From positions 91,543-155,542 of the forward strand of contig CAVXJC010000008.1 in the NCBI GenBank assembly GCA_963762075.1: a stretch of DNA of 64,000 nucleotides. The letters are read 5' to 3'. Origin of the DNA: an uncultured Actinomycetes bacterium (lineage in GTDB: Bacteria; Actinomycetota; UBA4738; HRBIN12). The notes beneath the pieces are model-generated. The model saw only the letters and a list, made by a program, of their open reading frames with translations, did no database searches and was not told the origin of the DNA. Positions 1 through 64,000 of the stretch are shown here, piece after piece (the stretch's first letter is position 1; each line of letters begins with the position of its first letter). Made by a program: the position numbers and the translations under genes.

Positions 1-109
1 ACCCAGGGCCGAGTACGCCCTCCGGCCGGGATCGAACGTCTCGGGCGTGACTCACCGGAACGCCCTACAGGCGTCGGACGCACAGATGGTGGAGCAGCCG
101 ACCCTGCTG

Positions 110-688
110 TCAGCCCGACGGCGCTTGCCGGTTGAACCGGTCCTGCGTCGCGACGAGCCCGTCCGCGACCAGGCTGCCGACCGCGTCGGCCGCTCGGTCG
201 ACCCAGATCGCGACCTCGGCCTCGAGCTTCTTGCCGATCGGCTGCAGCACGAAGTCGGCCGGGTCCTGGCGCCCGGGCGGGCGCCCGACGCCGATGCGAA
301 CGTGCACGAACTCTCGGGCGCGCAGCGCCTGCTGCAGCGACTTCACGCCGTTGTGGGAGCTGCTGCCTCCGAGCTTCACGCGGAGCTCTCCCGGCGTGAT
401 GTCGAGCTCGTCGTAGACCGCGATCACGTGATCGGCCGCGACATCGTGCTTCTTGGCGAGGCTCACGTACGAGGGCCCCGACTCGTTCATGAACCGGGTG
501 CTCGTGGCGAGCAGCACACGCTCGCCGGACTCGCGGATCTCGGCGGCCTCCGCCGGCAAGAACCGAGCCTTCTTGAACCGCTCGCCGGCGCGACGTGCCA
601 GCTCGTGGACGACCATGCGTCCGACGTTGTGGCGCGTGTTCGCGTACCGATCGCCGGGGTTGCCGAGTCCGGCGACGAGCCAGGTCAT
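110..688 (-). CDS. pth: Peptidyl-tRNA hydrolase
   Basis: WLVAGLGNPG..YANTRHNVG, FMNESG, HNGVKS and RIGVGRPP motifs; next to rplY; start moved to ATG 688. Confidence 0.97.
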   Translation of the reverse strand: MTWLVAGLGNPGDRYANTRHNVGRMVVHELARRAGERFKKARFLPAEAAEIRESGERVLLATSTRFMNESGPSYVSLAKKHDVAADHVIAVYDELDITPGELRVKLGGSSSHNGVKSLQQALRAREFVHVRIGVGRPPGRQDPADFVLQPIGKKLEAEVAIWVDRAADAVGSLVADGLVATQDRFNRQAPSG

Positions 689-722
689 GAGCGCGGCTCG
701 GTGTGCGCGGCGGCGACCGGGA

Positions 723-1457
723 CTAGCCCTCGCCGCCCTCGCCGGATTCGGACCCGGACTCGCCGTCGCCGGGCCCACCATCGCCCTGTCCCTCACCTTC
801 GGCGCCTTCAGCTTCCTCGCCCTCGGCCACCTCCGCGGCCTCGTCCTCGGCGGGCACCTCGACGGCTTCCTCGCCGGGAACCGACAGGTCGGCCTCGACG
901 CGGAGCGCGGCGGGCGTGACCACCGACAGCACGGCGTCCTCGAGCGTCGTGAGGATCGTGACGCCCTTCGGGGCCACGAGGTCACTCACGTGCACCATCT
1001 CGCCGAGCTCCACGTGGGTGATGTCGATGACGATCTCGTCGGGCACGTCTTGGGGCAGGCATTCGATCTGTACCTCGCGAAGGTGGTGCTCGACCACACC
1101 ACCCTCCTTCACGCCGGCTGCCTCTCCGGTCTCGTGCACCGGCACGTTGACGGTGATCGTTTGGGTGCGGCTCACCGCGAGGAAGTCGACATGCACGAAC
1201 TTGGCGTGGATGTGATCGCGCTGGATCTCACGAGGGATCGCGAGATGCTCCTCGCCGTCGACCACGAGGTCGACCAGCACGTTCGAACCGGCACTGCCGT
1301 GCAGCAGGTGCGTCAGCTCACGTGCCTCGACCGTCAGTGGCGTGGTCTCGAGACCCTGACCGTAGAGCACGGCTGGGATCTTCCCTGCGGCGCGGAGCTT
1401 GCGGGCGACACCCTTGCCGGCGTCGGAACGTCGTTCGGCGGTGAGCTTGGTTTCCAT
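723..1457 (-). CDS. rplY: 50S ribosomal protein L25/Ctc
   Basis: GKGVARKLRAAGKIPAVLYG, HVDFL, GVKEGGV, acidic C-terminal tail. Confidence 0.97.
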   Translation of the reverse strand: METKLTAERRSDAGKGVARKLRAAGKIPAVLYGQGLETTPLTVEARELTHLLHGSAGSNVLVDLVVDGEEHLAIPREIQRDHIHAKFVHVDFLAVSRTQTITVNVPVHETGEAAGVKEGGVVEHHLREVQIECLPQDVPDEIVIDITHVELGEMVHVSDLVAPKGVTILTTLEDAVLSVVTPAALRVEADLSVPGEEAVEVPAEDEAAEVAEGEEAEGAEGEGQGDGGPGDGESGSESGEGGEG

Positions 1458-1607
1458 GGCGAACGTGGGGGCCCTTCGGTTCGTGGGAAGGTGGATGCCA
1501 GAACCCGGCGATGGTACCCGAATCCGCAGGTCGGCGGCATGGGGTGGCGGGTTTTCTTGCGCGCATGGCGATACCTTCGGACAGGGTTGTGCGTCTCTAT
1601 CGGTGAC

Positions 1608-2153
1608 ATGGCGGAAGGGATACCTGTGGGCGTCGAAGACCGGTCGAGCGAAGTCGACCAGGTCGCCGACTCGGGGCTCGAGGAGCTGTACGCGCGCCAC
1701 ATCGGCGCCGGTGTACGACTCTCGTTCCTGCTCACGGGCGATCGGGTGCACGCAGAGGACCTCGCGCAGGAAGCGTTCGTGCGATGCGTCGGTCGGTTCC
1801 GGCACGTGCGCCAGCCCGATGCGTTCGAGTCGTACTTCCGCCGGGCGATCGTGAACCTGCACACGTCGGGACTGCGCCGCCGCCGGCTGGAACGGGCGTG
1901 GCTCGCGCGTGAGGGTGCCGCTTCAGCGCGCCGGGTCGCTTCCCAACCCGATGTCGGAGCTCGTCAAGACCTGTGGCGGGCGCTCGGTCAGTTGCCGGCC
2001 CGTCAACGAGCAGCGCTCGTGCTGCGGTACTACGAGGACCTGTCCGAGCGTGACACGGCCGAGGTGCTCGGGTGCTCGGTCGCCGCCGTGAAGTCGTTGG
2101 TCGCGAGGGGCAGCGAAGCGCTCCGCGAACGGATCAGAGGTGAGGAAGCATGA
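1608..2153 (+). CDS. ECF RNA polymerase sigma factor (SigE-like)
   Basis: AEDLAQEAF (region 2); LPARQRAALVLRYYEDLSERDTAEVLGCSVAAVKS (region 4). Confidence 0.92.
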   Translation: MAEGIPVGVEDRSSEVDQVADSGLEELYARHIGAGVRLSFLLTGDRVHAEDLAQEAFVRCVGRFRHVRQPDAFESYFRRAIVNLHTSGLRRRRLERAWLAREGAASARRVASQPDVGARQDLWRALGQLPARQRAALVLRYYEDLSERDTAEVLGCSVAAVKSLVARGSEALRERIRGEEA

Positions 2154-3379
2154 ACGACGTCGAACGCGAACTTCGAGCGCTGCTCGAACGCAGGGCGGGA
2201 TCGGTCGGCGGGGTCGCCCCTCTGCTTCCCGAGACGGTTCGAAAGAGGAGCCGCAGGCGCCAGGCAGGTACCGCAGCGGTGGGCGTCTTCACCGTCGCGG
2301 CCGTGGCGCTGGTGTCGTTCGCCGGCCTGCGCTCGATCGATCTCGGAGCAGGGAACACACGGGTTCCGGGTGGCGACCGGTCGGATCGCTACGAGGTCTT
2401 CGAACGAACGGCGACCATCGAGACGATCACGATCACGAGCCCCAGCGATTGGTACCTCGTGAACCAGTGGCCGTTAGGCGCCGGGGTGGCGACGACCGGA
2501 TCGTCCGGCGTCTCGTGCGCAGCCACCGCGGCTCCCGGCGAGAGCCAACCGCAGGCGGAGGCGTGCGAGGGCGGTTCATCGCCGAGGCCAGAGCCGGTCA
2601 CCGATCCGCGGCCCGTTCCGTTGGCGCTCCTGTCCTACGCCGATCCCGCCTTGGGCGCGTCACCGTGTCTTCAGGGCGGCCTCGAGCTGACGGGGAGCGC
2701 CGCGATGCTCGAAGTAGCGATCGATGTGCAGACCGTGCAGGAGATCGAGGCTGGCAACGGCCCGAACCTTCCCGCCTGGCCCGTGCCGTTCGACGAGACC
2801 GCAGTCACCGACGGGCCGTGTGGACCGGGCCACTACGTTCGCTTCCAGGTGGGGCTCTACCCGTACATCGCCTGGATCGGGTTCGGCCCTACAGCGTCCG
2901 ACGACGTTCGCGAGTCGCTGTTCGGCATCGCGAGCCGGATGCAGTTCGAGGACACACCTCTGGTCGGCCCCGCCGACGAAACTCCCGGCTACGTGCTCGC
3001 TGGCGGTGAGAACGCCGCGGGACCGTGGCGCCTCGAGCTCAGGCCTTCTACCAGCCAGGGTCCCGACGCCAACGTCGATCTCCACGTCATCGGCGCGGAG
3101 GGAAGCGGAACGGGCGCGGGCGACTTCACCGTGCCGGAAGCCACCCCGATCGAACAGGCCGGCGGCGATCCCACATTCGGCGCCGTGACGAAGGCGGCCA
3201 CCGGTGTCGAGCTTCGTCTCGAGGAAGGCACCCCGCCGATCCCCGCCACTTTGCTTCCGCTGCCCCCGAGCTTGGCGTACCCGTTCGACCTGTTCTTCGG
3301 CTCGAACCCCTCCGACGTCCCAGCGACGGCCGTCGCGCTCGGCCTGCCAGAGTCGCAGCAGTCGCCGCCAGAAGGCTAG
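2150..3379 (+). CDS. Putative membrane-anchored anti-sigma partner with large extracytoplasmic domain
   Basis: ATGA overlap with the sigma gene; short cytoplasmic N-terminus, RRR followed by one TM helix, Pro/Gly-rich C-terminal region. Confidence 0.7.
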   Translation: MNDVERELRALLERRAGSVGGVAPLLPETVRKRSRRRQAGTAAVGVFTVAAVALVSFAGLRSIDLGAGNTRVPGGDRSDRYEVFERTATIETITITSPSDWYLVNQWPLGAGVATTGSSGVSCAATAAPGESQPQAEACEGGSSPRPEPVTDPRPVPLALLSYADPALGASPCLQGGLELTGSAAMLEVAIDVQTVQEIEAGNGPNLPAWPVPFDETAVTDGPCGPGHYVRFQVGLYPYIAWIGFGPTASDDVRESLFGIASRMQFEDTPLVGPADETPGYVLAGGENAAGPWRLELRPSTSQGPDANVDLHVIGAEGSGTGAGDFTVPEATPIEQAGGDPTFGAVTKAATGVELRLEEGTPPIPATLLPLPPSLAYPFDLFFGSNPSDVPATAVALGLPESQQSPPEG

Positions 3380-4356
3380 ACCTGGTTGGCGCCGCCGAAG
3401 ATCTCGCTCACGCTTGCGTCTTCGAACACGGCTCGCAGGCCGCTCGCGATCAGCGGGGCGATCGAGAGGACCTTGAGCTTGTCGAACTGGCGCTCCTCTG
3501 GGATCGGCAAGGAGTTGGTGACCACCACCTGCTCGATCGGTGCCTCTTCCAAGAGCTGACGAGCCTTGCCGCTGAAGATGCCGTGCGTCGCGCCCACGTA
3601 GATCGGGCCCGCGCCCATCTCGGCCAGCACGTGCACACCGGCTGAGATCGTCGACGCTGTGTCGATCATGTCGTCGACGATGACGCACGGTCGGCCTGCC
3701 ACCTCACCCACGACCGTCATCTCTTCGATCTTGTGGGCCTCGTGCCGGCTGCGGCGCTTGTAGAGGAACGCCAGGTCGGCGTGGAGGTACTCGCGGAGCT
3801 TCTCCGACGTCTTGATGCGCCCTGCGTCGGGTGCGACCACCACGAGGTCGTCGCCGTGCAGTCCGAGCTCATCGGAGAAGTGGTTCGACAGGATCGGCAA
3901 CGCCGTGAGGTGGTCGAACGGGAAGTCGAAGTACCCCTGGATCTGCCCGGAGTGCAGGTCGACGCTGATCACGCGATCGGCCCCGGCCGTCGAGAGCAGG
4001 TCGGCCACGAGCTTCGCACTGATCGGCTCACGCGAGAGCGCCTTGTGGTCCTGCCGCGAGTAGCCGTAGTACGGGATCACCGCGGTGATGCGCTTGGCCG
4101 ACGCGCGCTTCATGGCGTCGATCATCAGCAGCTGTTCCATGAGCGCCTCGTTGACGGGCTCGTAGTGGGTCTGCACCACGAACACGTCGGCACCGCGCAC
4201 GCTCTCCTTCGCCCGGAAGTAGATCTCACCCGATGCGAACCGCCTGAGCTCAGATTCGCTCACTGGAACGCTCAGGCAATCGGCGATCTCGTGCCCCAGC
4301 GCCGGGTGGATCGTGCCGGTGAACAGCATCATCCGCTTCTTGGTGATGATCTCCAC
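3376..4356 (-). CDS. prs: Ribose-phosphate pyrophosphokinase
   Basis: FASGEI, PYYGYSRQD, DLHSGQIQGYF, VDDMIDTAST; GTG start at 4356 with AGGGGG upstream. Confidence 0.97.
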   Translation of the reverse strand: MEIITKKRMMLFTGTIHPALGHEIADCLSVPVSESELRRFASGEIYFRAKESVRGADVFVVQTHYEPVNEALMEQLLMIDAMKRASAKRITAVIPYYGYSRQDHKALSREPISAKLVADLLSTAGADRVISVDLHSGQIQGYFDFPFDHLTALPILSNHFSDELGLHGDDLVVVAPDAGRIKTSEKLREYLHADLAFLYKRRSRHEAHKIEEMTVVGEVAGRPCVIVDDMIDTASTISAGVHVLAEMGAGPIYVGATHGIFSGKARQLLEEAPIEQVVVTNSLPIPEERQFDKLKVLSIAPLIASGLRAVFEDASVSEIFGGANQV

Positions 4357-4366
4357 GCGCCGCCCC

Positions 4367-5797
4367 CTAGGTCTTCCTCGATCGCCGTCGCCGGCGATGT
4401 TCGGCGTCCTTGCGTTCCCGGTAGCCCTCGACCGTGCGTTGCTCGCTGCGTTCGACCGCAAGCGCGCCGTCGGGCACGCTCTTCGTGATGACCGACCCGG
4501 CGGCGGTGTTGGCGTTGCGACCGACTTCCACCGGCGCCACGAGCATCGTATCCGACCCGATCCGGGCCCCGGAACCTACCTTGGTCGAGTGCTTCGCATA
4601 CCCGTCGTAGTTGACGGTCACGGTGCCTGCGCCGATGTTCGCACCGTCGCCGATCTCGGCGTCGCCCAGGTAGCTCAGGTGCTTGGCCTTCGCACCTCGG
4701 CCGAGCGTTGAAGCCTTCACCTCGACGTAGTTGCCGACCTGCGCGTCGTCCTCGAGCACCGCGCCACCGCGCAGCCGTGCGAACGGCCCGACCTCGCAAC
4801 CACGGCCGACGTGCGCGTCCTCGAGCACCGAGAATCGCACGACCGAGCCGTCGCCGACCTCGCTGGCCGACATCGCCACCGAAGGGCCGATGCCGCACGC
4901 TCGGCCGATGCGTGAGCCGCGTTCGAGGAACGTGTTCGGATAGATCACGGAGTCGGCGCCGATCTCCACATCGACGTCGATGTAGGTGGCACCAGGGTCC
5001 ACGAGCGTGACGCCGTTTGACATGTGCCCGGCGTTGACGCGCTCGCGCACCAGTCGCTCGAGCCCCGCGAGTCCCGCGCGAGAGTTCGCCCCCATGTAAC
5101 CGCCGGTGTCGGCAGGCACCGCCGTCACCCTTCCGCCCTGCTCACGCAGGATGGGATAGACGCGGTTCAGATAGCGCTCCTGCTGCTTCGTTCGATCATC
5201 GACATGTGGCAGCGCTGCGAACAGCGCTCGCCGCGAGAAGACGATCCAGTTCGTGCCCACCTCGCTGATGGCGTCGGCACCGGGCGTGTCACGATCCTCG
5301 TCGATCTCGACGAATCGCCCGCGCGCGTCACGGATCACGCGTCCGTACGACCCCGGCTCGTCGACCACCGTTGTGAGCAGCGATGCCGTGGCGCCCGATC
5401 GCCTGTACGAGCGAACGAGCGTCACCACGTCATCGGGCATCACGGGGTCGAAGTCCCCGTTGGCCACGAGCACGTCATCGGCTCGGCCGATCGCTCGCCG
5501 CGCGATCTCGACGGCCTCGGCGGTGCCACGGGGTTGCGCTTGCTCCACGAAGATCGGCTTGCGTGCGATCTTCCACGAGGCGACCTCGGCACGCACATCG
5601 TCGGCGCCAGGGGCGACCACGACGATGACCTTGTCGGGTTTCGCGGCCAGCCCGGCTTGCACCGCGTGCCACAGCACCGCTCGCCCACAGATGGGATGCA
5701 GCACCTTGGGGGTGACGGACTTCAGCCGCTTGCCCTTGCCCGCGGCGAGCACCACCAGGGCCAGGGAGCGAGGAGTCCGTTTCGTGGTCTCGGCCAA
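4367..5797 (-). CDS. glmU: Bifunctional UDP-GlcNAc pyrophosphorylase/glucosamine-1-phosphate acetyltransferase
   Basis: LAAGKGKR..S..PKVLH, hexapeptide repeats, GNYVEVK, KHLSYLGDA, NYDG; start uncertain (TTG 5797 or ATG 5833). Confidence 0.95.
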   Translation of the reverse strand: MAETTKRTPRSLALVVLAAGKGKRLKSVTPKVLHPICGRAVLWHAVQAGLAAKPDKVIVVVAPGADDVRAEVASWKIARKPIFVEQAQPRGTAEAVEIARRAIGRADDVLVANGDFDPVMPDDVVTLVRSYRRSGATASLLTTVVDEPGSYGRVIRDARGRFVEIDEDRDTPGADAISEVGTNWIVFSRRALFAALPHVDDRTKQQERYLNRVYPILREQGGRVTAVPADTGGYMGANSRAGLAGLERLVRERVNAGHMSNGVTLVDPGATYIDVDVEIGADSVIYPNTFLERGSRIGRACGIGPSVAMSASEVGDGSVVRFSVLEDAHVGRGCEVGPFARLRGGAVLEDDAQVGNYVEVKASTLGRGAKAKHLSYLGDAEIGDGANIGAGTVTVNYDGYAKHSTKVGSGARIGSDTMLVAPVEVGRNANTAAGSVITKSVPDGALAVERSEQRTVEGYRERKDAEHRRRRRSRKT

Positions 5798-6103
5798 CCG
5801 TCGTCGTCCAGGGTTGTAGGGGTCGAGGGCCATCGGCGCAGGAAGCTCATCGTCCCACATCGACGACGGGCGTGACGCAGGTCGTCGTGCGCGCTGAACA
5901 GTCAACTCGTTGGATCGTCGTGCTCGCGGCGATCGCCGTGCAGGAATCTACCTGGCCATGCCACTGCCAACCGCTGTCGGGATGCATCGCGGGCTGGCGG
6001 AGATCTGCACGAACCTCGAGATGCGCCCTCGTGAGTGGCCCGCGGCTTCGTCGCTTGTACCGGCCGTCGACGATCATGCGAGGATCACGAGGGGACAAGA
6101 GGC

Positions 6104-8212
6104 ATGGAACATCGTGCAACAGCGTCCAGTCGCGACGGCGTCATAGACGTCTCGGCGGCTCATGGGCGCGTCCGGCGCCCAACCGGAGCGCCGCCTCCGC
6201 TGCCGAAAAAGATCGGCGCGACCGGTGTCTTCCGATTGGCCTTGGTCGTATTCGTGGTTATCCCCGGCTGCATCTGGTTGCACTACGACCCTGCGCCGCT
6301 CGACCGGTTCGACGCCGCGATCACCGATGTGGCGACTTCGCTGCGCGTCGGGTGGCTCGACGCGCTGGCCCGATCGGTCGACGCGGTCGCATCGCGATAC
6401 GGGCTCGCGCTCCTCAGCTTGCTCACCGTCGTGATCGTGGCGTGGTTCCGGCGGTGGCGGCACCTGACCCTGTACCTCATCGGCGTGGCACTCGTAGGGC
6501 TCTCGGCGGAAGGACTGTTGCGCCTCGCAGCTCGGCCACGACCGTTCGATGTGACCATCATCGGTGCCTGGGAGGGTTTCTCGGCCCCCTCGATACCGAT
6601 GACGGGTCTCGCGGTCGTAGTCGTCGGCATCGCGTACATGCTCGTGATTCCGGGCCGACCGCGGATGTACGCCAAGTCCATCGGCCCGGTCGTGCTGATC
6701 ATGGCTGCTCTGCTCCGCGTCTACCTCGGGATCGACCACTTCACCGACGCGATGTTCGGTGTGTTCCTCGGGGTCTCGATCCCGATCGCGCTGTTCCGCG
6801 CGTACGCGCCGAACGATGTCTACCCCGTGCACTACGGCACTCGCGGCAAGGCGGCGCACCTCGACGTGACCGGTACGCGTGGCGAGGCCATCAAGCTCGC
6901 CATGAAGGAGCAGCTCGGCTACGAGGTTCTGAGCATGAAGCCCGTCGGGCTCGAGGGCTCCGGCGGCTCCACGCCCCTGAAGATGCGGATCGTCGACGAC
7001 CAGGGGCTCGAACGGTCGGTCTTCGCGAAGCTCTACGCGAAGAGTCATGTGCGGGCGGACCGTTGGTACAAGCTCGGGCGGACCATGCTCTACGGTCGTC
7101 TCGAGGACGAGACCCCCTTCAGCACGGTCCGACGATTCGTGGAGTACGAGGACTACACGCTGCGACTCCTCGGCGGGAAGGGCTTCTCGACCCCGGAGCC
7201 TCTCGACATCGTCGAAATCACGCCCGAGCGCGAGTACCTGATCGCGATGGAGTTCTTCGAAGACGCGGTCGAGATCAGCGAGGCCGACGTCGACGATCAG
7301 ATCATCGACGACGGGCTGCAGTTGATCCGGCGGATGTGGGACGTCGGGCTGTCCCACCGCGACATCAAGCCCGCGAACCTGATGGTGCAGGACGGACGGT
7401 TGCGCCTGATCGACGTCTTCTTCGTGCAGGTGCGCCCATCACCGTGGCGCCAGGCGGTCGACCTCGGCAACATGATGCTGGTGCTCGCCCTCCGCTCGGA
7501 TCCGGAGCTCGTCTACGAGCGGGCGCTCGCATACTTCACACCCGAGGAGCTGTCCGAGGCGTTCGCCGCGACCCGGGGTGTGGCGAGCCCCTCGCAGCTG
7601 CGAGCGTCGATGAAGGCGGACGGGCGAGGGCTGCTGGAGACGTTCCGCGGGCTCGCGCCGCCACGAGAACCCATCGCCATCCAGCGGTGGAGCATCCGCC
7701 GCGTGGTGCTGATCGTCGCCACGTTGCTCCTGCTGTTCTTGGCCATGCTGACGGGGGTCGCGTTGTTCCTCCCCTCACGCGGCGCCGTGGGGAACGCGAC
7801 GTGCGGCACGGGCCGGACCATGCAGTTGATGGCGCAGGCGGTCCCGACGGCGACTGAGCTTCCGTGCATCGGCGATCTGCCGCTCGGATGGGGCACGGAG
7901 CAGGCGACGATCGTCCGGAACAGCGCGACCTTCACGGTCGGGATCGGGTCGGACCTCGTGAGCCCGGTCACGGTCACGTTGACAGAAACCTGTCCGGCGG
8001 ACCCCGCCCTCCAGGCGATCCCGATCGATGGCGGGTGTGTCGCCTACCAGGTGCCGCCCGGGACCGAGGTCGGGTCGGTGCCTTCGTTCGACCATGGTGG
8101 CGGCCTCTCGTTCATCGACCGGCGTGAGCTGGTCGCCTCAGTGAAGCAAGACGAGGATCTCGTCCTCTGCGGCGCGCAAGCTCCACCCTGCACCCCGGTG
8201 CCCGAAACCTGA
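6104..8212 (+). CDS. Membrane protein: PAP2-like TM domain, protein-kinase-like domain, TM helix and Cys-rich C-terminal domain
   Basis: RPRP and RVYLGIDHFTD (PAP2-like); FAKLY, HRDIKPANLM, IDVF (kinase fold); final TM then six Cys. Confidence 0.8.
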   Translation: MEHRATASSRDGVIDVSAAHGRVRRPTGAPPPLPKKIGATGVFRLALVVFVVIPGCIWLHYDPAPLDRFDAAITDVATSLRVGWLDALARSVDAVASRYGLALLSLLTVVIVAWFRRWRHLTLYLIGVALVGLSAEGLLRLAARPRPFDVTIIGAWEGFSAPSIPMTGLAVVVVGIAYMLVIPGRPRMYAKSIGPVVLIMAALLRVYLGIDHFTDAMFGVFLGVSIPIALFRAYAPNDVYPVHYGTRGKAAHLDVTGTRGEAIKLAMKEQLGYEVLSMKPVGLEGSGGSTPLKMRIVDDQGLERSVFAKLYAKSHVRADRWYKLGRTMLYGRLEDETPFSTVRRFVEYEDYTLRLLGGKGFSTPEPLDIVEITPEREYLIAMEFFEDAVEISEADVDDQIIDDGLQLIRRMWDVGLSHRDIKPANLMVQDGRLRLIDVFFVQVRPSPWRQAVDLGNMMLVLALRSDPELVYERALAYFTPEELSEAFAATRGVASPSQLRASMKADGRGLLETFRGLAPPREPIAIQRWSIRRVVLIVATLLLLFLAMLTGVALFLPSRGAVGNATCGTGRTMQLMAQAVPTATELPCIGDLPLGWGTEQATIVRNSATFTVGIGSDLVSPVTVTLTETCPADPALQAIPIDGGCVAYQVPPGTEVGSVPSFDHGGGLSFIDRRELVASVKQDEDLVLCGAQAPPCTPVPET

Positions 8213-8308
8213 CCCAAGGTCCGGCGCACGACGCGTAGTGGCCGAATATCGGTAGCCTCCATCTCCCGGCATCGACGCCGGCTGGACCCTGTACGACGAG
8301 AGAGAGCG

Positions 8309-9640
8309 ATGGACCAGATCGACACAACGACGGCCGTTCGGGAGCCATCCCGACGGCGGCTCGGCCTGGATCGGCTGCGGCTTCGGTTCCGCGACCCGGC
8401 GCTCGAATCGGCGTTCCGTGCCGATCAATTCCGCCATCACCTGGGGAACATCCGCTTCGCCTTCGTGGCCGGGATCGTCCTCTGGATCTCGTGGGGTCTG
8501 CTCCTGCGCCACTACATCCTGGCCATCTCCGAGCTCCGGCTCGACCGGATCATGCGATGGGGCGTGTTCATCCCGATGCTGGTCATCGGCCTCGCACTGA
8601 CGTTCACGCCCTTCTTCGGCCGGATCTGGGAATGGGTCGCGGTCGCGATCGCGACGGCGACGATCGGCTCATGGGTGTACTACACCTCGAACATCCAGAC
8701 GCTGCCCGCGGAGTACGGGTACGTCGGCGTCATCCTGATCACTGCATTCACCTACACACTGTTGCGGCTGCGGTTCGTCCTGGTTCTGCTGATCACGCTG
8801 ATCGGCATCAGCGCATATCTGCCGTATGCCTTCGCCACTCGATACGTCGCGCCTGTGAGCGGAGTGCTGGCGACGCTCTATCTCGTCTCGTTCGGGTTCC
8901 TCGGCGGTCTGGCCGCGCATCGGATGGAGCGGTTCACGCGAACGCTGTTCCTACGCGAGCGTCAGCTCGACCAGGAGCGCCTCCGATCCGACGGCCTGCT
9001 CCTGAGCATCCTGCCGCAGGTCGTCGTCGACCAGCTCAAGGTCACGTCCGGGCGGCGGATCGCGCAGGCGTTCGAGGAGGTGACGGTGATCTTCGTCGAC
9101 GCGGTCGGATCGACCCAGCAGGCCGCTCGCTCGTCGCCGGATGAGTTCGCCCATGCCTTGGACGAGCTGTTCAGCCGGTTCGACGAGATCGCCGACCGGC
9201 ACGGCCTGGAGAAGGTGAAGACGATCGGCGATGCCTACATGGCCGTCGCCGGCGCGCCGGTCGCGATGGCCGATCATGCGGGAGCCGCCATCGCGATGGC
9301 CCTCGACGTCATCCGAGAAGCGGGTGCGGTCCGATGGCCGTCGGGCGACCGGATCGTCGTCCACGGCGGTGTGGCCACCGGGCCGGCCGTTGCCGGCGTG
9401 ATCGGGCGCAGGAAGTTCGCCTACGACCTGTGGGGCGACACCGTCAACGTCGCGAGCAGGCTGGAGGAGCAGGGAGAGCCTGGTGAGGTTCTGGTGTCTG
9501 AGGCGACGGCCGTTCAACTGGAGGATCGGTACGAGTTCGGGCCCACCCGGATCTTGGACCTGAAGGGCAAGGGGCGGACACCCGCCCGGGCGCTTCTCGG
9601 CCGCAACTCGACCGTTCCGATCGAGGTGCGGTCGACGTGA
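8309..9640 (+). CDS. Membrane-bound class III adenylyl cyclase (about 6 TM)
   Basis: IFVDAVGST, EKVKTIGDAYM, YDLWGDTVNVASRLE; Lys/Asp residues typical of ATP specificity. Confidence 0.92.
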   Translation: MDQIDTTTAVREPSRRRLGLDRLRLRFRDPALESAFRADQFRHHLGNIRFAFVAGIVLWISWGLLLRHYILAISELRLDRIMRWGVFIPMLVIGLALTFTPFFGRIWEWVAVAIATATIGSWVYYTSNIQTLPAEYGYVGVILITAFTYTLLRLRFVLVLLITLIGISAYLPYAFATRYVAPVSGVLATLYLVSFGFLGGLAAHRMERFTRTLFLRERQLDQERLRSDGLLLSILPQVVVDQLKVTSGRRIAQAFEEVTVIFVDAVGSTQQAARSSPDEFAHALDELFSRFDEIADRHGLEKVKTIGDAYMAVAGAPVAMADHAGAAIAMALDVIREAGAVRWPSGDRIVVHGGVATGPAVAGVIGRRKFAYDLWGDTVNVASRLEEQGEPGEVLVSEATAVQLEDRYEFGPTRILDLKGKGRTPARALLGRNSTVPIEVRST

Positions 9641-10567
9641 GGCGGACCGGCCTCACCCTCGCCGCAGCCATCGTCGCGACGAGCACTCTCACGGCGGGGT
9701 GCATCAGCTCCGGCCCGTCGGGAACCGGGCATCCGTCGCGCGCGAGAACGATCGTCGTCGGGGTGTCCGGCGCCTTCGCCGAGAATCAGCTCGTCGCGGA
9801 GATGTACGCGCAGGTCCTGGAGCACGCCGGTTTCACGGTCGAGCGAGAGTTCGACCTGAGGTCTCGCGAGGTCTCACAGAGCGCGTTGGAGTCGGGCCAG
9901 ATCGATCTGAAGCCCGAGTACATGTCGTCGCTGCTCCTGTTCCTCGACTCCAACGCGCAGGCGTCGAGCGATCCGACCGATGTCGCGAGGCAGGTCGGCG
10001 AGCGCCTCCGGCCGAAAGGCATCACACGTGCTCACACCATCGCCCGCCGAGGACACGAATCAGTTCGTGGCGAACGCGAAGACGGCGCAGGAATTCAACC
10101 TGACCACACTGAGCTCGCTCGCCGCCGTCGCCGACCGGCTGACGATCGGCGCACCGCCCGAGTGTCCGCTCCGGCCCTTCTGCCTGCCGGGCCTTCGAGA
10201 CGTCTACGGGATCCTCTTCGAGGACTTCGAGCCACTGGACGCCGGAGGGCCGCAGACCGTCGCCGCGCTCAGGAGCGACGAGGTTCAGATCGCCCTGATG
10301 TTCTCGACGGATCCGAGCATCGAGGCCAACGGATTCATCCCGCTCCTCGACGACAAGCACCTCCAGGACGCGGAGAACATCACGCCCGTGATCCGCACCG
10401 AGAAACTGAACGACGAGGTTCGGCGGCTGCTCGACGCGGTGAGCGCCCGACTCTCCAGCGACACGGTGACCGAGCTCGTCGGGAAGATCGTGATCGACGG
10501 ACAGGATGTTGCCGGCGTCGCGAAGGCGTTCCTCACCGCGAACGGCCTCCTTCGATCGGTCAACTGA
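9637..10567 (+). pseudogene. Glycine betaine/osmoprotectant ABC substrate-binding lipoprotein (OsmF/OpuAC-like), frameshifted
   Basis: Lipobox LTAGC, FAENQLVAEMYAQVLE and IDLKPEY in one frame; VLTPSPAEDTN..LDDKHLQDAENITPV in the next; one extra base near 10024-10027. Confidence 0.85.
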
Positions 10568-10819
10568 ATCGTCTGCGGCGCTCATGCCCGGCCGAGGGAC
10601 ACGATGCCGGCTGGAGCACGGTTCCCGGGGGGAATGGATCGTTCCGGGGGAACGGCCACACGTAAGCTTGACACCCGAACCAGGCAATGGGCTATGGGAG
10701 CTCATGTAGCAAGCTCCAAACAAGCGTGTCAAGTGCAGGTACTACGATCGGAGGACGCTCGCCATGACAACCGAGCGCCTCGATCTCATCAAGCAACGCA
10801 CAAGTCTGGAGGTGGAATC

Positions 10820-11167
10820 GTGAGTGAACTTCTTGGTATCGCTCGGTTCAAGTTCCACGAGGGCAAGGTCGAGGAGTACAAGCGCTTGTCCGCTCAGGCC
10901 ATGGACATCGTGAGGACCAAGGACAGCGGAACGCTGCAGTTCGACATCTACCTCAACGACGACGAGTCCGAGTGCATGGTCATCGAGCGATACAGGGACT
11001 CCGATGCGCTCATCGAGCACTCCGAGAACCTCGGCGAGCTGTCCGAAGCCATCCTTACGATCGTCTCCGTGGTTCACGGCGAGGTCCTCGGCGAGGTGAG
11101 CGCAGAGTTGCGAGCGAAGCTGGCGGACAGCCCGGTCCAACCCTTCAGGCCCCACCAGTCGATGTAG
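10820..11167 (+). CDS. ABM-like (putative quinol monooxygenase) small protein
   Basis: GGAGG RBS then GTG; ARFKFHEGKVEEYK..DSGTLQFD..IERYRDSDALIEH pattern. Confidence 0.8.
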   Translation: MSELLGIARFKFHEGKVEEYKRLSAQAMDIVRTKDSGTLQFDIYLNDDESECMVIERYRDSDALIEHSENLGELSEAILTIVSVVHGEVLGEVSAELRAKLADSPVQPFRPHQSM

Positions 11168-11401
11168 CCACTGCCAGCGTGGGCGAGGCCGCCCCGACCG
11201 CCGCTACTGCACGACAGGGTGGCTCTACCGTCCCGGAGCTCGGCTTCGCGGCCTCAGGCCTCTGGCATCCGGGCGAGTGAAGCGACTCTGGGATGCGCGA
11301 GTGCACGGACATACTGGAGGTCATGACCATGCGGCTCGAGGGTTCGGTGGCTCGCTCGGGTTCGAGAAGGTGACGGTGGTGTTCGAAAGGCCACCGGCGA
11401 C

Positions 11402-12247
11402 GTGAACCGCGCACGGCTGCGCGAACTGGGCTTCGAGCTCGGCGCTCGCGCCGAGGCCGGCGTGTCCGACGAGGGTGCGTGGTTCGCGACGGCGCCTGAC
11501 GGCGCGCCGGTGGTGCTCAAGTGGTTCCCGGACGAGACCGTCGCCGAGCGCTATGCGGTCCTGCTCCCCGGCCTCGACGAGCTCCGATCACGCGGCGTCC
11601 CGGTGCCGGAGTACCCACACGTCCTCGCCGTCGACGGCTGGACGCTGTCGGCGCAGCAGGTCCTGCCGGGTGCGTCGGTGCGCAACCCGTCACCGGCGAT
11701 GGTGGAGCAGGTGGTCGAGTGCGTCGCCGCCATGGCCGGTGTCGCCTGTCCGCTGCCGGCGCCGGACCTGCGCCCCTGGGGTGCGTCCGTCGTGCACACG
11801 CTCACCGTCGGCGTGGACGGGTGGGCGATGCACGAGCCGCTGCGCACCGGGGGTCGTCGCAGCGCGGCGGTGCTCGACCGCGTGGAGGCCGTCGGCGCCG
11901 ACGCCGACCCGGCGTGGTTCCCGACCGACGGACTCGTGCACCTGGACCTGCACACCGACAACATCCTCGCCGGCGACGACGGCACCCTCACCGGGATCAT
12001 CGACTGGGAGGGCGCGTGCGCCGGCGATCCCCGCTTCGATCTCGTCAGGTTCGCGTACGACCTCGACGGGCACGATCAACCGGTCTGGGACGTCGTCGAG
12101 GCCACCGGCATCGAGCCGCGCGTGCTTCGGGCGTACGTCGCCCACCACGCGCTGCGGTGCACGTCCTGGCAGATCCACCACCACACCGACGACGTGCCCC
12201 GCCAGCTCGACCGCGCCGAGCGCGTCCTCGATCGGTACGAGGCCTAG
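11402..12247 (+). CDS. Aminoglycoside-phosphotransferase (APH)-family kinase
   Basis: VVLKW, LVHLDLHTDNIL, GIIDWE, GDPRFDL. Confidence 0.88.
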   Translation: MNRARLRELGFELGARAEAGVSDEGAWFATAPDGAPVVLKWFPDETVAERYAVLLPGLDELRSRGVPVPEYPHVLAVDGWTLSAQQVLPGASVRNPSPAMVEQVVECVAAMAGVACPLPAPDLRPWGASVVHTLTVGVDGWAMHEPLRTGGRRSAAVLDRVEAVGADADPAWFPTDGLVHLDLHTDNILAGDDGTLTGIIDWEGACAGDPRFDLVRFAYDLDGHDQPVWDVVEATGIEPRVLRAYVAHHALRCTSWQIHHHTDDVPRQLDRAERVLDRYEA

Positions 12248-12532
12248 TGAGAGGGCGGGCCGTGGCCGAACGCGCCGGGGCGCGAGCCGCCGCCGAGATC
12301 AGTGACATCGTGCCCTTCACCAGGGACATGGCAAGGTCATCCGGCCCGTTGACCACGACCTCGGTGGGAACGACGTCGGTGAGGGCCCGTCACCTGGCCG
12401 GTCCTTGAGGAACGCCACCGCCGCCCCCCTCCTGTGAGTTCGCATACCGGTGAGCAGAGGAGCTTGCCGTAGCAAGGACGGTGCCGGACGACAAGGACTG
12501 GTAGCAGCGTGAACTCGAGGGGTGAACGTTCG

Positions 12533-12603
12533 TTCCGGGGGGAGGAATCGAACCTCCATTCCAGGCTCCAAAGGCCCGTGTCTTGCCGTTAGACGACCCC
12601 GGA
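12533..12603 (-). tRNA. tRNA-Gln (anticodon TTG), CCA not encoded
   Basis: TCCGGGG/CCCCGGA acceptor stem, GTCT/AGAC D stem, CGGGC-CTTTGGA-GCCTG anticodon arm, GGAGG-TTCGATT-CCTCC T arm. Confidence 0.96.
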
Positions 12604-12623
12604 TCGCGCTCGAGTGACCGCGC

Positions 12624-13547
12624 TCACTCTCGATTATCTCGCGCCGGTTGCGGTTCGGCGCGCGCGGGCGGGGCGCTCACCACGACCGAGCCGGGCACCG
12701 CCGCGGCGAGCGCGTCGGCATGGCCGATGTGTCGCGCGAGGGCGGCGACGGTCGGACCGCTTCCCGTCACGATCGCACCGAGCGCACCGGCGTGCGCGAA
12801 CTGGTCGATGACCTCACCCACCTCGGGATGGTGCCCGACGACGCCGGTTTGCAGGTCGTTGAAGATCGCATCGCCCAGCAGCTCGACGTCGCCGGTCTCG
12901 AGCGCAGCGATCAGCACACCGGGATCGGGCCCGGTCACGGGTGCGTCGCTCCACCACTCGTAGGCGTCGGTAGCCGAGACCCCGAAGGTGAAGGGCTTGA
13001 GGACCCACCAGGTGCTCCCCGTGTGCACGGGTGTGATGCGATCGCCTCGGCCCTCCACGAGCACTGACTCACCGGCGAGCATGGCAGGAACATCCGACCC
13101 GAGATGTGTCGCGAGCTCGAGGAGCGCCTGGTCGTCTAGAGAGCAGGCCAAGAGCTCATCGAGGGCGAGCAGGGTCGCGGCGGAATCCGCGCTCCCACCG
13201 CCGAGGCCGGCCGCGACGGGGATGCGCTTGTGCACGTCGAGCGATACACCGAGCGAGGAAGGGTCGAGGCCGACGAACCCGGCGAGCGCGAGCGCAGCTC
13301 GCCCGGCGAGGTTCTCGCCGGGCTCGGTCGATACCTGCCGCGCCAGCTCCGGCTCCCCCCCGACCCTGATCTCGATGCCACCCGGGCCACCGGCGTCTGT
13401 GACCGTCACGATGTCGTGCATCGAGATCGGGAGCACGACGCTCTCGACGTCGTGGAAGCCGTCGGCGCGGCGCCCCAGCACGCGCAAGAAGACGTTGATC
13501 TTCGCGTGGGCCCGGCGCGAGACGACCCGAGGCGATGGCTCGCTCAC
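12624..13547 (-). CDS. ispE: 4-diphosphocytidyl-2-C-methyl-D-erythritol kinase
   Basis: AHAKINVFL, KRIPVAAGLGGGSAD, GSDVP, FNDLQ, TGSGPT. Confidence 0.96.
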   Translation of the reverse strand: MSEPSPRVVSRRAHAKINVFLRVLGRRADGFHDVESVVLPISMHDIVTVTDAGGPGGIEIRVGGEPELARQVSTEPGENLAGRAALALAGFVGLDPSSLGVSLDVHKRIPVAAGLGGGSADSAATLLALDELLACSLDDQALLELATHLGSDVPAMLAGESVLVEGRGDRITPVHTGSTWWVLKPFTFGVSATDAYEWWSDAPVTGPDPGVLIAALETGDVELLGDAIFNDLQTGVVGHHPEVGEVIDQFAHAGALGAIVTGSGPTVAALARHIGHADALAAAVPGSVVVSAPPARAEPQPARDNRE

Positions 13548-13557
13548 CGGCCGGCCT

Positions 13558-14440
13558 TCACGGAGCCGGCACCCGCTCGGCGATCGCAGCGAACGCCGAG
13601 AGGTCGAGCTCTTCGGCGCGGGCGTTGGGCGCCACCTCCGCGCTCGCGAGCACCTCGTCGGACTTGTCGGCGTCGAGCCCCAGCCGGCGCAGGGCGTTGC
13701 GCATGGTCTTCCGCCGTTCGGCGAACGCCTCGTCGACGACACGCCACAACGATCGTTCGTCGACCTCCACAGGCGGCACCGCCACACGGTCCAGACGCAC
13801 GACGACCGAATCGACCTTGGGCCGAGGCCAGAACACCGCGGCCGGCACGCGACGAATGAGTGATGCGGAAGCGCCGTACGCGACGCGCAGGCTCACGGCG
13901 CCGAAGTGTTCGTCGCCCGGCAGGGCGACGAGACGCTCGCCTACCTCGCGCTGCACCATCACGACCCATCTATCGATGGCGGGAGCTCCCGCGAGTGTGT
14001 CGAGCACGAGCGGCACGGCGATGTTGTACGGAAGGTTCGCACAGAGCGTCCACGTGCCTCGATCGCCGGCGTCGCGATCGTCCCCGCCGTGCTCGCCCGC
14101 CTCGCCGAGCTCCGTCTTCCAGTCGAGCTTCATCGCATCGGCGTGCAGCACGCGAACCGACGCGACGCTGGCCGTGACCTCCTCGAGCGCTCGCGCGATG
14201 CCCCGGTCGACCTCCACCGCGAGCACCTCTGCACCGACGGCTGCCAGTGCGACCGTGAGCGATCCGAAACCGGCGCCGATCTCGACCACGAGATCGCCGG
14301 CGCCGATGCCCGCGTCGGCCGTGATCGCTCGGGCGAGGTTGGGGTCGATCAGGAAGTGCTGGCCGAGTGACTTCGTCGGCCTGATGCCGTGGCGAGCGGC
14401 AAGATCGCGGATCGCAGCGGCCCCGAGGCCGCCGCTCTCA
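13558..14440 (-). CDS. rsmA: 16S rRNA m6,2A dimethyltransferase KsgA
   Basis: PTKSLGQHFLID, VEIGAGFGSLT, ANLPYNIA, MVQREV; 5' coordinate approximate because there is no canonical in-frame start at the expected position. Confidence 0.95.
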
Positions 14441-15625
14441 CCAGGCGATGCTGACGTCGAGGACGCCCGCGCCGAGCGGTTGGAGGACCGCGAAGGCCTC
14501 CGGAGAGAGGTCGATGATCCTTCCCGTGCCGAACGGTCCCCGGTCATTGATCGTGACGGTAACGGAACGGCCGGTCTCGTCGTCGGTCACCGTGACGAGC
14601 GTGCCGAACGGCAAGGTCGGGTGCGCCGCGGTGAGCCCTGCCCACGGCGGGTCGTACCAGGTCGCCAGACCTGTCTGTGCGTCGGCGACGGCGCCCGGCA
14701 CATCGGTGGTTCCGCCGTACATCGACTGCGGCGGCGACAGACGTTGCTCGGTCACCGGCTCGCGCTCGATCCATCGCCCGATCAGTTGGCGCGACGCGAC
14801 CTCGCCGTTGATCGACGTCACGACGAAGGTGCCGATACCGCGCCCGTCGCGACCCTGCTGCAGCACCTTGACCGGCGTGCCCGGTGTCATGCGCGGCGTG
14901 TACTCGGTGTGCACATCGAACGCGATCCTGATGGCTTCCATCTTGGTGACGACTCGCACGTCGTCGAAGGAGACGGTCGTGCCGGCGTGAAGGGGGGTCT
15001 CGGGCGACGGCCGAACGCGGTCGTTCGCGTCGGGTTGGATCCCCATGGCCGAGAGGAGTTCCCCGGCCGTGTCCGCGTTGGTCAAGACGTCGCGCACCTT
15101 CCCCAGCACGACGGCTTGCACGGACACGACCGGGGACGTTCCGACGCTCGAGGCGGAGAAGTCGCTCTCGACGAGCCGATCCGTCATGTCGACGGGGTCC
15201 AGCTCCGTCCCGGCCATCACCCAGACCCCCACATCGATGGGGCTTTCGAACATCGCGGCGTCGGCGCCCGGCTCGCTCGTCGGGCCGACGGCGCCGGGGG
15301 CGCTCGCAGCGAGGAATGCCTCGGCACCCGACGCCACCCGCGCCGGGTCGACCACCACGGTCATGCCGTCGGCGATCGTGCTCATCGGCGACGGCTGTAC
15401 GAGGACCGCCGACGTGAGGGTGATGCCTTCATCGGCGAGCAGGTCCTCGACGGAGTCCGAGGTGGTCGCGACGGTCTGATGACGGCCGTCGACGACGAGG
15501 TTGACGTGCTTGCGGAGAGAGAGGTTCACGACGCCGGCGACGAGCACGATGCCCACCACGACGGTGAAGCCCATGGTCGCTCGGTGGATCCGCAAGCGGC
15601 GGACCCTGTTGGCGCGGATCGGCAA
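14438..15625 (-). CDS. RpfB/YabE-position protein: TM, DUF348 repeats, G5-like segment, C-terminal RlpA-like double-psi beta-barrel
   Basis: VNLVVDGR..TTSDSVEDLLADEGI and TNADTAGELL (DUF348-like); GLATWY, TAAHPTLPFGT, INDRGPF, RIIDLS (RlpA-like); lies between tatD and rsmA. Confidence 0.85.
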   Translation of the reverse strand: MPIRANRVRRLRIHRATMGFTVVVGIVLVAGVVNLSLRKHVNLVVDGRHQTVATTSDSVEDLLADEGITLTSAVLVQPSPMSTIADGMTVVVDPARVASGAEAFLAASAPGAVGPTSEPGADAAMFESPIDVGVWVMAGTELDPVDMTDRLVESDFSASSVGTSPVVSVQAVVLGKVRDVLTNADTAGELLSAMGIQPDANDRVRPSPETPLHAGTTVSFDDVRVVTKMEAIRIAFDVHTEYTPRMTPGTPVKVLQQGRDGRGIGTFVVTSINGEVASRQLIGRWIEREPVTEQRLSPPQSMYGGTTDVPGAVADAQTGLATWYDPPWAGLTAAHPTLPFGTLVTVTDDETGRSVTVTINDRGPFGTGRIIDLSPEAFAVLQPLGAGVLDVSIAW

Positions 15626-15701
15626 CCTTCCTCCACGGTGCTAGAGGAAGGCCTCGCAGGGAAGCGGCCGGTGCCGGTCGAAGCCTTCAAGCAGGGTGCG
15701 C

Positions 15702-15731
15702 ACCCTAACAAACCCTCAACTCTCACTGCAA
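15702..15731 (-). promoter_or_regulatory. Putative sigma70-type promoter of the rpfB-position gene
   Basis: TTGCAG-N18-TAGGGT on the minus strand. Confidence 0.5.
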
Positions 15732-15740
15732 CCTTGAGAA

Positions 15741-15756
15741 TCGAACGTGCGTTCGA
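15741..15756. promoter_or_regulatory. Putative LexA (SOS) box
   Basis: TCGAAC-GTGC-GTTCGA, an exact match to the actinobacterial TCGAAC-N4-GTTCGA consensus, intergenic. Confidence 0.7.
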
Positions 15757-15792
15757 CCAGGCGGAACGGTCGTGGCGTGCTCGCGGGCTCCG

Positions 15793-16614
15793 TCAACGAA
15801 GTCCGGGGAAGGCGGCACGAGCATTCGCCGCGGTCGCGGCCACGAGATCGTCCACACCCTCGCCTCGCACCCGCGCCAACTCGGCGAGCGTGAGCATCAC
15901 GTTGGCGGGATGATTCGTCGATCCTCGCAACTTCTGCGGCGAAAGGAACGGCGCGTCCGTCTCGACCAGGAGCCGACCGAGCGGCACCGCTGCGGCCGCC
16001 TGCCGGAGATGCTCGTTCTTGGGATAGGTCAGGTTTCCGGCGAAGCTCGTGAAGTAGCCGCGCGCCGCGCACTCTCGCGCGATGTCGGCGTCGCCGGAGA
16101 AGCAGTGGATAACGACGTGCTCGGCCGAACCCTCAGCGAGCACTCGAAGCATGTCGGGCCATGCGTCGCGCACATGCACCACCATCGGCTTGCCCGACTC
16201 GTTGGACCAAGCGATGTGGGCGCGCAGCGCGTTGATCTGGTCTTCGGCCGGTGAACGCAGGCGGAAGTAGTCGAGCCCACACTCCCCCACTCCGATCACC
16301 CGGGGGTCCCCGAGCAACTCCTCGAGGCGCGACGCGGCGGATCCGTCGAAGGCCGAGGCGTCGTGGGGATGCATGCCTGCCGTGGCGAACACACCCTCGA
16401 GAGAATCGGCGAGCTCGGCCGACCGCCGGCTCGTTTCGACGTCGATGCCGACGCAGATGAGCCGATCGACGCCGGCCGCCTTCGATGTCTCGACCACATC
16501 TGCAGGTTCCGGGTCGAGCAAGAACAGGTGGCAGTGGGTGTCAACTGCTCCGGTGTCAGCCGCGGGTTGAAGGTTCCGGTTGGTCACGAGCGCCGAGACT
16601 ACACGGGTCTCCAT
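15793..16614 (-). CDS. tatD: TatD-family DNase
   Basis: DTHCH, GMHPH, GECGLDY, HCFSG, LVETDAPF; start 16614 or 16587. Confidence 0.95.
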   Translation of the reverse strand: METRVVSALVTNRNLQPAADTGAVDTHCHLFLLDPEPADVVETSKAAGVDRLICVGIDVETSRRSAELADSLEGVFATAGMHPHDASAFDGSAASRLEELLGDPRVIGVGECGLDYFRLRSPAEDQINALRAHIAWSNESGKPMVVHVRDAWPDMLRVLAEGSAEHVVIHCFSGDADIARECAARGYFTSFAGNLTYPKNEHLRQAAAAVPLGRLLVETDAPFLSPQKLRGSTNHPANVMLTLAELARVRGEGVDDLVAATAANARAAFPGLR

Positions 16615-16631
16615 ATGCGGTCGATGGAGGG

Positions 16632-16647
16632 AGCTTCACGTGAAACA
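16632..16647. promoter_or_regulatory. Putative parS site
   Basis: AGCTTCACGTGAAACA versus consensus TGTTTCACGTGAAACA (14/16), intergenic. Confidence 0.65.
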
Positions 16648-16681
16648 CGATTCCCGCAAGCCTCACCCCAGAGTGCAGCCG

Positions 16682-16690
16682 TGTGGAAAA
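16682..16690 (-). promoter_or_regulatory. DnaA-box-like 9-mer
   Basis: TTTTCCACA on the minus strand, one mismatch to TTATCCACA. Confidence 0.35.
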
Positions 16691-16713
16691 GTCCCGCGGG
16701 GCGACGGAGCCGA

Positions 16714-18258
16714 CTACGCGGACCAGGCGGCCTCGAGACGGGGGAACAGCGACTCACCCTTGACCGTTTCCGTACCCACCGCGAGCCCGCCCCACGCGCC
16801 TGAGGCGGGAAGTCGCTGATCCGCGAGAGGTTCGCCGATGCCGAGCTGGGACCAAAGATCCGCGGCGGCCCCGGGCATGATCGGCGCGATCGCGATCGCC
16901 AAAACCCGCAGCGTCTCGGCCGCGGCGTAGAGCACGCTCGCCAGCTCATCGCGGCTGGCGGGGTCCTTGGCAAGCTTCCACGGTTCCTTCTCGACGAGGT
17001 AGTGGTTGGCTCGGGCGACGATGTCCCACACCGAGACGAGCGCCGGCTGGAGCTGCATGTCGAGCATGTGACTGTCGTAGCGACCGAGAGCGTCCTCGAT
17101 CACGGCGGGCATGTCACTCTCGGCCCCGGGCGTGACGGGCTCGGGCACGAGGCCGTCGAAGTAGCTGGCGAGCATGGCGAGCACACGACTCGCGAGGTTG
17201 CCCAGCCCGTTCGCAAGATCGGCGTTGTGCCGCTCGGTCATCGCCTCCCACGAGAAGTTCCCGTCCTGACCGAACGAGATCTCCCGCATGAAGAAATAGC
17301 GATACGAGTTCACACCGAAGTGGTCGATGAGCTCGAAGGGGTGGATGCCGGTGCCCTTGCTCTTGGACATCTTCTCGCCGCTCACATTGACGTGCCCATG
17401 GGCGAACACCGTCTTGGGGACTTCGACACCCGCGGCCATCAGCAAGGCCGGCCAGATGACCGCGTGGAACCGGATGATGTCCTTGCCGATGATGTGTACG
17501 TCGGCCGGCCACAACCGCTCGAACATGCTCTGGTCGGTCCCGAAACCAACCGCGGTCGCGTAGTTGAGGAGCGCGTCCACCCACACGTAGACGACGTGCT
17601 TGGGATCCCACGGCAAGGGGATGCCCCAATCAGTGCCGGACCTGGAGATCGAAAGGTCATCGAGCCCTCCGCGCACGAACGAGACCATCTCGTTCCTACG
17701 GAAGTCCGGCAGCACGGATCCTGGAACACCAGCGTAGAGGTCGAGCAACGGCTGCTGATACTTCGAGAGCGGGAAGAAGTAGTTCTCCTCGCTCAAGATC
17801 TCCACAGGCCGTCCGTGGATCGGACAGTTTCCGTCGATCAGCTCCTTCTCCCGTTTGAACTCTTCGCACGAGACGCAGTAGGGGCCCTCGTAGGTGCCCA
17901 GGTAGATCTCACCGCGGTCATGGAGTCTCTGCACGAAGGCTTGCACCCGCTCGGCATGACGCGCTTCCGAGGTCCGGATGAAGTCGTCGTTGGAGATCTG
18001 GAGCCGAGCCCAAACGTCCTGCCATTTGGGCACCATGCGATCGACCCATTCCTGCGGCGTGATCCCGAGTTCCGCCGAGGAGCGGGCGACGTTGAGGCTG
18101 TGCTCGTCGGTCCCTGTGAGGAAGTGCACAGCCTCACCCCGCTGCCGTCGATACCGCGCGATGAAATCGCAGGCGATGATCTCGTAGGCGGTTCCGACAT
18201 GAGGCTCGGCGTTCACGTACGGGATCGCTGAGGAGATGAAGAAGGTATCCCGGCCCAT
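16714..18258 (-). CDS. metG: Methionine--tRNA ligase
   Basis: IPYVNAEPHVGT, LTGTDEH, CVSC..CPIH knuckle, YVWVDALLNY, GKDIIRFH, KMSKS. Confidence 0.98.
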   Translation of the reverse strand: MGRDTFFISSAIPYVNAEPHVGTAYEIIACDFIARYRRQRGEAVHFLTGTDEHSLNVARSSAELGITPQEWVDRMVPKWQDVWARLQISNDDFIRTSEARHAERVQAFVQRLHDRGEIYLGTYEGPYCVSCEEFKREKELIDGNCPIHGRPVEILSEENYFFPLSKYQQPLLDLYAGVPGSVLPDFRRNEMVSFVRGGLDDLSISRSGTDWGIPLPWDPKHVVYVWVDALLNYATAVGFGTDQSMFERLWPADVHIIGKDIIRFHAVIWPALLMAAGVEVPKTVFAHGHVNVSGEKMSKSKGTGIHPFELIDHFGVNSYRYFFMREISFGQDGNFSWEAMTERHNADLANGLGNLASRVLAMLASYFDGLVPEPVTPGAESDMPAVIEDALGRYDSHMLDMQLQPALVSVWDIVARANHYLVEKEPWKLAKDPASRDELASVLYAAAETLRVLAIAIAPIMPGAAADLWSQLGIGEPLADQRLPASGAWGGLAVGTETVKGESLFPRLEAAWSA

Positions 18259-18283
18259 GATCGGGTCATGATACGAGGGCGTG

Positions 18284-18308
18284 CTACTAGTCTGGATCAG
18301 ACTAGTAG
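18284..18308. repeat. Perfect inverted repeat between divergent promoters (candidate operator)
   Basis: CTACTAGTCTG-GAT-CAGACTAGTAG, 11-bp arms, AT-rich relative to its surroundings. Confidence 0.75.
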
Positions 18309-18312
18309 TGCC

Positions 18313-18342
18313 TTGCCCGCCTTCCGGGCTCGGGTGTAGCGT
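18313..18342 (+). promoter_or_regulatory. Putative sigma70-type promoter
   Basis: TTGCCC-N18-TAGCGT. Confidence 0.55.
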
Positions 18343-18348
18343 TCTTCC

Positions 18349-18512
18349 GACGGCGACACCTTCACGCCGAACCCTCGCTCCCGGACCCCACGCAGCCGGC
18401 TCGAGAGGGCAAAGGGGCTCCGCCTCGAAGGCGGCGTCTGCTGGTGTACCCCTGGGCCGACGGCACGGGAGCGTGGGTCTCGACCGCGCGGCCCTCGAGG
18501 AGGGAACAGCAG
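18349..18512 (+). ncRNA. Candidate structured cis-regulatory leader RNA
   Basis: Several stems and two loop-to-distal complementarities found by eye; the last hairpin includes the RBS. Confidence 0.5.
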
Positions 18513-19178
18513 ATGACCACCGACAAGGCTCGCAAGAAGGCGACCCGCACCCGCATGACCAAGACCGGCGAACGCTACACGGCGGCCCGGCGACAGGTCC
18601 TGGGGGCTGCATCCATCGCGGAACCAGTGACGGAGGACCTCGGGCAGTCCGACGAAGCCATCCGGCGAGGCTCGGGCAAGGACTGGAAGCAGTGGTTGCG
18701 ACTGCTCGACGCGTGGCAGGCGACATCGCGGACGCATCGCGAGATCGCGCGCTACATGCACGACGAGCACGGAGTCGACGGTTGGTGGGCGCAAGCCGTG
18801 ACGGTCGGCTACGAGCGGGCGCGAGGGATGCGCGCCGTGAACCAGCGGGCCGACGGCAGCTACTGTGCCTACGCATCGAAGACCTTCGCGGTCGATGCGC
18901 TGACGCTGTCGAAGGTGTTCACCGAGGCACGGCGCCGCAGACGCTGGCTGGACCCGGGCACGCTGCGCGTGCGGACGTCACAACCCGGGCGCTCCGCGCG
19001 GTTCGACGTGAACGATGGCTCGGGAACGAGGATGTCCGCGTGGTTCACGCAGAAGAGCGAGCAGAGGTCCGCCGTGCATCTCCAGATCGACGGACTCGAG
19101 GACCCCGGCGAGGTCGAGCGAGCGAGAACGATCTGGAAGGAGCGACTGGGGGCGCTCGCCGAAACGTTCGCGCGGTAG
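18513..19178 (+). CDS. Uncharacterised protein with basic N-terminal motif and DUF4287-like domain
   Basis: GAGGAGG RBS; MTTDKARKKATRTRMTKTGERYTAARRQV; SGKDWKQWLRLLDAW..HGVDGWWAQAVTVGYE. Confidence 0.8.
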   Translation: MTTDKARKKATRTRMTKTGERYTAARRQVLGAASIAEPVTEDLGQSDEAIRRGSGKDWKQWLRLLDAWQATSRTHREIARYMHDEHGVDGWWAQAVTVGYERARGMRAVNQRADGSYCAYASKTFAVDALTLSKVFTEARRRRRWLDPGTLRVRTSQPGRSARFDVNDGSGTRMSAWFTQKSEQRSAVHLQIDGLEDPGEVERARTIWKERLGALAETFAR

Positions 19179-19225
19179 CGCGAGCGGTCCTGCCAACCCA
19201 GCCAGCCCGGACTCGGTCGCGTTGA

Positions 19226-20047
19226 TCAGACGTCGAGCAGCGCTCGGTAGAGCTCGTTGACGCTCACGCCGTGGCGATCGGCGACCGCGTGCGCCGCGTC
19301 CCGCTTGCGCATGCCACCCGACACCAGCTCACGCGCCTCATCGGCGCACGCCGACATGTCGGGTGCGGGCCGCACCCGCTCTCCTCCGATCACGACGACG
19401 ACCTCACCCTTGAGCTCTGATTCGCCGAGTCGCGACAACACCTTGCTCACCCGGCCACGAACGACCTGCTCGTGCAGCTTCGTCAGCTCCCGCACGACCG
19501 CGATCTCACGGTCGCCGATCGCAACGAGCACGTCACGCAACAGGGTCTGCACACGCAGCGGCGACTCGAACACGATGATCGTGCGCGGCTCGTGACGGAG
19601 CCCCTCGAGCCGGCGCACGCGCTCGCCCGGCTTCCGCGGCAAGAAGCCCTCGAACACGAACCGATCGGTCGGCAGACCCGAGACGACGAGCGCCGCGATC
19701 GCGGCCGACGGGCCGGGCACGACCTGCACCTCGACGCCGGCGTCGATGCAGGCGCGCACGAGCCGATAGCCGGGGTCCGAGACGGCCGGGGTGCCCCCGT
19801 CGCTCACGAGCGCGACGTCGTCGCCGTCGCCGAGCCGGCGCAACAGCTCGTCGAGGCGCTCACGCTCGTTGCCCTCGAAGTAGGAGATGAGCGGCACCTT
19901 GATCTTGAGACCCGCGAGCAGGCGCCCGGTGCGACGCGTGTCCTCGCACGCGATCAGGTCGACCTGACCGAACACCTCGCGGGCGCGCGTCGACAGATCG
20001 CCGAGGTTGCCGATCGGGGTCGCCACGAGCCACAAGGTTCCACCCAT
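19226..20047 (-). CDS. rsmI: 16S rRNA (cytidine1402-2'-O)-methyltransferase
   Basis: LVATPIGNLGD, ACEDTR, VSDGGTPAVSDPG, FEGFLP, RELTKLHE. Confidence 0.97.
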   Translation of the reverse strand: MGGTLWLVATPIGNLGDLSTRAREVFGQVDLIACEDTRRTGRLLAGLKIKVPLISYFEGNERERLDELLRRLGDGDDVALVSDGGTPAVSDPGYRLVRACIDAGVEVQVVPGPSAAIAALVVSGLPTDRFVFEGFLPRKPGERVRRLEGLRHEPRTIIVFESPLRVQTLLRDVLVAIGDREIAVVRELTKLHEQVVRGRVSKVLSRLGESELKGEVVVVIGGERVRPAPDMSACADEARELVSGGMRKRDAAHAVADRHGVSVNELYRALLDV

Positions 20048-20120
20048 GGCATCAGAGTGACACGATGAGCGCCCAGCGCCCACGGGCGGAAGTTCAGGAT
20101 GTTCATACGATGAGGCAACG

Positions 20121-20546
20121 ATGGCCCAGGGACACAAGGACTACTCGGCCACCCCGTTGTGGAAGAAGCTCGGCATCAGGCAGGGGTCACGGGTCGTGCT
20201 CGCCGACGCACCAGGCGGGTTCGACGATCTGCTCGAGGCACAGGCGCCGCTTCCCCCGGAGGTCGACTTCCTGGCGAGGGTCCTCAAGGGCATCGACGTC
20301 GCGGTGCTGTTCGTGACCCAGCGCCGGGTGCTGGAGCGCCGGTTCGGAGCGCTGCAGCGCTCGCTCGAGCCGAACGGACGACTCTGGGTCGCGTGGCCGA
20401 AGCAGGCGTCGAAGGTCGAGACCGATCTGTCGTTCGCCGTCGTGCAGCGCCACGGTCTCGACGCCGGGCTCGTGGACAACAAGACCGCCTCGATCACCGA
20501 TGTCTTCCAAGGGTGCCAGTTCGTGCTGCGACTCAGGGATCGGTAG
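20121..20546 (+). CDS. DUF3052-like protein
   Basis: YSATPLWKKLGI, LWVAWPK, GLVDNK. Confidence 0.8.
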   Translation: MAQGHKDYSATPLWKKLGIRQGSRVVLADAPGGFDDLLEAQAPLPPEVDFLARVLKGIDVAVLFVTQRRVLERRFGALQRSLEPNGRLWVAWPKQASKVETDLSFAVVQRHGLDAGLVDNKTASITDVFQGCQFVLRLRDR

Positions 20547-20583
20547 GCACCGGTCGCGAGGCCGCCGCCGGTAGGCTTGGCCG

Positions 20584-22137
20584 GTGTCAGCCCTGCGTCG
20601 ACGTCTGAACCGGCCTGCGGTCGCCGTGATCGCGGTCGCGGCGATCGCGGGCGTGATCAGGTTCGCGGCGGTCGACGACCCGCGCGAGCTCGTCTTCGAC
20701 GAGGTGTACTACGCGAAGGCCGGATGCGTGCAGGTCACACGGGCCTCCGACGACGTGTGCCTCGTGAAGCCCGGCGACGAGACCTACTGGCTCGAGCACG
20801 AGTGGGACATGGGCTCGTGGGTACACCCGCCGCTCGGCAAGTTGACGATCGGGTTCGGCATCGAGCTGTTCAGCATGAGCTCGTTCGGATGGCGGTTCAC
20901 GTCGGTGCTCGCGGGCGTCGGCGTGGCCGTGTTCACGGCGCTCATGGCCCAGCTGCTGTTCGCCAAGCCCGCCTGGTCGTTCGCGGCGGGCCTGTTGATC
21001 GCGGTCGAGGGGCTGAACGTCGTGCATTCGAGGATCGCACTGCTCGACATCCACCTGGCGTTCTGGGTGACGCTCGGGTTCCTGCTCCTGCTGTGCGATC
21101 GTCGCTGGATCGATCGTCGCGTCGCGGCTGTCGCCCCCGCATCCGACGTCGAGGCACCGCACGTCGATGACGGGCAGGCCGAAGAGACGGCATCCGCGCC
21201 GATGCCGAACCGAGTGCCGTCGCCGTTCTTCCGGCCCTGGCGCATGGCAACCGGCGCCGCGCTGGGGGCCGCGACAGCCGTCAAGTGGTCCGGAGCGATG
21301 GCGATCCCAGCGGCGATCGCGCTCACGTACCTCTGGGAGACCACCCGGCGCCGGCGCGGCGGGCTGGGCTACGGCCCTGCCATCCGCCGGACCCTCGGCC
21401 TCGAGACCCTCGGTATCGCCGTCGCGTTCGCCATCGTGCCGTTCATCGTCTACACCGTGACGTGGATCCCGTGGTTCGTGCACTTCGATGCGAGCCTCAA
21501 TGACTGGTTCAACCAGCATGTCGACATCGCCGAGTACCACCGCGGGCTTCGCTCGACCGAGCTCGACCCCGACACCGACACCTTCACTCCGACGCACGGC
21601 TACTACTCGAGAGCGTGGACGTGGATCCCGATGCTGCGGCCCGTGAGCTACTTCGTGCAGGACCTCGGACCCGACATCCGCCAGATCCTCGCGATCGGCA
21701 ACCCGGTGCTGTTCTGGGGCACCATGTGGACGATCCCGTATTGCGCCTGGGCATGGCGGCGAAAACGCGACTGGATACCCGGGTTCGTCGTGGTCGCGTT
21801 CGCGGGGCTGTACCTGCCGTGGTTCCTCGTCGCGCGACCGCAGTTCTTCTTCTACGCCCTGCCGTTCACCCCGTTCATGGCGCTCGCAGCCGTCTATGCG
21901 CTTCGCGACCTGGCGGCTGCCTACCTCGTGATCCGCGACAGCGAGACCGGCGAAGTCGCGCTCGACCCCGATTCAGGCCTGCCCGCGATCTCCCGACGAA
22001 AGCCGTACCTGCCGTTCGTCTGGGGGTACTTCGCGGCCGCCGTGGGCCTCTTCCTCTGGATGTGGCCGATCCTCACCGCCGGCCGAATCAGCGACACGCT
22101 GTGGAAGGCGCGAGTCTGGTTCCGTGGCTGGACATGA
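20584..22137 (+). CDS. pmt: Protein O-mannosyltransferase (PMT family)
   Basis: VFDEVYY, VHPPLGK, SRIALLD, AVKWSG, IGNP; multi-TM; divergent from rsmI as is usual in actinobacteria. Confidence 0.9.
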   Translation: MSALRRRLNRPAVAVIAVAAIAGVIRFAAVDDPRELVFDEVYYAKAGCVQVTRASDDVCLVKPGDETYWLEHEWDMGSWVHPPLGKLTIGFGIELFSMSSFGWRFTSVLAGVGVAVFTALMAQLLFAKPAWSFAAGLLIAVEGLNVVHSRIALLDIHLAFWVTLGFLLLLCDRRWIDRRVAAVAPASDVEAPHVDDGQAEETASAPMPNRVPSPFFRPWRMATGAALGAATAVKWSGAMAIPAAIALTYLWETTRRRRGGLGYGPAIRRTLGLETLGIAVAFAIVPFIVYTVTWIPWFVHFDASLNDWFNQHVDIAEYHRGLRSTELDPDTDTFTPTHGYYSRAWTWIPMLRPVSYFVQDLGPDIRQILAIGNPVLFWGTMWTIPYCAWAWRRKRDWIPGFVVVAFAGLYLPWFLVARPQFFFYALPFTPFMALAAVYALRDLAAAYLVIRDSETGEVALDPDSGLPAISRRKPYLPFVWGYFAAAVGLFLWMWPILTAGRISDTLWKARVWFRGWT

Positions 22138-22182
22138 CCGGCCGTCGCGCCAGCACGTCCGGCGCTCGATAGGCTCGCCGCC

Positions 22183-24165
22183 ATGACGAGCCGGGAACAC
22201 GTATCGATCGAGATGTCAGACGGTGTGCGCCTCGCGGCCACGCTCTATCGCCCCGACGGCGCGGGCCCCTGGCCCGCCGTGCTCGAGGCGCTTCCCTACC
22301 GGAAGGACGACGTGACCGGTCACTCCCGCAGCGAGTACCGGCGGCTCGCCGAGGCCGGCTACGTGCTCTGCCGGCTCGATGTTCGCGGCACCGGATCGAG
22401 CGAGGGGATCGCGACCGACGAGTACCCGGCAGTCGAGCGCACCGACATGGCGACCGTGATCGACTGGCTCGCCACGCAGCCCTGGTCGCTCGGCACGGTG
22501 GGCATGTACGGGTACTCGTACTCGGGGTTCAACAGCATCCAGATCGCGATGGAGCGCCCGCCGGCACTGAAGGCCATCATCCCGGTCTACGCCACCGACG
22601 ATCGCTACGGCGACGACGTGCACTACTACGGCGGCGCCGTGAAGCAGCTCGATCAGATCGACTACCCGACGTACATGGTGGCGATGAACGCGCTGCCCCC
22701 CGTGCCCGATGTGTACGGCGAAGGCTGGCGCGAGGAGTGGGATCGCCGCCTCGAAACCACCGAGCCCTGGGTGCTCACGTGGCTCGAACACCAGCGCCTC
22801 GACGACTACTGGAAGGCCGGATCGCTCTTCGTCGACTACGGGGCGATCGAGTGCCCGACCATGATCGTCGCCGGGTGGGCCGACGGATACCGCAACAACT
22901 CGCTGCGAACGTTCGAGCGACTGACGTGCCCCAAGCGCCTCGTGATCGGGCCGTGGGCGCACGCCTCGACCGACACGTCGATCCCGGGACCCAACCACGA
23001 TCTGATCCCCGAACATGTCCGGTGGTGGGACCGCTGGCTGAAGGGCATCGACAACGGCGTCGACCGCGAGCCGCCGATCGTGCTGTTCGCCCAGCGCTCG
23101 ACGCTGCCGGCGCCCGACCGCGCAGAGGTCCGCGGTGAGTGGCGATACGAGCCGACCTGGCCCGCCGATCGACTCCGCCCGACCGAGTGGAAGCTCGTCG
23201 ACTCGCTCGCCGAGCCGGACCACCCCGACGGAGGGTTCGACGAGCTCGAGGTGCGAGGCGACGTCGGTCATACGGCCTGGATCTCGTGCGCCGGTGTCAT
23301 GCCCTGGGGCCAGCCCGACGACCAGCGCCCCGACGAGCTGCACTCGCTCACGTACACATGGGAGCCGCTCGACCGCGAGCTCGAGATCCTGGGGCACGCC
23401 CGGTTGCGGGTGCGCGTGACCTCGAGCGCACCGGTCTCCTTCTTGTCGGCCAAGCTCTGTGACGTCTTTCCCGACGGCACGTCGTCGCTCGTGACGCGCG
23501 GCATGTTGAACCTCGCACACCGCGAGTCCCGGGAACATCCCTCGGCGCTCACCCCGGGCGAGGCGGTCGATATCGAGCTCGTGCTCGAGGCGATGTCGTG
23601 GACGTTCGAGCCCGGCCATCGGGTGCGGCTCGATCTCGCCGGCACCGATTGGCCGAACGCCTGGTCCCCGCCCGAGCCGGTCACGCTCTCGGTCGATCGC
23701 GCGTCGGCATCGTTGGAGCTCCCGGTGCTCGACGGCCCGACACCGGTCGACGAACGTCCCTCGCTCGCCCCGCCCAACCTCGGCGACCCCGACGAGGCGG
23801 GCACCTCAGGTGCTCCGCACGAGAGCGTGCGTTGGTCGGTCACGCATGAGGCGCTCACGCGCATCACGTCGGCGAACGCCGGCAGCACGTCCGAGAACGA
23901 AGCGACCGAGACCGTGCCGGCGATGCGGAGCCACTACGACGGCGTCGTCTCGGTCTCGACCGTCGACCCCGCACAGGCCGTCGCCAGAGGCGAGGCCGAA
24001 TTCGAGATGCGATGGCCCGAGGCGACGGTGATCTCACGAGCCGAATGCACCATCGCGAGCGACGCCTCCGCCTACCACGCGACCATCGACCTGGTCGTCC
24101 ACGAGGACGGTGAAGAACGCTTCCGTCGGCGATGGGAACGAGCGATCCCGCGTGACCTCACGTAG
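22183..24165 (+). CDS. CocE/NonD family hydrolase
   Basis: DGVRLAA, PYRK, DVRGTGSSEG, GYSYSG nucleophile motif, IGPWAH. Confidence 0.92.
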   Translation: MTSREHVSIEMSDGVRLAATLYRPDGAGPWPAVLEALPYRKDDVTGHSRSEYRRLAEAGYVLCRLDVRGTGSSEGIATDEYPAVERTDMATVIDWLATQPWSLGTVGMYGYSYSGFNSIQIAMERPPALKAIIPVYATDDRYGDDVHYYGGAVKQLDQIDYPTYMVAMNALPPVPDVYGEGWREEWDRRLETTEPWVLTWLEHQRLDDYWKAGSLFVDYGAIECPTMIVAGWADGYRNNSLRTFERLTCPKRLVIGPWAHASTDTSIPGPNHDLIPEHVRWWDRWLKGIDNGVDREPPIVLFAQRSTLPAPDRAEVRGEWRYEPTWPADRLRPTEWKLVDSLAEPDHPDGGFDELEVRGDVGHTAWISCAGVMPWGQPDDQRPDELHSLTYTWEPLDRELEILGHARLRVRVTSSAPVSFLSAKLCDVFPDGTSSLVTRGMLNLAHRESREHPSALTPGEAVDIELVLEAMSWTFEPGHRVRLDLAGTDWPNAWSPPEPVTLSVDRASASLELPVLDGPTPVDERPSLAPPNLGDPDEAGTSGAPHESVRWSVTHEALTRITSANAGSTSENEATETVPAMRSHYDGVVSVSTVDPAQAVARGEAEFEMRWPEATVISRAECTIASDASAYHATIDLVVHEDGEERFRRRWERAIPRDLT

Positions 24166-24196
24166 CGGTCGAGGAGCGAACCGACCCCGGAAACAC

Positions 24197-24230
24197 GAAT
24201 CCCCGGCGCGCTGGCCGGGGTTCGGTCTTG
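24197..24230. terminator. GC-rich hairpin between convergent genes
   Basis: CCCCGGC-GCGCTG-GCCGGGG followed by TTCGGTCTT. Confidence 0.4.
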
Positions 24231-24326
24231 ATGGGGATATCCCGACACCAACGGTACGCGCTTACGCACCGAGCGGCAATGCCGGGCCCGTATCCGTCAC
24301 GGAACGTTCACCTCGCGACGCGCCGT

Positions 24327-24866
24327 TCAGCCGATCGCCGGGTGCTCCGGACCCTCTCGAACCGCCCACAGGTTGCCTCGTCGGGTGCCGGCGGGCTCCT
24401 GCTTCCTCGTCTCGCTCGTGAGCGACGTGATCACGACCGGGTCCTCGCGGAAGAGCTCACTCGCTTGCAGGCAGACGAGCGACGACGGCTTGCCTGCCGG
24501 GAAGACCACCTGCTCCCTATCGGCGACCTGGCGATCGACGAACGTCGGCATAAGGAGGAGCAAGCCGAGCGGGGGCCACGAGTCAACGTCGAACTCGGGT
24601 ACCTTCTCGCTCATCTCCTCGGGCGTGGCGAGCCGGACCTCGGGGTCGTTCATCGCCCGGCGGACGAGCGTCAGGTCGAGCCGGCGATCCCACGGCACCA
24701 CCATGAGCGCGAACCCGAACCGCCCCGAGACGACATCGGTCCGCACCATCTCGCCGATGTCGATGCCGTGACGCTCCGCCGTGCGCTCCGCCACGTCGGA
24801 CTCGGGATCGGGGAAGACAACGAAAGGCACGCTCCGCCCGCTCAGGTAATCGAATACCGAGGACAC
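24327..24866 (-). CDS. YbaK/aminoacyl-tRNA deacylase-like protein
   Basis: GGAGGT RBS then GTG; RLDL..VRLATPEE..PEF..PPLG..FVD..VFPAG pattern. Confidence 0.75.
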   Translation of the reverse strand: MSSVFDYLSGRSVPFVVFPDPESDVAERTAERHGIDIGEMVRTDVVSGRFGFALMVVPWDRRLDLTLVRRAMNDPEVRLATPEEMSEKVPEFDVDSWPPLGLLLLMPTFVDRQVADREQVVFPAGKPSSLVCLQASELFREDPVVITSLTSETRKQEPAGTRRGNLWAVREGPEHPAIG

Positions 24867-24967
24867 GCCGAGCACCTCCGTCGTCGTCGCGCCGCATGCG
24901 CGGGTACGAATCGTACCCACGCCGCGCCCTCGAGAGGAAGGGCCGAACGGTCCCGGATCCTCGCTCT

Positions 24968-25679
24968 CTAGAATCCGGGTAGGCGTTCGCGGAAGGCGAT
25001 GTAGCCGATGCCCGCGCCGACGTCGAGCAGGAAGTGCGCGATCACGAACGGCCACGTGCGCCGCCATCGCAGGAAGAGCACCGAGAAGAGCAGGCCCATC
25101 GCGAGGTTCCCGAGGAAGCCACCCCAGCCCTGGTAGAGGTGGTAGGAGGCCCGCAGCAGCGAGCTTCCGGCGACAGCCGCGATCGGGGACCACGACAGCT
25201 GCCGCAACCGGGTCACGAGGTAGCCCAGCACGATGACTTCCTCGACGAGCGCGGCTTCCAGGGCAGAGAGCAGGAGCACCGGCACCGTCCACCAGTGACC
25301 GAGGGGCGGGGCGGGCACCACGAACCGGTTCACACCGAGCTCCACGGCAGCGAGGTAGAGGCCGACGCCGGCGAGGCCGATCACCGCGAACAGCGCGAGC
25401 CCCTTCGCGAGGTCGGGACCCGGGCGATCGACCGCGAAGCCGATGCCGGCGACCCCTTCACCAGAGCGCCGCAGCGAGGTGGACGACCAGGAACACGGGC
25501 GCTAAGCCGAAGACGATGCCGACGAGCTGCCGGGCGAGCTGTTGGCTCTGGTCCGCCGATGCGACGACGACGCCGGCGAGCGGCGCTTCCAGCAGGCTGA
25601 GGATCGCGTACACCGCGCTCGCGAGCAGCGAGAGCATGAGCACCACGACGACCTCTTCGATCCGGGTGCGCCGATCCAT
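24968..25679 (-). pseudogene. CPBP (CAAX/Abi) intramembrane metalloprotease, frameshifted
   Basis: EEVIVLGY, RASYHLYQG, AHFLLD; the N-terminal part joins in frame if one base at about 25475 is removed. Confidence 0.85.
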
Positions 25680-25770
25680 CGAGGTGATGGTACGCGGGGT
25701 CCTGTCGACCGGAGGCGCTGGGTCAGGCTCTAGACTTCGCCTCCGTGCGGCGCGTGGGAGGACCGGAGCG

Positions 25771-26991
25771 ATGGTGAGGAGCGACGCGGCCGACCTCGTG
25801 GTGGTCGGCGCCGGAACGGTCGGCGGCTGGGCCTCGGTCTTCGCGCGCGAGGCGGGCATCGGCCGCGTCGTCACGATCGACCGAGATCTCGCGGGGCAGG
25901 GTGCGTCGAGCCGCGCGGCGGGCATGGTGCGTGCGCAAGGGGGATCGCCCGACACGGTGCGACTCGGCAGCTGGTCGATCGGCTTCTACGAGGGACAAGC
26001 CGAGCGGTACGGCACCGACTCCGGGTTCGTCGGGCGCGGCTACGTGATCCTGGCTGTGTCGGCGACCGACGAGCGGGAAGCGCGCGAGCGCATCGAGATG
26101 CAGCGCGCGACCGGCCTCGACGCGTCGTGGGTCGACGCCGACGAGGTGCGCCGGCTGATCCCGGCGATGGAAGAAGGGACGGGGTTCCGTGGGGGCTCCT
26201 ACGTGGCGACCGACGGCTGGGTCGACCCTCCGCGGAACGTGCGCGCGTACTCGCTCGCGATGCAGCGCACAGGCGTCGAGCTGCGCGAAGGCGTGGCGTT
26301 CACCGGGCTCCGTACCCGGGCCGGTCGAGGCGGGCGCCGCATCGTCACGGGCGTCGAGACCACCGCGGGCACGATCACGACGGCGCGCGTGCTGCTCACG
26401 GGCGGTCCGGCGATGCAGTCGGTCGCGAGGACCGCGGGTGCACGGGCCTGGGTCGGCTACGCGCGCCACCAGGTGGTCGTGACCGCGGCGAGCAAGGCTC
26501 TGCACCCCGATACCACGGCGATGGCGTTCGACATCGGCGCTGGCATCTACTGGCGTCCCGAGGAGGGCGGCTTCCTCTGGGGCATGTCGAACCCCGACGA
26601 GGAGCCCGGCCCGGCTCGCGCGATCGACTGGCGCCACCTGCGGAAGATGGAGCGGCGCCTGCACCGGCTCGTGCCGGCCGCGAAGGGGCTCGGCATCAAG
26701 AAGGCGTGGGCCGCGACGATCGAGTACACGCCCGACCACCTTCCGCTCACGGGTCCGCTCGTCTCGCGCGACGGCGCCGAGGTGCAGGGGGTCTGGGTCG
26801 CGAGCGCGTGCGGCCACGGCATGATGTGGGGCCCCGCCGTCTCACGCATCGCCGTCGACCTCGCGCTCGAGGGCAGGACCGACGTGGTCGAACATGCCGA
26901 GCGCTTCCGCATGGATCGGTTCGACTCGAAGGGGCGCTCACCCTTCGTCGACCCGGTGGCGTTGCCGTTCCCCGTGAGGGTCGACGAATGA
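25771..26991 (+). CDS. FAD-dependent oxidoreductase (DAO/sarcosine oxidase beta-like)
   Basis: VVGAGTVG, GASSRAAG, DGWVDP, YTPDHLP, GHGMMWGP. Confidence 0.9.
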   Translation: MVRSDAADLVVVGAGTVGGWASVFAREAGIGRVVTIDRDLAGQGASSRAAGMVRAQGGSPDTVRLGSWSIGFYEGQAERYGTDSGFVGRGYVILAVSATDEREARERIEMQRATGLDASWVDADEVRRLIPAMEEGTGFRGGSYVATDGWVDPPRNVRAYSLAMQRTGVELREGVAFTGLRTRAGRGGRRIVTGVETTAGTITTARVLLTGGPAMQSVARTAGARAWVGYARHQVVVTAASKALHPDTTAMAFDIGAGIYWRPEEGGFLWGMSNPDEEPGPARAIDWRHLRKMERRLHRLVPAAKGLGIKKAWAATIEYTPDHLPLTGPLVSRDGAEVQGVWVASACGHGMMWGPAVSRIAVDLALEGRTDVVEHAERFRMDRFDSKGRSPFVDPVALPFPVRVDE

Positions 26992-26997
26992 ACGCTC

Positions 26998-27723
26998 TCA
27001 AGCGCCCGTGGCGCTCGCTGCCAGGTCGACGTCGACGAGGATGAGCTCGGAGATGGCACTCGCCTCGATTTCGATCGATGCCTCGTCGCGGACCTGGGCG
27101 GCCGAGCCGGTCTCCATTCGCTCGCCGTTGAGCGCCACGTCGCCTTCGATCACGTAGAGGTAGGCCCCGCGACCTGCCTGGAGATCGTGGCTCGCCGACG
27201 CCCCGGCGCTCAGGCGCGAGACGAACACGTGGGCGTCCTGGTGAACCAGCACCGCATCGCCTCCGTCACCGGAGATGACCTTCAGCAGGGTGTCGGTGCG
27301 GTCGTCGGTCGTGAACACCTTCTGTTCGACGCCGGGCTCCAGACCCCGCTGCGAGGGCATGATCCAGATCTGGATGAACCGCATCGGCTCGCTCTCGCTG
27401 GCGTTCTGCTCCGAGTGCCAGGCGCCGCGTCCGAGCGTCATGCGCTGCACCGAACCGGCGGGCAGCGGTCCCGGAGCGCCACCGACATCGTCCTGATGGC
27501 GGAAGGATCCCTCGACCACGTAGGTGAGCCCCTCGATGTCGCGGTGCGGGTGCATCGGCCAGATCGCGCCGGGTATCAAACGATCGTCGTTGAACACCCG
27601 AAGCGTGCCGAACTGCACGTACTCGGGGTCGAAGTACGAGTCGAACGAGTAATGCCAACGAGCGCGGAACCAATCGCCGTCGACGTCGCTGATCTCGTCG
27701 TCACGCCTGATCGTGATCGTCAC
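26998..27723 (-). CDS. Pirin family protein
   Basis: FGTLRVFNDD, HPHRDIE, HSEQN, FIQIWI, HQDA. Confidence 0.93.
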   Translation of the reverse strand: MTITIRRDDEISDVDGDWFRARWHYSFDSYFDPEYVQFGTLRVFNDDRLIPGAIWPMHPHRDIEGLTYVVEGSFRHQDDVGGAPGPLPAGSVQRMTLGRGAWHSEQNASESEPMRFIQIWIMPSQRGLEPGVEQKVFTTDDRTDTLLKVISGDGGDAVLVHQDAHVFVSRLSAGASASHDLQAGRGAYLYVIEGDVALNGERMETGSAAQVRDEASIEIEASAISELILVDVDLAASATGA

Positions 27724-27759
27724 TGCGAGGGCTCCGCAAGGTGCGTCGAGCGTCCTGCG

Positions 27760-27993
27760 CTACAGGAGCAGCACCGGACAGGTGAGCGTGCGTGTGATGC
27801 CCTCGAGCTCCTGCATCGGCATCACGGTGATCTTCGCGAGCTGGTCGAGATCGGCGGCCTCGGCCCGCGCGACCACGTCGTAGGGACCGGTGACGGGATC
27901 AACCGCGACCACGCCGTCGATGCCGCGGATCTGGTCGGTGACCTGGCCGGCTTTGCCCACCTCGGTCTGGATCAGGATGTACGCGTTGACCAC
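27760..27993 (-). CDS. Lrp/AsnC ligand-binding domain protein
   Basis: AYILIQTEVGKA, VTGPYDVV, ITRTLTCPV. Confidence 0.92.
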   Translation of the reverse strand: MVNAYILIQTEVGKAGQVTDQIRGIDGVVAVDPVTGPYDVVARAEAADLDQLAKITVMPMQELEGITRTLTCPVLLL

Positions 27994-28023
27994 GACGCCC
28001 CCTCGTCTGTCGTCGGTGTGTCG

Positions 28024-28401
28024 TCAGCTGCTTGCAGCACCGTCGCCGGCGCCGCTTCCGCCCCCGGCCTTCGGATCCTTCTTCAGCAGCTCTCTCGCCT
28101 TCTCGAGGAGGTCGCCGCCCGCTTCCACGGCCTTGTCCAACACGGGTTGGGCCTTCTCGACCAGCTCGCCCGCGGTCTCGCGAGCTTTGTCGAGCACAGG
28201 CTCGGCCTTGGCCGAGAGGTCGCCGGTCGCTTCCTTGGCCCTTTCGATCAGCGGCTCGGCCTTGTCGACCAATCCGCTCGCGGTCTCTGCGGCCTTGCCT
28301 GCCAGGTCGCTCGCGGTGCCCGCTGCCTTGCCCGCCAGCTCACTCGCGCTGTCCTTGGCTTTGTCGAGCTTGCCATGGTCCTTGTCCGACTCCTCGCCCA
28401 T
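28024..28401 (-). CDS. Small Ala/Lys/Glu-rich helical repeat protein
   Basis: GGGAGG RBS; three 11-aa then three 18-aa repeats ending in K. Confidence 0.75.
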   Translation of the reverse strand: MGEESDKDHGKLDKAKDSASELAGKAAGTASDLAGKAAETASGLVDKAEPLIERAKEATGDLSAKAEPVLDKARETAGELVEKAQPVLDKAVEAGGDLLEKARELLKKDPKAGGGSGAGDGAASS

Positions 28402-28495
28402 GGTGCCTCCCTGGTCGTGATGGCCGATCGTCCCGGCCCGATGTTCCGTGGCCCTTCATCGTCCCGGCGCCGGTGCGAGCCTGCAAACGCGCAGG

Positions 28496-29387
28496 TCACA
28501 GGCTCGATTCCGCTTGCGGGCCAAGCATCTGCGAGCGTTCGAGGAAGTCGCGCGCCCGCGTCGTCACGAGGTCGGGGCGGTCCGTCTCGACACCGTGCTC
28601 GAGCTCGTGCAGCGGCATGAGCGCGAACGAGAGCGCCGCCCGGATCGCGAAGCCGGCGTCGGGTTGGCCCCCGTACGCGGCGAGGGCTCGTTCGCCTTCC
28701 GACGGCATGGCGTGCACGAACCAGGCGAAGTCCCACGCCGGATCGCCCACGCCGATCTCCTCCCAGTCGATCACGCCGGCGAGATCGCCCGACGGCGTCA
28801 CGAGCACGTGCTCGGGAACGAGGTCGCCGTGGGTCACGCACGGAGCGAAGGCCCACGCTGCGTCGTCGTCGAAGATCCCCTCGATCGAAGCGTGCACGGC
28901 GCGAGCACCCTCGCCCGTGAGATACGGCGAGGCCAGCTCGCGCAGTCGCATCCAGCGCTCTCGCAGATCGTCACGCACCGCTCTCGCGGTCGTCACGCGC
29001 ATGCCCAGGAACTCCGGAGGCGCCATGTGCAGGTCGTAGAGGAACCGGCCGAGCCGCTCCGGCCATATGCCGTCGGCGCCCAGCTCGACGCACGGCACAC
29101 CCTCGATCGCCCGATACGCCATGCATACGGGGGTCGAGTGATGCCAGCTCGGGCATCGGCACCGCCGACGACACCTCGCCGGCGAGCTCGGGGAGCACCT
29201 CGATCTGGCGCCGCAGACGTTCTTCGGCGTACCGGGTGCGCGGAAGCTGCACGATCCACGAGTCGCCGGCGCGGTAGGTGTCGCATGTCCATCCACCCTC
29301 GATCGGCTGGAATCCTTCGAGGCTCAGCTCGGGGAACAGCCCTGCGACGAGGTCGCGCTGTGCCTCGATCCGTCCGGCATCACTCAC
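28496..29387 (-). pseudogene. APH-family phosphotransferase, frameshifted
   Basis: IEGGW..WIVQLPR in one frame; HGDLVPEHVL, GVIDWE, GDPAWDF in another; shift within the 5-base G/C run at 29129-29133. Confidence 0.85.
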
Positions 29388-30622
29388 CCCAACGGCTCCG
29401 GCGGTGCGAGAGAAGGATCGGCAGGCATGTCGTCGGCGGTCGTTACCGGTGCATCGAGCTCCGGACCGCGCAGGGCGAACCATGCGACGACCCCGCCCGA
29501 GAGCGCGAGGGCAGAGGCACCCGCGTAGAGGGTCATCGGGCCGGCTGTCTCGTACACGTACCCTCCGACCCCTGCCCCGATGATCGGTCCGAGCCCGAAC
29601 CCGACCATCTGGGCGACGGAGTTCCCCGTGGAGTACAGCGTCGACGGCAACAGGCGTCCGACGACGACCACGCTCGTCGTGAACAACATGCTGAACGCCA
29701 TGCCCTCGAGCATCGTGAGCAGCGAGACGATCGTCGGGTTCGAGATCGACCCCCAGAGCAGGAACCCGATCGCGTACACGGCGCACCCCAGCGCGTACAC
29801 GCGCCGTGCGCCGAACCTCGCCTGCAACCGGGAGCTCGATCGCATCATCGCGACCTCGACGAGCCCGCCGGCCGCGGTGCCGATGCCCACCAGCAGCGGG
29901 CCGCCGCCCTCGCTCGCGATCTTGAGCGCGATGAAGTTCCAAGCGGCGTTGAACCCGGTCCAGACGAGGAACACCGCTACGAGGAACCTCCAGAACCGGG
30001 GCGCCTCGTGGAACACGGCGCCCAGGGTGCCGAGCTTGCTTCCCTTCGTCGCCGCCTCGTGCCGAGGGGTGTCGCGCGGCACAGTGAACGACCAGGCGAA
30101 GACGAGCAGGCTCGCGAGGGCGTAGGCGGGCATGGCCCACCCGACGCCGGCCACCTGGAAGACCCACCCGAGCGTGAGGCACCCCGTCGCATAGGTGAGG
30201 CTTTCCCAGGAGCGGATCTTCCCGTACTCGCTCATGCGGTCGACGCCCAGATGCTCCAACGTGATCGCGTCGATGTTCGGACCCGTGCTCACCATCGCGG
30301 CGGCGAGCAGGAACCCGGCCACCGCGATCGCCGTGACGCTGTCGGCTCCCGCGAGCACGAGCCCGAAGCATCCGGACATGAACGCGCCGATCTGCAGGCA
30401 GGTACGCCGTCCGAGCGTGGCGTCGGCGAGATGTCCCCAGAGCGGGTTCAGCAGGATGCGCGCGATCGCCATGGCCGCGATCACCAGACCGATCTGACTT
30501 CCGCCGAGCCCCTTGCTGTCGAGGTAGAGCGCGAGGAACGGGAAGAACGCCGCGATCACGAAGCCGAACGTGAGGAACAGTCCGCGAACGGCGGCGTCGG
30601 GACGGATCTCCCGAGTGCTCAC
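29384..30622 (-). CDS. MFS transporter (MFS_1-like)
   Basis: PFLALYL, PLWGHLAD, YGKIRSW, about 12 TM segments. Confidence 0.9.
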   Translation of the reverse strand: MSTREIRPDAAVRGLFLTFGFVIAAFFPFLALYLDSKGLGGSQIGLVIAAMAIARILLNPLWGHLADATLGRRTCLQIGAFMSGCFGLVLAGADSVTAIAVAGFLLAAAMVSTGPNIDAITLEHLGVDRMSEYGKIRSWESLTYATGCLTLGWVFQVAGVGWAMPAYALASLLVFAWSFTVPRDTPRHEAATKGSKLGTLGAVFHEAPRFWRFLVAVFLVWTGFNAAWNFIALKIASEGGGPLLVGIGTAAGGLVEVAMMRSSSRLQARFGARRVYALGCAVYAIGFLLWGSISNPTIVSLLTMLEGMAFSMLFTTSVVVVGRLLPSTLYSTGNSVAQMVGFGLGPIIGAGVGGYVYETAGPMTLYAGASALALSGGVVAWFALRGPELDAPVTTADDMPADPSLAPPEPLG

Positions 30623-30632
30623 GCCGGCCACG

Positions 30633-31571
30633 CTAGGCCTGCCGCACGTCGGCCTGCGCGGCGAGCGTGGCCGCGCGAGCAGGGTCGAGCTTGCCGGCGC
30701 CGGGCATCTCCGCGTTCGCGGTCGCGGCACCGAGACCGAGCCGCAGGCTCGGCTCCCATTCGTCGCCTCGATCGAGCGCCGTGACGAGCCCGGCGAGGAA
30801 CGCGTCGCCGCTTCCGACCGGATACCGACCCCGAACGTAGAGTCGGCCCTCGTACATCGTGCCGTCGGGTGTCGCGAGCACGACGCCCTCGGCACCGCGC
30901 GTCACGACGCCGGCGTGGCCCTCACCGCCCGCGAGATCGCGGAGCTTCGCTGCGGCAGCGAGGGCGTCGTCGCGTCTGGAGGTCGGCACGCCGAGCAGGT
31001 CGGAGGCCTCGGAGGCGTTCACTTTCACGACGTCGGGGCTCGCCTCGAGCGCCAGTCGCAGCCGCTCCCCCTCGGCGTCGAGCGCAACGCGCACGCCCTC
31101 GACCCTGGCGTCCCTCACGAGATCGCGATAGCCGCTATCGGGGGCGCCCACCGGGGTCGAGCCGCTGATCGTGAGCCATGCGCCCGGCACCCATGTGGAC
31201 TCCACGGCGTGCAGCAGCTCGGCCCACGCCGCCGGCGGCACCCCGGCGCCGTGCTCGTAGAACTCGGTCAGCCCCCCGGTCTCACCGTCGGCGACCGAGA
31301 GCGACGACCGGTTCTCGCCGTGCGTCCATACCGCGCGCACCGAGACCCCCTCGGCGCCGAGCATCTCCTGGATCCACTTGCCCGTGTGCCCCCGGAGCAG
31401 CGCCACGGCGGTCGCCTTGGCACCGAGCGCGTGCGCTGCCCTCACGGCGTTGAGCCCCTTGCCGCCGGGCACCTGCACGAACCCGTCCGGGCGGTGGATG
31501 TTGCCGCGCACGAGCCGCGCGATCTCGAAGAGCTTGTCGACCGACGGGTTGGCGGCGAGGCAGACGATCAT
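30633..31571 (-). CDS. 1-phosphofructokinase-family hexose kinase
   Basis: NPSVD, GGKGLN, VKVNASE, PVGSGDAFLAG. Confidence 0.9.
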   Translation of the reverse strand: MIVCLAANPSVDKLFEIARLVRGNIHRPDGFVQVPGGKGLNAVRAAHALGAKATAVALLRGHTGKWIQEMLGAEGVSVRAVWTHGENRSSLSVADGETGGLTEFYEHGAGVPPAAWAELLHAVESTWVPGAWLTISGSTPVGAPDSGYRDLVRDARVEGVRVALDAEGERLRLALEASPDVVKVNASEASDLLGVPTSRRDDALAAAAKLRDLAGGEGHAGVVTRGAEGVVLATPDGTMYEGRLYVRGRYPVGSGDAFLAGLVTALDRGDEWEPSLRLGLGAATANAEMPGAGKLDPARAATLAAQADVRQA

Positions 31572-32503
31572 GCGGCGCTGCCTCGTTCCAGGGCGTCGAG
31601 CGCCTCTTGCAGCGTCGGCTGCGCGTCGACACCCCCGACCGCGCGCGTCGAGAGTGCCCCGCACACGTTCGCGAGCGCGAGGCACCGCTCGAGCGGCTCT
31701 CCGGCGAGCATGGCCGCCAGGAAGCCCGCGTCGAATGAGTCACCGGCGCCGGTGGTGTCGACCGCGTCGACCGGGGCCGCTGCGACGCGAAGATGCTCGC
31801 CGGGTCCCGATGCGACGGCCCCGCGGTCGCCGACCTTCACCGCGACCAGCGGTCCCCGGCTCCGCAACGCGGCGATCGCCGCGTCGAGGTCCGACGTGTG
31901 CGTGAGCAACGTGGCCTCGCTCTCGTTGGGAAAGAAGACGTCGATCGCGGGGAGCAATGCGCCCAGCCCTGAATCCCACTGCCCGCTCGGGTCCCAATTC
32001 GGATCGAGTGAGGTCTTCGCACCCGCGGCGCGCACACCGGCGAACAGCTCTGCCAGGTCGGGGGCGAGCGCTCCCTGCAGGAAGTAGGAGGACACGTGCA
32101 CGTGGCGCGCGCGGCGCAGGAGGCCGAGATCGATGAGCGAGGCTCGCAGGTCGCCGATCGTGCCCGACGACGTGAGCATCGCTCGGTCCCCCTCGGTCGA
32201 CAGCACCACCGTGAGGCCGGTCGAGCCATCGGGATCGACCACCAGACCCTCGACGCCGACGCCCCGCGCCGTGAGCTCGTCGAGCATGTACGACCCGAAG
32301 AGATCGTCGCCGACGACCCCCGCGATCGCGACGCGCAGACCGAGGCGCGCAGCCGCGCAGGCCATGATCGCACCCGATCCTCCGATCGTGAGCCGGGCCT
32401 CGTCGACGAGACGCTCGGCCTGCCCGAAGGCCGGCACGACGTCGCCGCCGCTCAGGACGAGATCGGGATTGGCGTCGCCGAGCACGAGCAGGTCGAGATC
32501 CAT
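31568..32503 (-). CDS. PfkB-family carbohydrate kinase
   Basis: GGSGAI, DPNWDP, PNESE, DTTGAGDSFDAG. Confidence 0.92.
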   Translation of the reverse strand: MDLDLLVLGDANPDLVLSGGDVVPAFGQAERLVDEARLTIGGSGAIMACAAARLGLRVAIAGVVGDDLFGSYMLDELTARGVGVEGLVVDPDGSTGLTVVLSTEGDRAMLTSSGTIGDLRASLIDLGLLRRARHVHVSSYFLQGALAPDLAELFAGVRAAGAKTSLDPNWDPSGQWDSGLGALLPAIDVFFPNESEATLLTHTSDLDAAIAALRSRGPLVAVKVGDRGAVASGPGEHLRVAAAPVDAVDTTGAGDSFDAGFLAAMLAGEPLERCLALANVCGALSTRAVGGVDAQPTLQEALDALERGSAA

Positions 32504-32576
32504 CGAGGTCCGAGCCTACCGACGCCGCTGCCCTCGTGAAGTCTCGCCGCTGCGCCTTCGTACGATGGGAGCCACG

Positions 32577-33089
32577 ATGGCGCCGCGGATCGTGCTCGTG
32601 CAGGGAGACATCACGACCCAGTCGGTCGATGCGATCGTGAACGCGGCGAACACGTCGCTGCGGGCCGGCGGTGGGGTCGACGGCGCGATCACGAGGGCGG
32701 CCGGGGCGGAAGCGCTCGCAGACCGCGAACGCGTGATCCGTGAGCGCGGACGCAACGCCCTCCCGACGGGCGAGGCCGTTGGCACGATCGCCGGCGACCT
32801 CGACGCCCGGTGGATCATCCACACCGTGGGACCGGTGTACTCGGGCACGCCACGCGACGCGGAGCTGCTCGAGCGCTGCCACCGATCGGTGCTCGAGGTC
32901 GCCGACGAGCTGCGTGCTCGCACGGTCGCGTTCCCGGCGATCTCGACCGGGGTCTACGGCTACCCCGTCGACGAGGCCGCCCCGATCGCGCTCGCGGCGG
33001 TCGCCGGGGCAGACACCGAGGTCGAAGAGGTCCGATTCGTGCTGTTCTCCGAGCGCGACCTCGCCGCCTTCCGGGCAGCACTCGGCTGA
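32577..33089 (+). CDS. Macrodomain O-acetyl-ADP-ribose deacetylase (YmdB-like)
   Basis: GDIT..DAIVNAAN..GGGVDGAI, IHTVGP, FPAISTGVYGYP. Confidence 0.93.
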   Translation: MAPRIVLVQGDITTQSVDAIVNAANTSLRAGGGVDGAITRAAGAEALADRERVIRERGRNALPTGEAVGTIAGDLDARWIIHTVGPVYSGTPRDAELLERCHRSVLEVADELRARTVAFPAISTGVYGYPVDEAAPIALAAVAGADTEVEEVRFVLFSERDLAAFRAALG

Positions 33090-33139
33090 GCACCGATCGC
33101 GGATGCGAGGACCCCGCTGGTAGCATCGCCTTCTTGCCC

Positions 33140-33490
33140 ATGAGCGACCAGACAACGAACGAAGACCTCACGAACGTGCGCGCGGTGCACGACCGGCTGG
33201 CCGATATCCAGCTCGTCGACTGCCGCGAGCTCTACGAGTGGGAAGCCGGTCGCGTCGAGAGCGCCATCTACCTGCCGCTGAACTCGATCATGGCGGGCGC
33301 CGGCGCGGACCTCGACCACGACACGCCCGTCGCGGTGATCTGCCGCACCGGCAATCGCAGCGAGCTCGCCACCATGATGCTGCAAGCTCGCGGCTTCGAG
33401 GCCTACAACGTCGAGGGCGGCATGGAAGCCTGGGCCGCCGAGGGCCTGCCGTACACCGCCGGCGACGGGTCGCCGGGCCGCGTCGCCTGA
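33140..33490 (+). CDS. Rhodanese-like domain protein
   Basis: VDCRE..EW, VICRTGNRS, NVEGGMEAW. Confidence 0.9.
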   Translation: MSDQTTNEDLTNVRAVHDRLADIQLVDCRELYEWEAGRVESAIYLPLNSIMAGAGADLDHDTPVAVICRTGNRSELATMMLQARGFEAYNVEGGMEAWAAEGLPYTAGDGSPGRVA

Positions 33491-33494
33491 GGCC

Positions 33495-33929
33495 CTACCC
33501 CTTCCAGCGGCGATAGACCGGCCGGTCGCCGTCGTAGGTCGTGCCGACCGCCTCCTCGACCGCGCAGGCGTAGACGGCGAGCTCGTACGGCGCTTCGTAC
33601 GGTCGCGCGATCGCACCCGGATGATCCGGTGAGACGCGCTCCATCCATCCGCGAACGAGGAACTCACCGCCTTCTCCTTCGTGATTCTCGGCTTCGATCG
33701 CCGAGTGCATCGCGTAGCGCCCGTCGAGGGCGACCTCGTCGTTCTTCGGGCTCCGCGCGCGGAACGCCACGAGCAGCAGGCCGGCCCCGAACCACGGCGA
33801 GACCGGATGCAGGCGGGGCGCGCCGTCGCGCCGGATCGTCGCGTGGAAGACGACCTTGCCCTCGAACAGCTCACGGCCGAACGTGGCGAGGTCCGGTTCC
33901 TGTATCTCGAGCTCGGCCCATGCACCCAC
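33495..33929 (-). CDS. Pyridoxamine 5'-phosphate oxidase-like (split barrel) protein
   Basis: ATIRRDGAPRLHPV, SPK..DGRYAMH. Confidence 0.78.
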   Translation of the reverse strand: MGAWAELEIQEPDLATFGRELFEGKVVFHATIRRDGAPRLHPVSPWFGAGLLLVAFRARSPKNDEVALDGRYAMHSAIEAENHEGEGGEFLVRGWMERVSPDHPGAIARPYEAPYELAVYACAVEEAVGTTYDGDRPVYRRWKG

Positions 33930-33951
33930 GACCGGACGGTAGCCTGCAACC

Positions 33952-35421
33952 ATGGCCGACGTCGACGGAGCGCGCCGCGAACTCGAAGCCGCGCTCGGCC
34001 CCGGCCCGGTGCTCGCGGACCCCCTCGCGCGTCGCCTCTATGCCCGCGACGCGTCGATGGTCGAGGGGGGATGCGCGCTCGTCGTGCTGCCGACCACCAC
34101 CGAGCAGGTCCAGGCGTGCGTGCGCATCGCCGCGGCGCACGGCCTTCCGATCGTTCCTCGGGGAAGCGGCACCGGGCTCGCCGGTGGCGCGACCCCGATG
34201 GGCGACGCGCTCGTCGTGGTGACCGCGCGCATGACCCGCATCGTCGAGGTGCGGCCCGAGGACCGCCTCGCGTGGGTGGAGCCCGGCGTGCCCAACCTCG
34301 ATCTCGCGAACCACCTGCGTGCGAGCGGGTTCACGTTCGCGCCCGATCCGTCGAGCCAGCAGACGTCCTCGATCGGCGGCAACGTGAGCACGAACGCGGG
34401 GGGCCCGCATTGCCTCGCCTACGGCGTCACGAGCGCACACGTGCTCGCGCTCGACGTGGTCATGCCCGATGGCTCGGTCGAACGAGTCGGCACGGAGGGC
34501 CCCGAGGCGGCCGGGTACGACCTGCGCGGGGTGGTCGTCGGCGGCGAGGGAACGCTCGGAGTCGTGACCCGGGTGTGCGTGCGCATCGTGCCCGTGCCGC
34601 CCGCGGTACGCACGATGCTCTTCGGCTTCGAGACCGTCGAGGCCTGCGCGGCCACGGTGACGTCGATCATCGGGCGAGGCGTCGTTCCGGCGGCGGTGGA
34701 GATGATGGATCGGGGCATCGTGCGCGCCGTCGAGCGCTTCGCCCACGCCGGCTACCCGGTTGACGCGGCGGCGGTGCTGCTCGTCGAGGTCGACGGCACC
34801 ACAGCCGGTGTCGAGGCGCAAGCGCACCAGGTCGAGGCCGCAGCACACGACCACGGGGTCTCGAGCGTGCGGGTCGCGGCCGACGACACGGAACGAGCCC
34901 TGTTGTGGAAAGGTCGCAAGTCCGCCTTCGGCGCCATCGCCCAGATCGCGCCGCACTACCACCTGCACGACTGCGTGGTGCCGCGCACCAAGCTCGTCGA
35001 CGTGATGCGCGGCGTCTACTCGATCGCCGAGCGCCACGGGCTGGTGGTCACGAACGTGTTCCACGCAGGTGATGGGAACCTGCACCCGCTCTTCTCGTTC
35101 GACCGCTCGGTCCCGGGAACGCTCGAGCGGGTGCTGCAGGCGAGCGACGAGGTCGTGCGCCTGTGCGTCGACGCTGGCGGCGCGCTCAGCGGCGAGCACG
35201 GCATCGGGCTCGAGAAGCGCGACTTCATGCCTCTCGTGTTCAGCGCAGAGGACCTCGACGCACAGGCGTGCGTGCGCGAGGCATTCGACCCTCACCGCCG
35301 CATGAACCCGCGGAAGGTCTTGCCCGACGGCGCCCGATGCGGGGAGTTCGCGATCGCAGCGGCGGGCACGGGCGATGCAACCGATGACGCGGCCGGCCTT
35401 CCGGAGGGTTCGTGGATCTGA
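33952..35421 (+). CDS. glcD: Glycolate oxidase GlcD-like FAD-linked subunit
   Basis: PRGSGTGLAGG, APDPSS, NAGGPHCLAYG, FHAGDGNLHP, GEHGIG. Confidence 0.88.
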   Translation: MADVDGARRELEAALGPGPVLADPLARRLYARDASMVEGGCALVVLPTTTEQVQACVRIAAAHGLPIVPRGSGTGLAGGATPMGDALVVVTARMTRIVEVRPEDRLAWVEPGVPNLDLANHLRASGFTFAPDPSSQQTSSIGGNVSTNAGGPHCLAYGVTSAHVLALDVVMPDGSVERVGTEGPEAAGYDLRGVVVGGEGTLGVVTRVCVRIVPVPPAVRTMLFGFETVEACAATVTSIIGRGVVPAAVEMMDRGIVRAVERFAHAGYPVDAAAVLLVEVDGTTAGVEAQAHQVEAAAHDHGVSSVRVAADDTERALLWKGRKSAFGAIAQIAPHYHLHDCVVPRTKLVDVMRGVYSIAERHGLVVTNVFHAGDGNLHPLFSFDRSVPGTLERVLQASDEVVRLCVDAGGALSGEHGIGLEKRDFMPLVFSAEDLDAQACVREAFDPHRRMNPRKVLPDGARCGEFAIAAAGTGDATDDAAGLPEGSWI

Positions 35422-36521
35422 TCCACCCACGCACGGTCACCGATGTCGCCGAGGCGCTCGGTCAGGCGAGCAGGCACGGGCGCCGCGTGCTCGTCGTCGG
35501 CGGACGCACCCACGTCGACAAGGGCAACCCGAGCGAGGTCGACGCGGAGCTCTGGACGACACAGCTCGACCAGGTCGTTGCCTACGACCCCGCGGAGATG
35601 CTCGTCGTCGTGCAGGCGGGCATGCGCTGCACCGCCCTCGCCGAGCTGCTCGCCGAGCACGGCCAGGAATGGCCGGCCGACTCGCCGCCCGACTCCACCG
35701 TAGGCGGCGTGATCGCGTCGGGCTCGTCGTGCGCTCGTCGCCTGCGCGTCGGCCCGATCCGCGACACCGTCGTCGAGATGGAGCTCGTCACCGGCGACGG
35801 GCGCACCGTGCACAGCGGCGCGCGCACCGTGAAGAACGTGACCGGATACGACCTGCACCGCCTCGCGACGGGCTCACTCGGCACCCTCGGCGTCATCACC
35901 CAGCTCGCGCTCAAGGTGCGGCCGCTCCCCCAGCGTTCCCTCACCCTCACCACGCCAGGCGATCTCGCGCTCGCGACCGCCATCGTTGCCGAAGCCCCGC
36001 TCGTGACCGGCGCGCTCGCGACTCCCGACAGGGTCGAAGTGCGGCTCGAGGGCTGGGCCGACGAGGTCGACGAGCTCGCCGCCATGGTGCGCCGCCTCGC
36101 CCCCGACACCGAGACCGCGAGTGACGACGGCGGGCCGTTCCCGTTCCCGTCCGCGCCCTGGTGGACCTGGCCAGTCAACGGCACGATCGTGGAGGCCGCG
36201 CTCGTCCCCTCGAAGCTCGGGCCGGCGCTGGCCGGACTCGAGGAGTATTCCGCCCTCGCCACCGTCGGCCTCGCATGGATCGCCGCATCGACCGACGAAG
36301 AGCTCGCCGCGATCCGCGCGAAGATCGAGAGAGCAGGCGGCATCGCGCCCGCGATCCGGGGACCCGGGGGGCTCGGCGCCGCAGCGATCGCCGCACCCGA
36401 CGTGCACCGGCGTCTCAGAGCGTCGTTCGACCCGGCCGACATCCTGGCGCCCGGTCGCAGCTGGGCGAGAGAGACCCGCGGGCCGGCTACACCAGCCGGC
36501 GATCGCTCGCCCAGCGGGTGA
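35412..36521 (+). CDS. glcE: Glycolate oxidase GlcE-like FAD-binding subunit
   Basis: YDPAEM, STVGG, VKNVTGYDL, GSLGTLG, FDP..ILAPGR; overlaps the glcD stop. Confidence 0.82.
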   Translation: MDLIHPRTVTDVAEALGQASRHGRRVLVVGGRTHVDKGNPSEVDAELWTTQLDQVVAYDPAEMLVVVQAGMRCTALAELLAEHGQEWPADSPPDSTVGGVIASGSSCARRLRVGPIRDTVVEMELVTGDGRTVHSGARTVKNVTGYDLHRLATGSLGTLGVITQLALKVRPLPQRSLTLTTPGDLALATAIVAEAPLVTGALATPDRVEVRLEGWADEVDELAAMVRRLAPDTETASDDGGPFPFPSAPWWTWPVNGTIVEAALVPSKLGPALAGLEEYSALATVGLAWIAASTDEELAAIRAKIERAGGIAPAIRGPGGLGAAAIAAPDVHRRLRASFDPADILAPGRSWARETRGPATPAGDRSPSG

Positions 36522-37125
36522 GCTCGTAACGGCTCGACAGTTGCAGCTTTCGAAGCACCGACGACACGTGAGTCTCGACCGTCCTCACCGAGATGTGCAG
36601 CTCTCGCGCGGCTTCCTTGTAGGCGTAGCCGCGCGCGATGAAGCGCAGCACCTCGCGCTCACGCGGGGTCAGCTGATCCAGCTCGGGGTCGATCTCACCT
36701 ACCGGCAGCGCCCCCGCGAAGGCGTCGAGCACGAAGCCCGCGAGGCGTGGGGAGAAGACTGCATCCCCGTCGTATACGCGCCTGATCGCCTCGGAGAGAT
36801 CGGAGGGTGCGATCGTCTTCGTCACGTAGCCGCGGGCGCCGGCTCGGATCACCGCGATGACATCATCTGCGGCGTCGGAGACCGAGAGGGCAAGGAAGCG
36901 GGTGTCCACCCCCGCGCGAGCGACCCCTTCGATCACCGCCGCACCTCCGCCGTCGGGAAGGTGCACGTCGAGCACCACCACGTCGGGCGCCGTCTCGGCG
37001 ATGCCGGCGACCGCGTCGAGGACCGTGCCCGCGTCGCCCACGACCTCGACGCCGTTTCGCAGCTCGGCTCTCACTCCCGAGCGGAACAGACCGTGGTCGT
37101 CGACCAGGTACACCCGGATCGTCAC
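36487..37125 (-). CDS. NarL/LuxR-family response regulator
   Basis: LVDDH, LDVHLP, GARGYVTK, LTPREREVL, TVETHVS. Confidence 0.95.
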   Translation of the reverse strand: MTIRVYLVDDHGLFRSGVRAELRNGVEVVGDAGTVLDAVAGIAETAPDVVVLDVHLPDGGGAAVIEGVARAGVDTRFLALSVSDAADDVIAVIRAGARGYVTKTIAPSDLSEAIRRVYDGDAVFSPRLAGFVLDAFAGALPVGEIDPELDQLTPREREVLRFIARGYAYKEAARELHISVRTVETHVSSVLRKLQLSSRYELTRWASDRRLV

Positions 37126-38303
37126 GATGCCGCTCTCGGCACCATGAGCCGGACCTCCGTGCCGCTGCCTTCGGTCGACGAGATCGACACCTCACCGCCG
37201 GAGCGTTCGATCCTTCCTTCGATGGAATCGGCGATGCCGCGCCGGTCGAGAGCCACCGCAGCTCGTTGGAAGCCGACGCCTTGATCGCGGATGAACGCGG
37301 TGATCCTCTCGGGCTCGACCTCGATGAACAGCGACACCGACCGCGCGCCCGAATGACGAGCGGCGTTGACGAGCGCCTCACGAGCCGCGGCGACGAGGGC
37401 GCCCGCCGCTGCGTCGATCGGCGCATCGCCGACGACGACCGACTCCACCGGCACGCCGTACTCGCGCTCGGCCTGGTCGACCACCGACTCGATCGCGGAC
37501 GCGAGCATGCTCGGCCCTGCGCTGGGCGCGCGTCCGTAGAGCCAACCTCGCAGCTCGCGTTCCTGGGTTCGAGCCAGGCTCGCCATGCGCCGGGGATCGT
37601 CGGCTCGCTGGATCAACGCGAGCGTCTGGAGCACGGAATCGTGCAGGTGGGCCGCGAGCGTTGCGCGTTCCTCGGATCGGATGCGATCCCTGCGCTCGAT
37701 CCTCACGTCCCTCGCCAGCCGCGTCATCCAGGGTCCGATCACGACTCCGACCACCAGCAGGGCAGCTGCCGCCGCGGCCGGCCCGTTCCACAGGAGCCCC
37801 GACCTGCGGCCGACGACGACGAAGACCACGACGCCGACGGCGATCAAGGCGGCTCCCGCCATGAACCGCACCGTGCCGGTCGAGCTCCGCGACAGCAGTC
37901 GCGCGAGGCGCGATCGGCCGAGCGTCGCGCGGGTCCACAGCACGATGGAACCGAAGACCGCCAGCGCCGCAGGAACCACGACGTCGTCGCCGAGCCACAG
38001 TCCGGCGGTGCGAAGGAGCAGCAGCGAACCCGCGAGCACGAACACGACCGCGATCGTCCGCCGCCCGCTCGCCGCGCGATCGCTAGGCGGTTCGCCCTCG
38101 GCCGGTTCGACCGATGCCACGATCGATGCCAAGTAGCAGATCGCGCCGACGCCGCCTGCGAGCGTCAGCAGCACGAAGCCGAGCCGCACGACGAGCGGAT
38201 CGACCCCCAAGCGTTCGCCGATGCCACCAGCCACGCCGAACAGCACACGGTCCCCGACGCTTCGACGAAGACGCCGGGACGACACCGAACGGGTCACGGC
38301 CAT
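37122..38303 (-). CDS. PspC-domain sensor histidine kinase
   Basis: DRVLFGVAGGIG (PspC), HLHDSVLQTL, EALVNAARHSG, DQGVGF. Confidence 0.92.
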   Translation of the reverse strand: MAVTRSVSSRRLRRSVGDRVLFGVAGGIGERLGVDPLVVRLGFVLLTLAGGVGAICYLASIVASVEPAEGEPPSDRAASGRRTIAVVFVLAGSLLLLRTAGLWLGDDVVVPAALAVFGSIVLWTRATLGRSRLARLLSRSSTGTVRFMAGAALIAVGVVVFVVVGRRSGLLWNGPAAAAAALLVVGVVIGPWMTRLARDVRIERRDRIRSEERATLAAHLHDSVLQTLALIQRADDPRRMASLARTQERELRGWLYGRAPSAGPSMLASAIESVVDQAEREYGVPVESVVVGDAPIDAAAGALVAAAREALVNAARHSGARSVSLFIEVEPERITAFIRDQGVGFQRAAVALDRRGIADSIEGRIERSGGEVSISSTEGSGTEVRLMVPRAAS

Positions 38304-38338
38304 GGGCGATGTTCGCACGCGACCCCCGTGGTCTGCCA

Positions 38339-38397
38339 TCGGGAACATGCCTGAGGGCCAGCCGATGCTCTCAGGGTTCTTCCCGGGAAGACCCCGA
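38339..38397. promoter_or_regulatory. Degenerate TCRGG..CCYGA inverted repeats, candidate response-regulator sites
   Basis: TCGGGAACATGCCTGA, TCAGGGTTCTTCCCGG and CCGGGAAGACCCCGA between the divergent pspC-domain genes. Confidence 0.4.
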
Positions 38398-38432
38398 TGC
38401 CAGGCTCTGCGGCCCGCGGGCAGACTCACTGA

Positions 38433-39629
38433 ATGTTGACGACGGGGCCGGGCGAACGCGCGCGGTGGTCGCGACGTCCCGATCACCGGTGGATCGCGGG
38501 GGTCGCGAGTGGCATCGCCGATCACGCCGCTGTTCCCGTCTGGGTGGTCCGGGTCGCGTTCGTCGTCGCGACTCCGCTCGCCGGTGTGGGGGCGATCGCC
38601 TACGGCTTCCTGTGGTGGCTCATGCCACGAAGCGACTTGGCGGAGAGCGCCGCGCGACGCACCGCTCGCCGCTATCCCCAAGCGCCCATCTGGCTCGGCG
38701 TCGGGCTCGTCGCGGTCGGGGCGCTGTTGTTCGCCGGACAGGCGGGATGGCTCAACCGATCGGTGGTCATCGCGCTCGGGTTAATCGCCGTCGGAGCGCT
38801 GCTCTTCATGCGGGAACCGGCCACCGGGGCGGAACCGGCACGGGGCGCCGACGAGACCGGTGCGCCGCTGGCGATGCCCGTGCCGCCCGTCGCCGATCGG
38901 GAGGCCGACCTTCCTCCGGCCTCATTGCCGGGATCATCACGGCGGGTCGATCGGAAGCGTCGCCCACGCGATCGCTCGTTCCTCGGACCGCTCACGCTGG
39001 GTATCGGGCTGGTCGTGATCGCCGTCGCCGCGCTCCTCGATCTCGCGGGGGCCTTCTCGTTCACGTTCCCGCAGGCCGCGGCGCTGCTGCTGCTGGTGCT
39101 CGGCGTGGGAATGACCATCGGAGGATTCGTGGGCAGGGCTCGTTGGCTCGTGTTGCCCGTGCTCTTGATCGCGCCGTTCGCCTTGGTGCTCACCGTGCTG
39201 CACATCGATCTCGACGACGGCATCGGCGATCGCACGGTCACGATCCGATCGCTCGACGAGCCGGTGGAACGCCGCCTCGGCGGAGGTGAGATGACCCTCG
39301 ATCTGCTCGACCTACGTCCGGGCGAATCGGGCAGTCTGCAGCTACACGTCGGGGTCGGCGTGCTGACGCTGAACATCCCCGACGACATCACCGTGGAGCT
39401 CACGGGCAGCGTCGGACTGGGGACCACGCAGACGCTCTTCTCGCGCATGTCGCCCTCCGACGTGCATCGATGCTGCCGGTACACGGAAGCGCGAGGTGGG
39501 TTCGCCCAGCCGATCAGATGGGCTTCCAGCCAGCGCGAGGGATCGACACCGGGCACGGTACGGATCCAGGCCACGGTGTCGATCGGGGCCGTACGCATCA
39601 ACCACGTCGACAGGAGCAGATCGCGATGA
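38433..39629 (+). CDS. PspC-domain membrane protein with LiaF-like C-terminus
   Basis: RWIAGVASGIA..VRVAF..YGFLWWLMP; multi-TM; GEMTLDL..GVGVLTL. Confidence 0.85.
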   Translation: MLTTGPGERARWSRRPDHRWIAGVASGIADHAAVPVWVVRVAFVVATPLAGVGAIAYGFLWWLMPRSDLAESAARRTARRYPQAPIWLGVGLVAVGALLFAGQAGWLNRSVVIALGLIAVGALLFMREPATGAEPARGADETGAPLAMPVPPVADREADLPPASLPGSSRRVDRKRRPRDRSFLGPLTLGIGLVVIAVAALLDLAGAFSFTFPQAAALLLLVLGVGMTIGGFVGRARWLVLPVLLIAPFALVLTVLHIDLDDGIGDRTVTIRSLDEPVERRLGGGEMTLDLLDLRPGESGSLQLHVGVGVLTLNIPDDITVELTGSVGLGTTQTLFSRMSPSDVHRCCRYTEARGGFAQPIRWASSQREGSTPGTVRIQATVSIGAVRINHVDRSRSR

Positions 39630-39904
39630 ACCCCCACCGATTCGATCCGTTCTCGTTCGTCGTGGGCCTCGCGACCGCCGTGTTCGCCATCATGCTCCTC
39701 TGGGGCGATCTCGACGTGCCCGACCTGCGCCCCTCGCGCTTGTGGCCGCTCCCGGTGTTCGCCCTCGGTCTGATGCTCACCCTCTATGGGGTTCGAAGGC
39801 TCGTCGAGTCAACCCGCGGTGCGCACACCATCGAGCCCGAGGCGCCAGACGACGCCGACGCGATCGAGGTCGGCTCCGACACCGAAGTCTTCGATCAGGA
39901 CTGA
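39626..39904 (+). CDS. Small membrane protein
   Basis: ATGA overlap; HRFDPFSFVVG; two TM helices. Confidence 0.75.
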   Translation: MNPHRFDPFSFVVGLATAVFAIMLLWGDLDVPDLRPSRLWPLPVFALGLMLTLYGVRRLVESTRGAHTIEPEAPDDADAIEVGSDTEVFDQD

Positions 39905-39977
39905 ACGCTCCGCCCGCATCACGAGACGACCGATGTTGCATGCTGTCCACGCGCGATCACGACAGAGAGGACAGGCC

Positions 39978-40370
39978 ATGCTCAACGACGATGACCGAGC
40001 GCTCCTGCAGGGCAAGAACTTCGCCAGCCTCGCGACCACGATGACGGATGGGTCACCTCAGGCGTCGATCGTGTGGATCGACGTCGACGACGACGCCATC
40101 GTGGTGAACACCGCCGAGGGGCGCACGAAGACCGAGAACATGCGGCGCGACCCGCGAGTCGCGATCTGCCTGTTCGACAGCGACGATCCGTACCTTCAGC
40201 TCATGGTGCGTGGACACGTCACCGACTTCGTGCACGAGGGGGCCGACGCGCACATCGATTTCCTGGCGAAGAAGTACACAGGGGCCGATGTCTACGGTGA
40301 CCATCGAGCCGATCAGCAGCGTGTGATCGTGCGGATCGCTGTCGACGGCGTCGTCCGCATGGGCTACTAG
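39978..40370 (+). CDS. PPOX-class putative F420-dependent oxidoreductase
   Basis: LAT..DGSPQASIVW, NTAEGRTK..NMRRDPRV, LAKKY. Confidence 0.9.
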   Translation: MLNDDDRALLQGKNFASLATTMTDGSPQASIVWIDVDDDAIVVNTAEGRTKTENMRRDPRVAICLFDSDDPYLQLMVRGHVTDFVHEGADAHIDFLAKKYTGADVYGDHRADQQRVIVRIAVDGVVRMGY

Positions 40371-40381
40371 TCCGGCTCAGA

Positions 40382-41545
40382 CTACTGCAACGCGCGGAGT
40401 CGCTCGCCCGCCCGCTCGAGGGTCTCGATCTTCTTGCAGAACGCGAACCGCAACAGGTGCGCACCGTCGGCCGGATCCTCGACGAACGAGGAGCCCGGCA
40501 CCGCTGCTACACCGATCCTCTCCACGAGATGGCGCGCAGTTGCGACATCGTCGCCGAGCTCGAGATGCGAACAGTCGGCCATGACGTAATAGGCACCGGC
40601 GGGCGGCGACGCGACCTCGAACCCGCACTCGGCGAGCACCTGCAACATCACGTCACGGCGCTCGGCGTAGTCGGCACGCATCTCCTCGTGATAGGTCGCG
40701 GGGAGATCGAGCGCGGTGATGCCGGCGACCTGCAGCGGCGCCGCAGCCGCCACCGTGAGGAAGTCGTGCACCGGCCTGATGCCGGCCATGAGCGCGGGCG
40801 CCGCGATCGCCCACCCCACCCGCCAACCTGTCACGGAATACGTCTTCGAGAGGGCGCTGATCGTGATCGTGCGGTCCCCCATGCCGGGAAGCGTGGCGAT
40901 GGGCACGTGCATCGCCCCGTCGTACGTGATGTGCTCGTAGATCTCATCGGTGATCGCGATGACGTCGTGCTCGAGGCAGAGATCGGCGATGGTGGCGAGC
41001 TCGTCGCGTGAGAATACTTTGCCGGTCGGATTGTTCGGCGAGTTGATCACGATCGCCCGGGTTCGCGGCCCGAACGCCGCGCGAAGCTCGTCGTCGTCGA
41101 ACGTCCAGTCGGGCGGTCTGAGCGAGACGAGCCGGGGCGCGGCGCCGGTGAGGATCGCGTCGGGTCCGTAGTTCTCGTAGAACGGCTCGAAGATCACCAC
41201 CTCGTCGCCGGGATCGAGCACGCCGAGCATCGACGCGATCATCGCCTCGGTCGATCCGCACGTGACGCAGATCTCCTTCTCGGGGTCGATCGCCATGCCG
41301 TAGTCGCGCGCGTACGCGGCCGCGATCGCATCGCGGAACGCCGGAACGCCCCACGTGATCGGGTACTGGTTGTGATCGTCGGCGATCGCCCGTGCCGCAG
41401 CGTGCTTCAAGGCTTCTGGCGCCGCGAAGTCGGGGAACCCCTGCCCAAGGTTGATCGCGCCGTGCTGGTTCGCGAGCCGCGTCATGTCACGGATCACCGA
41501 CTCCGTGAACGACGTCGCCTTCACCGACGGTCGAGCTCCCGACAT
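40382..41545 (-). CDS. PLP aminotransferase class I/II (YbdL/kynurenine aminotransferase-like)
   Basis: NLGQGFPDF, NSPNNPTG, TDEIYE, SKTYSVTGWRVG, RFAFCK. Confidence 0.92.
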   Translation of the reverse strand: MSGARPSVKATSFTESVIRDMTRLANQHGAINLGQGFPDFAAPEALKHAAARAIADDHNQYPITWGVPAFRDAIAAAYARDYGMAIDPEKEICVTCGSTEAMIASMLGVLDPGDEVVIFEPFYENYGPDAILTGAAPRLVSLRPPDWTFDDDELRAAFGPRTRAIVINSPNNPTGKVFSRDELATIADLCLEHDVIAITDEIYEHITYDGAMHVPIATLPGMGDRTITISALSKTYSVTGWRVGWAIAAPALMAGIRPVHDFLTVAAAAPLQVAGITALDLPATYHEEMRADYAERRDVMLQVLAECGFEVASPPAGAYYVMADCSHLELGDDVATARHLVERIGVAAVPGSSFVEDPADGAHLLRFAFCKKIETLERAGERLRALQ

Positions 41546-41600
41546 GGCCGGGCGATGATAGTCCTCGCCCTGTGGAGCGAGCGTGCAGGAGGATGGATCC

Positions 41601-42131
41601 GTGCGTCGACGCAACGCAGTCTTGCCCTCGCTCCTGCTGGCCTCGCTCTCGGTCGTCGTTCTCGCACATCCAGCGGCGGCCGCGCTGTGTGCCACATGGG
41701 ACCCACCAGCGCCAGGGGTTGTGGGAGCCCCCGCGTCCGTCTCGTTCCGCACGTCCGTTCCTGTTGCGACGACCGGCGACGACTACGTCCTCGAGCCGCA
41801 CGCCTTCCGCGACTACCCGTTCCGGGTGCGAGCCCTCTCACCGGATGGGGCTGCGTCGAATGTGAGCATGTCCCCCGATTCCGTCGACGATCGGGTGTGG
41901 AGGGGCAGCCTCACACCCGATGTGCAAGGTCGTTGGACGCTGATCATCACCAACATGCAAGGGTCCGACACCGCGTGCTACACGCACGCCGTCCTCGTCG
42001 TGCACGGGGAGGCAGGCGATCGAACTCCCACGTACATCACTGTCGGAGTCGTCATGGTCCTCGGGGGCATCGCCGGCTTCACGTTGTTTTCGGAGGCGCG
42101 CGTCGGCGACGCGTCGTGTGAGTCGGACTGA
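41601..42131 (+). CDS. Hypothetical exported, C-terminally anchored protein
   Basis: Signal peptide ending PAAAA, two Cys, C-terminal TM helix. Confidence 0.6.
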   Translation: MRRRNAVLPSLLLASLSVVVLAHPAAAALCATWDPPAPGVVGAPASVSFRTSVPVATTGDDYVLEPHAFRDYPFRVRALSPDGAASNVSMSPDSVDDRVWRGSLTPDVQGRWTLIITNMQGSDTACYTHAVLVVHGEAGDRTPTYITVGVVMVLGGIAGFTLFSEARVGDASCESD

Positions 42132-42251
42132 CTGAAAACGACTCAGCGCACAGATGCAACCCGTGTTGCGTTACCCCTCCGCGAACTGCGGCCCGAGAGG
42201 GGTGTCGAGCGTGTTCGTGACGACACGCGGGGTCCGCATGACCCGAGATCT

Positions 42252-43352
42252 CTATCCGGCGAGTTGCTCGGCGAGGTCGACGACACGCGCGTATGGACCA
42301 ACACCGCCGCCTCCGAACACGAGCGTGGTCACGAGGCGGAAGATCACGGCCCTGACGAACAACTGCGGGAACTCATCGAGATGCTCGGTCGCCGTGAGGA
42401 GGGGTGCTGGTTCCGCGTTCGCCCAACAGATCGCGTCGGCGACGACGACCGCGCTCGCGAAGCCGGCAGGTCGCCAATACACGGCGAGATCGATCACCGC
42501 CGGCGACAGCTCGTCGTGGAACAGCACGTTCTCGGTGAGGTCTCCGTGGATCGCCTGCGACGGTAGTTCGACCGGGCGCCTGATCGTCGAGAGCCGCTCG
42601 AGGAACCCATGCGCCACGGGTGATTCGCCCTCACCCCACGCCACACGATCGCCGATCGCCCATGGATGCGTGCGTGCTCGGAGGAACGGTGGTTGCGGGA
42701 GGTGTCGCATCGCTGCATGGAGCCGCTCACACACGGCGAGCGTCTCTTGCCAGCGAGGTGCGGTCGGATGATCTCCCGCGAGCCACGTCTGTGCGCACAG
42801 CCCGTCGACGACCCATCGCCCGTCGGGAGCCGGTACCGGCAACGCGAGTCGGAAGCCGTCTTCGCGGACCGTGAGAAGGTGTGCGCCGAGCCACGACCAC
42901 TCTTCCTCACTGGGGGCCTGCCTGAAGACGAGGTCGCCGACCCGCCACGCCGGCCCTTCGCCACCTGATAGCCGGACCGGGTCACCGGTCGCCGCGAACG
43001 AAGCGAACACCTCGCGACGACGCCGATCAGCTTCTGCGGCGGCGACACGCTGCCGAGATCGCTCCACGGCCGCCTCCCACTGGAGACCGACCATCCAGCC
43101 GAGCTCGACGCCCACGATCGCCGGAAGGATCCAGATCGGATCGATGAGCAGCCATGCCGGGATGGCGGCGAGCGCCCAGCTCGCGAGCCGGACTTGCCAT
43201 GCGACGTGCGACCGACCATACGCTCTGCGACGCAGAGCGCCCGCGACCTTCGCCGCGTGAGTGAGAGCCGGAAACCGGACCGGCCGGAGATACGAGAACG
43301 GCTCTCCCGCCTCGTCGTAGCCGTCCGGGGGTCGGCGCCTGCTGGCCCTCAT
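42252..43352 (-). CDS. APH-like phosphotransferase (TIGR02569-like) with N-terminal membrane segment
   Basis: LSGGEG, DGFRLALPV, PWAIGDRVAWGE, IHGDLTENVL, VID..YWRP; ATGA overlap with kynA. Confidence 0.78.
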   Translation of the reverse strand: MRASRRRPPDGYDEAGEPFSYLRPVRFPALTHAAKVAGALRRRAYGRSHVAWQVRLASWALAAIPAWLLIDPIWILPAIVGVELGWMVGLQWEAAVERSRQRVAAAEADRRRREVFASFAATGDPVRLSGGEGPAWRVGDLVFRQAPSEEEWSWLGAHLLTVREDGFRLALPVPAPDGRWVVDGLCAQTWLAGDHPTAPRWQETLAVCERLHAAMRHLPQPPFLRARTHPWAIGDRVAWGEGESPVAHGFLERLSTIRRPVELPSQAIHGDLTENVLFHDELSPAVIDLAVYWRPAGFASAVVVADAICWANAEPAPLLTATEHLDEFPQLFVRAVIFRLVTTLVFGGGGVGPYARVVDLAEQLAG

Positions 43353-44158
43353 AGGCGGCTGCGCAGCCCCCAGAGCTCGGGGAAGCAGCGCTTGTCGAGG
43401 GTCGAGCGGAGGTAGCCGACGCCGCTCGAGCCGCCCGTGCCGCGCTTCGCGCCGATCTCGCGCTCCACCATGAGCACGTGAAGGAACCGCCACTGCGCGA
43501 GGGTCTCGTCGTGATCCATGAGCCCTTCGCTCACGGCGAACACCTCGCCACGCTCCCTCGCCATCGCCACGAGCGACGCGGCGCGAGCCTCGGCGTCGTC
43601 GTCGGGCATCGGGAAGCCGTGCGTCTGCATCATCGCGACGAACCCGTCCCACATGGTCGTCTCACGCAGCCTCCGCTCGAGCCGATCGCGCTCAGCGGAA
43701 TCGGTCGCGAGGTCGTCGAGGAACCGCTCGTCCTTCAGCCCGCTCAAGAATTCCATCTCGCGGAACTGCGCCGACTGGAAACCGCTCGCGGGCGTGAGCA
43801 CGGCCCTGAACTCGAGGAAGTCCTGCGGCGCCATGGTCTGGAGCACCTGGATGTGCTCGATCAGCACCCGCTCGATCGACCGCACCCTGGCGAGGAGATG
43901 TCGCGCCCGCCCGGTGCGATCGGCGACCATCGCGTCGCGCGCAGCTTCCAGCTCGAACAGCAGCTGTTTGAACCAGAGCTCGTATGCCTGGTGCACCACG
44001 ATGAAGAGCAGCTCGTCGTGCACGGCAGGGTCGGATCGAAGCTCCTGCAACGACAAGAGCTCGGGGATCTTGAGGTAGGAGCCGTACGTGAGCAGACCCT
44101 CGTCTGTCTCGTCGGTGAGTCGTCCGAACCGTCGTTCCTGTCGCTCGCCATCGGTCAT
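43349..44158 (-). CDS. kynA: Tryptophan 2,3-dioxygenase
   Basis: YGSYL..LLSLQ, HDELLFIVVHQAYELWFK, ASGFQSAQFR, GTGGSSG. Confidence 0.96.
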   Translation of the reverse strand: MTDGERQERRFGRLTDETDEGLLTYGSYLKIPELLSLQELRSDPAVHDELLFIVVHQAYELWFKQLLFELEAARDAMVADRTGRARHLLARVRSIERVLIEHIQVLQTMAPQDFLEFRAVLTPASGFQSAQFREMEFLSGLKDERFLDDLATDSAERDRLERRLRETTMWDGFVAMMQTHGFPMPDDDAEARAASLVAMARERGEVFAVSEGLMDHDETLAQWRFLHVLMVEREIGAKRGTGGSSGVGYLRSTLDKRCFPELWGLRSRL

Positions 44159-44233
44159 GCGAGCACGGTAGGAAGGCACGGCATCGGGGTCAAACCCTTC
44201 CGACGTTCGAGCTCGGCGTGTGAACATGTCGGC

Positions 44234-45565
44234 ATGACCGGTGATGCAGCGACCCCCACCCCGAGCCACACGCTCGGTACCGAGCTGCCCGACGGGGTGC
44301 GATTCGTCGGGCGCGAGGGCGTCGTGACGCCGAACTGGCTGGGCGACGATCACCCCGTCGACGCGGACCTCGACGCATGCGTGGCCTGCGGCCTGTGCTT
44401 GCCGCACTGCCCGACGTACAGGCTCACCGGCGAGGAATCGGCATCGCCCCGCGGTCGTATCGCCGCGATGCGCGCGGTCGCCGACGGCATCGCCGATGTC
44501 GACGACACGTTCGCCACGTTCATGGACCTCTGCCTCGTCTGCCGGGCGTGCGAGGACGTCTGCCCGTCGCACGTGCCGTTCGGGCGAATGATGGAACACG
44601 CGCGCACCGAGGTGGAACCGAACCGCGGGGCGGGGACGAACCTGCTTCGCTGGCTCGGTCTCGACGTCGTGCTCCCTCACCCGGGGCTGATCAGGGTGGC
44701 GGCCGCGCTGCAACCGGTGGTCAGGCCGTTCATGCCGCGGCGGATCCGGGCGACAGTACCGAAGAGCGCGTCAGCGTTCGCGCGGCTTCCGCGCGTCACA
44801 GAACCGGGGGCCGTCGGCACGGTTCGGGGCACGGTCGCGCTGCTCTCCGGATGCGTGCAGGACCGCTGGTTCCACCAGGTGAATGTCGCGACGATCCGGG
44901 TGCTCGCACGAAGCGGCTGGCGCGTCACGGTGCCTCGCGACCAGCGGTGTTGCGGAGCGTTGCAGGCGCACAACGGACGGCTCGAGACCGCTAGACGGCT
45001 CGCACGTCGGAACGCTCGAGCCTTCGCCGGCGCCGACCACGTCGTGGCCAACGCGGCGGGGTGCAGCGCGCACATGCGTTCCTACCCCGAGCTCGACACG
45101 GATGCGTCGTTGCCGGTACGTGACGTGATGGCGTTCCTCTACGACGAAGGGGTTGGCGACGTGCCGCTGGGCGCGATCGACATCGAGCATGTCGCCTACC
45201 ACGACGCCTGTCACGCCCTTCGCGCGCAGGGCATCCACACGCAGCCGCGGGCTCTGCTGGGCGCGATCCCGGGGTTGCAGGTCGTCGAGATCGCAAACGG
45301 CGACCGGTGCTGCGGGGCCGCCGGTCTCTACAACGTGACCGAGCCGGAGCTCGCCGGGCGACTGCAACGCGAGAAGGCCGAGGCGGTGCGCGCGACGGGC
45401 GCATCGGTGATCGCGAGCGCCAACCCCGGTTGCACCATGCAGCTTCGCGCGGGCCTCGCCGAACTCGGAACCCAGGTGCGCGTCGTGCACCCGATCGAGT
45501 TGCTCGAGGCGGCGATGACATCGGGGGCGGCCGACGCGTTCGCCCATGGGAGGACGGACGAGTGA
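44234..45565 (+). CDS. glcF: GlcF-like Fe-S subunit (two 4Fe-4S motifs and two CCG domains)
   Basis: CVACGLCLPHCPTY, SPRGR, CLVCRACEDVCP, CCG twice, HDACH, ANPGC. Confidence 0.88.
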   Translation: MTGDAATPTPSHTLGTELPDGVRFVGREGVVTPNWLGDDHPVDADLDACVACGLCLPHCPTYRLTGEESASPRGRIAAMRAVADGIADVDDTFATFMDLCLVCRACEDVCPSHVPFGRMMEHARTEVEPNRGAGTNLLRWLGLDVVLPHPGLIRVAAALQPVVRPFMPRRIRATVPKSASAFARLPRVTEPGAVGTVRGTVALLSGCVQDRWFHQVNVATIRVLARSGWRVTVPRDQRCCGALQAHNGRLETARRLARRNARAFAGADHVVANAAGCSAHMRSYPELDTDASLPVRDVMAFLYDEGVGDVPLGAIDIEHVAYHDACHALRAQGIHTQPRALLGAIPGLQVVEIANGDRCCGAAGLYNVTEPELAGRLQREKAEAVRATGASVIASANPGCTMQLRAGLAELGTQVRVVHPIELLEAAMTSGAADAFAHGRTDE

Positions 45566-46107
45566 GCTACATCGGTCTCGGACGTCGCTTCATCGCGTGG
45601 CTCATCGACGTACTGATCACCGGGCTCGCCTGGGTGCCGTTCGCCGATATCGATTCGGGCAACGGCGTCTACTCGATCTCGTGGCGGGGCATGGACTTCG
45701 CCGTGCCGGTGCTGATCACCTTCGTCTACTTCGTGCTGCTCGAAGGAGTCGCCGGTGCCACGATCGGAAAGTTCGTGCTCGGCATCCGAGTGCGGGGGGC
45801 CGACGGCTCGCGGATCGGCGTGGGCGCCGCGGCGGTCCGCAACCTGGCTCGCGCGGTCGACGCGTTCCCGTACGTGATCCCGTACCTGGTCGGGGCGATC
45901 GCCGTGCGCAGCTCGGACACGAAGCAACGGCTCGGAGACCGCTGGGCAAAGACCGTGGTGATCCTCGTGGGCACCGACGCGAACGCTTCCGGCGAGGTGA
46001 GCGAGCCGTTGGCGACGGCCGCGCTCGACGAGTCCGGGCTTCCCTCGCCGCCGCCAGGTGAGCCTCCGGCCGATGAAGCCGGGCTTCTTCCCCCGCCACC
46101 TCCGTGA
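45562..46107 (+). CDS. RDD family protein
   Basis: RRFIAWLID, GATIGK..GIRV, QRLGD. Confidence 0.9.
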   Translation: MSYIGLGRRFIAWLIDVLITGLAWVPFADIDSGNGVYSISWRGMDFAVPVLITFVYFVLLEGVAGATIGKFVLGIRVRGADGSRIGVGAAAVRNLARAVDAFPYVIPYLVGAIAVRSSDTKQRLGDRWAKTVVILVGTDANASGEVSEPLATAALDESGLPSPPPGEPPADEAGLLPPPPP

Positions 46108-46126
46108 ATCGTCGCTCTCGCGAACG

Positions 46127-46633
46127 CTACCAGCGCGGATCGCGCGACCCGAGCGCCGCACGGCCGGTGCATTCGGTCCCCGACCCGTACAGCGGATCCT
46201 CACGTCCCACGACGAGCTTCAAGTAGAAGCACGCATCGGGGCGCACGCTCACAGCCGCAGCCCAGGTGGTGGCATCGGCGTAGACGCTGACCTCGCCGAG
46301 GCCGGCCGATGGGTCGTCGGCTCCGACCACCGAGAGCGCGCCGTCGTCGAGACCCGCCTCGTCGAGCATCGCCGCGCCCGCCTCCTCGAAGCTTCCGGCG
46401 CGGGAAACCACCGATCGAGCCGCCTGTTCGGCAACCCGCAGATCGTGCTGCGCGCGACCGATGGTGTCCGCCACTCCTCGATTGGCGAAGATCTCCACGA
46501 CGAGGATGGCGCTCGCCGCCACGATCGTGGCGAGCACGATCCAGAACCCGCGACCGGCGCGCCGCGGCCCCGCACCGGGCTCGGGACCGAGCTCCCGGTC
46601 GTAGGACTCGATGATCTCGTCGTCGTCACGCAT
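46127..46633 (-). CDS. Hypothetical single-TM protein
   Basis: One TM helix and a C-terminal Cys pair; follows coxE. Confidence 0.6.
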   Translation of the reverse strand: MRDDDEIIESYDRELGPEPGAGPRRAGRGFWIVLATIVAASAILVVEIFANRGVADTIGRAQHDLRVAEQAARSVVSRAGSFEEAGAAMLDEAGLDDGALSVVGADDPSAGLGEVSVYADATTWAAAVSVRPDACFYLKLVVGREDPLYGSGTECTGRAALGSRDPRW

Positions 46634-46648
46634 CGTCGGGCCGCAAGC

Positions 46649-47842
46649 CTATCCCCCGAGCGTGGCTGCGAGGTGCTCCAGGCTCTCCAGGTTGTGACCC
46701 GAGAGGAACACGTCGACGCTCGGCAGCGCCGCCGCCATGCCGCGGGCGAGCGGCTCGTACCTCGGGGAGCCCTTCAACGGGTTCACCCAGATCACCTGGT
46801 GGGCGAGACGGCGAAGGCGAGCCATCTGCGTGCTGAGCAGGACAGGGTCGCCGCGCTCGAGCCCGTCGGAACAGAACACGACGACCGCCCCACGCAGCGC
46901 GGCTCGCTGGCTCCAGCCGTCGAGCAACGTCTTCAGCGACTCACCGATGCGGGTGCCGCCCTCCCAGTCCTCGACCTGGTGCCCGATCTCGCGGAGCGCG
47001 CGATCGGGGTCCTTGGTGCGCAGCGTGCGCGTCACGCGCGTGAGTCTCGTGCCGAACACGAACGTCTCGACCCTGCGTCCGGCGGCCATCGCGGCGTACG
47101 CGAACTGCATCAGCGCGCGTGAGTACGGCGCCATCGAGCCGCTGATGTCGAGGATGAGCACCAGCGGACGGCGCCGTGCCGAGCGTGCGCGCCACGCCCG
47201 ATCGAACGGCTCACCCTGCGTGCGCAGCGATCGACGCAGCGTGCGTCGCAGATCGAACCGATCCCCTTTGGAAGCCGGCCGAGCCCGCCGGGTGCGTTCT
47301 ACCGGCACACGGAGGCGCAGCGACCTGATCAGCGCCGCGACATGCCCGCGTTCCTCGTCGGTGAGCTCGCCGAAGGACTTCGATCGAAGCACCTCGGCAC
47401 CGCTCGCCACGATGCGGATCGACGACTCTTCGTCGGGATCGACCTCGTCGTCATCACCGGCCCCGCGCCATCCCGCGGCGGTCTGACCCACACGCACCTC
47501 GAGGTCGTCGGGCTGCTCTCCCCATACCTCGTGCGGCTCAGGCTCGGCGGAGGGAAGGTTGAGCTCGACCCGCAGGTCGTCGGTCGAGCGAAGCGATCGG
47601 TACCACTCGTCGAACGCTTCGTCGTAGGGCTCGAGATCGTCGCGTCGCGCGATCATGCTCGTCCTTCCGGCCCAGTAGAGCGTCTCGCGATCGGCGAGGC
47701 CGAGCGCGCTCACCGCCCGCGCGAAGGTCAAGATGCGCCCCGTTCCGACCGGCAGTCCTCGCGCTCGCAGATCGCGGCCGAACGCGATGAGTGGAGGAAG
47801 CGGCCCGCCGGGCGGACGCGAGCGATCGGAACGCTCAACCAT
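46649..47842 (-). CDS. coxE: CoxE-like VWA protein
   Basis: DISGSM MIDAS, FGTRLT, WEGGTRIG, SDGLERG, WVNP. Confidence 0.9.
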   Translation of the reverse strand: MVERSDRSRPPGGPLPPLIAFGRDLRARGLPVGTGRILTFARAVSALGLADRETLYWAGRTSMIARRDDLEPYDEAFDEWYRSLRSTDDLRVELNLPSAEPEPHEVWGEQPDDLEVRVGQTAAGWRGAGDDDEVDPDEESSIRIVASGAEVLRSKSFGELTDEERGHVAALIRSLRLRVPVERTRRARPASKGDRFDLRRTLRRSLRTQGEPFDRAWRARSARRRPLVLILDISGSMAPYSRALMQFAYAAMAAGRRVETFVFGTRLTRVTRTLRTKDPDRALREIGHQVEDWEGGTRIGESLKTLLDGWSQRAALRGAVVVFCSDGLERGDPVLLSTQMARLRRLAHQVIWVNPLKGSPRYEPLARGMAAALPSVDVFLSGHNLESLEHLAATLGG

Positions 47843-48713
47843 CGCCGCCGACGACCCGGGCGAGCTGCCCAGCGACGAGCTCCTGATCCTCGTGATCCTT
47901 CACGACCGCGCCGAGGGTGTCGGCGGCGAGGGGTTCGTTGAGCCCGTCGGCCCCGAGGAAGGCGAGCGCGTTCGCCCAGTCGATCGTCTCGGCCACCCCG
48001 GGCAACTTCGCCAGGTCGAGCTCGCGCAGACGCGCGACGGCCTCGGCGACATCGCGCGCGAGCGACTCGCTCACGTGCGGCGCTCGCGCTCGAACGATCG
48101 CGACCTCACGATCGAGCTGCGGATGGTCGATCCAGTGATACAAGCAGCGCCGCTTCAGCGCGTCGTGCAGCTCGCGTGTGCGGTTCGACGTGACGATCAC
48201 GGCCGGTGGGGTCTCGGCGGCCACCCGCCCGACCTCGGGCACCGTCACGGCGAACTCACTCAAGATCTCGAGCAGAAAGGCCTCGAACTCGTCGTCGGCA
48301 CGATCGAGCTCGTCGACGAGCAGCACGGCCCGGTCACCCGCGCGGATCGCCGCCAGCAGCGGCCGTTCGACGAGGAACTCCTCACCGAACAGATCCTCGA
48401 CATGGGTCGCCGCGTCTGCGGCGTCCATCGCGCGCACGGCGATCAGCTGACGGGAGTAGTTCCACTCGTACAGCGCCTGCGACGCGTCGATGCCCTCGTA
48501 GCACTGCAGCCGGATCAGGTCGCGACCGAGCAGCGTGGCGAGGGTCTTCGCCACCTCGGTCTTGCCGACGCCGGCCTCGCCCTCGAGCAGCAGGGGTTTG
48601 CCGAGCGAGAGCGAGAGGTAGATCGCGGTCGCGAGCCCACGGTCGGCAAGATAGGAATGCTCGCCGAGCGCCGACTGCAGTTCGTCGACCGATCCGAACG
48701 GGAAGCCGGGCAT
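47835..48713 (-). CDS. coxD: CoxD-like MoxR AAA+ ATPase
   Basis: LEGEAGVGKT, RLQCYEG, VDELDR, TSNRTRELHDALKRRC. Confidence 0.92.
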   Translation of the reverse strand: MPGFPFGSVDELQSALGEHSYLADRGLATAIYLSLSLGKPLLLEGEAGVGKTEVAKTLATLLGRDLIRLQCYEGIDASQALYEWNYSRQLIAVRAMDAADAATHVEDLFGEEFLVERPLLAAIRAGDRAVLLVDELDRADDEFEAFLLEILSEFAVTVPEVGRVAAETPPAVIVTSNRTRELHDALKRRCLYHWIDHPQLDREVAIVRARAPHVSESLARDVAEAVARLRELDLAKLPGVAETIDWANALAFLGADGLNEPLAADTLGAVVKDHEDQELVAGQLARVVGGDG

Positions 48714-48767
48714 GCGCCAAATCGTACCGGCGGCGCAGGGTTCCCACAGTCGGAAGTGAGCCTGCTC

Positions 48768-49643
48768 TCAGCCGCCGACGCCGTCGGCCGGGCCGGCGCC
48801 CGTCGTCGGAACGGGAACGCGGATGCCTCGCTCCGACAACCGTCGCTGGATTCGCTCGCGCAACAGGCGTTCCACGTCGAGCCGCTTGGAAGGCCGCGTC
48901 TCCGCGGTGATGCGCACTTCCTGGGCGATGTCGGCCATGCGCTCGATGCCGAGCACGCTCGGACCGTCACGGACCCAGTCCTGCAGCGAGCGATCGCGGC
49001 GCAGCTCGTCGAAGAGATCCTCGAGTACCTCGCGCACTTCGTTCACGTCCTGGTCATAGCCCACCCGGACGTCGACGATCGCTCGCGCCCAGCCTTTGGA
49101 CTTGTTGCTGACGACCTGGATGTTCCCGTTCGGCACGATGTGCAGCGTGCCGTCGAAGGCTCGAAGCGAGGTCACCCGAAGCGTCAATGCCTCGATCCGT
49201 CCGGACACGGGATTCGCGGTTGTCTGCATCTCGACGACGTCTCCGACGCCGAATTGGTTCTCGAGCAATATGAAGAACCCGGAGAGGGTGTCACGAACGA
49301 CGCTCTGCGCGCCGAACCCGAGCGCGACACCGACCACTCCGGCGCTCGCGAGCAACGGGGCGAGGTTCACACTGAGCTCATCGAGGATCATCAAGGCGGC
49401 GAGCGTCCAGATGACGACGATCGTCGTTGCCGAGAGGGCGTGGGTCAGGGTGGTCGCGCGTTGCAAGTTGACGACCTGTGTGACGCTGGGCGACCCCTCG
49501 AGCTTGCGCTGGAAACGTCGCACAAGCAGTCGCGCGATCAACGTGACCACGATCGCCACGATGAGGATCGCGAGGATCGGGATGCCGTGGGCGGACATCC
49601 ACTCCGCGAACGACAGGTTCCGGGCGTTGAGTCGCTCTTCCAT
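48768..49643 (-). CDS. mscS: Small-conductance mechanosensitive channel
   Basis: LLASAGVVGVALGFGAQ, ENQFGVGD, VPNG. Confidence 0.9.
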   Translation of the reverse strand: MEERLNARNLSFAEWMSAHGIPILAILIVAIVVTLIARLLVRRFQRKLEGSPSVTQVVNLQRATTLTHALSATTIVVIWTLAALMILDELSVNLAPLLASAGVVGVALGFGAQSVVRDTLSGFFILLENQFGVGDVVEMQTTANPVSGRIEALTLRVTSLRAFDGTLHIVPNGNIQVVSNKSKGWARAIVDVRVGYDQDVNEVREVLEDLFDELRRDRSLQDWVRDGPSVLGIERMADIAQEVRITAETRPSKRLDVERLLRERIQRRLSERGIRVPVPTTGAGPADGVGG

Positions 49644-49683
49644 CGCCCTATTCAATGTGGGCGGCCTCGGAGCGTCAAAGACT

Positions 49684-50937
49684 TCAGGAGTGACCAGGCG
49701 GGTTCGAGCGGTCGTCGAGTCCAGAACTGGGTGCGGAGAAGCTCGTCACGGGTCCGCCGAGCTCCATCAGCCGCCGCTCGACCAGGCGCCGCTCCGCGTC
49801 ATCGTGAACCAGCGTCAGGGCACGGTGGTAGGCCTCGCGAGCCTCTTCCGTTCGACCGAGACGGCGGAGCAGCTCGCCCCGCGTCGAGTGAAGGTAGCGG
49901 TAGTCCTCGAGAGCGAGCCGGTCGACGATCTCGAGCCCCGCCTCGGGACCATGCGCTTCGGCCACCGCAACCGCCCTGCTCAGCTCGACGATCGGCGAGG
50001 CGGTGAGCCGGGAAAGCTCGCCGTACAGGCCGGCGATCTGCGGCCAGTCGCGCGGCTCGTCGGCATGCAGTGACGCGATCGCCGCCTGCACCACGTAGGG
50101 ACCGTGGCCGTGCAGGGCGAGTGCTCGGTCGAGTACCGCCCGCCCGTCGGCGATCTGCTCCCGATCCCAGTGCGATCGATCCTGGTCGGCAAGCAGCACC
50201 AGTTCGCCGCTCCGGAACCGAGACCCACGGCGGGCATCGAGCAGCAGCATCATCGCAAGGAGACCGTGCACCTCCGACTGATCGGGCATCAGCTCGGCGA
50301 GGGCCCCGCCGAGCAGGAGTGCCTCGGCCGCCAGCTGACCCCGGGTGGGTGGAGCCGAGTACCCCTCGTTGAAGATCAGGTAGACGACGGCCAGCACTGC
50401 GTCGAGCCGATCGGGCAACAGGTGGTCGGGAGGCACGCGGAACGGGATGCCGGCGGCCTTGATCTTGCGTTTCGCCCGCACCAGCCGTTGTGCCATCGTC
50501 GGCTCGGGAACCAGGAACGCACGTGCGATCTCGCCCGTGGTGAGGCCGCCGAGCGTTCGTAGCGTGAGCGCGACCTGCGCCTCGACGGCGAGCGCCGGGT
50601 GGCAACAGGTGAAGACGAGCTCGAGGCGTTCATCAGGGAAGTGCGTCGAGCTCATCGCGTCCTCCGCAGCCTCGGGCACCCGGAGCAGGTGGTGCTTCGC
50701 CGCCAGGGTGCGATCGCGACGGATGCGATCGATCGCTCGGTTGCGTGCCGTGGTCACCAACCAGGTGCCTGGATGGTCGGGGACTCCGTCGCGCGGCCAG
50801 CGCTCGGCCGCGATCGTGAAGGCTTCCTGTGTGGCTTCCTCCGCGAGGTCGAAGTCACCCAGAGAGCCGATCAGGACCGCGAGCACACGTGCCCATCGCT
50901 CGCGGAAGACCTGCTCGAGCTCGAGCGTCGCTACCAC
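49684..50937 (-). CDS. ECF sigma factor with C-terminal extension (ECF42-type)
   Basis: [38 protein letters not shown]-like tail; next to a DGPF gene. Confidence 0.9.
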
Positions 50938-51290
50938 TCCACGATCGGACGCACCTCGACCGCCCCGCCCATTCGGGCCGCCGGGACACGCGCCGCGAGC
51001 TCGATGGCGTCATCGAGGTCGCCTGCCTCGAACAGGAAGTAGCCGCCTATCGACTCCTTGATCTCGACGAACGGCCCGTCCGTGGTCAGCGCCTTGCCGT
51101 CCTGCACCCGCACGGTCGTCGCCGTCTCGGGGGCGTCCAGTTGCAGGCCCGGGGTGACGCCGGGCGTCTCGTTGATCGCTTGGTAGTCCGCGAACACCGC
51201 CTTCTGCTCGTCCTCCGGCAGGCTCGCCCACTCCTCGGGCGACCGCGGCGTCGGGGCGTCTCCCTGATGGATCAGCAGCATGTACTTCAT
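50931..51290 (-). CDS. YciI/DGPF family protein
   Basis: [22 protein letters not shown]. Confidence 0.93.
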
Positions 51291-51404
51291 CGCTTCCCCT
51301 TTCGGATCTCGGCGGTCCCCCTTGCGGGGACGGTCACCCATTGAGACGAACGGGAACGACGAAATCGACAGCCCGGAGCAAGAAGATCGCTTTCGACGAG
51401 GACG

Positions 51405-52226
51405 CTACGACAGAGCCTCCTCGAGGGCGCGACGCACGAGCACCTTGGAGAGTTCCTTGCGGTACTCGGCGCTCCCGAACGCGTCGGAGGGCGGGGTTGT
51501 GCCCTCATCGGCACGGGCCGCCGCCGCCGCCGGATCTGCCCCGCCGGCGAGCGCCTCCTCGACGCCCGAGGCGCGCAGCGGCGTCTCGCCCATGTTCGTC
51601 AGCGCCACCGCAGCGGAACCGTTCTGCTGCACGGCCGCTACTCCCACCATCGCCCAGTCGATCGCGCGACGGTTGAACTTCAGGTAGCTCCAGCCGCCGC
51701 TCGTCTTGGGCACACGAACCTCCGTGAGCACCTCGTTCTCGGCGAGGTCGGCCTGGAACAACCCTTTGAAGAAGTCGCCCGCCGCCACCGTTCGTGATGC
51801 GCCACCCGCCCCGTTGATCACGAGCTCGGCTCCCAAGGCAAGCATCACGGTACCCATGTCTCCGGCCGGGTCGGCGTGCGCGATCGATCCGCCGATCGTG
51901 CCCATGTGACGAACCTGCGGATCGCCGATACGGCCGGCCGCGTCGGCCACGATCGGCACCGACTGCTGCAGGACCTCGCTGTTCGCCACATCATGATGGC
52001 GAGCGAGCGCTCCGATCGCGATCACGTCGCCATCGTCGCGGATATGCGACAGGTCGGCGATGCGTGAGATGTCGACCAGCATTGACGGCTGGGCGAGCCG
52101 AGTCTTCATCAGCGGAAGCAGCGAGTGTCCGCCCGCCAGGATCTTGGCATCGTCCGAGCCGCTCAGCAGCTCGATCGCGTGCTCGATCGACTCGGCTCGT
52201 GCGTACTCGAACGAAGCCGGGATCAT
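51405..52226 (-). CDS. coxM: CoxM/CutM-like FAD subunit
   Basis: AGGHSLLP, IGDPQVRHMGTIGGS, ADPAGD. Confidence 0.9.
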   Translation of the reverse strand: MIPASFEYARAESIEHAIELLSGSDDAKILAGGHSLLPLMKTRLAQPSMLVDISRIADLSHIRDDGDVIAIGALARHHDVANSEVLQQSVPIVADAAGRIGDPQVRHMGTIGGSIAHADPAGDMGTVMLALGAELVINGAGGASRTVAAGDFFKGLFQADLAENEVLTEVRVPKTSGGWSYLKFNRRAIDWAMVGVAAVQQNGSAAVALTNMGETPLRASGVEEALAGGADPAAAAARADEGTTPPSDAFGSAEYRKELSKVLVRRALEEALS

Positions 52227-54652
52227 GATGCCTCCCCCTTCTCGAGACGTGCGGCCGAGCCGAGGCCTCCACCTGCGCCCGGGAGGTCGCCTTCGGGTCG
52301 CCCCTCCACACGCCCGTCGCGGATGGCCCGCCACACGCGCTCGGGCGTGGCGGGCTTGCCGACGTCTTCGACGCCCAGGTGGCTCACCGCGTCGACGACC
52401 GCGTTGATCACCGCCGGCGGCGAGGCGATCGTGCCGGCTTCCCCGATGCCTTTCACCCCGAGTGGGTTCGTCGTGCTCGGGGTCTGCTGGCTGTTGTCGG
52501 TGATCATGGTCGGGATCTCCATCGCGGTCGGGATGCCGTAGCTCGCCATCGACGATGTGACGAGGTTGCCGGTCTGGTCGTAGACCGCTTCCTCGTGCAG
52601 CGCCTCGGCGACGCCCTGCGCCACGCCGCCGTGCACCTGGCCTTCGACGATCATCGGGTTGATCACCGTGCCGCAGTCGTCGACCGCTACGTACTTCACG
52701 ATGTCGGTCGCTCCGGTCTCGGTGTCGACCTCGACCACGCAGATGTGTGCGCCTGCCGGCCACGTGAAGTTGGGCGGGTCGTAGATCGCGGTGGCGCCGA
52801 GATGCGGTTCGGTGCCTGCGGGAAGGTCGTGCGCGTGCCACGCGCTGACCGCGAGGTCGGGGATGGTGCGCGCCTTGTCGGGCGCACCGTGCACCCGGTA
52901 CGAGCCGTCTGCCCACTCGAGGTCGTCCTCGCTCACCTCGAGCTCGTGCGCAGCGATCGTGCGAGCCTTCTCCTTGATCTTCTCCATCGCGAAGTGCAAG
53001 GCAACGCCACCGACGCTCAGCGAACGCGAGCCGTACGTGTCCATGCCAAGGGGTGTGATCATCGTGTCGCCGTGGAGCACCTCGATGGCGTCGACGTCGA
53101 CCCCGAGCCCGTCTGCCACGATCTGTGACCAGCTCGTCTCGTGTCCCTGTCCGTGCGGTGAGGTGCCGGTCTTGACGATCACCTGGCCGCTCGGCAGGCA
53201 CTCGATCGTGGCGCCGTCCCAGCCTCCGGCCGCGTATCGCAACGCTCCGAGGATGTTCGACGGCGCCAGCCCGCACATCTCGATGTAGGTGCTGAGGCCG
53301 ATGCCGAGCTGCTTCGCGTCGCCTCGGTCGCGACGGGCCTGCTGTTCCTTTCGGAGCTGGTCGTAGTCGACGAGCTCGAGGGCCTTGTCGAGCAAAGGCT
53401 CGTAGTTGCCGCTGTCGACGTTCAGACCACAGATCGACGTCGTGGCCTCGTCGAACGGTTCGTGGAAGTTCATGCGACGCACGTCTGCCGGATCCTTGCC
53501 GATACGCCGCGCATAGGAGTCGACGAGCCGCTCGAGCACGAAGGTCGCTTCGGGCCTGCCCGCACCCCGGTACGCATCGGTGGGGGTCGCGTTCGTGACG
53601 ATCCCCCTGAACTCGTACCAATAGGCTTCCGGCTTGTACGGACCCATGTACACCCATCCGCCGAGCTCAGGGATGCCGGGCGTGAGCAGCTGGAAGTATG
53701 CCCCCATGTCGGCGAGCTCCACGAACTTCAGGCCGAGGATCTTGCCGTCGTCGGTGCCGGCAAGCGTGCAGTCGTGCGCGACTCCTCGGCCGTGGATCGT
53801 GGCGACGTAGTTCTCCTGGCGGCCCTCGATCCACTTGACGGGGCGGCCGGTCCGCTTCGCGAGCGCGAGTGCCAGGGCCTCTTCGGCGTAGACGTTGAGT
53901 TTCGAGCCGAACCCGCCGCCCACGTCGGGGGCGATGACCCGGAACTTCGACTCGGAGATGCCGACGACCCCGCAGAGGGTGACCTTCACGATGTGCGGGA
54001 TCTGCGTGGCGCTCACGAGGGTCCATTCGTCCATCGCCGACACGCCGTAGGCCAAGCAGCCGCGAGGCTCGATCGCGTTCGGGATCAGGCGAGGCTGCTC
54101 GTAGGTCTCCTCGACGATCACCGAAGCGGAGTCGAAGACCGACTGATCGCCGCCGCCGCCGTGGGACCAATGCACGACGACGTTCGTGCCGAGGTCGTCG
54201 TGGATCACGGTTTCGTCCTTCATCGCTTCGCGCATGTCGGTGACGGCGGCGAGCTCGGTAGCGCTCACCGTGACCGCCTCGGCGGCGTCCTCGGCCTGCT
54301 GGCGCGTCTCCGCGAGCACGACCGCGACGCCATCGCCGGCGAAGCGGATCTTGTCGGTCGCCAGAGGGAAGTGCACGGGCACCTTGATGTCCTCGGTGAT
54401 CGGCCACACGAACGGCAGTGCGCCGAGGCCCAGATCGGCGCCTGTGTAGACGCCGATCACGCCGGGCATCGCCGCTGCGGCCGAGGTGTCGATCGAGTCG
54501 ATCGAGGCATGCACGTACGGGGGGCGCACGACGGACATGAACGCCATGCCCGGCATGGTGAAGTTGTCGATGTAGCGAGCTTGCCCAGTCAGCAGGTCGC
54601 CGTCTTCCTTACGAAGGACCGCGCGGCCGACGAAGTTCTCGGTAGCAACCAT
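52223..54652 (-). CDS. coxL: Molybdopterin hydroxylase large subunit, form II CoxL-like
   Basis: DVGGGFGSK, AYRGAGRPE, HGQGHET, GVKGIGE. Confidence 0.88.
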   Translation of the reverse strand: MVATENFVGRAVLRKEDGDLLTGQARYIDNFTMPGMAFMSVVRPPYVHASIDSIDTSAAAAMPGVIGVYTGADLGLGALPFVWPITEDIKVPVHFPLATDKIRFAGDGVAVVLAETRQQAEDAAEAVTVSATELAAVTDMREAMKDETVIHDDLGTNVVVHWSHGGGGDQSVFDSASVIVEETYEQPRLIPNAIEPRGCLAYGVSAMDEWTLVSATQIPHIVKVTLCGVVGISESKFRVIAPDVGGGFGSKLNVYAEEALALALAKRTGRPVKWIEGRQENYVATIHGRGVAHDCTLAGTDDGKILGLKFVELADMGAYFQLLTPGIPELGGWVYMGPYKPEAYWYEFRGIVTNATPTDAYRGAGRPEATFVLERLVDSYARRIGKDPADVRRMNFHEPFDEATTSICGLNVDSGNYEPLLDKALELVDYDQLRKEQQARRDRGDAKQLGIGLSTYIEMCGLAPSNILGALRYAAGGWDGATIECLPSGQVIVKTGTSPHGQGHETSWSQIVADGLGVDVDAIEVLHGDTMITPLGMDTYGSRSLSVGGVALHFAMEKIKEKARTIAAHELEVSEDDLEWADGSYRVHGAPDKARTIPDLAVSAWHAHDLPAGTEPHLGATAIYDPPNFTWPAGAHICVVEVDTETGATDIVKYVAVDDCGTVINPMIVEGQVHGGVAQGVAEALHEEAVYDQTGNLVTSSMASYGIPTAMEIPTMITDNSQQTPSTTNPLGVKGIGEAGTIASPPAVINAVVDAVSHLGVEDVGKPATPERVWRAIRDGRVEGRPEGDLPGAGGGLGSAARLEKGEAS

Positions 54653-54661
54653 GCCGTCCTC

Positions 54662-55138
54662 CTAGACGTTCGCGCCGCTCATCGAGCCCGCGGCGTCGAG
54701 GATCGACTTGACGATGTTCTGGTAGCCCGTGCACCGGCAGAGGTTGCCCTCGATCGACTCGCGGACCTCCTCCTCGGTCGGCGACGGGTTCTCCTTCAGG
54801 TAACTGGCCGCCGCCATCACCATGCCAGGCGTGCAATAGCCACACTGCAGACCGTGGTTGCGATGGAAGGCATCCTGGATCGGGTGCAGGGTATCGCCGT
54901 CGGCCATCGCCTCGATCGTGGTGATCTCGCGGCCGTCCGCCTGCGCCGTGAGCAAGGTGCACGACTTCACCGATTCGCCGTCGACGAGCACGGTGCACGA
55001 ACCACAGGTCGAGGTGTCGCACCCCACGCTGGTCCCGGTGAGCCCGAGGTGTTCCCTCAGGAAGTAGACGAGGAGCGTGCGTGGCTCGACATCGGCCTCG
55101 CGCGACTGCCCGTTCACGGTCACGGTCACGTTCGTCAC
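54662..55138 (-). CDS. coxS: CoxS-like 2Fe-2S subunit
   Basis: [29 protein letters not shown]. Confidence 0.92.
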
Positions 55139-55248
55139 GGACGGATCCCCCTTCCGGCGGCGATGCCTGCGTTCGGAGCTCGACCCTGGCCGGAGTGTAT
55201 GGGAACTGTGGAAAACGCGCGAACCGAGAGAGGGGTCCGGGAGGCGGC

Positions 55249-56178
55249 TCAGGATGCCGAATCGACCGCGGCCGCCACCACCTGCATCACGATCCGGCCG
55301 TGCTCTCCGCTGGGTTGTGGTTGCCGCCCCGCCTCGATCGCATCGAGGAACTCCGCCATCTGCGCTGTGTACATGGGTTGCGCGCAGTGCTCGTAGTTCT
55401 CGCTCGGTTCTTCCCTCGGAAAGATCCGCGCGTATCCTGCGGTGCCGTACACCTCGGTGTCGGCCTCCATGCCCTCCTTGTGGGGATGCCACCATCCGCT
55501 CTCGACGATCGAGCTCGTGCCTTGAGCCCACGAGATCAAGAGGATGGCCTCATCGTCGACGGCGTAGTCGCCGTACCGCGTGCTGATCGTTGCGCACACG
55601 CTCGTGAGATCCGGATCTCCGAGCAGGAACCGCGCTGTGTCGATCGCATGCACGCCCATGTCGACCAACGCCCCCCCGCCCGAGAGCACCGGGTCGGTGA
55701 ACCAACCGCTCGGGCCCCAGTTCGCGTGGACGCCGTACCCTCTCGTCTTCACGACCTGACCGAGATCGCCCGCCCGGATCCGACCGCGGAGCGCGATCAC
55801 CTCCTCTCGGAACCGCCAGCAGTGGGCCACCATCAGCGACGCGCCGGAGGTGCGCGCAGCATCGATCATCGCGTCGCATTCGGCGACGGACACCGCCATC
55901 GGCTTCTCCACGAGCACGTGCTTCCCGGCCTCGAGCAAGGCGATCGACTGCGGAGCATGCAGAGCGTTCGGGGTCGCGACGACGGCTGCGTCGATTGCCT
56001 CGTCGCGTGCGAGCGAGCGCCAGTCGGTGGTGACGCGGGCGATACCGTGCCGCTCGGCGAACACGGCCGCGCTCTCCTCGCGGTGGTTGGCGACTGCCAC
56101 CAACTCGTGGCCCCTCGCGAGCACGCCGCGGGCGTGGAAGTCCGCCACCCAACCGCATCCGAACAGGGCCACTCTCAT
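55249..56178 (-). CDS. Gfo/Idh/MocA oxidoreductase
   Basis: [30 protein letters not shown]. Confidence 0.92.
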
Positions 56179-56204
56179 CGACGTCTCCGATCGGCGCTCG
56201 ACAC

Positions 56205-57110
56205 CTAGCCCTTGACGCCGGTGAGGGTGACGCCCTCGATGAACACCCGTTGCGCGAGGAAGAACAGCACGATCACGGGCAGCATGAACAGCACCGACGC
56301 GGCCAGCATGAGGTTGTACTCGACCTGATGGAGCCCTCGGAACTCGTTCAACCCGATCGCGAGCGTCCACAGGTTCGGGTTGTCGCTCAAGAACAGCAGC
56401 GGTGCGAAGAAGTCGTTCCACGAGTACAGGAACTGGAACAACGCCACCGCAGCGATCGCTGGCTTGGCGAGCGGCACGATCACGCGCGTCATGATCTGCC
56501 ACTCACTTCCCCCGTCGACCCTCGCGGCGTCTGAAAGCTCATCGGGGATCGTCATGAAGAACTGCCGAAGCAGGAAGATCGAGAACGCATCGCCGAAGAA
56601 CAGCGGCACGATCAACGGCTTGAACGAAGGGATCCACCCGTACCGTGCGAAGACGACGTACAGGGGCACGATCGTGACCTGGTAGGGCAACATGATCGTC
56701 GCGAGGATCACGACGAAGGCTGCATGCCGGCCACGCCATCGCATGCGTGCCAGCGCGTAGGCGACCGGAATGCTCGAGACCAACACACCGACTGTCGACA
56801 GCACAGCGATCGTCATCGTGTTGAACGCATAGCGGAACACGGGCAACCGTTCGAACACCTCGGTGTAGTTGGTCCATCGGAACGGCCTCGGCCAGAGCTC
56901 CGTGGTCAGCGCTTGGTCGGTGGTCATGAGCGAGGTCAACACCACGAAGAGGAACGGCAAGGTGAACATGGCCGAGACCACGATCAGCATGGTGTGATTG
57001 GCGACCGCCATGAGGAAGCGGCGCCGACGAACCTCGAGCGGCGCCGGCCTCGGTGCGAGCGAGGCAACGACATTCGCGGAACGTGCGATCGTGGTTGTTC
57101 GGGCAGTTAT
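56205..57110 (-). CDS. Carbohydrate ABC permease
   Basis: LRQFFMTIPDELSDAARVDG (EAA loop), WNDFF; start either ATA 57110 or ATG 57011. Confidence 0.9.
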   Translation of the reverse strand: MTARTTTIARSANVVASLAPRPAPLEVRRRRFLMAVANHTMLIVVSAMFTLPFLFVVLTSLMTTDQALTTELWPRPFRWTNYTEVFERLPVFRYAFNTMTIAVLSTVGVLVSSIPVAYALARMRWRGRHAAFVVILATIMLPYQVTIVPLYVVFARYGWIPSFKPLIVPLFFGDAFSIFLLRQFFMTIPDELSDAARVDGGSEWQIMTRVIVPLAKPAIAAVALFQFLYSWNDFFAPLLFLSDNPNLWTLAIGLNEFRGLHQVEYNLMLAASVLFMLPVIVLFFLAQRVFIEGVTLTGVKG

Positions 57111-58096
57111 CGAAGCCCACCTCCATAGTGCACCCAACGCTTGGAGTTCCTCAAGATCACCAACGTGCAGACCATCGTCACCGCGAGAAGCACCCAGGCC
57201 AGCGCCGAGGCGTACCCCATCTTGAAGTTCTGGAAGCCCATCTGATAGAGGCGCGACGTGAAGAAGAGCAGCGAGTTCTGCGGGTGGCCGATCTGGGCGG
57301 CGTCGCCACCGGTGAGCCAGAAGCTGATCACGTACGGCTGCGTGAAGTACTGGAACCCGTAGATCACACCGATCACGAGCGAGAAGAAGATGACCGGAGA
57401 GATCAATGGCAGGGTCACCGATCGGAACTGTTGCCAGCCCGTGGCTCCCTCGATCTGCGCAGCCTCGTAGAGCTGTCTCGGAACATCCAGCATGCCGGCA
57501 AGGAAGATGATCATCGCGTCGCCCACGCCCCACAGGATCAGCAACACGAGCGTTGGCTTCGACCATTGCGCGTCGTACAGCCACAGGGGCGGTTCCTTGA
57601 TGCCGATCGCCCCGAGCAACTGGTTCACCGGTCCGGTCGCGGGGTTGAACAGGTAGAGGAACGCGAGCGCGGCGGCGACCGCGGGAGCCAGCGTCGGTAC
57701 GAAGAACAAGGTGCGATAGACCTTGACGCCACTCTTGGGACGCACGAGGAGCGACGCCGTGACGATCGCCGCAAGGATGCGCAGGGGCACGCCGACCACG
57801 ATGATCCAGGCGGTGTTCTTGATCGCCGTCCAGAACACAGGGTCCTTCGTGAACATGAATCGATAGTTCTCGATGCCGATCCACCGCGGGGTCGACAGCA
57901 GGTCATAGCTCGTGAACGAGAAGTACAGGCTCGAGATCATCGGATACAGCGTGAACGCGAGGAAGCCGACGATCCACGGCGACAAGAACAGCAGCACCGT
58001 GAGGTGACGCTTCCTCGCCTGGCGCCGCCGAGCGGGGGACGCTCGCCGCGTCCCCCGCTCGGCCGCCGTCTGCGTCGCCGTCGCCTGAGCCGTGAT
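57107..58096 (-). CDS. Carbohydrate ABC permease
   Basis: LSPWIVGF, LYEAAQIEGA, YASALAW; start either ATC 58096 or GTG 57997. Confidence 0.9.
   Translation of the reverse strand: MTAQATATQTAAERGTRRASPARRRQARKRHLTVLLFLSPWIVGFLAFTLYPMISSLYFSFTSYDLLSTPRWIGIENYRFMFTKDPVFWTAIKNTAWIIVVGVPLRILAAIVTASLLVRPKSGVKVYRTLFFVPTLAPAVAAALAFLYLFNPATGPVNQLLGAIGIKEPPLWLYDAQWSKPTLVLLILWGVGDAMIIFLAGMLDVPRQLYEAAQIEGATGWQQFRSVTLPLISPVIFFSLVIGVIYGFQYFTQPYVISFWLTGGDAAQIGHPQNSLLFFTSRLYQMGFQNFKMGYASALAWVLLAVTMVCTLVILRNSKRWVHYGGGLR
58027..58063. repeat. Perfect 16-bp inverted repeat just downstream of the binding-protein gene
   Basis: GCCGAGCGGGGGACGC-TCGCC-GCGTCCCCCGCTCGGC. Confidence 0.85.
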
Positions 58097-58104
58097 GGTG
58101 CTCC

Positions 58105-59466
58105 CTACAGCTGTGCCTGATCGAGGGCGTCCTGCGTCTGCTGCGTCGCGGCTTCGAGACCCTTCTGCAGATCGGACGCGTCACCCGTCTGCCAGTCCGA
58201 TGTGAAGTTGGCGAGGTACTGCTCGAGTTCCTCACCGATCACCGTCGTCGGTCGGTAGGCGGAGTCCGGATGATTGAAGGCATCCATGAACGTGCCGAAC
58301 TGCTCCGGCAGCTCCAGATCGGGCGAGTTGATCGCCTCGACCGTCGTGGGGACGTTGTTCACGTAGTTCGCCATGTAGACGAGCGTGTCGGTGTTCGTGG
58401 CGAGGTACTTCACCAGCAGCCAGGCCTCGGCCGGGTGCTCGGCACCGTTCGGGATGCCGATGATCGTGCCCCCGGCTACGCCCGAGCCGTACCGATCGGT
58501 GAGATCGGGCGCGGTCGGCAAGGGTGCGGTGTCGTAGTTGAGATCAGGTGCGAAGTCGGTCAGGAAGGCGTTGCGCCACTCCCCATCGATCTGCATGGCC
58601 ACCCGACCCTGCTGGAAGTCCTGCGGCTTGCCCCATTCGTTGCCGGCGCCGGCAACGAACGTCCGCAGCTTCTCGGCCCCGGTCTGGAAGTCTCCGTCGC
58701 CGTAAACCTCAGCGATGAAGTCGTGTTGCCATTGAAGCATCTCCGCCCAAGCCGGGTCGGAGGCGAACGCGGGGTTGCCTTCCTCGTCGAGGTACCGCGC
58801 CCCGAACATGTGGCCGAGATTCACCAGGTTGCTGCTGCAGCAGTAGTAGTCGGTCACGGGCACGAAGCCGGCCACCTTGATCGACCCGTCGGCGTTGAAC
58901 TCGGTGAGCGCCTTCGCATGCTCGGTGAGCTCGTCGGTCGTCGTCGGCGGACCCTGCAGGCCGGCCTTTTCGAACAGGTCGAGGTTGTAGTACAAGCCGG
59001 TCGTATCGGTCAGGAACGGCAGCGAGCATTGGGTGCCCTCGAAGCTCGTGTACGTGAGTGCCGCGTCAGGGAAGATGCTCCGATCGAACCCGGCCTCGCC
59101 ATCGATGTACGGGTTCAGATCGACCCAGGCGCCCGAGTCGCAGAACTTCCCGACGTTGTCGACGCCGAACGACAGGAACGCGTCGGGAGGGTTGCCCGCG
59201 TTGATCGCGGCGATCTGCTTCTCCTCGGTGACGCCGCACTTCGCGTCGACCGTGATCCATGAGTACTCGGTCTCGAAGCCATCCTTGAACGAGTTCTGCC
59301 ACTCGTCGCACTCACGCTTCGAGCTCCACTCTCCTGTCAGCGTCACGGTCACCGGCTCGTTCGACGCGGCGGGGTCAACGGTCGGGGCGGGCTCCTCATC
59401 GCCACCTGCCGTGCACGCCGCGGCCACGAGCGCGAGCGCGACCGTCGCCACCACCCAACGCTTCAT
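58105..59466 (-). CDS. Carbohydrate ABC substrate-binding lipoprotein
   Basis: GGAGGGAGG RBS; lipobox VAAAC; AGNPPD, LYYNLDLFEKAG, DGEW. Confidence 0.93.
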   Translation of the reverse strand: MKRWVVATVALALVAAACTAGGDEEPAPTVDPAASNEPVTVTLTGEWSSKRECDEWQNSFKDGFETEYSWITVDAKCGVTEEKQIAAINAGNPPDAFLSFGVDNVGKFCDSGAWVDLNPYIDGEAGFDRSIFPDAALTYTSFEGTQCSLPFLTDTTGLYYNLDLFEKAGLQGPPTTTDELTEHAKALTEFNADGSIKVAGFVPVTDYYCCSSNLVNLGHMFGARYLDEEGNPAFASDPAWAEMLQWQHDFIAEVYGDGDFQTGAEKLRTFVAGAGNEWGKPQDFQQGRVAMQIDGEWRNAFLTDFAPDLNYDTAPLPTAPDLTDRYGSGVAGGTIIGIPNGAEHPAEAWLLVKYLATNTDTLVYMANYVNNVPTTVEAINSPDLELPEQFGTFMDAFNHPDSAYRPTTVIGEELEQYLANFTSDWQTGDASDLQKGLEAATQQTQDALDQAQL

Positions 59467-59552
59467 CGTGCGCCTCCCTCCCTCGGGTCGACCCGAGATC
59501 CTTTCGATCTTTCCTCTGGTCGTACGTACGTTCCTGAGCGTTCGTTCGAGCA

Positions 59553-60749
59553 TCAAGCGGACACCTTCCCTCTGGCGAACAACTGGTCCTGGGCGGCTTG
59601 CAGGGCCATGAACACCGAGCCGTAGAGCGTCGCCTCCTCGCGCAGGACGGATGCTTCGACCCGGGGTCTGAACGGCGAGACCGAACGCAGCTCGCGCTCG
59701 ACGGACTCCATCAGCAGGTCGCCGTTCCCACCGATGCCGCCGCCGAGTATCACGAGCTCCGGGTCGACGACGGACGCAACGGCTGCGACCGCGAGCGCGA
59801 TCCGTTCCGATTCGATCACGACGACGCGCTTCGCCTTGCGATCGCCCTCCCGAGCCGCGTTGAACACCCGCTTGGCTGTGAGTGGCGGATCCATGCCGAG
59901 CTTGCGGGCCGTCGCCACCACGCCCGCCGCACTCGCCGCGGCGTCGAGCGGGCCCCGTCTCCGGCTGGCAGGGTCCTTGACGTCGGTGCCGGCGAGCGGA
60001 AGATAGGCGATCTCTCCCGCGGCCCCGCTGCTTCCTCGGAACAGCTCGCCGTGCAGGACGAGCCCCATGCCGACACCCGTGCCCACGTGCACATAGACGA
60101 AGTTCTCGATGCCCTTCCCGAGCCCTTGCCAATGCTCTCCGAGCGCAGCGAGGTTCACGTCGTTCTCGAAAGCCGTCTTGGTGCCGAGCTCTTCCTGGAC
60201 GGCGTCGACGATGCCCTCGCGGCCCCATCCGGGGAGGGAGTAGGCGAGCGCGACCTGTCCTCGGTTCGGCTCGAAGACGCCCGGGCTGCCCACGGTCGCG
60301 AACGTCACCTGCCGCCACCGGATGCCCGCGTCAGCGGCCAGTCCGTGGGCGATCGAACCGATCTGAGTGATCAGGGTCCGCGCGCTCTTGACCCGAGCCC
60401 GTTCGTCACGGCGCGCGACGAACTGGCCGGAGACGTCGGCGATCGCTGCACGCACCCAGTCACGGCCCACATCGATGCCGACCACCCAGCCGGCGCGTGG
60501 GTTCAGCTCGTAGAGCACCGCCGTGGGACCCTTCCCGCCATGGGAGCGACCCGCCTCGTGCACGAGCCCGGCTGCCTCGAGACCGGCAAGGGCCTGCGAC
60601 ACGGTGGGCTTGGACAGGGCCGTCTCGCGGGAGATCTGCGCCCTCGAGATCGGGCCGACGCGCAAGACGCAGTTCAGCACGGTCCGTTCGTTGATCGCCC
60701 GAAGCAGGCTGGGCGTTCCGGCTGGAGTGCGCTGGTCGAGGTTCGTCGT
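59553..60749 (-). CDS. ROK-family transcriptional regulator
   Basis: GTPSLLRAINERTVL, HTH ISRAQISRETALSKPTVS, ENDVNLAALGE, GAAGEI; start ACG 60749/60746 or GTG 60680. Confidence 0.93.
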   Translation of the reverse strand, partial: TTNLDQRTPAGTPSLLRAINERTVLNCVLRVGPISRAQISRETALSKPTVSQALAGLEAAGLVHEAGRSHGGKGPTAVLYELNPRAGWVVGIDVGRDWVRAAIADVSGQFVARRDERARVKSARTLITQIGSIAHGLAADAGIRWRQVTFATVGSPGVFEPNRGQVALAYSLPGWGREGIVDAVQEELGTKTAFENDVNLAALGEHWQGLGKGIENFVYVHVGTGVGMGLVLHGELFRGSSGAAGEIAYLPLAGTDVKDPASRRRGPLDAAASAAGVVATARKLGMDPPLTAKRVFNAAREGDRKAKRVVVIESERIALAVAAVASVVDPELVILGGGIGGNGDLLMESVERELRSVSPFRPRVEASVLREEATLYGSVFMALQAAQDQLFARGKVSA

Positions 60750-60760
60750 CGGACTCCCAG

Positions 60761-60777
60761 TTCGGAAACTTTCCTAA
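60761..60777. promoter_or_regulatory. Candidate ROK operator
   Basis: TTCGGAAACTTTCCTAA near-palindrome, AT-rich, just downstream of the predicted promoter. Confidence 0.75.
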
Positions 60778-60789
60778 CTATTCGGGCGG

Positions 60790-60819
60790 ATGCTACGCTC
60801 GCACCCCGACTCGAGTCAA
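60790..60819 (-). promoter_or_regulatory. Putative sigma70-type promoter of the ROK-ABC operon
   Basis: TTGACT-N18-TAGCAT on the minus strand. Confidence 0.7.
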
Positions 60820-60856
60820 GACAACTCATCGAACCTCACTGCAGGAAGGGCCCGCC

Positions 60857-61471
60857 ATGACGATCCTCGCAGCGGCACGGCTGATCGGGATCGTCCGCTA
60901 TCGCGCCGAGGGCGACCTGCCGGCGGTGCTCGACGCGCTGGCCGACGTCGGAGTGCCACTGCTGGAGGTGACGCTTGACACGCCCGGTGCACTGGAGGCG
61001 ATCGCCACGGTCGCAGGCGAGGGTGGCACGATCGGCGCGGGGACCGTGCTGGACGTCGACCAGGTGAGCATGTGCGCGGACGCGGGAGCCCGGTTCATCG
61101 TGTCGCCCGGTCTCCTCGAGGAAGTGGTGGTGGAGGGGTTGAGACGAGGCATGGAACCCATCCCCGGGGTGATGACGCCCACCGAGCTGCTTCGCGCGCG
61201 TCGACTCGGCGCCTCGGCCGTCAAGGTCTTCCCGGCGGGCCCTGCCGGTGGTCCGGCGCTGATCCACGCACTCCGCTCACCGTTCCCCGAGATCGGATTG
61301 GTCCCCACAGGCGGCATCGGTATCGACGAGGTGCGCGCATATCTCGACGCCGGCGCGACGGCCGTGGGCCTCGGGAACGCCCTGGTCGGAGACCACCCGC
61401 CCCGGTCCCAACAGGAGCTCCGAGGGCTGCGCTCCCGCGCGGCAGCGGCGGTCGCGGCGGCCACGGAGTGA
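60857..61471 (+). CDS. eda: KDPG/KHG aldolase
   Basis: LEVTL, IGAGTV, FIVSP, TPTE, VKVFPA, PTGG. Confidence 0.9.
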   Translation: MTILAAARLIGIVRYRAEGDLPAVLDALADVGVPLLEVTLDTPGALEAIATVAGEGGTIGAGTVLDVDQVSMCADAGARFIVSPGLLEEVVVEGLRRGMEPIPGVMTPTELLRARRLGASAVKVFPAGPAGGPALIHALRSPFPEIGLVPTGGIGIDEVRAYLDAGATAVGLGNALVGDHPPRSQQELRGLRSRAAAAVAAATE

Positions 61472-61484
61472 TCGAAGGCAGATC

Positions 61485-62378
61485 ATGACTCCCTTCGACG
61501 TGATCGCACTGGGCGAAACGATGCTATCCCTCGTCGCCCGTGACGGCCCGCTCGCGACCGCATCGGTATTCGAAGCCATGCATGGCGGAGCGGAGACGAA
61601 CGCGCTCGTCGCCCTCGCGCGCGCGGGTCTTCGCACCGCATGGGTGGGCCGTGTCGGCGACGATCCCGCTGGCGTGCGCGTGCACGATGCCCTCACACTC
61701 GAAGGCATCGACCTCCGATGGGTTCGAACCGACTCCCGACGCCCCACGGGACTGATGCTGCGAGACACCGAGGGCGGCGTGCGGTACTGGCGCGACGGTT
61801 CGGCCGCGAGCGCGATCGACGGGACCGACCTCGACGGCGTGCCGCTGGAGGAGTCCCGAGCGGTGCTCGTCACCGGTATCACCGCGATGATCGGGCCCGG
61901 GCCGGGCGCCGCCGCGACGAGCCTCCTCGAGCGCGCCGGCGGACTCCGTGTGGTCGACCCCAACCTCCGACCGCGACTCTGGGGCTCGGATCGGGCGCGA
62001 CAGCTCGTGCTACCGCTCGTAGAGCGCTGCGACATCGTGCTCGGCGGCGAACACGAGCTCACTTCACTCCTCGGCGGAACGGGCGAGTCGTCGGCGCGCC
62101 GGTGCTCCGAGCTGGGACCACGCGAGGTCGTCGTGAAGCGTGGCGCCGGGGGCGCCTGCGTCCTCACCCCCGATGGTGAATGGCTCGAGTTCCGGGCGTT
62201 GGCGGCGGACGAGGTCGACCCGGTCGGTGCCGGCGACGCCTTCAACGCCGGATACCTCGGGTCCCGACTCGGCGGCGGCTCGTGCGCCGAAGCCCTGGAA
62301 GCTGGAGGCTTCGCCGGGGCCGCGGCGGTGGGAGTGTTCGGCGACGTCGGTCCGAGGAAGCAGGTCGGCGATGTTTGA
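61485..62378 (+). CDS. kdgK: 2-keto-3-deoxygluconate kinase-like PfkB kinase
   Basis: LGETM, GGAETN, DPNLRPRLW, DPVGAGDAFNAG; follows eda. Confidence 0.78.
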   Translation: MTPFDVIALGETMLSLVARDGPLATASVFEAMHGGAETNALVALARAGLRTAWVGRVGDDPAGVRVHDALTLEGIDLRWVRTDSRRPTGLMLRDTEGGVRYWRDGSAASAIDGTDLDGVPLEESRAVLVTGITAMIGPGPGAAATSLLERAGGLRVVDPNLRPRLWGSDRARQLVLPLVERCDIVLGGEHELTSLLGGTGESSARRCSELGPREVVVKRGAGGACVLTPDGEWLEFRALAADEVDPVGAGDAFNAGYLGSRLGGGSCAEALEAGGFAGAAAVGVFGDVGPRKQVGDV

Positions 62379-62412
62379 ATCGGCCGGCGACTGGCGTACC
62401 GCCGCCGCGCGA

Positions 62413-63723
62413 TCAGAAGAACGTGACGACGGCGTCCACCACCCGATCGTTCTCGGCGACCACGGGGATCACCCTCCGGCGGTCGAACGCGGTGCATGGG
62501 TGCGATATGCCGAACCCTACGAGGTCGCCTGCGTCAAGAGGCATATCGCCATCGACGTCACAGATCGCGTGCTGGTCCATCAGTCGCCGCAACCGAAGGC
62601 TCCGAGCACCCGCACGGGCCCCGTTCGACCGCCGCACGCCGAGAGGCATCGGCGGGTCGATATCGGACGGCACGTCGCGCTTCCCGAGGCCGACGACCAC
62701 GACGCGCGGTTCGGGGCGCGACAACACGACGCCCCACGCCTCGAAGGCGGGCAGGAACCGGTCGCCAGGTTCGGGGGCCGACGACAGCGGCGAGTTGCGC
62801 TCGTACACGCCGTGGTCGTGGGTGAGATAGCACCCGGAACGGAGCACGACCCGCACCGGCAGGTCCCCGGGCCAGCCCACCATCATCGAGACGACGCGGT
62901 CGAAGAACGCGCTCCCTCCCGCACTGACGATCGCTTCGCCGGCGGCGTCGAACGCGCTGCGGCCGAGGAGCTCACGCGCGAGCACACGAAGATCGCTGAG
63001 GAATGCGTCCACAGCCAACAGGCATTCGGGGCCGCGGTCTCCGCAGATCGTGCCTTCGTAGCCCGCGACCCCGATGAGCATGAGCTCGGGTGTCTCGGCG
63101 ATCAACGCCGCGAGATCGAGCGCCTCGTCCAGGCTCCTGCACCCCGTGCGGCCGTCCTCGTGACCGAGTTCCACCAGCACCGGCAGAGGCCTGCCGGCGC
63201 CGGTCGCCACGAGCCCTTCGCGAAGGAGCGCCACCCCCTGCACCGAGTCGACCCAACACGCGAAGTCGAACCCGGGATCGGCGAGCTCGCGGCCCACCCA
63301 CCGGATCGAACCCGCATCGGTCAGTTCGTCAGCGAGCAGGATGCGGGGCACGCCCACGGCTCGCATCGTGCGAGCTTGCACGGGGGTTGCCGCCGTCATA
63401 CCCCACGCCCCCGCATCGAGCTGCTGGGCCCAGAGCTGCGGCGCCATCGATGTCTTCCCGTGCGGCGCGAGGTCGACACCGTTCGCTCGACAGTATGCCG
63501 ACATCACCTCCGTGTTGTGCTGGAGCGCGGCTGCCCGCAGCACCACGACGGGCGGCACGAGGTCGTCGAACAGGGACCACTCCTGCGCGCCGACAGCTGC
63601 CACGGCGATGTCAGCATCAGCGGGGAAACCCGTCGTGCAGGCATCGATGCGCGTGGCGAGCACCTCGCGCAGATCCAGTTCGGCTGCGGTCACCCTGAGC
63701 CCCGACATGCCAGGGGTGTGCAT
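62413..63723 (-). CDS. Fold-type III PLP enzyme (DSD1/D-amino-acid deaminase-like)
   Basis: LAPHGKTSMAPQL, GRTGCR, GYEG, LRSGCYLTHD, DQH, GISHPCTAFD; start 63723 or 63708. Confidence 0.88.
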   Translation of the reverse strand: MHTPGMSGLRVTAAELDLREVLATRIDACTTGFPADADIAVAAVGAQEWSLFDDLVPPVVVLRAAALQHNTEVMSAYCRANGVDLAPHGKTSMAPQLWAQQLDAGAWGMTAATPVQARTMRAVGVPRILLADELTDAGSIRWVGRELADPGFDFACWVDSVQGVALLREGLVATGAGRPLPVLVELGHEDGRTGCRSLDEALDLAALIAETPELMLIGVAGYEGTICGDRGPECLLAVDAFLSDLRVLARELLGRSAFDAAGEAIVSAGGSAFFDRVVSMMVGWPGDLPVRVVLRSGCYLTHDHGVYERNSPLSSAPEPGDRFLPAFEAWGVVLSRPEPRVVVVGLGKRDVPSDIDPPMPLGVRRSNGARAGARSLRLRRLMDQHAICDVDGDMPLDAGDLVGFGISHPCTAFDRRRVIPVVAENDRVVDAVVTFF

Positions 63724-63787
63724 GCGTCCACGGCGGTGACGCTAGCAGCAGCCCCACGAAGATCGAGGACAAGTGAGGAGCACGACG

Positions 63788-64000
63788 ATGCCTGAGCTCG
63801 CGGTCAACGGAGGTACGCCCGTTCGCTCGACGCCCTATCCCGTGTGGCCCGCACCCGACGAAGAGTATGTGGATGCGGTCGCTGAGGTCGTCCGCAGCGG
63901 TGTGTGGGGAGGGTTCCCGGAACCGGGGGTGAACGCGTCGGCCTTCGAAGAGGCGTTCGCCGAGTATCAGGGCGCGCGACACGGCATCGCGATGATGAAC
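63788..64000 (+). CDS. DegT/DnrJ/EryC1/StrS aminotransferase (5' part, truncated by the window edge)
   Basis: GAGGAG RBS; MPELAVNGGTPVR..WP..FEEAFAEYQGARHGIAMMN. Confidence 0.85.
   Translation, partial: MPELAVNGGTPVRSTPYPVWPAPDEEYVDAVAEVVRSGVWGGFPEPGVNASAFEEAFAEYQGARHGIAMMN

Follow-up and report, generated by a model that had tools for sequence, protein, structure and literature searches.

A predicted leader RNA co-inherited with a basic N-terminal peptide in front of unrelated proteins in several bacterial phyla

The window analyzed here, a 64,000-nucleotide stretch of a contig from an uncultured Actinomycetes bacterium, carries a + strand gene at positions 18513 to 19178. The gene encodes a 221-residue protein with a basic N-terminal peptide, a linker, a DUF4287-like domain (about residues 47 to 103), and an SRPBCC/Aha1-like domain (about residues 117 to 220). 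It is preceded on the same strand by a 5' leader of about 164 nt (18349 to 18512) in a region of 72% G+C, and this leader matched the covariance model R1 with 107.7 bits (E = 8e-25). A promoter-like element at 18313 to 18342 (+ strand) consists of TTGCCC (18313 to 18318), an 18-nt spacer, and the -10 hexamer TAGCGT (18337 to 18342). A simple sigma-70 consensus scan made no call, including at TAGCGT, and the promoter was recognized solely by comparing leaders. A TANNNT hexamer lies 12 to 16 nt before the first G of the first hairpin, P1, in 76 of 84 leaders and is almost absent elsewhere in the 60 nt upstream of P1; in the window, the hexamer begins at -15 relative to this G. The conserved -10 box would place the transcription start near 18348 to 18350, about 164 nt 5' of the ATG; a start close to the ATG was what the initial annotation had named as counting against its reading. 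Given this start, the transcript probably begins with the RNA.

Most R1 matches extend as far as the start codon, and a terminator scan found no terminator-like element. The aligned start codon is the first position of the protein match in all 55 homologous loci compared (54 ATG and 1 TTG) and is followed by T and the same peptide, and the alignment upstream carries indels that are not multiples of three. These results identify the ATG at 18513 as the start, and not the GTG at 18444, which had also been considered. Among contigs from RNA libraries, X16 covers 18357 to 18508, and X15 covers 18453 to 18618 with zero differences, spanning the leader and the start of the coding region. Because DNA may be present in those libraries, the contigs support transcription weakly. 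Two further contigs, X17 and X18, matched the conserved core alone (18365 to 18428) with differences and loose ends, indicating that they derive from relatives and are uninformative on the window's locus. All of these contigs are short, and positions that they leave uncovered carry no information either.

The minimum free energy of the window's leader was -77.1 kcal/mol, compared with a mean of -80.2 kcal/mol for shuffled sequences (z = +0.61), and 142 of 200 shuffles folded at least as stably. Since the leader does not exceed its shuffles, single-sequence stability is useless as evidence either way. Covariation was examined in two alignments: A1, a structure-blind MAFFT alignment of 51 leaders, and A3, which holds 85 leaders from several phyla. 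In A1, 96.9% of the cells were paired, against 37 to 50% for slid partners, and both sides changed at 10 pairs. In A3, 97.7% of the cells were paired, and compensatory changes, G-U intermediates among them, occurred in 20 of the 27 pairs. Equally good shuffles numbered 0 of 500 for each alignment. The RNAalifold structure of A1 mixed P3 with the kissing pairs because the program draws no pseudoknots, and it was replaced by a structure that was set by hand and then tested. These alignments establish a predicted conserved architecture of P1, P2 enclosing P3, P4, a variable P5, and a kissing mini-hairpin. Conserved, covarying structure is present upstream of homologues; its absence, with short stems arising by chance at high GC, was what the initial annotation had named as refuting its reading.

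All leader elements lie on the + strand. P1 (18351 to 18369) pairs GGCG (18352 to 18355) with CGCC (18365 to 18368) around a pyrimidine-rich loop. Its stem sequence is almost invariant: 99% of the cells are paired, and the pairs GC/GC/CG/GC occur in 77 to 84 of the 84 rows, with a few CG swaps. P2 (18372 to 18409) pairs CCCTC (18372 to 18376) with GAGGG (18405 to 18409); it was 100% paired in A1, with three covarying pairs, and 99.5% paired in A3, where 5/5 pairs covaried. Nested inside P2 is the P3 hairpin (18381 to 18399), in which CCGG (18381 to 18384) pairs with CCGG (18396 to 18399) and the loop CCCACGC (18387 to 18393) provides the kissing bases. P3 was paired in 96.7 to 97.4% of cells and covaried at 4/6 pairs in A1 and 6/6 in A3; it has four pairs in the window against six in most relatives. 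The junction GGCAAAGGGG, whose unpaired bases are invariant or nearly so among the 51 leaders, and P4 follow at 18408 to 18426. P4 pairs GGGGC (18414 to 18418) with GCCTC (18422 to 18426) around the loop TCC and was paired in 87.8% of cells in A1 and 95.2% in A3. One of its pairs is a G-U that is conserved in 62 of the 84 rows and would be A-C on the opposite strand, indicating that the folded molecule is the + strand RNA.

The variable region P5 (18427 to 18467), between P4 and the kissing hairpin, differs in length and sequence among relatives, each of which folds its own hairpin or hairpins, and the leader alignment revealed no conserved pairing within it. In the kissing mini-hairpin (18468 to 18480), GGA (18468 to 18470) pairs with TCT (18478 to 18480), and the loop GCGTGGG (18471 to 18477) is complementary to the P3 loop, giving a 7-bp loop-loop contact. 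This pairing is absent from R1 and hence was not imposed by the model; it was 100% paired in A1 and 97.7% in A3, and four of its seven pairs covary. Variants include CCUGCGC/GCGCAGG, CCCCCGC/GCGGGGG, CCCGCGC/GCGCGGG, and UCCACGC/GCGUGGA. All three flanking pairs of the mini-stem form in 55 of 65 distinct leaders (shuffled mean, 25; maximum, 33) and show covarying types. The linker (18481 to 18512) contains a hairpin of CCCTC (18492 to 18496) and GAGGG (18500 to 18504) and the Shine-Dalgarno (SD) run GAGGAGGG (18497 to 18504). When the segment 3' of the kissing loop was folded to its minimum free energy, 35 of 75 leaders had three or more of the four SD core bases paired. An anti-SD/SD helix was no better than with shuffled partners (mean, 4.25 bp versus 4.11; standard deviation, 0.13).

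Every stem listed in the initial annotation is present in the window at the coordinates given there, including CGGCG/CGCCG (18351 to 18355 and 18365 to 18369), ACACC/GGTGT, and CGCTCCCG/CGGGAGCG. As conserved structure, P1, P2, P3, and the pairing of the P3 loop with the 3' region held and covary, but AGGGG/CCCCT and the enclosed CCGCCT/AGGCGG did not; both are peculiar to the window, and the family forms P4 at this place. The second loop pairing, ACACC/GGTGT, is likewise window specific. A search of 73 leaders for helices paired in 85% or more of them returned neither this pairing nor the alternative fold CGCTCCCG/CGGGAGCG.

The initial annotation had not recognized the RNA as a known family. 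A permissive-filter cmscan of positions 17500 to 20000 with all Rfam 15 models left the leader unmatched at E ≤ 10, and a scan of 16 motif-bearing loci at E ≤ 1 returned nothing except a tRNA in locus L121. Neither the leader nor these related loci thus gave an Rfam match to the motif; such a match would have been grounds, according to the initial annotation, for abandoning its reading. One match to L2-Alphaproteobacteria (18.7 bits, 17846 to 17899) falls within metG, on the opposite strand, and was dismissed as chance.

The basic N-terminal peptide is encoded at 18513 to 18602 (+ strand; residues 1 to 30). Its consensus of about 30 residues is MTxxKxxKRxVRxRMxKTGE[SR]YTAARR, and M1, T2, K8, R12, R14, M15, T18, G19, E20, Y22, and R26 are invariant in 24 diverse peptides. 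It contains 9 or 10 Lys/Arg per 30 residues, confirming the basic segment noted initially, and AlphaFold2 predicted helices at residues 3 to 18 and 22 to 29. Behind it comes a flexible linker that is rich in Pro/Ala and varies in length. The codons of the peptide vary at synonymous sites, which indicates that it is conserved as protein, and no conserved helix between leader and coding region that could explain its conservation was found beyond one 4-bp match of invariant bases. A profile search with the peptide retrieved 4232 protein clusters; among the 150 matches listed, 129 have the motif at the very first residue. The peptide matched no Pfam family (best E, 0.078) and no PDB sequence at E ≤ 10, and the ESM Atlas gave no lead. 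A likeness to very basic ribosomal proteins was considered and rejected, since the Pfam search gave no family of that kind at E ≤ 10.

Behind the linker, the window protein, which as a whole matched no NCBIfam family, has 2652 homologues. The DUF4287-like domain suggested initially was recovered as a weak match to Pfam DUF4287 (PF14117; E = 0.004), but its 17.6 bits lie below the gathering cutoff of 27; homologues of the same architecture exceed this cutoff (P0252, 43.6 bits; L185, 35.6 bits). In the predicted structure, this domain consists of four helices. The AlphaFold2 model of the protein has a mean pLDDT of 94.2, and Foldseek matched it to Aha1, CalU16, and YndB-type chains at a probability of 1.0, with target-normalized TM scores up to 0.67. 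By this model, the C-terminal 110 or so residues are predicted to have an SRPBCC/AHSA1-like helix-grip fold. Pfam AHSA1 matches homologues but not the window protein itself.

Collecting proteins by the peptide motif and looking for covarying structure upstream had been proposed in the initial annotation, and the outcome was positive. All 80 loci fetched with the pattern RMxKTGE[SR]Y had an R1 match just upstream on the same strand, 79 at E ≤ 0.0032 and one, L175, which is clipped by a contig end, at E = 0.016; the stems and the pseudoknot of the family covary. In the opposite direction, the peptide followed both R1 matches in the window's own genome, all 31 fetched loci with strong RNA matches in a class sample of 151 genomes, and, in a phylum sample, all but one of 18 new loci (17 of 18). 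The exception is a 30-bit match within a coding region. The two peptide-less RNA matches are decayed relics: L202 retains the 5' half of the RNA alone, and in L203 the loop is mutated and the kissing pairing is lost. Peptides of the QTGEPYSVAR type (L081 and L083) had no R1 match at E ≤ 1, showing that a similar peptide can exist apart from the RNA.

The RNA is tied to the first 30 or so residues and not to the domains behind them, which differ among the motif proteins, an outcome that the initial annotation had named as supporting its reading. This cargo comprises DUF4287/AHSA1 (DUF4287-SRPBCC), BtrH_N plus DUF4872, VOC, nitrilase-like, OmdA, GerE, abhydrolase, FGE-sulfatase, PG_binding_1, WD40, and Ala_racemase_N proteins, whose sole common feature is the peptide. 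Upstream neighbors are mutually unrelated, apart from a class-V aminotransferase that recurs in a single set of closely related Chloroflexia, and blastn found no match in plasmids. The cassette occurs in Actinomycetota, Chloroflexota, Acidobacteriota, Planctomycetota, Gemmatimonadota, and other phyla, including records of the cultivable actinomycetes Streptomyces, Micromonospora (M. andamanensis), Planobispora (P. siamensis), and Streptomonospora (S. halophila), at one or two copies per genome. Its distribution is patchy: of the 151 genomes sampled from the phylum, 18 carried it, as did 3 of 151 in a sample drawn around a Chloroflexia genome, G311 (2 of 150 when G311 itself is set aside). At the level of sequence, these results demonstrate strict co-inheritance of the RNA and the peptide across several phyla and unrelated cargo.

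We tentatively interpret the locus, at a little under an even chance, as an autonomous cassette for translational control that probably responds to the basic N-terminal peptide it encodes. This interpretation agrees with the initial annotation, whose reading of a riboswitch-like or autoregulatory RNA is supported. Such a cassette would consist of its own promoter, a structured leader of about 160 nt, an RBS, and an ORF for the basic two-helix peptide (about 30 residues), a flexible linker, and a variable cargo protein. The leader would control translation of the gene directly behind it, and the factor sensed would be the N-terminal peptide encoded by that gene, through its binding to the folded leader. 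Binding would result either in feedback control of each tagged protein or in protein and RNA being kept together as a particle. In the proposed switch, the 3' arm of the mini-hairpin (UCC/UCU) would pair with its 5' arm GGA, leaving the SD free, or with the SD itself, and formation of the kissing complex would then decide ribosome access. The anti-SD/SD alternative has no covariation support, and the SD core is paired in fewer than half of the leaders examined, both of which count against this switch. That the peptide binds the RNA is suggested by their co-inheritance and by the basic, predicted-helical character of the peptide. Because kissing-loop sequences change as the peptide core stays constant, the peptide does not read that helix by sequence. 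A broader form of this interpretation, somewhat short of an even chance, is a portable "aptamer plus tag," in which RNA and peptide recognize each other and have been grafted, with the promoter, onto unrelated proteins of many phyla. Every protein bearing the tag would then exert the same feedback in cis on the mRNA that encodes it, or be assembled on the same RNA.

Co-inheritance could also reflect mere adjacency, with RNA and peptide moving together, and conservation over several phyla together with strongly conserved unpaired bases is a pattern that metabolite riboswitches typically show as well. We consider it less likely, though a serious alternative, that P1 to P4 and the kissing core bind a metabolite or ion and gate the RBS, with the peptide serving separately as a targeting tag, degron, or nucleic-acid tether that co-travels as a neighbor of the RNA. 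Such a riboswitch would account for a covarying core with invariant unpaired bases such as GGCAAAGGGG, for its presence in several phyla, for two subdomains connected through a variable linker and through loops that pair at long range, an arrangement found in known riboswitch classes, and for a 5' UTR position adjoining the SD. The SRPBCC, VOC, YdeI/OmdA, and hydrolase cargo is also of small-molecule-binding or detoxifying kinds. However, riboswitch-controlled genes usually have a metabolic theme and their own N termini, whereas here the peptide is the sole constant (80/80 and 31/31), the cargo families have no obvious common ligand, no transporter or biosynthetic gene was found among cargo or neighbors, and the peptide-less copies are decayed.

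Regulation of the cassette genes as a regulon by a trans-acting factor (a global RNA-binding protein, ribosomal protein, RNase, or small RNA), with the peptide serving a common cellular role of the proteins, appears improbable. The near-invariant P1 stem and its pyrimidine-rich loop do suggest sequence-specific recognition, and one or two copies per genome would fit a small regulon, but no conserved neighboring gene could encode such a factor, the patchy occurrence would require a universal factor or one that moves with the cassette, and the strict link to the peptide is left unexplained. We give little credence to a stable ribonucleoprotein in which the tag holds on to a leader that may have been processed from the mRNA and that brings the enzymes to a common RNA scaffold or site. 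It would fit the strict co-inheritance across unrelated cargo and the flexible Pro/Ala-rich linker of variable length after the tag, and omega RNA, encoded just upstream of its partner IscB or IsrB and mentioned in the preprint discussed below, offers a precedent. Against it, the RNA extends to the SD and the start codon like a cis-regulatory leader, nothing points to a processing site or stable fragment (RNA-library contigs do not show ends), and the cargo domains have no known RNA-directed activity. Finally, the high G+C content and a fold no more stable than shuffles would suit chance stems, a DNA-level operator, or an upstream coding extension, a group of explanations whose probability is close to nil. 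Chance and DNA-level signals are contradicted by the compensatory pairs of A1 and A3 with their G-U intermediates, by covariation of the long-range loop-loop contact and the mini-stem, and by the strand-specific G-U in P4; a coding extension is contradicted by the nontriplet indels and the conserved ATG start.

Autoregulatory leaders bound by their own product include ribosomal-protein leaders, phage T4 gene 32, and the threonyl-tRNA synthetase operator. Like these, the cassette combines a structured, pseudoknotted 5' UTR RNA in its own gene's leader, adjoining the RBS, with a basic polypeptide and strict RNA-protein co-occurrence. It differs in that the presumed binder is a tag of about 30 residues and not the whole protein, in that tag and RNA occur on at least 10 unrelated protein families in several phyla, and in that no rRNA mimicry is evident. 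In riboswitches such as the ZTP and purine classes, two subdomains are connected by a variable linker and by a pseudoknot or kissing loops acting at long range. The cassette leader resembles them in its covarying 5' UTR core, variable insert (P5), tertiary loop contact required for closing the fold, and site just upstream of the SD, but it has no Rfam match, and its heterogeneous downstream genes have the peptide in common and not one metabolic or transport theme. Of the mutually exclusive pairings expected of a riboswitch, the UCC arm can pair with GGA or the SD, but its pairing with the SD does not exceed that of shuffled partners.

In the pairs of lambda N with boxB and HIV Tat with TAR, an arginine-rich peptide recognizes an RNA hairpin, and in common with the cassette a short, basic, helical N-terminal peptide may suffice to recognize a folded RNA. 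Those peptides act in trans, in antitermination or activation, whereas the RNA here is the leader of the peptide's own mRNA, and the cassette peptide is unlike them in being a predicted two-helix hairpin with invariant M15, T18, G19, E20, and Y22. N-terminal encapsulation or targeting peptides are known on bacterial microcompartment enzymes and likewise place a short helix and a poorly conserved linker on otherwise unrelated enzymes; they are amphipathic and have no dedicated upstream RNA, whereas the cassette peptide is strongly basic.

A recent preprint describes a covariation-supported noncoding RNA motif, cluster #566,452, that immediately precedes unannotated proteins of a YndB-like fold (bioRxiv 10.64898/2026.10.21.760802). 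As in the window, this motif precedes a YndB/SRPBCC-like protein, and it may be the same motif as the cassette RNA. By its description, the YndB-like domain there is N-terminal, whereas that of the window protein is C-terminal. The passages on the cluster give no sequence, taxa, or structure and mention no conserved N-terminal peptide or other cargo. Apart from this possible overlap, no published account of a module of leader plus peptide tag was found in Rfam or in the literature searched.

Structured leaders that answer to their own encoded protein are known for single families, for example, ribosomal proteins. A leader that is passed on along with a short peptide tag and precedes unrelated enzymes in several phyla would be a modular control device. 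A riboswitch, if the leader is one instead, would represent a new orphan class of wide distribution, unusual in having an obligate peptide as its partner. In either case, because the cassette is present in cultivable actinomycetes, the question is directly testable. Should the peptide bind the RNA, the two would offer a ready-made orthogonal RNA-peptide handle for synthetic biology, and the pair would explain thousands of "hypothetical" proteins (4232 clusters) with a common N terminus.

The leader (18349-18512, plus strand) is located in the 255-bp divergent spacer between metG (ATG at 18258, minus strand; Pfam tRNA-synt_1g, E 1e-102) and the 221-codon cassette gene (18513-19178, plus strand), with an rsmI-like methylase gene 3' of the latter (19226-20137, minus strand). 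In a blastn search of 18200-18560 against same-genus genomes, leader bases 18365-18428 matched at 74-82% identity. These matches precede a paralogous gene in the genome of the window and homologous genes in the other genomes; the encoded proteins were only about 40-46% identical. Judged by sequence identity, conservation is stronger in the leader than in the protein. The second cassette of the window's genome (L002/L085, G000:C6:158408-159221, outside the window; leader 127.5 bits, paralogue 42% protein identity) is of the type found in most genomes of the genus, rather than the metG-rsmI type. Upstream neighbours of 58 cassette loci were mutually unrelated, one clade excepted. A perfect 11-3-11 palindrome, CTACTAGTCTG gat CAGACTAGTAG, was also observed at 18284-18308 in an AT-richer patch, 26-50 bp 5' of the metG start. 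The metG 5' end together with this palindrome (18200-18306) had 73-80% matches in about 12 genomes of the genus, whether or not the cassette was there, and the palindrome looks like a metG operator outside the RNA module.

Homologous loci (n = 55) were gathered from relatives and metagenome contigs. In all 55 loci, the protein match opened at the start codon of the alignment (54 ATG, 1 TTG) and continued with the same peptide, thereby excluding the GTG at 18444 as the start. The upstream 160 to 170 nt were alignable throughout, with indels that were not multiples of three. In 76 of 84 leaders, a TANNNT hexamer started 12 to 16 nt ahead of the first P1 G, and such hexamers were nearly absent from the rest of the 60 nt upstream; in the window, the hexamer is the -10-like TAGCGT at 18337-18342. 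Because of this fixed distance, transcription should start at the foot of P1, where it had been guessed to start, and the leader should be a 5' UTR. RNA-library contigs cover 18357-18508 (X16) and, with an identical sequence across the leader/coding boundary, 18453-18618 (X15), although such libraries can contain DNA and the contigs show no ends.

The single-sequence minimum free energy of 18340-18520 was uninformative (-77.1 kcal/mol versus -80.2 for shuffles, z = +0.61). Five helices, namely P1, P2, P3, P4, and a pairing of the P3 loop with a 3' partner, were set on a structure-blind MAFFT alignment of 51 leaders (A1). In A1, 96.9% of 1375 cells paired, compared with 37-50% when the 3' partners were slid by 1 to 3 columns; both sides changed in 10 pairs, and 500 shuffles all fell short on each of the five measures. 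A second alignment (A3), of 85 leaders drawn from several phyla, was built with a covariance model limited to the nested helices (R1); in it, 97.7% of cells were paired and 20 of 27 pairs showed compensatory changes, counts that for P1-P4 lean towards the model because A3 was fitted to these helices. The loop-to-3' pairing, which is absent from R1, was likewise 97.7% paired in A3, and four of its seven pairs covaried, with whole-helix variants such as CCUGCGC/GCGCAGG, CCCCCGC/GCGGGGG, CCCGCGC/GCGCGGG, and UCCACGC/GCGUGGA. The folded strand is the plus-strand RNA, as indicated by a conserved G-U in P4 (62 of 84 rows).

The 3' partner of the P3 loop (18387-18393) is itself the 7-nt loop (18471-18477) of a small hairpin. 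The three-base stem closing this loop formed in 55 of 65 distinct leaders (shuffled mean, 25; maximum, 33) and covaried (GGA/UCC, GCG/CGC, CAG/CUG, GAG/CUC, GCA/UGC, and others). Thus, the pairing that the initial annotation called a pseudoknot is conserved and covarying, but its nature is that of a loop-loop kissing contact. Every stem listed there could be read in the window at the coordinates given; however, the AGGGG/CCCCT stem with its inner stem, the ACACC/GGTGT pairing, and the CGCTCCCG/CGGGAGCG alternative fold were not conserved. Relatives differ in the segment that connects P4 to the kissing hairpin. The P1 3' strand (CACGCC or CGCGCC) is similar in sequence to the P3 loop, and it could form a second pairing with the loop of the kissing hairpin (18363-18368 with 18471-18475; A3 columns 15-20 with 210-215). 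These positions were 96% paired across the 73 leaders compared, which may reflect either a competing contact or a chance effect of the sequence resemblance.

Across the genomes searched, the RNA goes with the peptide, not with one protein family. In the window's genome, R1 had exactly two strong matches, the window leader and that of the paralogue. R1 matched in 30 of 151 genomes of the class, and MTxxKxxKRxVRxRMxKTGE[SR]YTAARR was encoded directly after the RNA in all 31 fetched loci. Homologues of the window protein made up 27 of these loci, and the other four had a different or broken continuation. In L097 (1665-2113), found in a single genome of the genus, a VOC/glyoxalase-like domain comes after the leader and peptide, shifted by one base relative to the reading frame of the peptide; the locus is either pseudogenized or misassembled. 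At L121, the peptide precedes a sequence read by eye as BtrH-like (Pfam BtrH_N and DUF4872 occur in comparable cassette proteins); L120 carries this continuation in truncated form, and L116 looks frame-shifted. About 20 bp separate the L121 leader from the end of an upstream tRNA gene (L121 1408-1480, 73.2 bits), which might mark an integration hotspot. Three weaker R1 matches comprised one probable false positive and two relics without the peptide, both with unrelated genes downstream: L202 (170-276) keeps only the 5' half (P1 to the variable region P5), and L203 (162-291) has a mutated P3 loop and has lost the kissing pairing.

In the reverse direction, the peptide pattern RMxKTGE[SR]Y, with one genome per species, gave at least 463 confirmed places, of which 80 were kept, from Chloroflexota, Actinomycetota (including Streptomyces and Micromonospora), Acidobacteriota, Planctomycetota, Gemmatimonadota, a Polyangiaceae MAG, and a Heliomicrobium MAG. 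All 80 carried an R1 match on the same strand just 5' of the start codon; E was at most 0.0032 for 79 of them and 0.016 for the remaining one, which is truncated by a contig end. Two metagenome contigs with the variant peptide QTGEPYSVAR (L081 and L083) had no R1 match at E ≤ 1; in these, MTTDKARKTAIRQRMAQTGEPYSVAR stands behind a different upstream sequence. In a phylum-wide sample, R1 matched in 18 of 151 genomes, and the peptide or close variants (KTSE, HTGE, ATGQ) were present at 17 of 18 new loci, one of them preceding a domain read by eye as nitrilase-like. In a sample centred on a Chloroflexia genome, R1 matches were limited to 2 of the 150 other genomes; the element is therefore patchy. 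Four of five carrier genomes searched had one or two copies, and in the fifth (G315), whose copy had scored only 22 bits among the fetched loci, R1 found none genome-wide. Some 870 bp ahead of its intact cassette, a Chloroflexia MAG has a degenerate second leader (L165 479-631, 68 bits) that lacks the kissing 3' strand and has no ATG at its end. The same-genus, class, and phylum counts include genomes flagged as unpublished (G020, G059, G122, G144, G147, G171, G187, G215, and G282), as do a few rows of A1-A3 and the relic L203 (from G122). The test of 80 loci and most of A1 and A3 are on public contigs, and the conclusions are independent of the flagged genomes.

A profile of the peptide matched 4232 protein clusters at E ≤ 0.001 among 1.84 billion representatives, and the motif started at residue 1 in 129 of 150 among the matches listed. 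Pfam domains in 61 of these 150 proteins, chosen for a length of at least 121 aa, were DUF4287 (13), AHSA1 (5), BtrH_N/DUF4872 (5), and single cases of OmdA, GerE, Ala_racemase_N, FGE-sulfatase, Abhydrolase_1, PG_binding_1, and WD40. In 54 of the 80 genome loci, they were DUF4287, AHSA1, or Polyketide_cyc2 (27), BtrH_N with or without DUF4872 (15), and nothing (12). In the high-confidence prediction for the window protein (pLDDT 94.2), helices span residues 3-18 and 22-29, followed by a linker of lower confidence and by two domains, one four-helix DUF4287-like and one SRPBCC/Aha1-like. In an alignment of 34 columns and 24 peptides, M1, T2, K8, R12, R14, M15, T18, G19, E20, Y22, and R26 were invariant. 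The peptide is conserved as protein, since its codons vary at synonymous sites and no helix was found linking the leader to the coding region. It had no relative in Pfam, NCBIfam, or PDB.

The leader had no match in Rfam 15 even at E ≤ 10; the initial annotation had likewise not recognized it as a known RNA family. A full-text literature search, with subscription journals outside its coverage, returned nothing relevant on a DUF4287-, DUF4872-, or SRPBCC-linked RNA motif. A preprint (bioRxiv 10.64898/2026.10.21.760802) mentions a covariation-supported motif (cluster #566,452) directly 5' of unannotated YndB-like-domain proteins; this motif, whose sequence the text does not give, may be identical to the leader RNA. 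The passages on this cluster mention neither a shared peptide nor other cargo, both of which are features of the cassette.

These results demonstrate the fold, its position at the mRNA 5' end next to the Shine-Dalgarno (SD) sequence, and the two-way RNA-peptide coupling across unrelated cargo. The main rival explanation for them is that the leader is a riboswitch for a small molecule and the tag is unrelated to it; this would account for the broad conservation and for the invariance of the junction bases but leaves the constant presence of the peptide unexplained. We infer that the leader controls translation of its gene. In a possible switch, the UCC/UCU arm of the kissing mini-hairpin would have two alternative partners, the GGA upstream of it and the SD; the window sequence allows the pairing of 18478-18483 with 18495-18500. 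The SD core was paired in only 35 of 75 simple folds, and the arm paired with the SD no better than it did with shuffled sequence, so comparison lends this step no support and it stands as a hypothesis. The basic two-helix peptide would be the factor recognizing the leader, and this recognition may result in feedback in cis or in a lasting RNA-protein particle.
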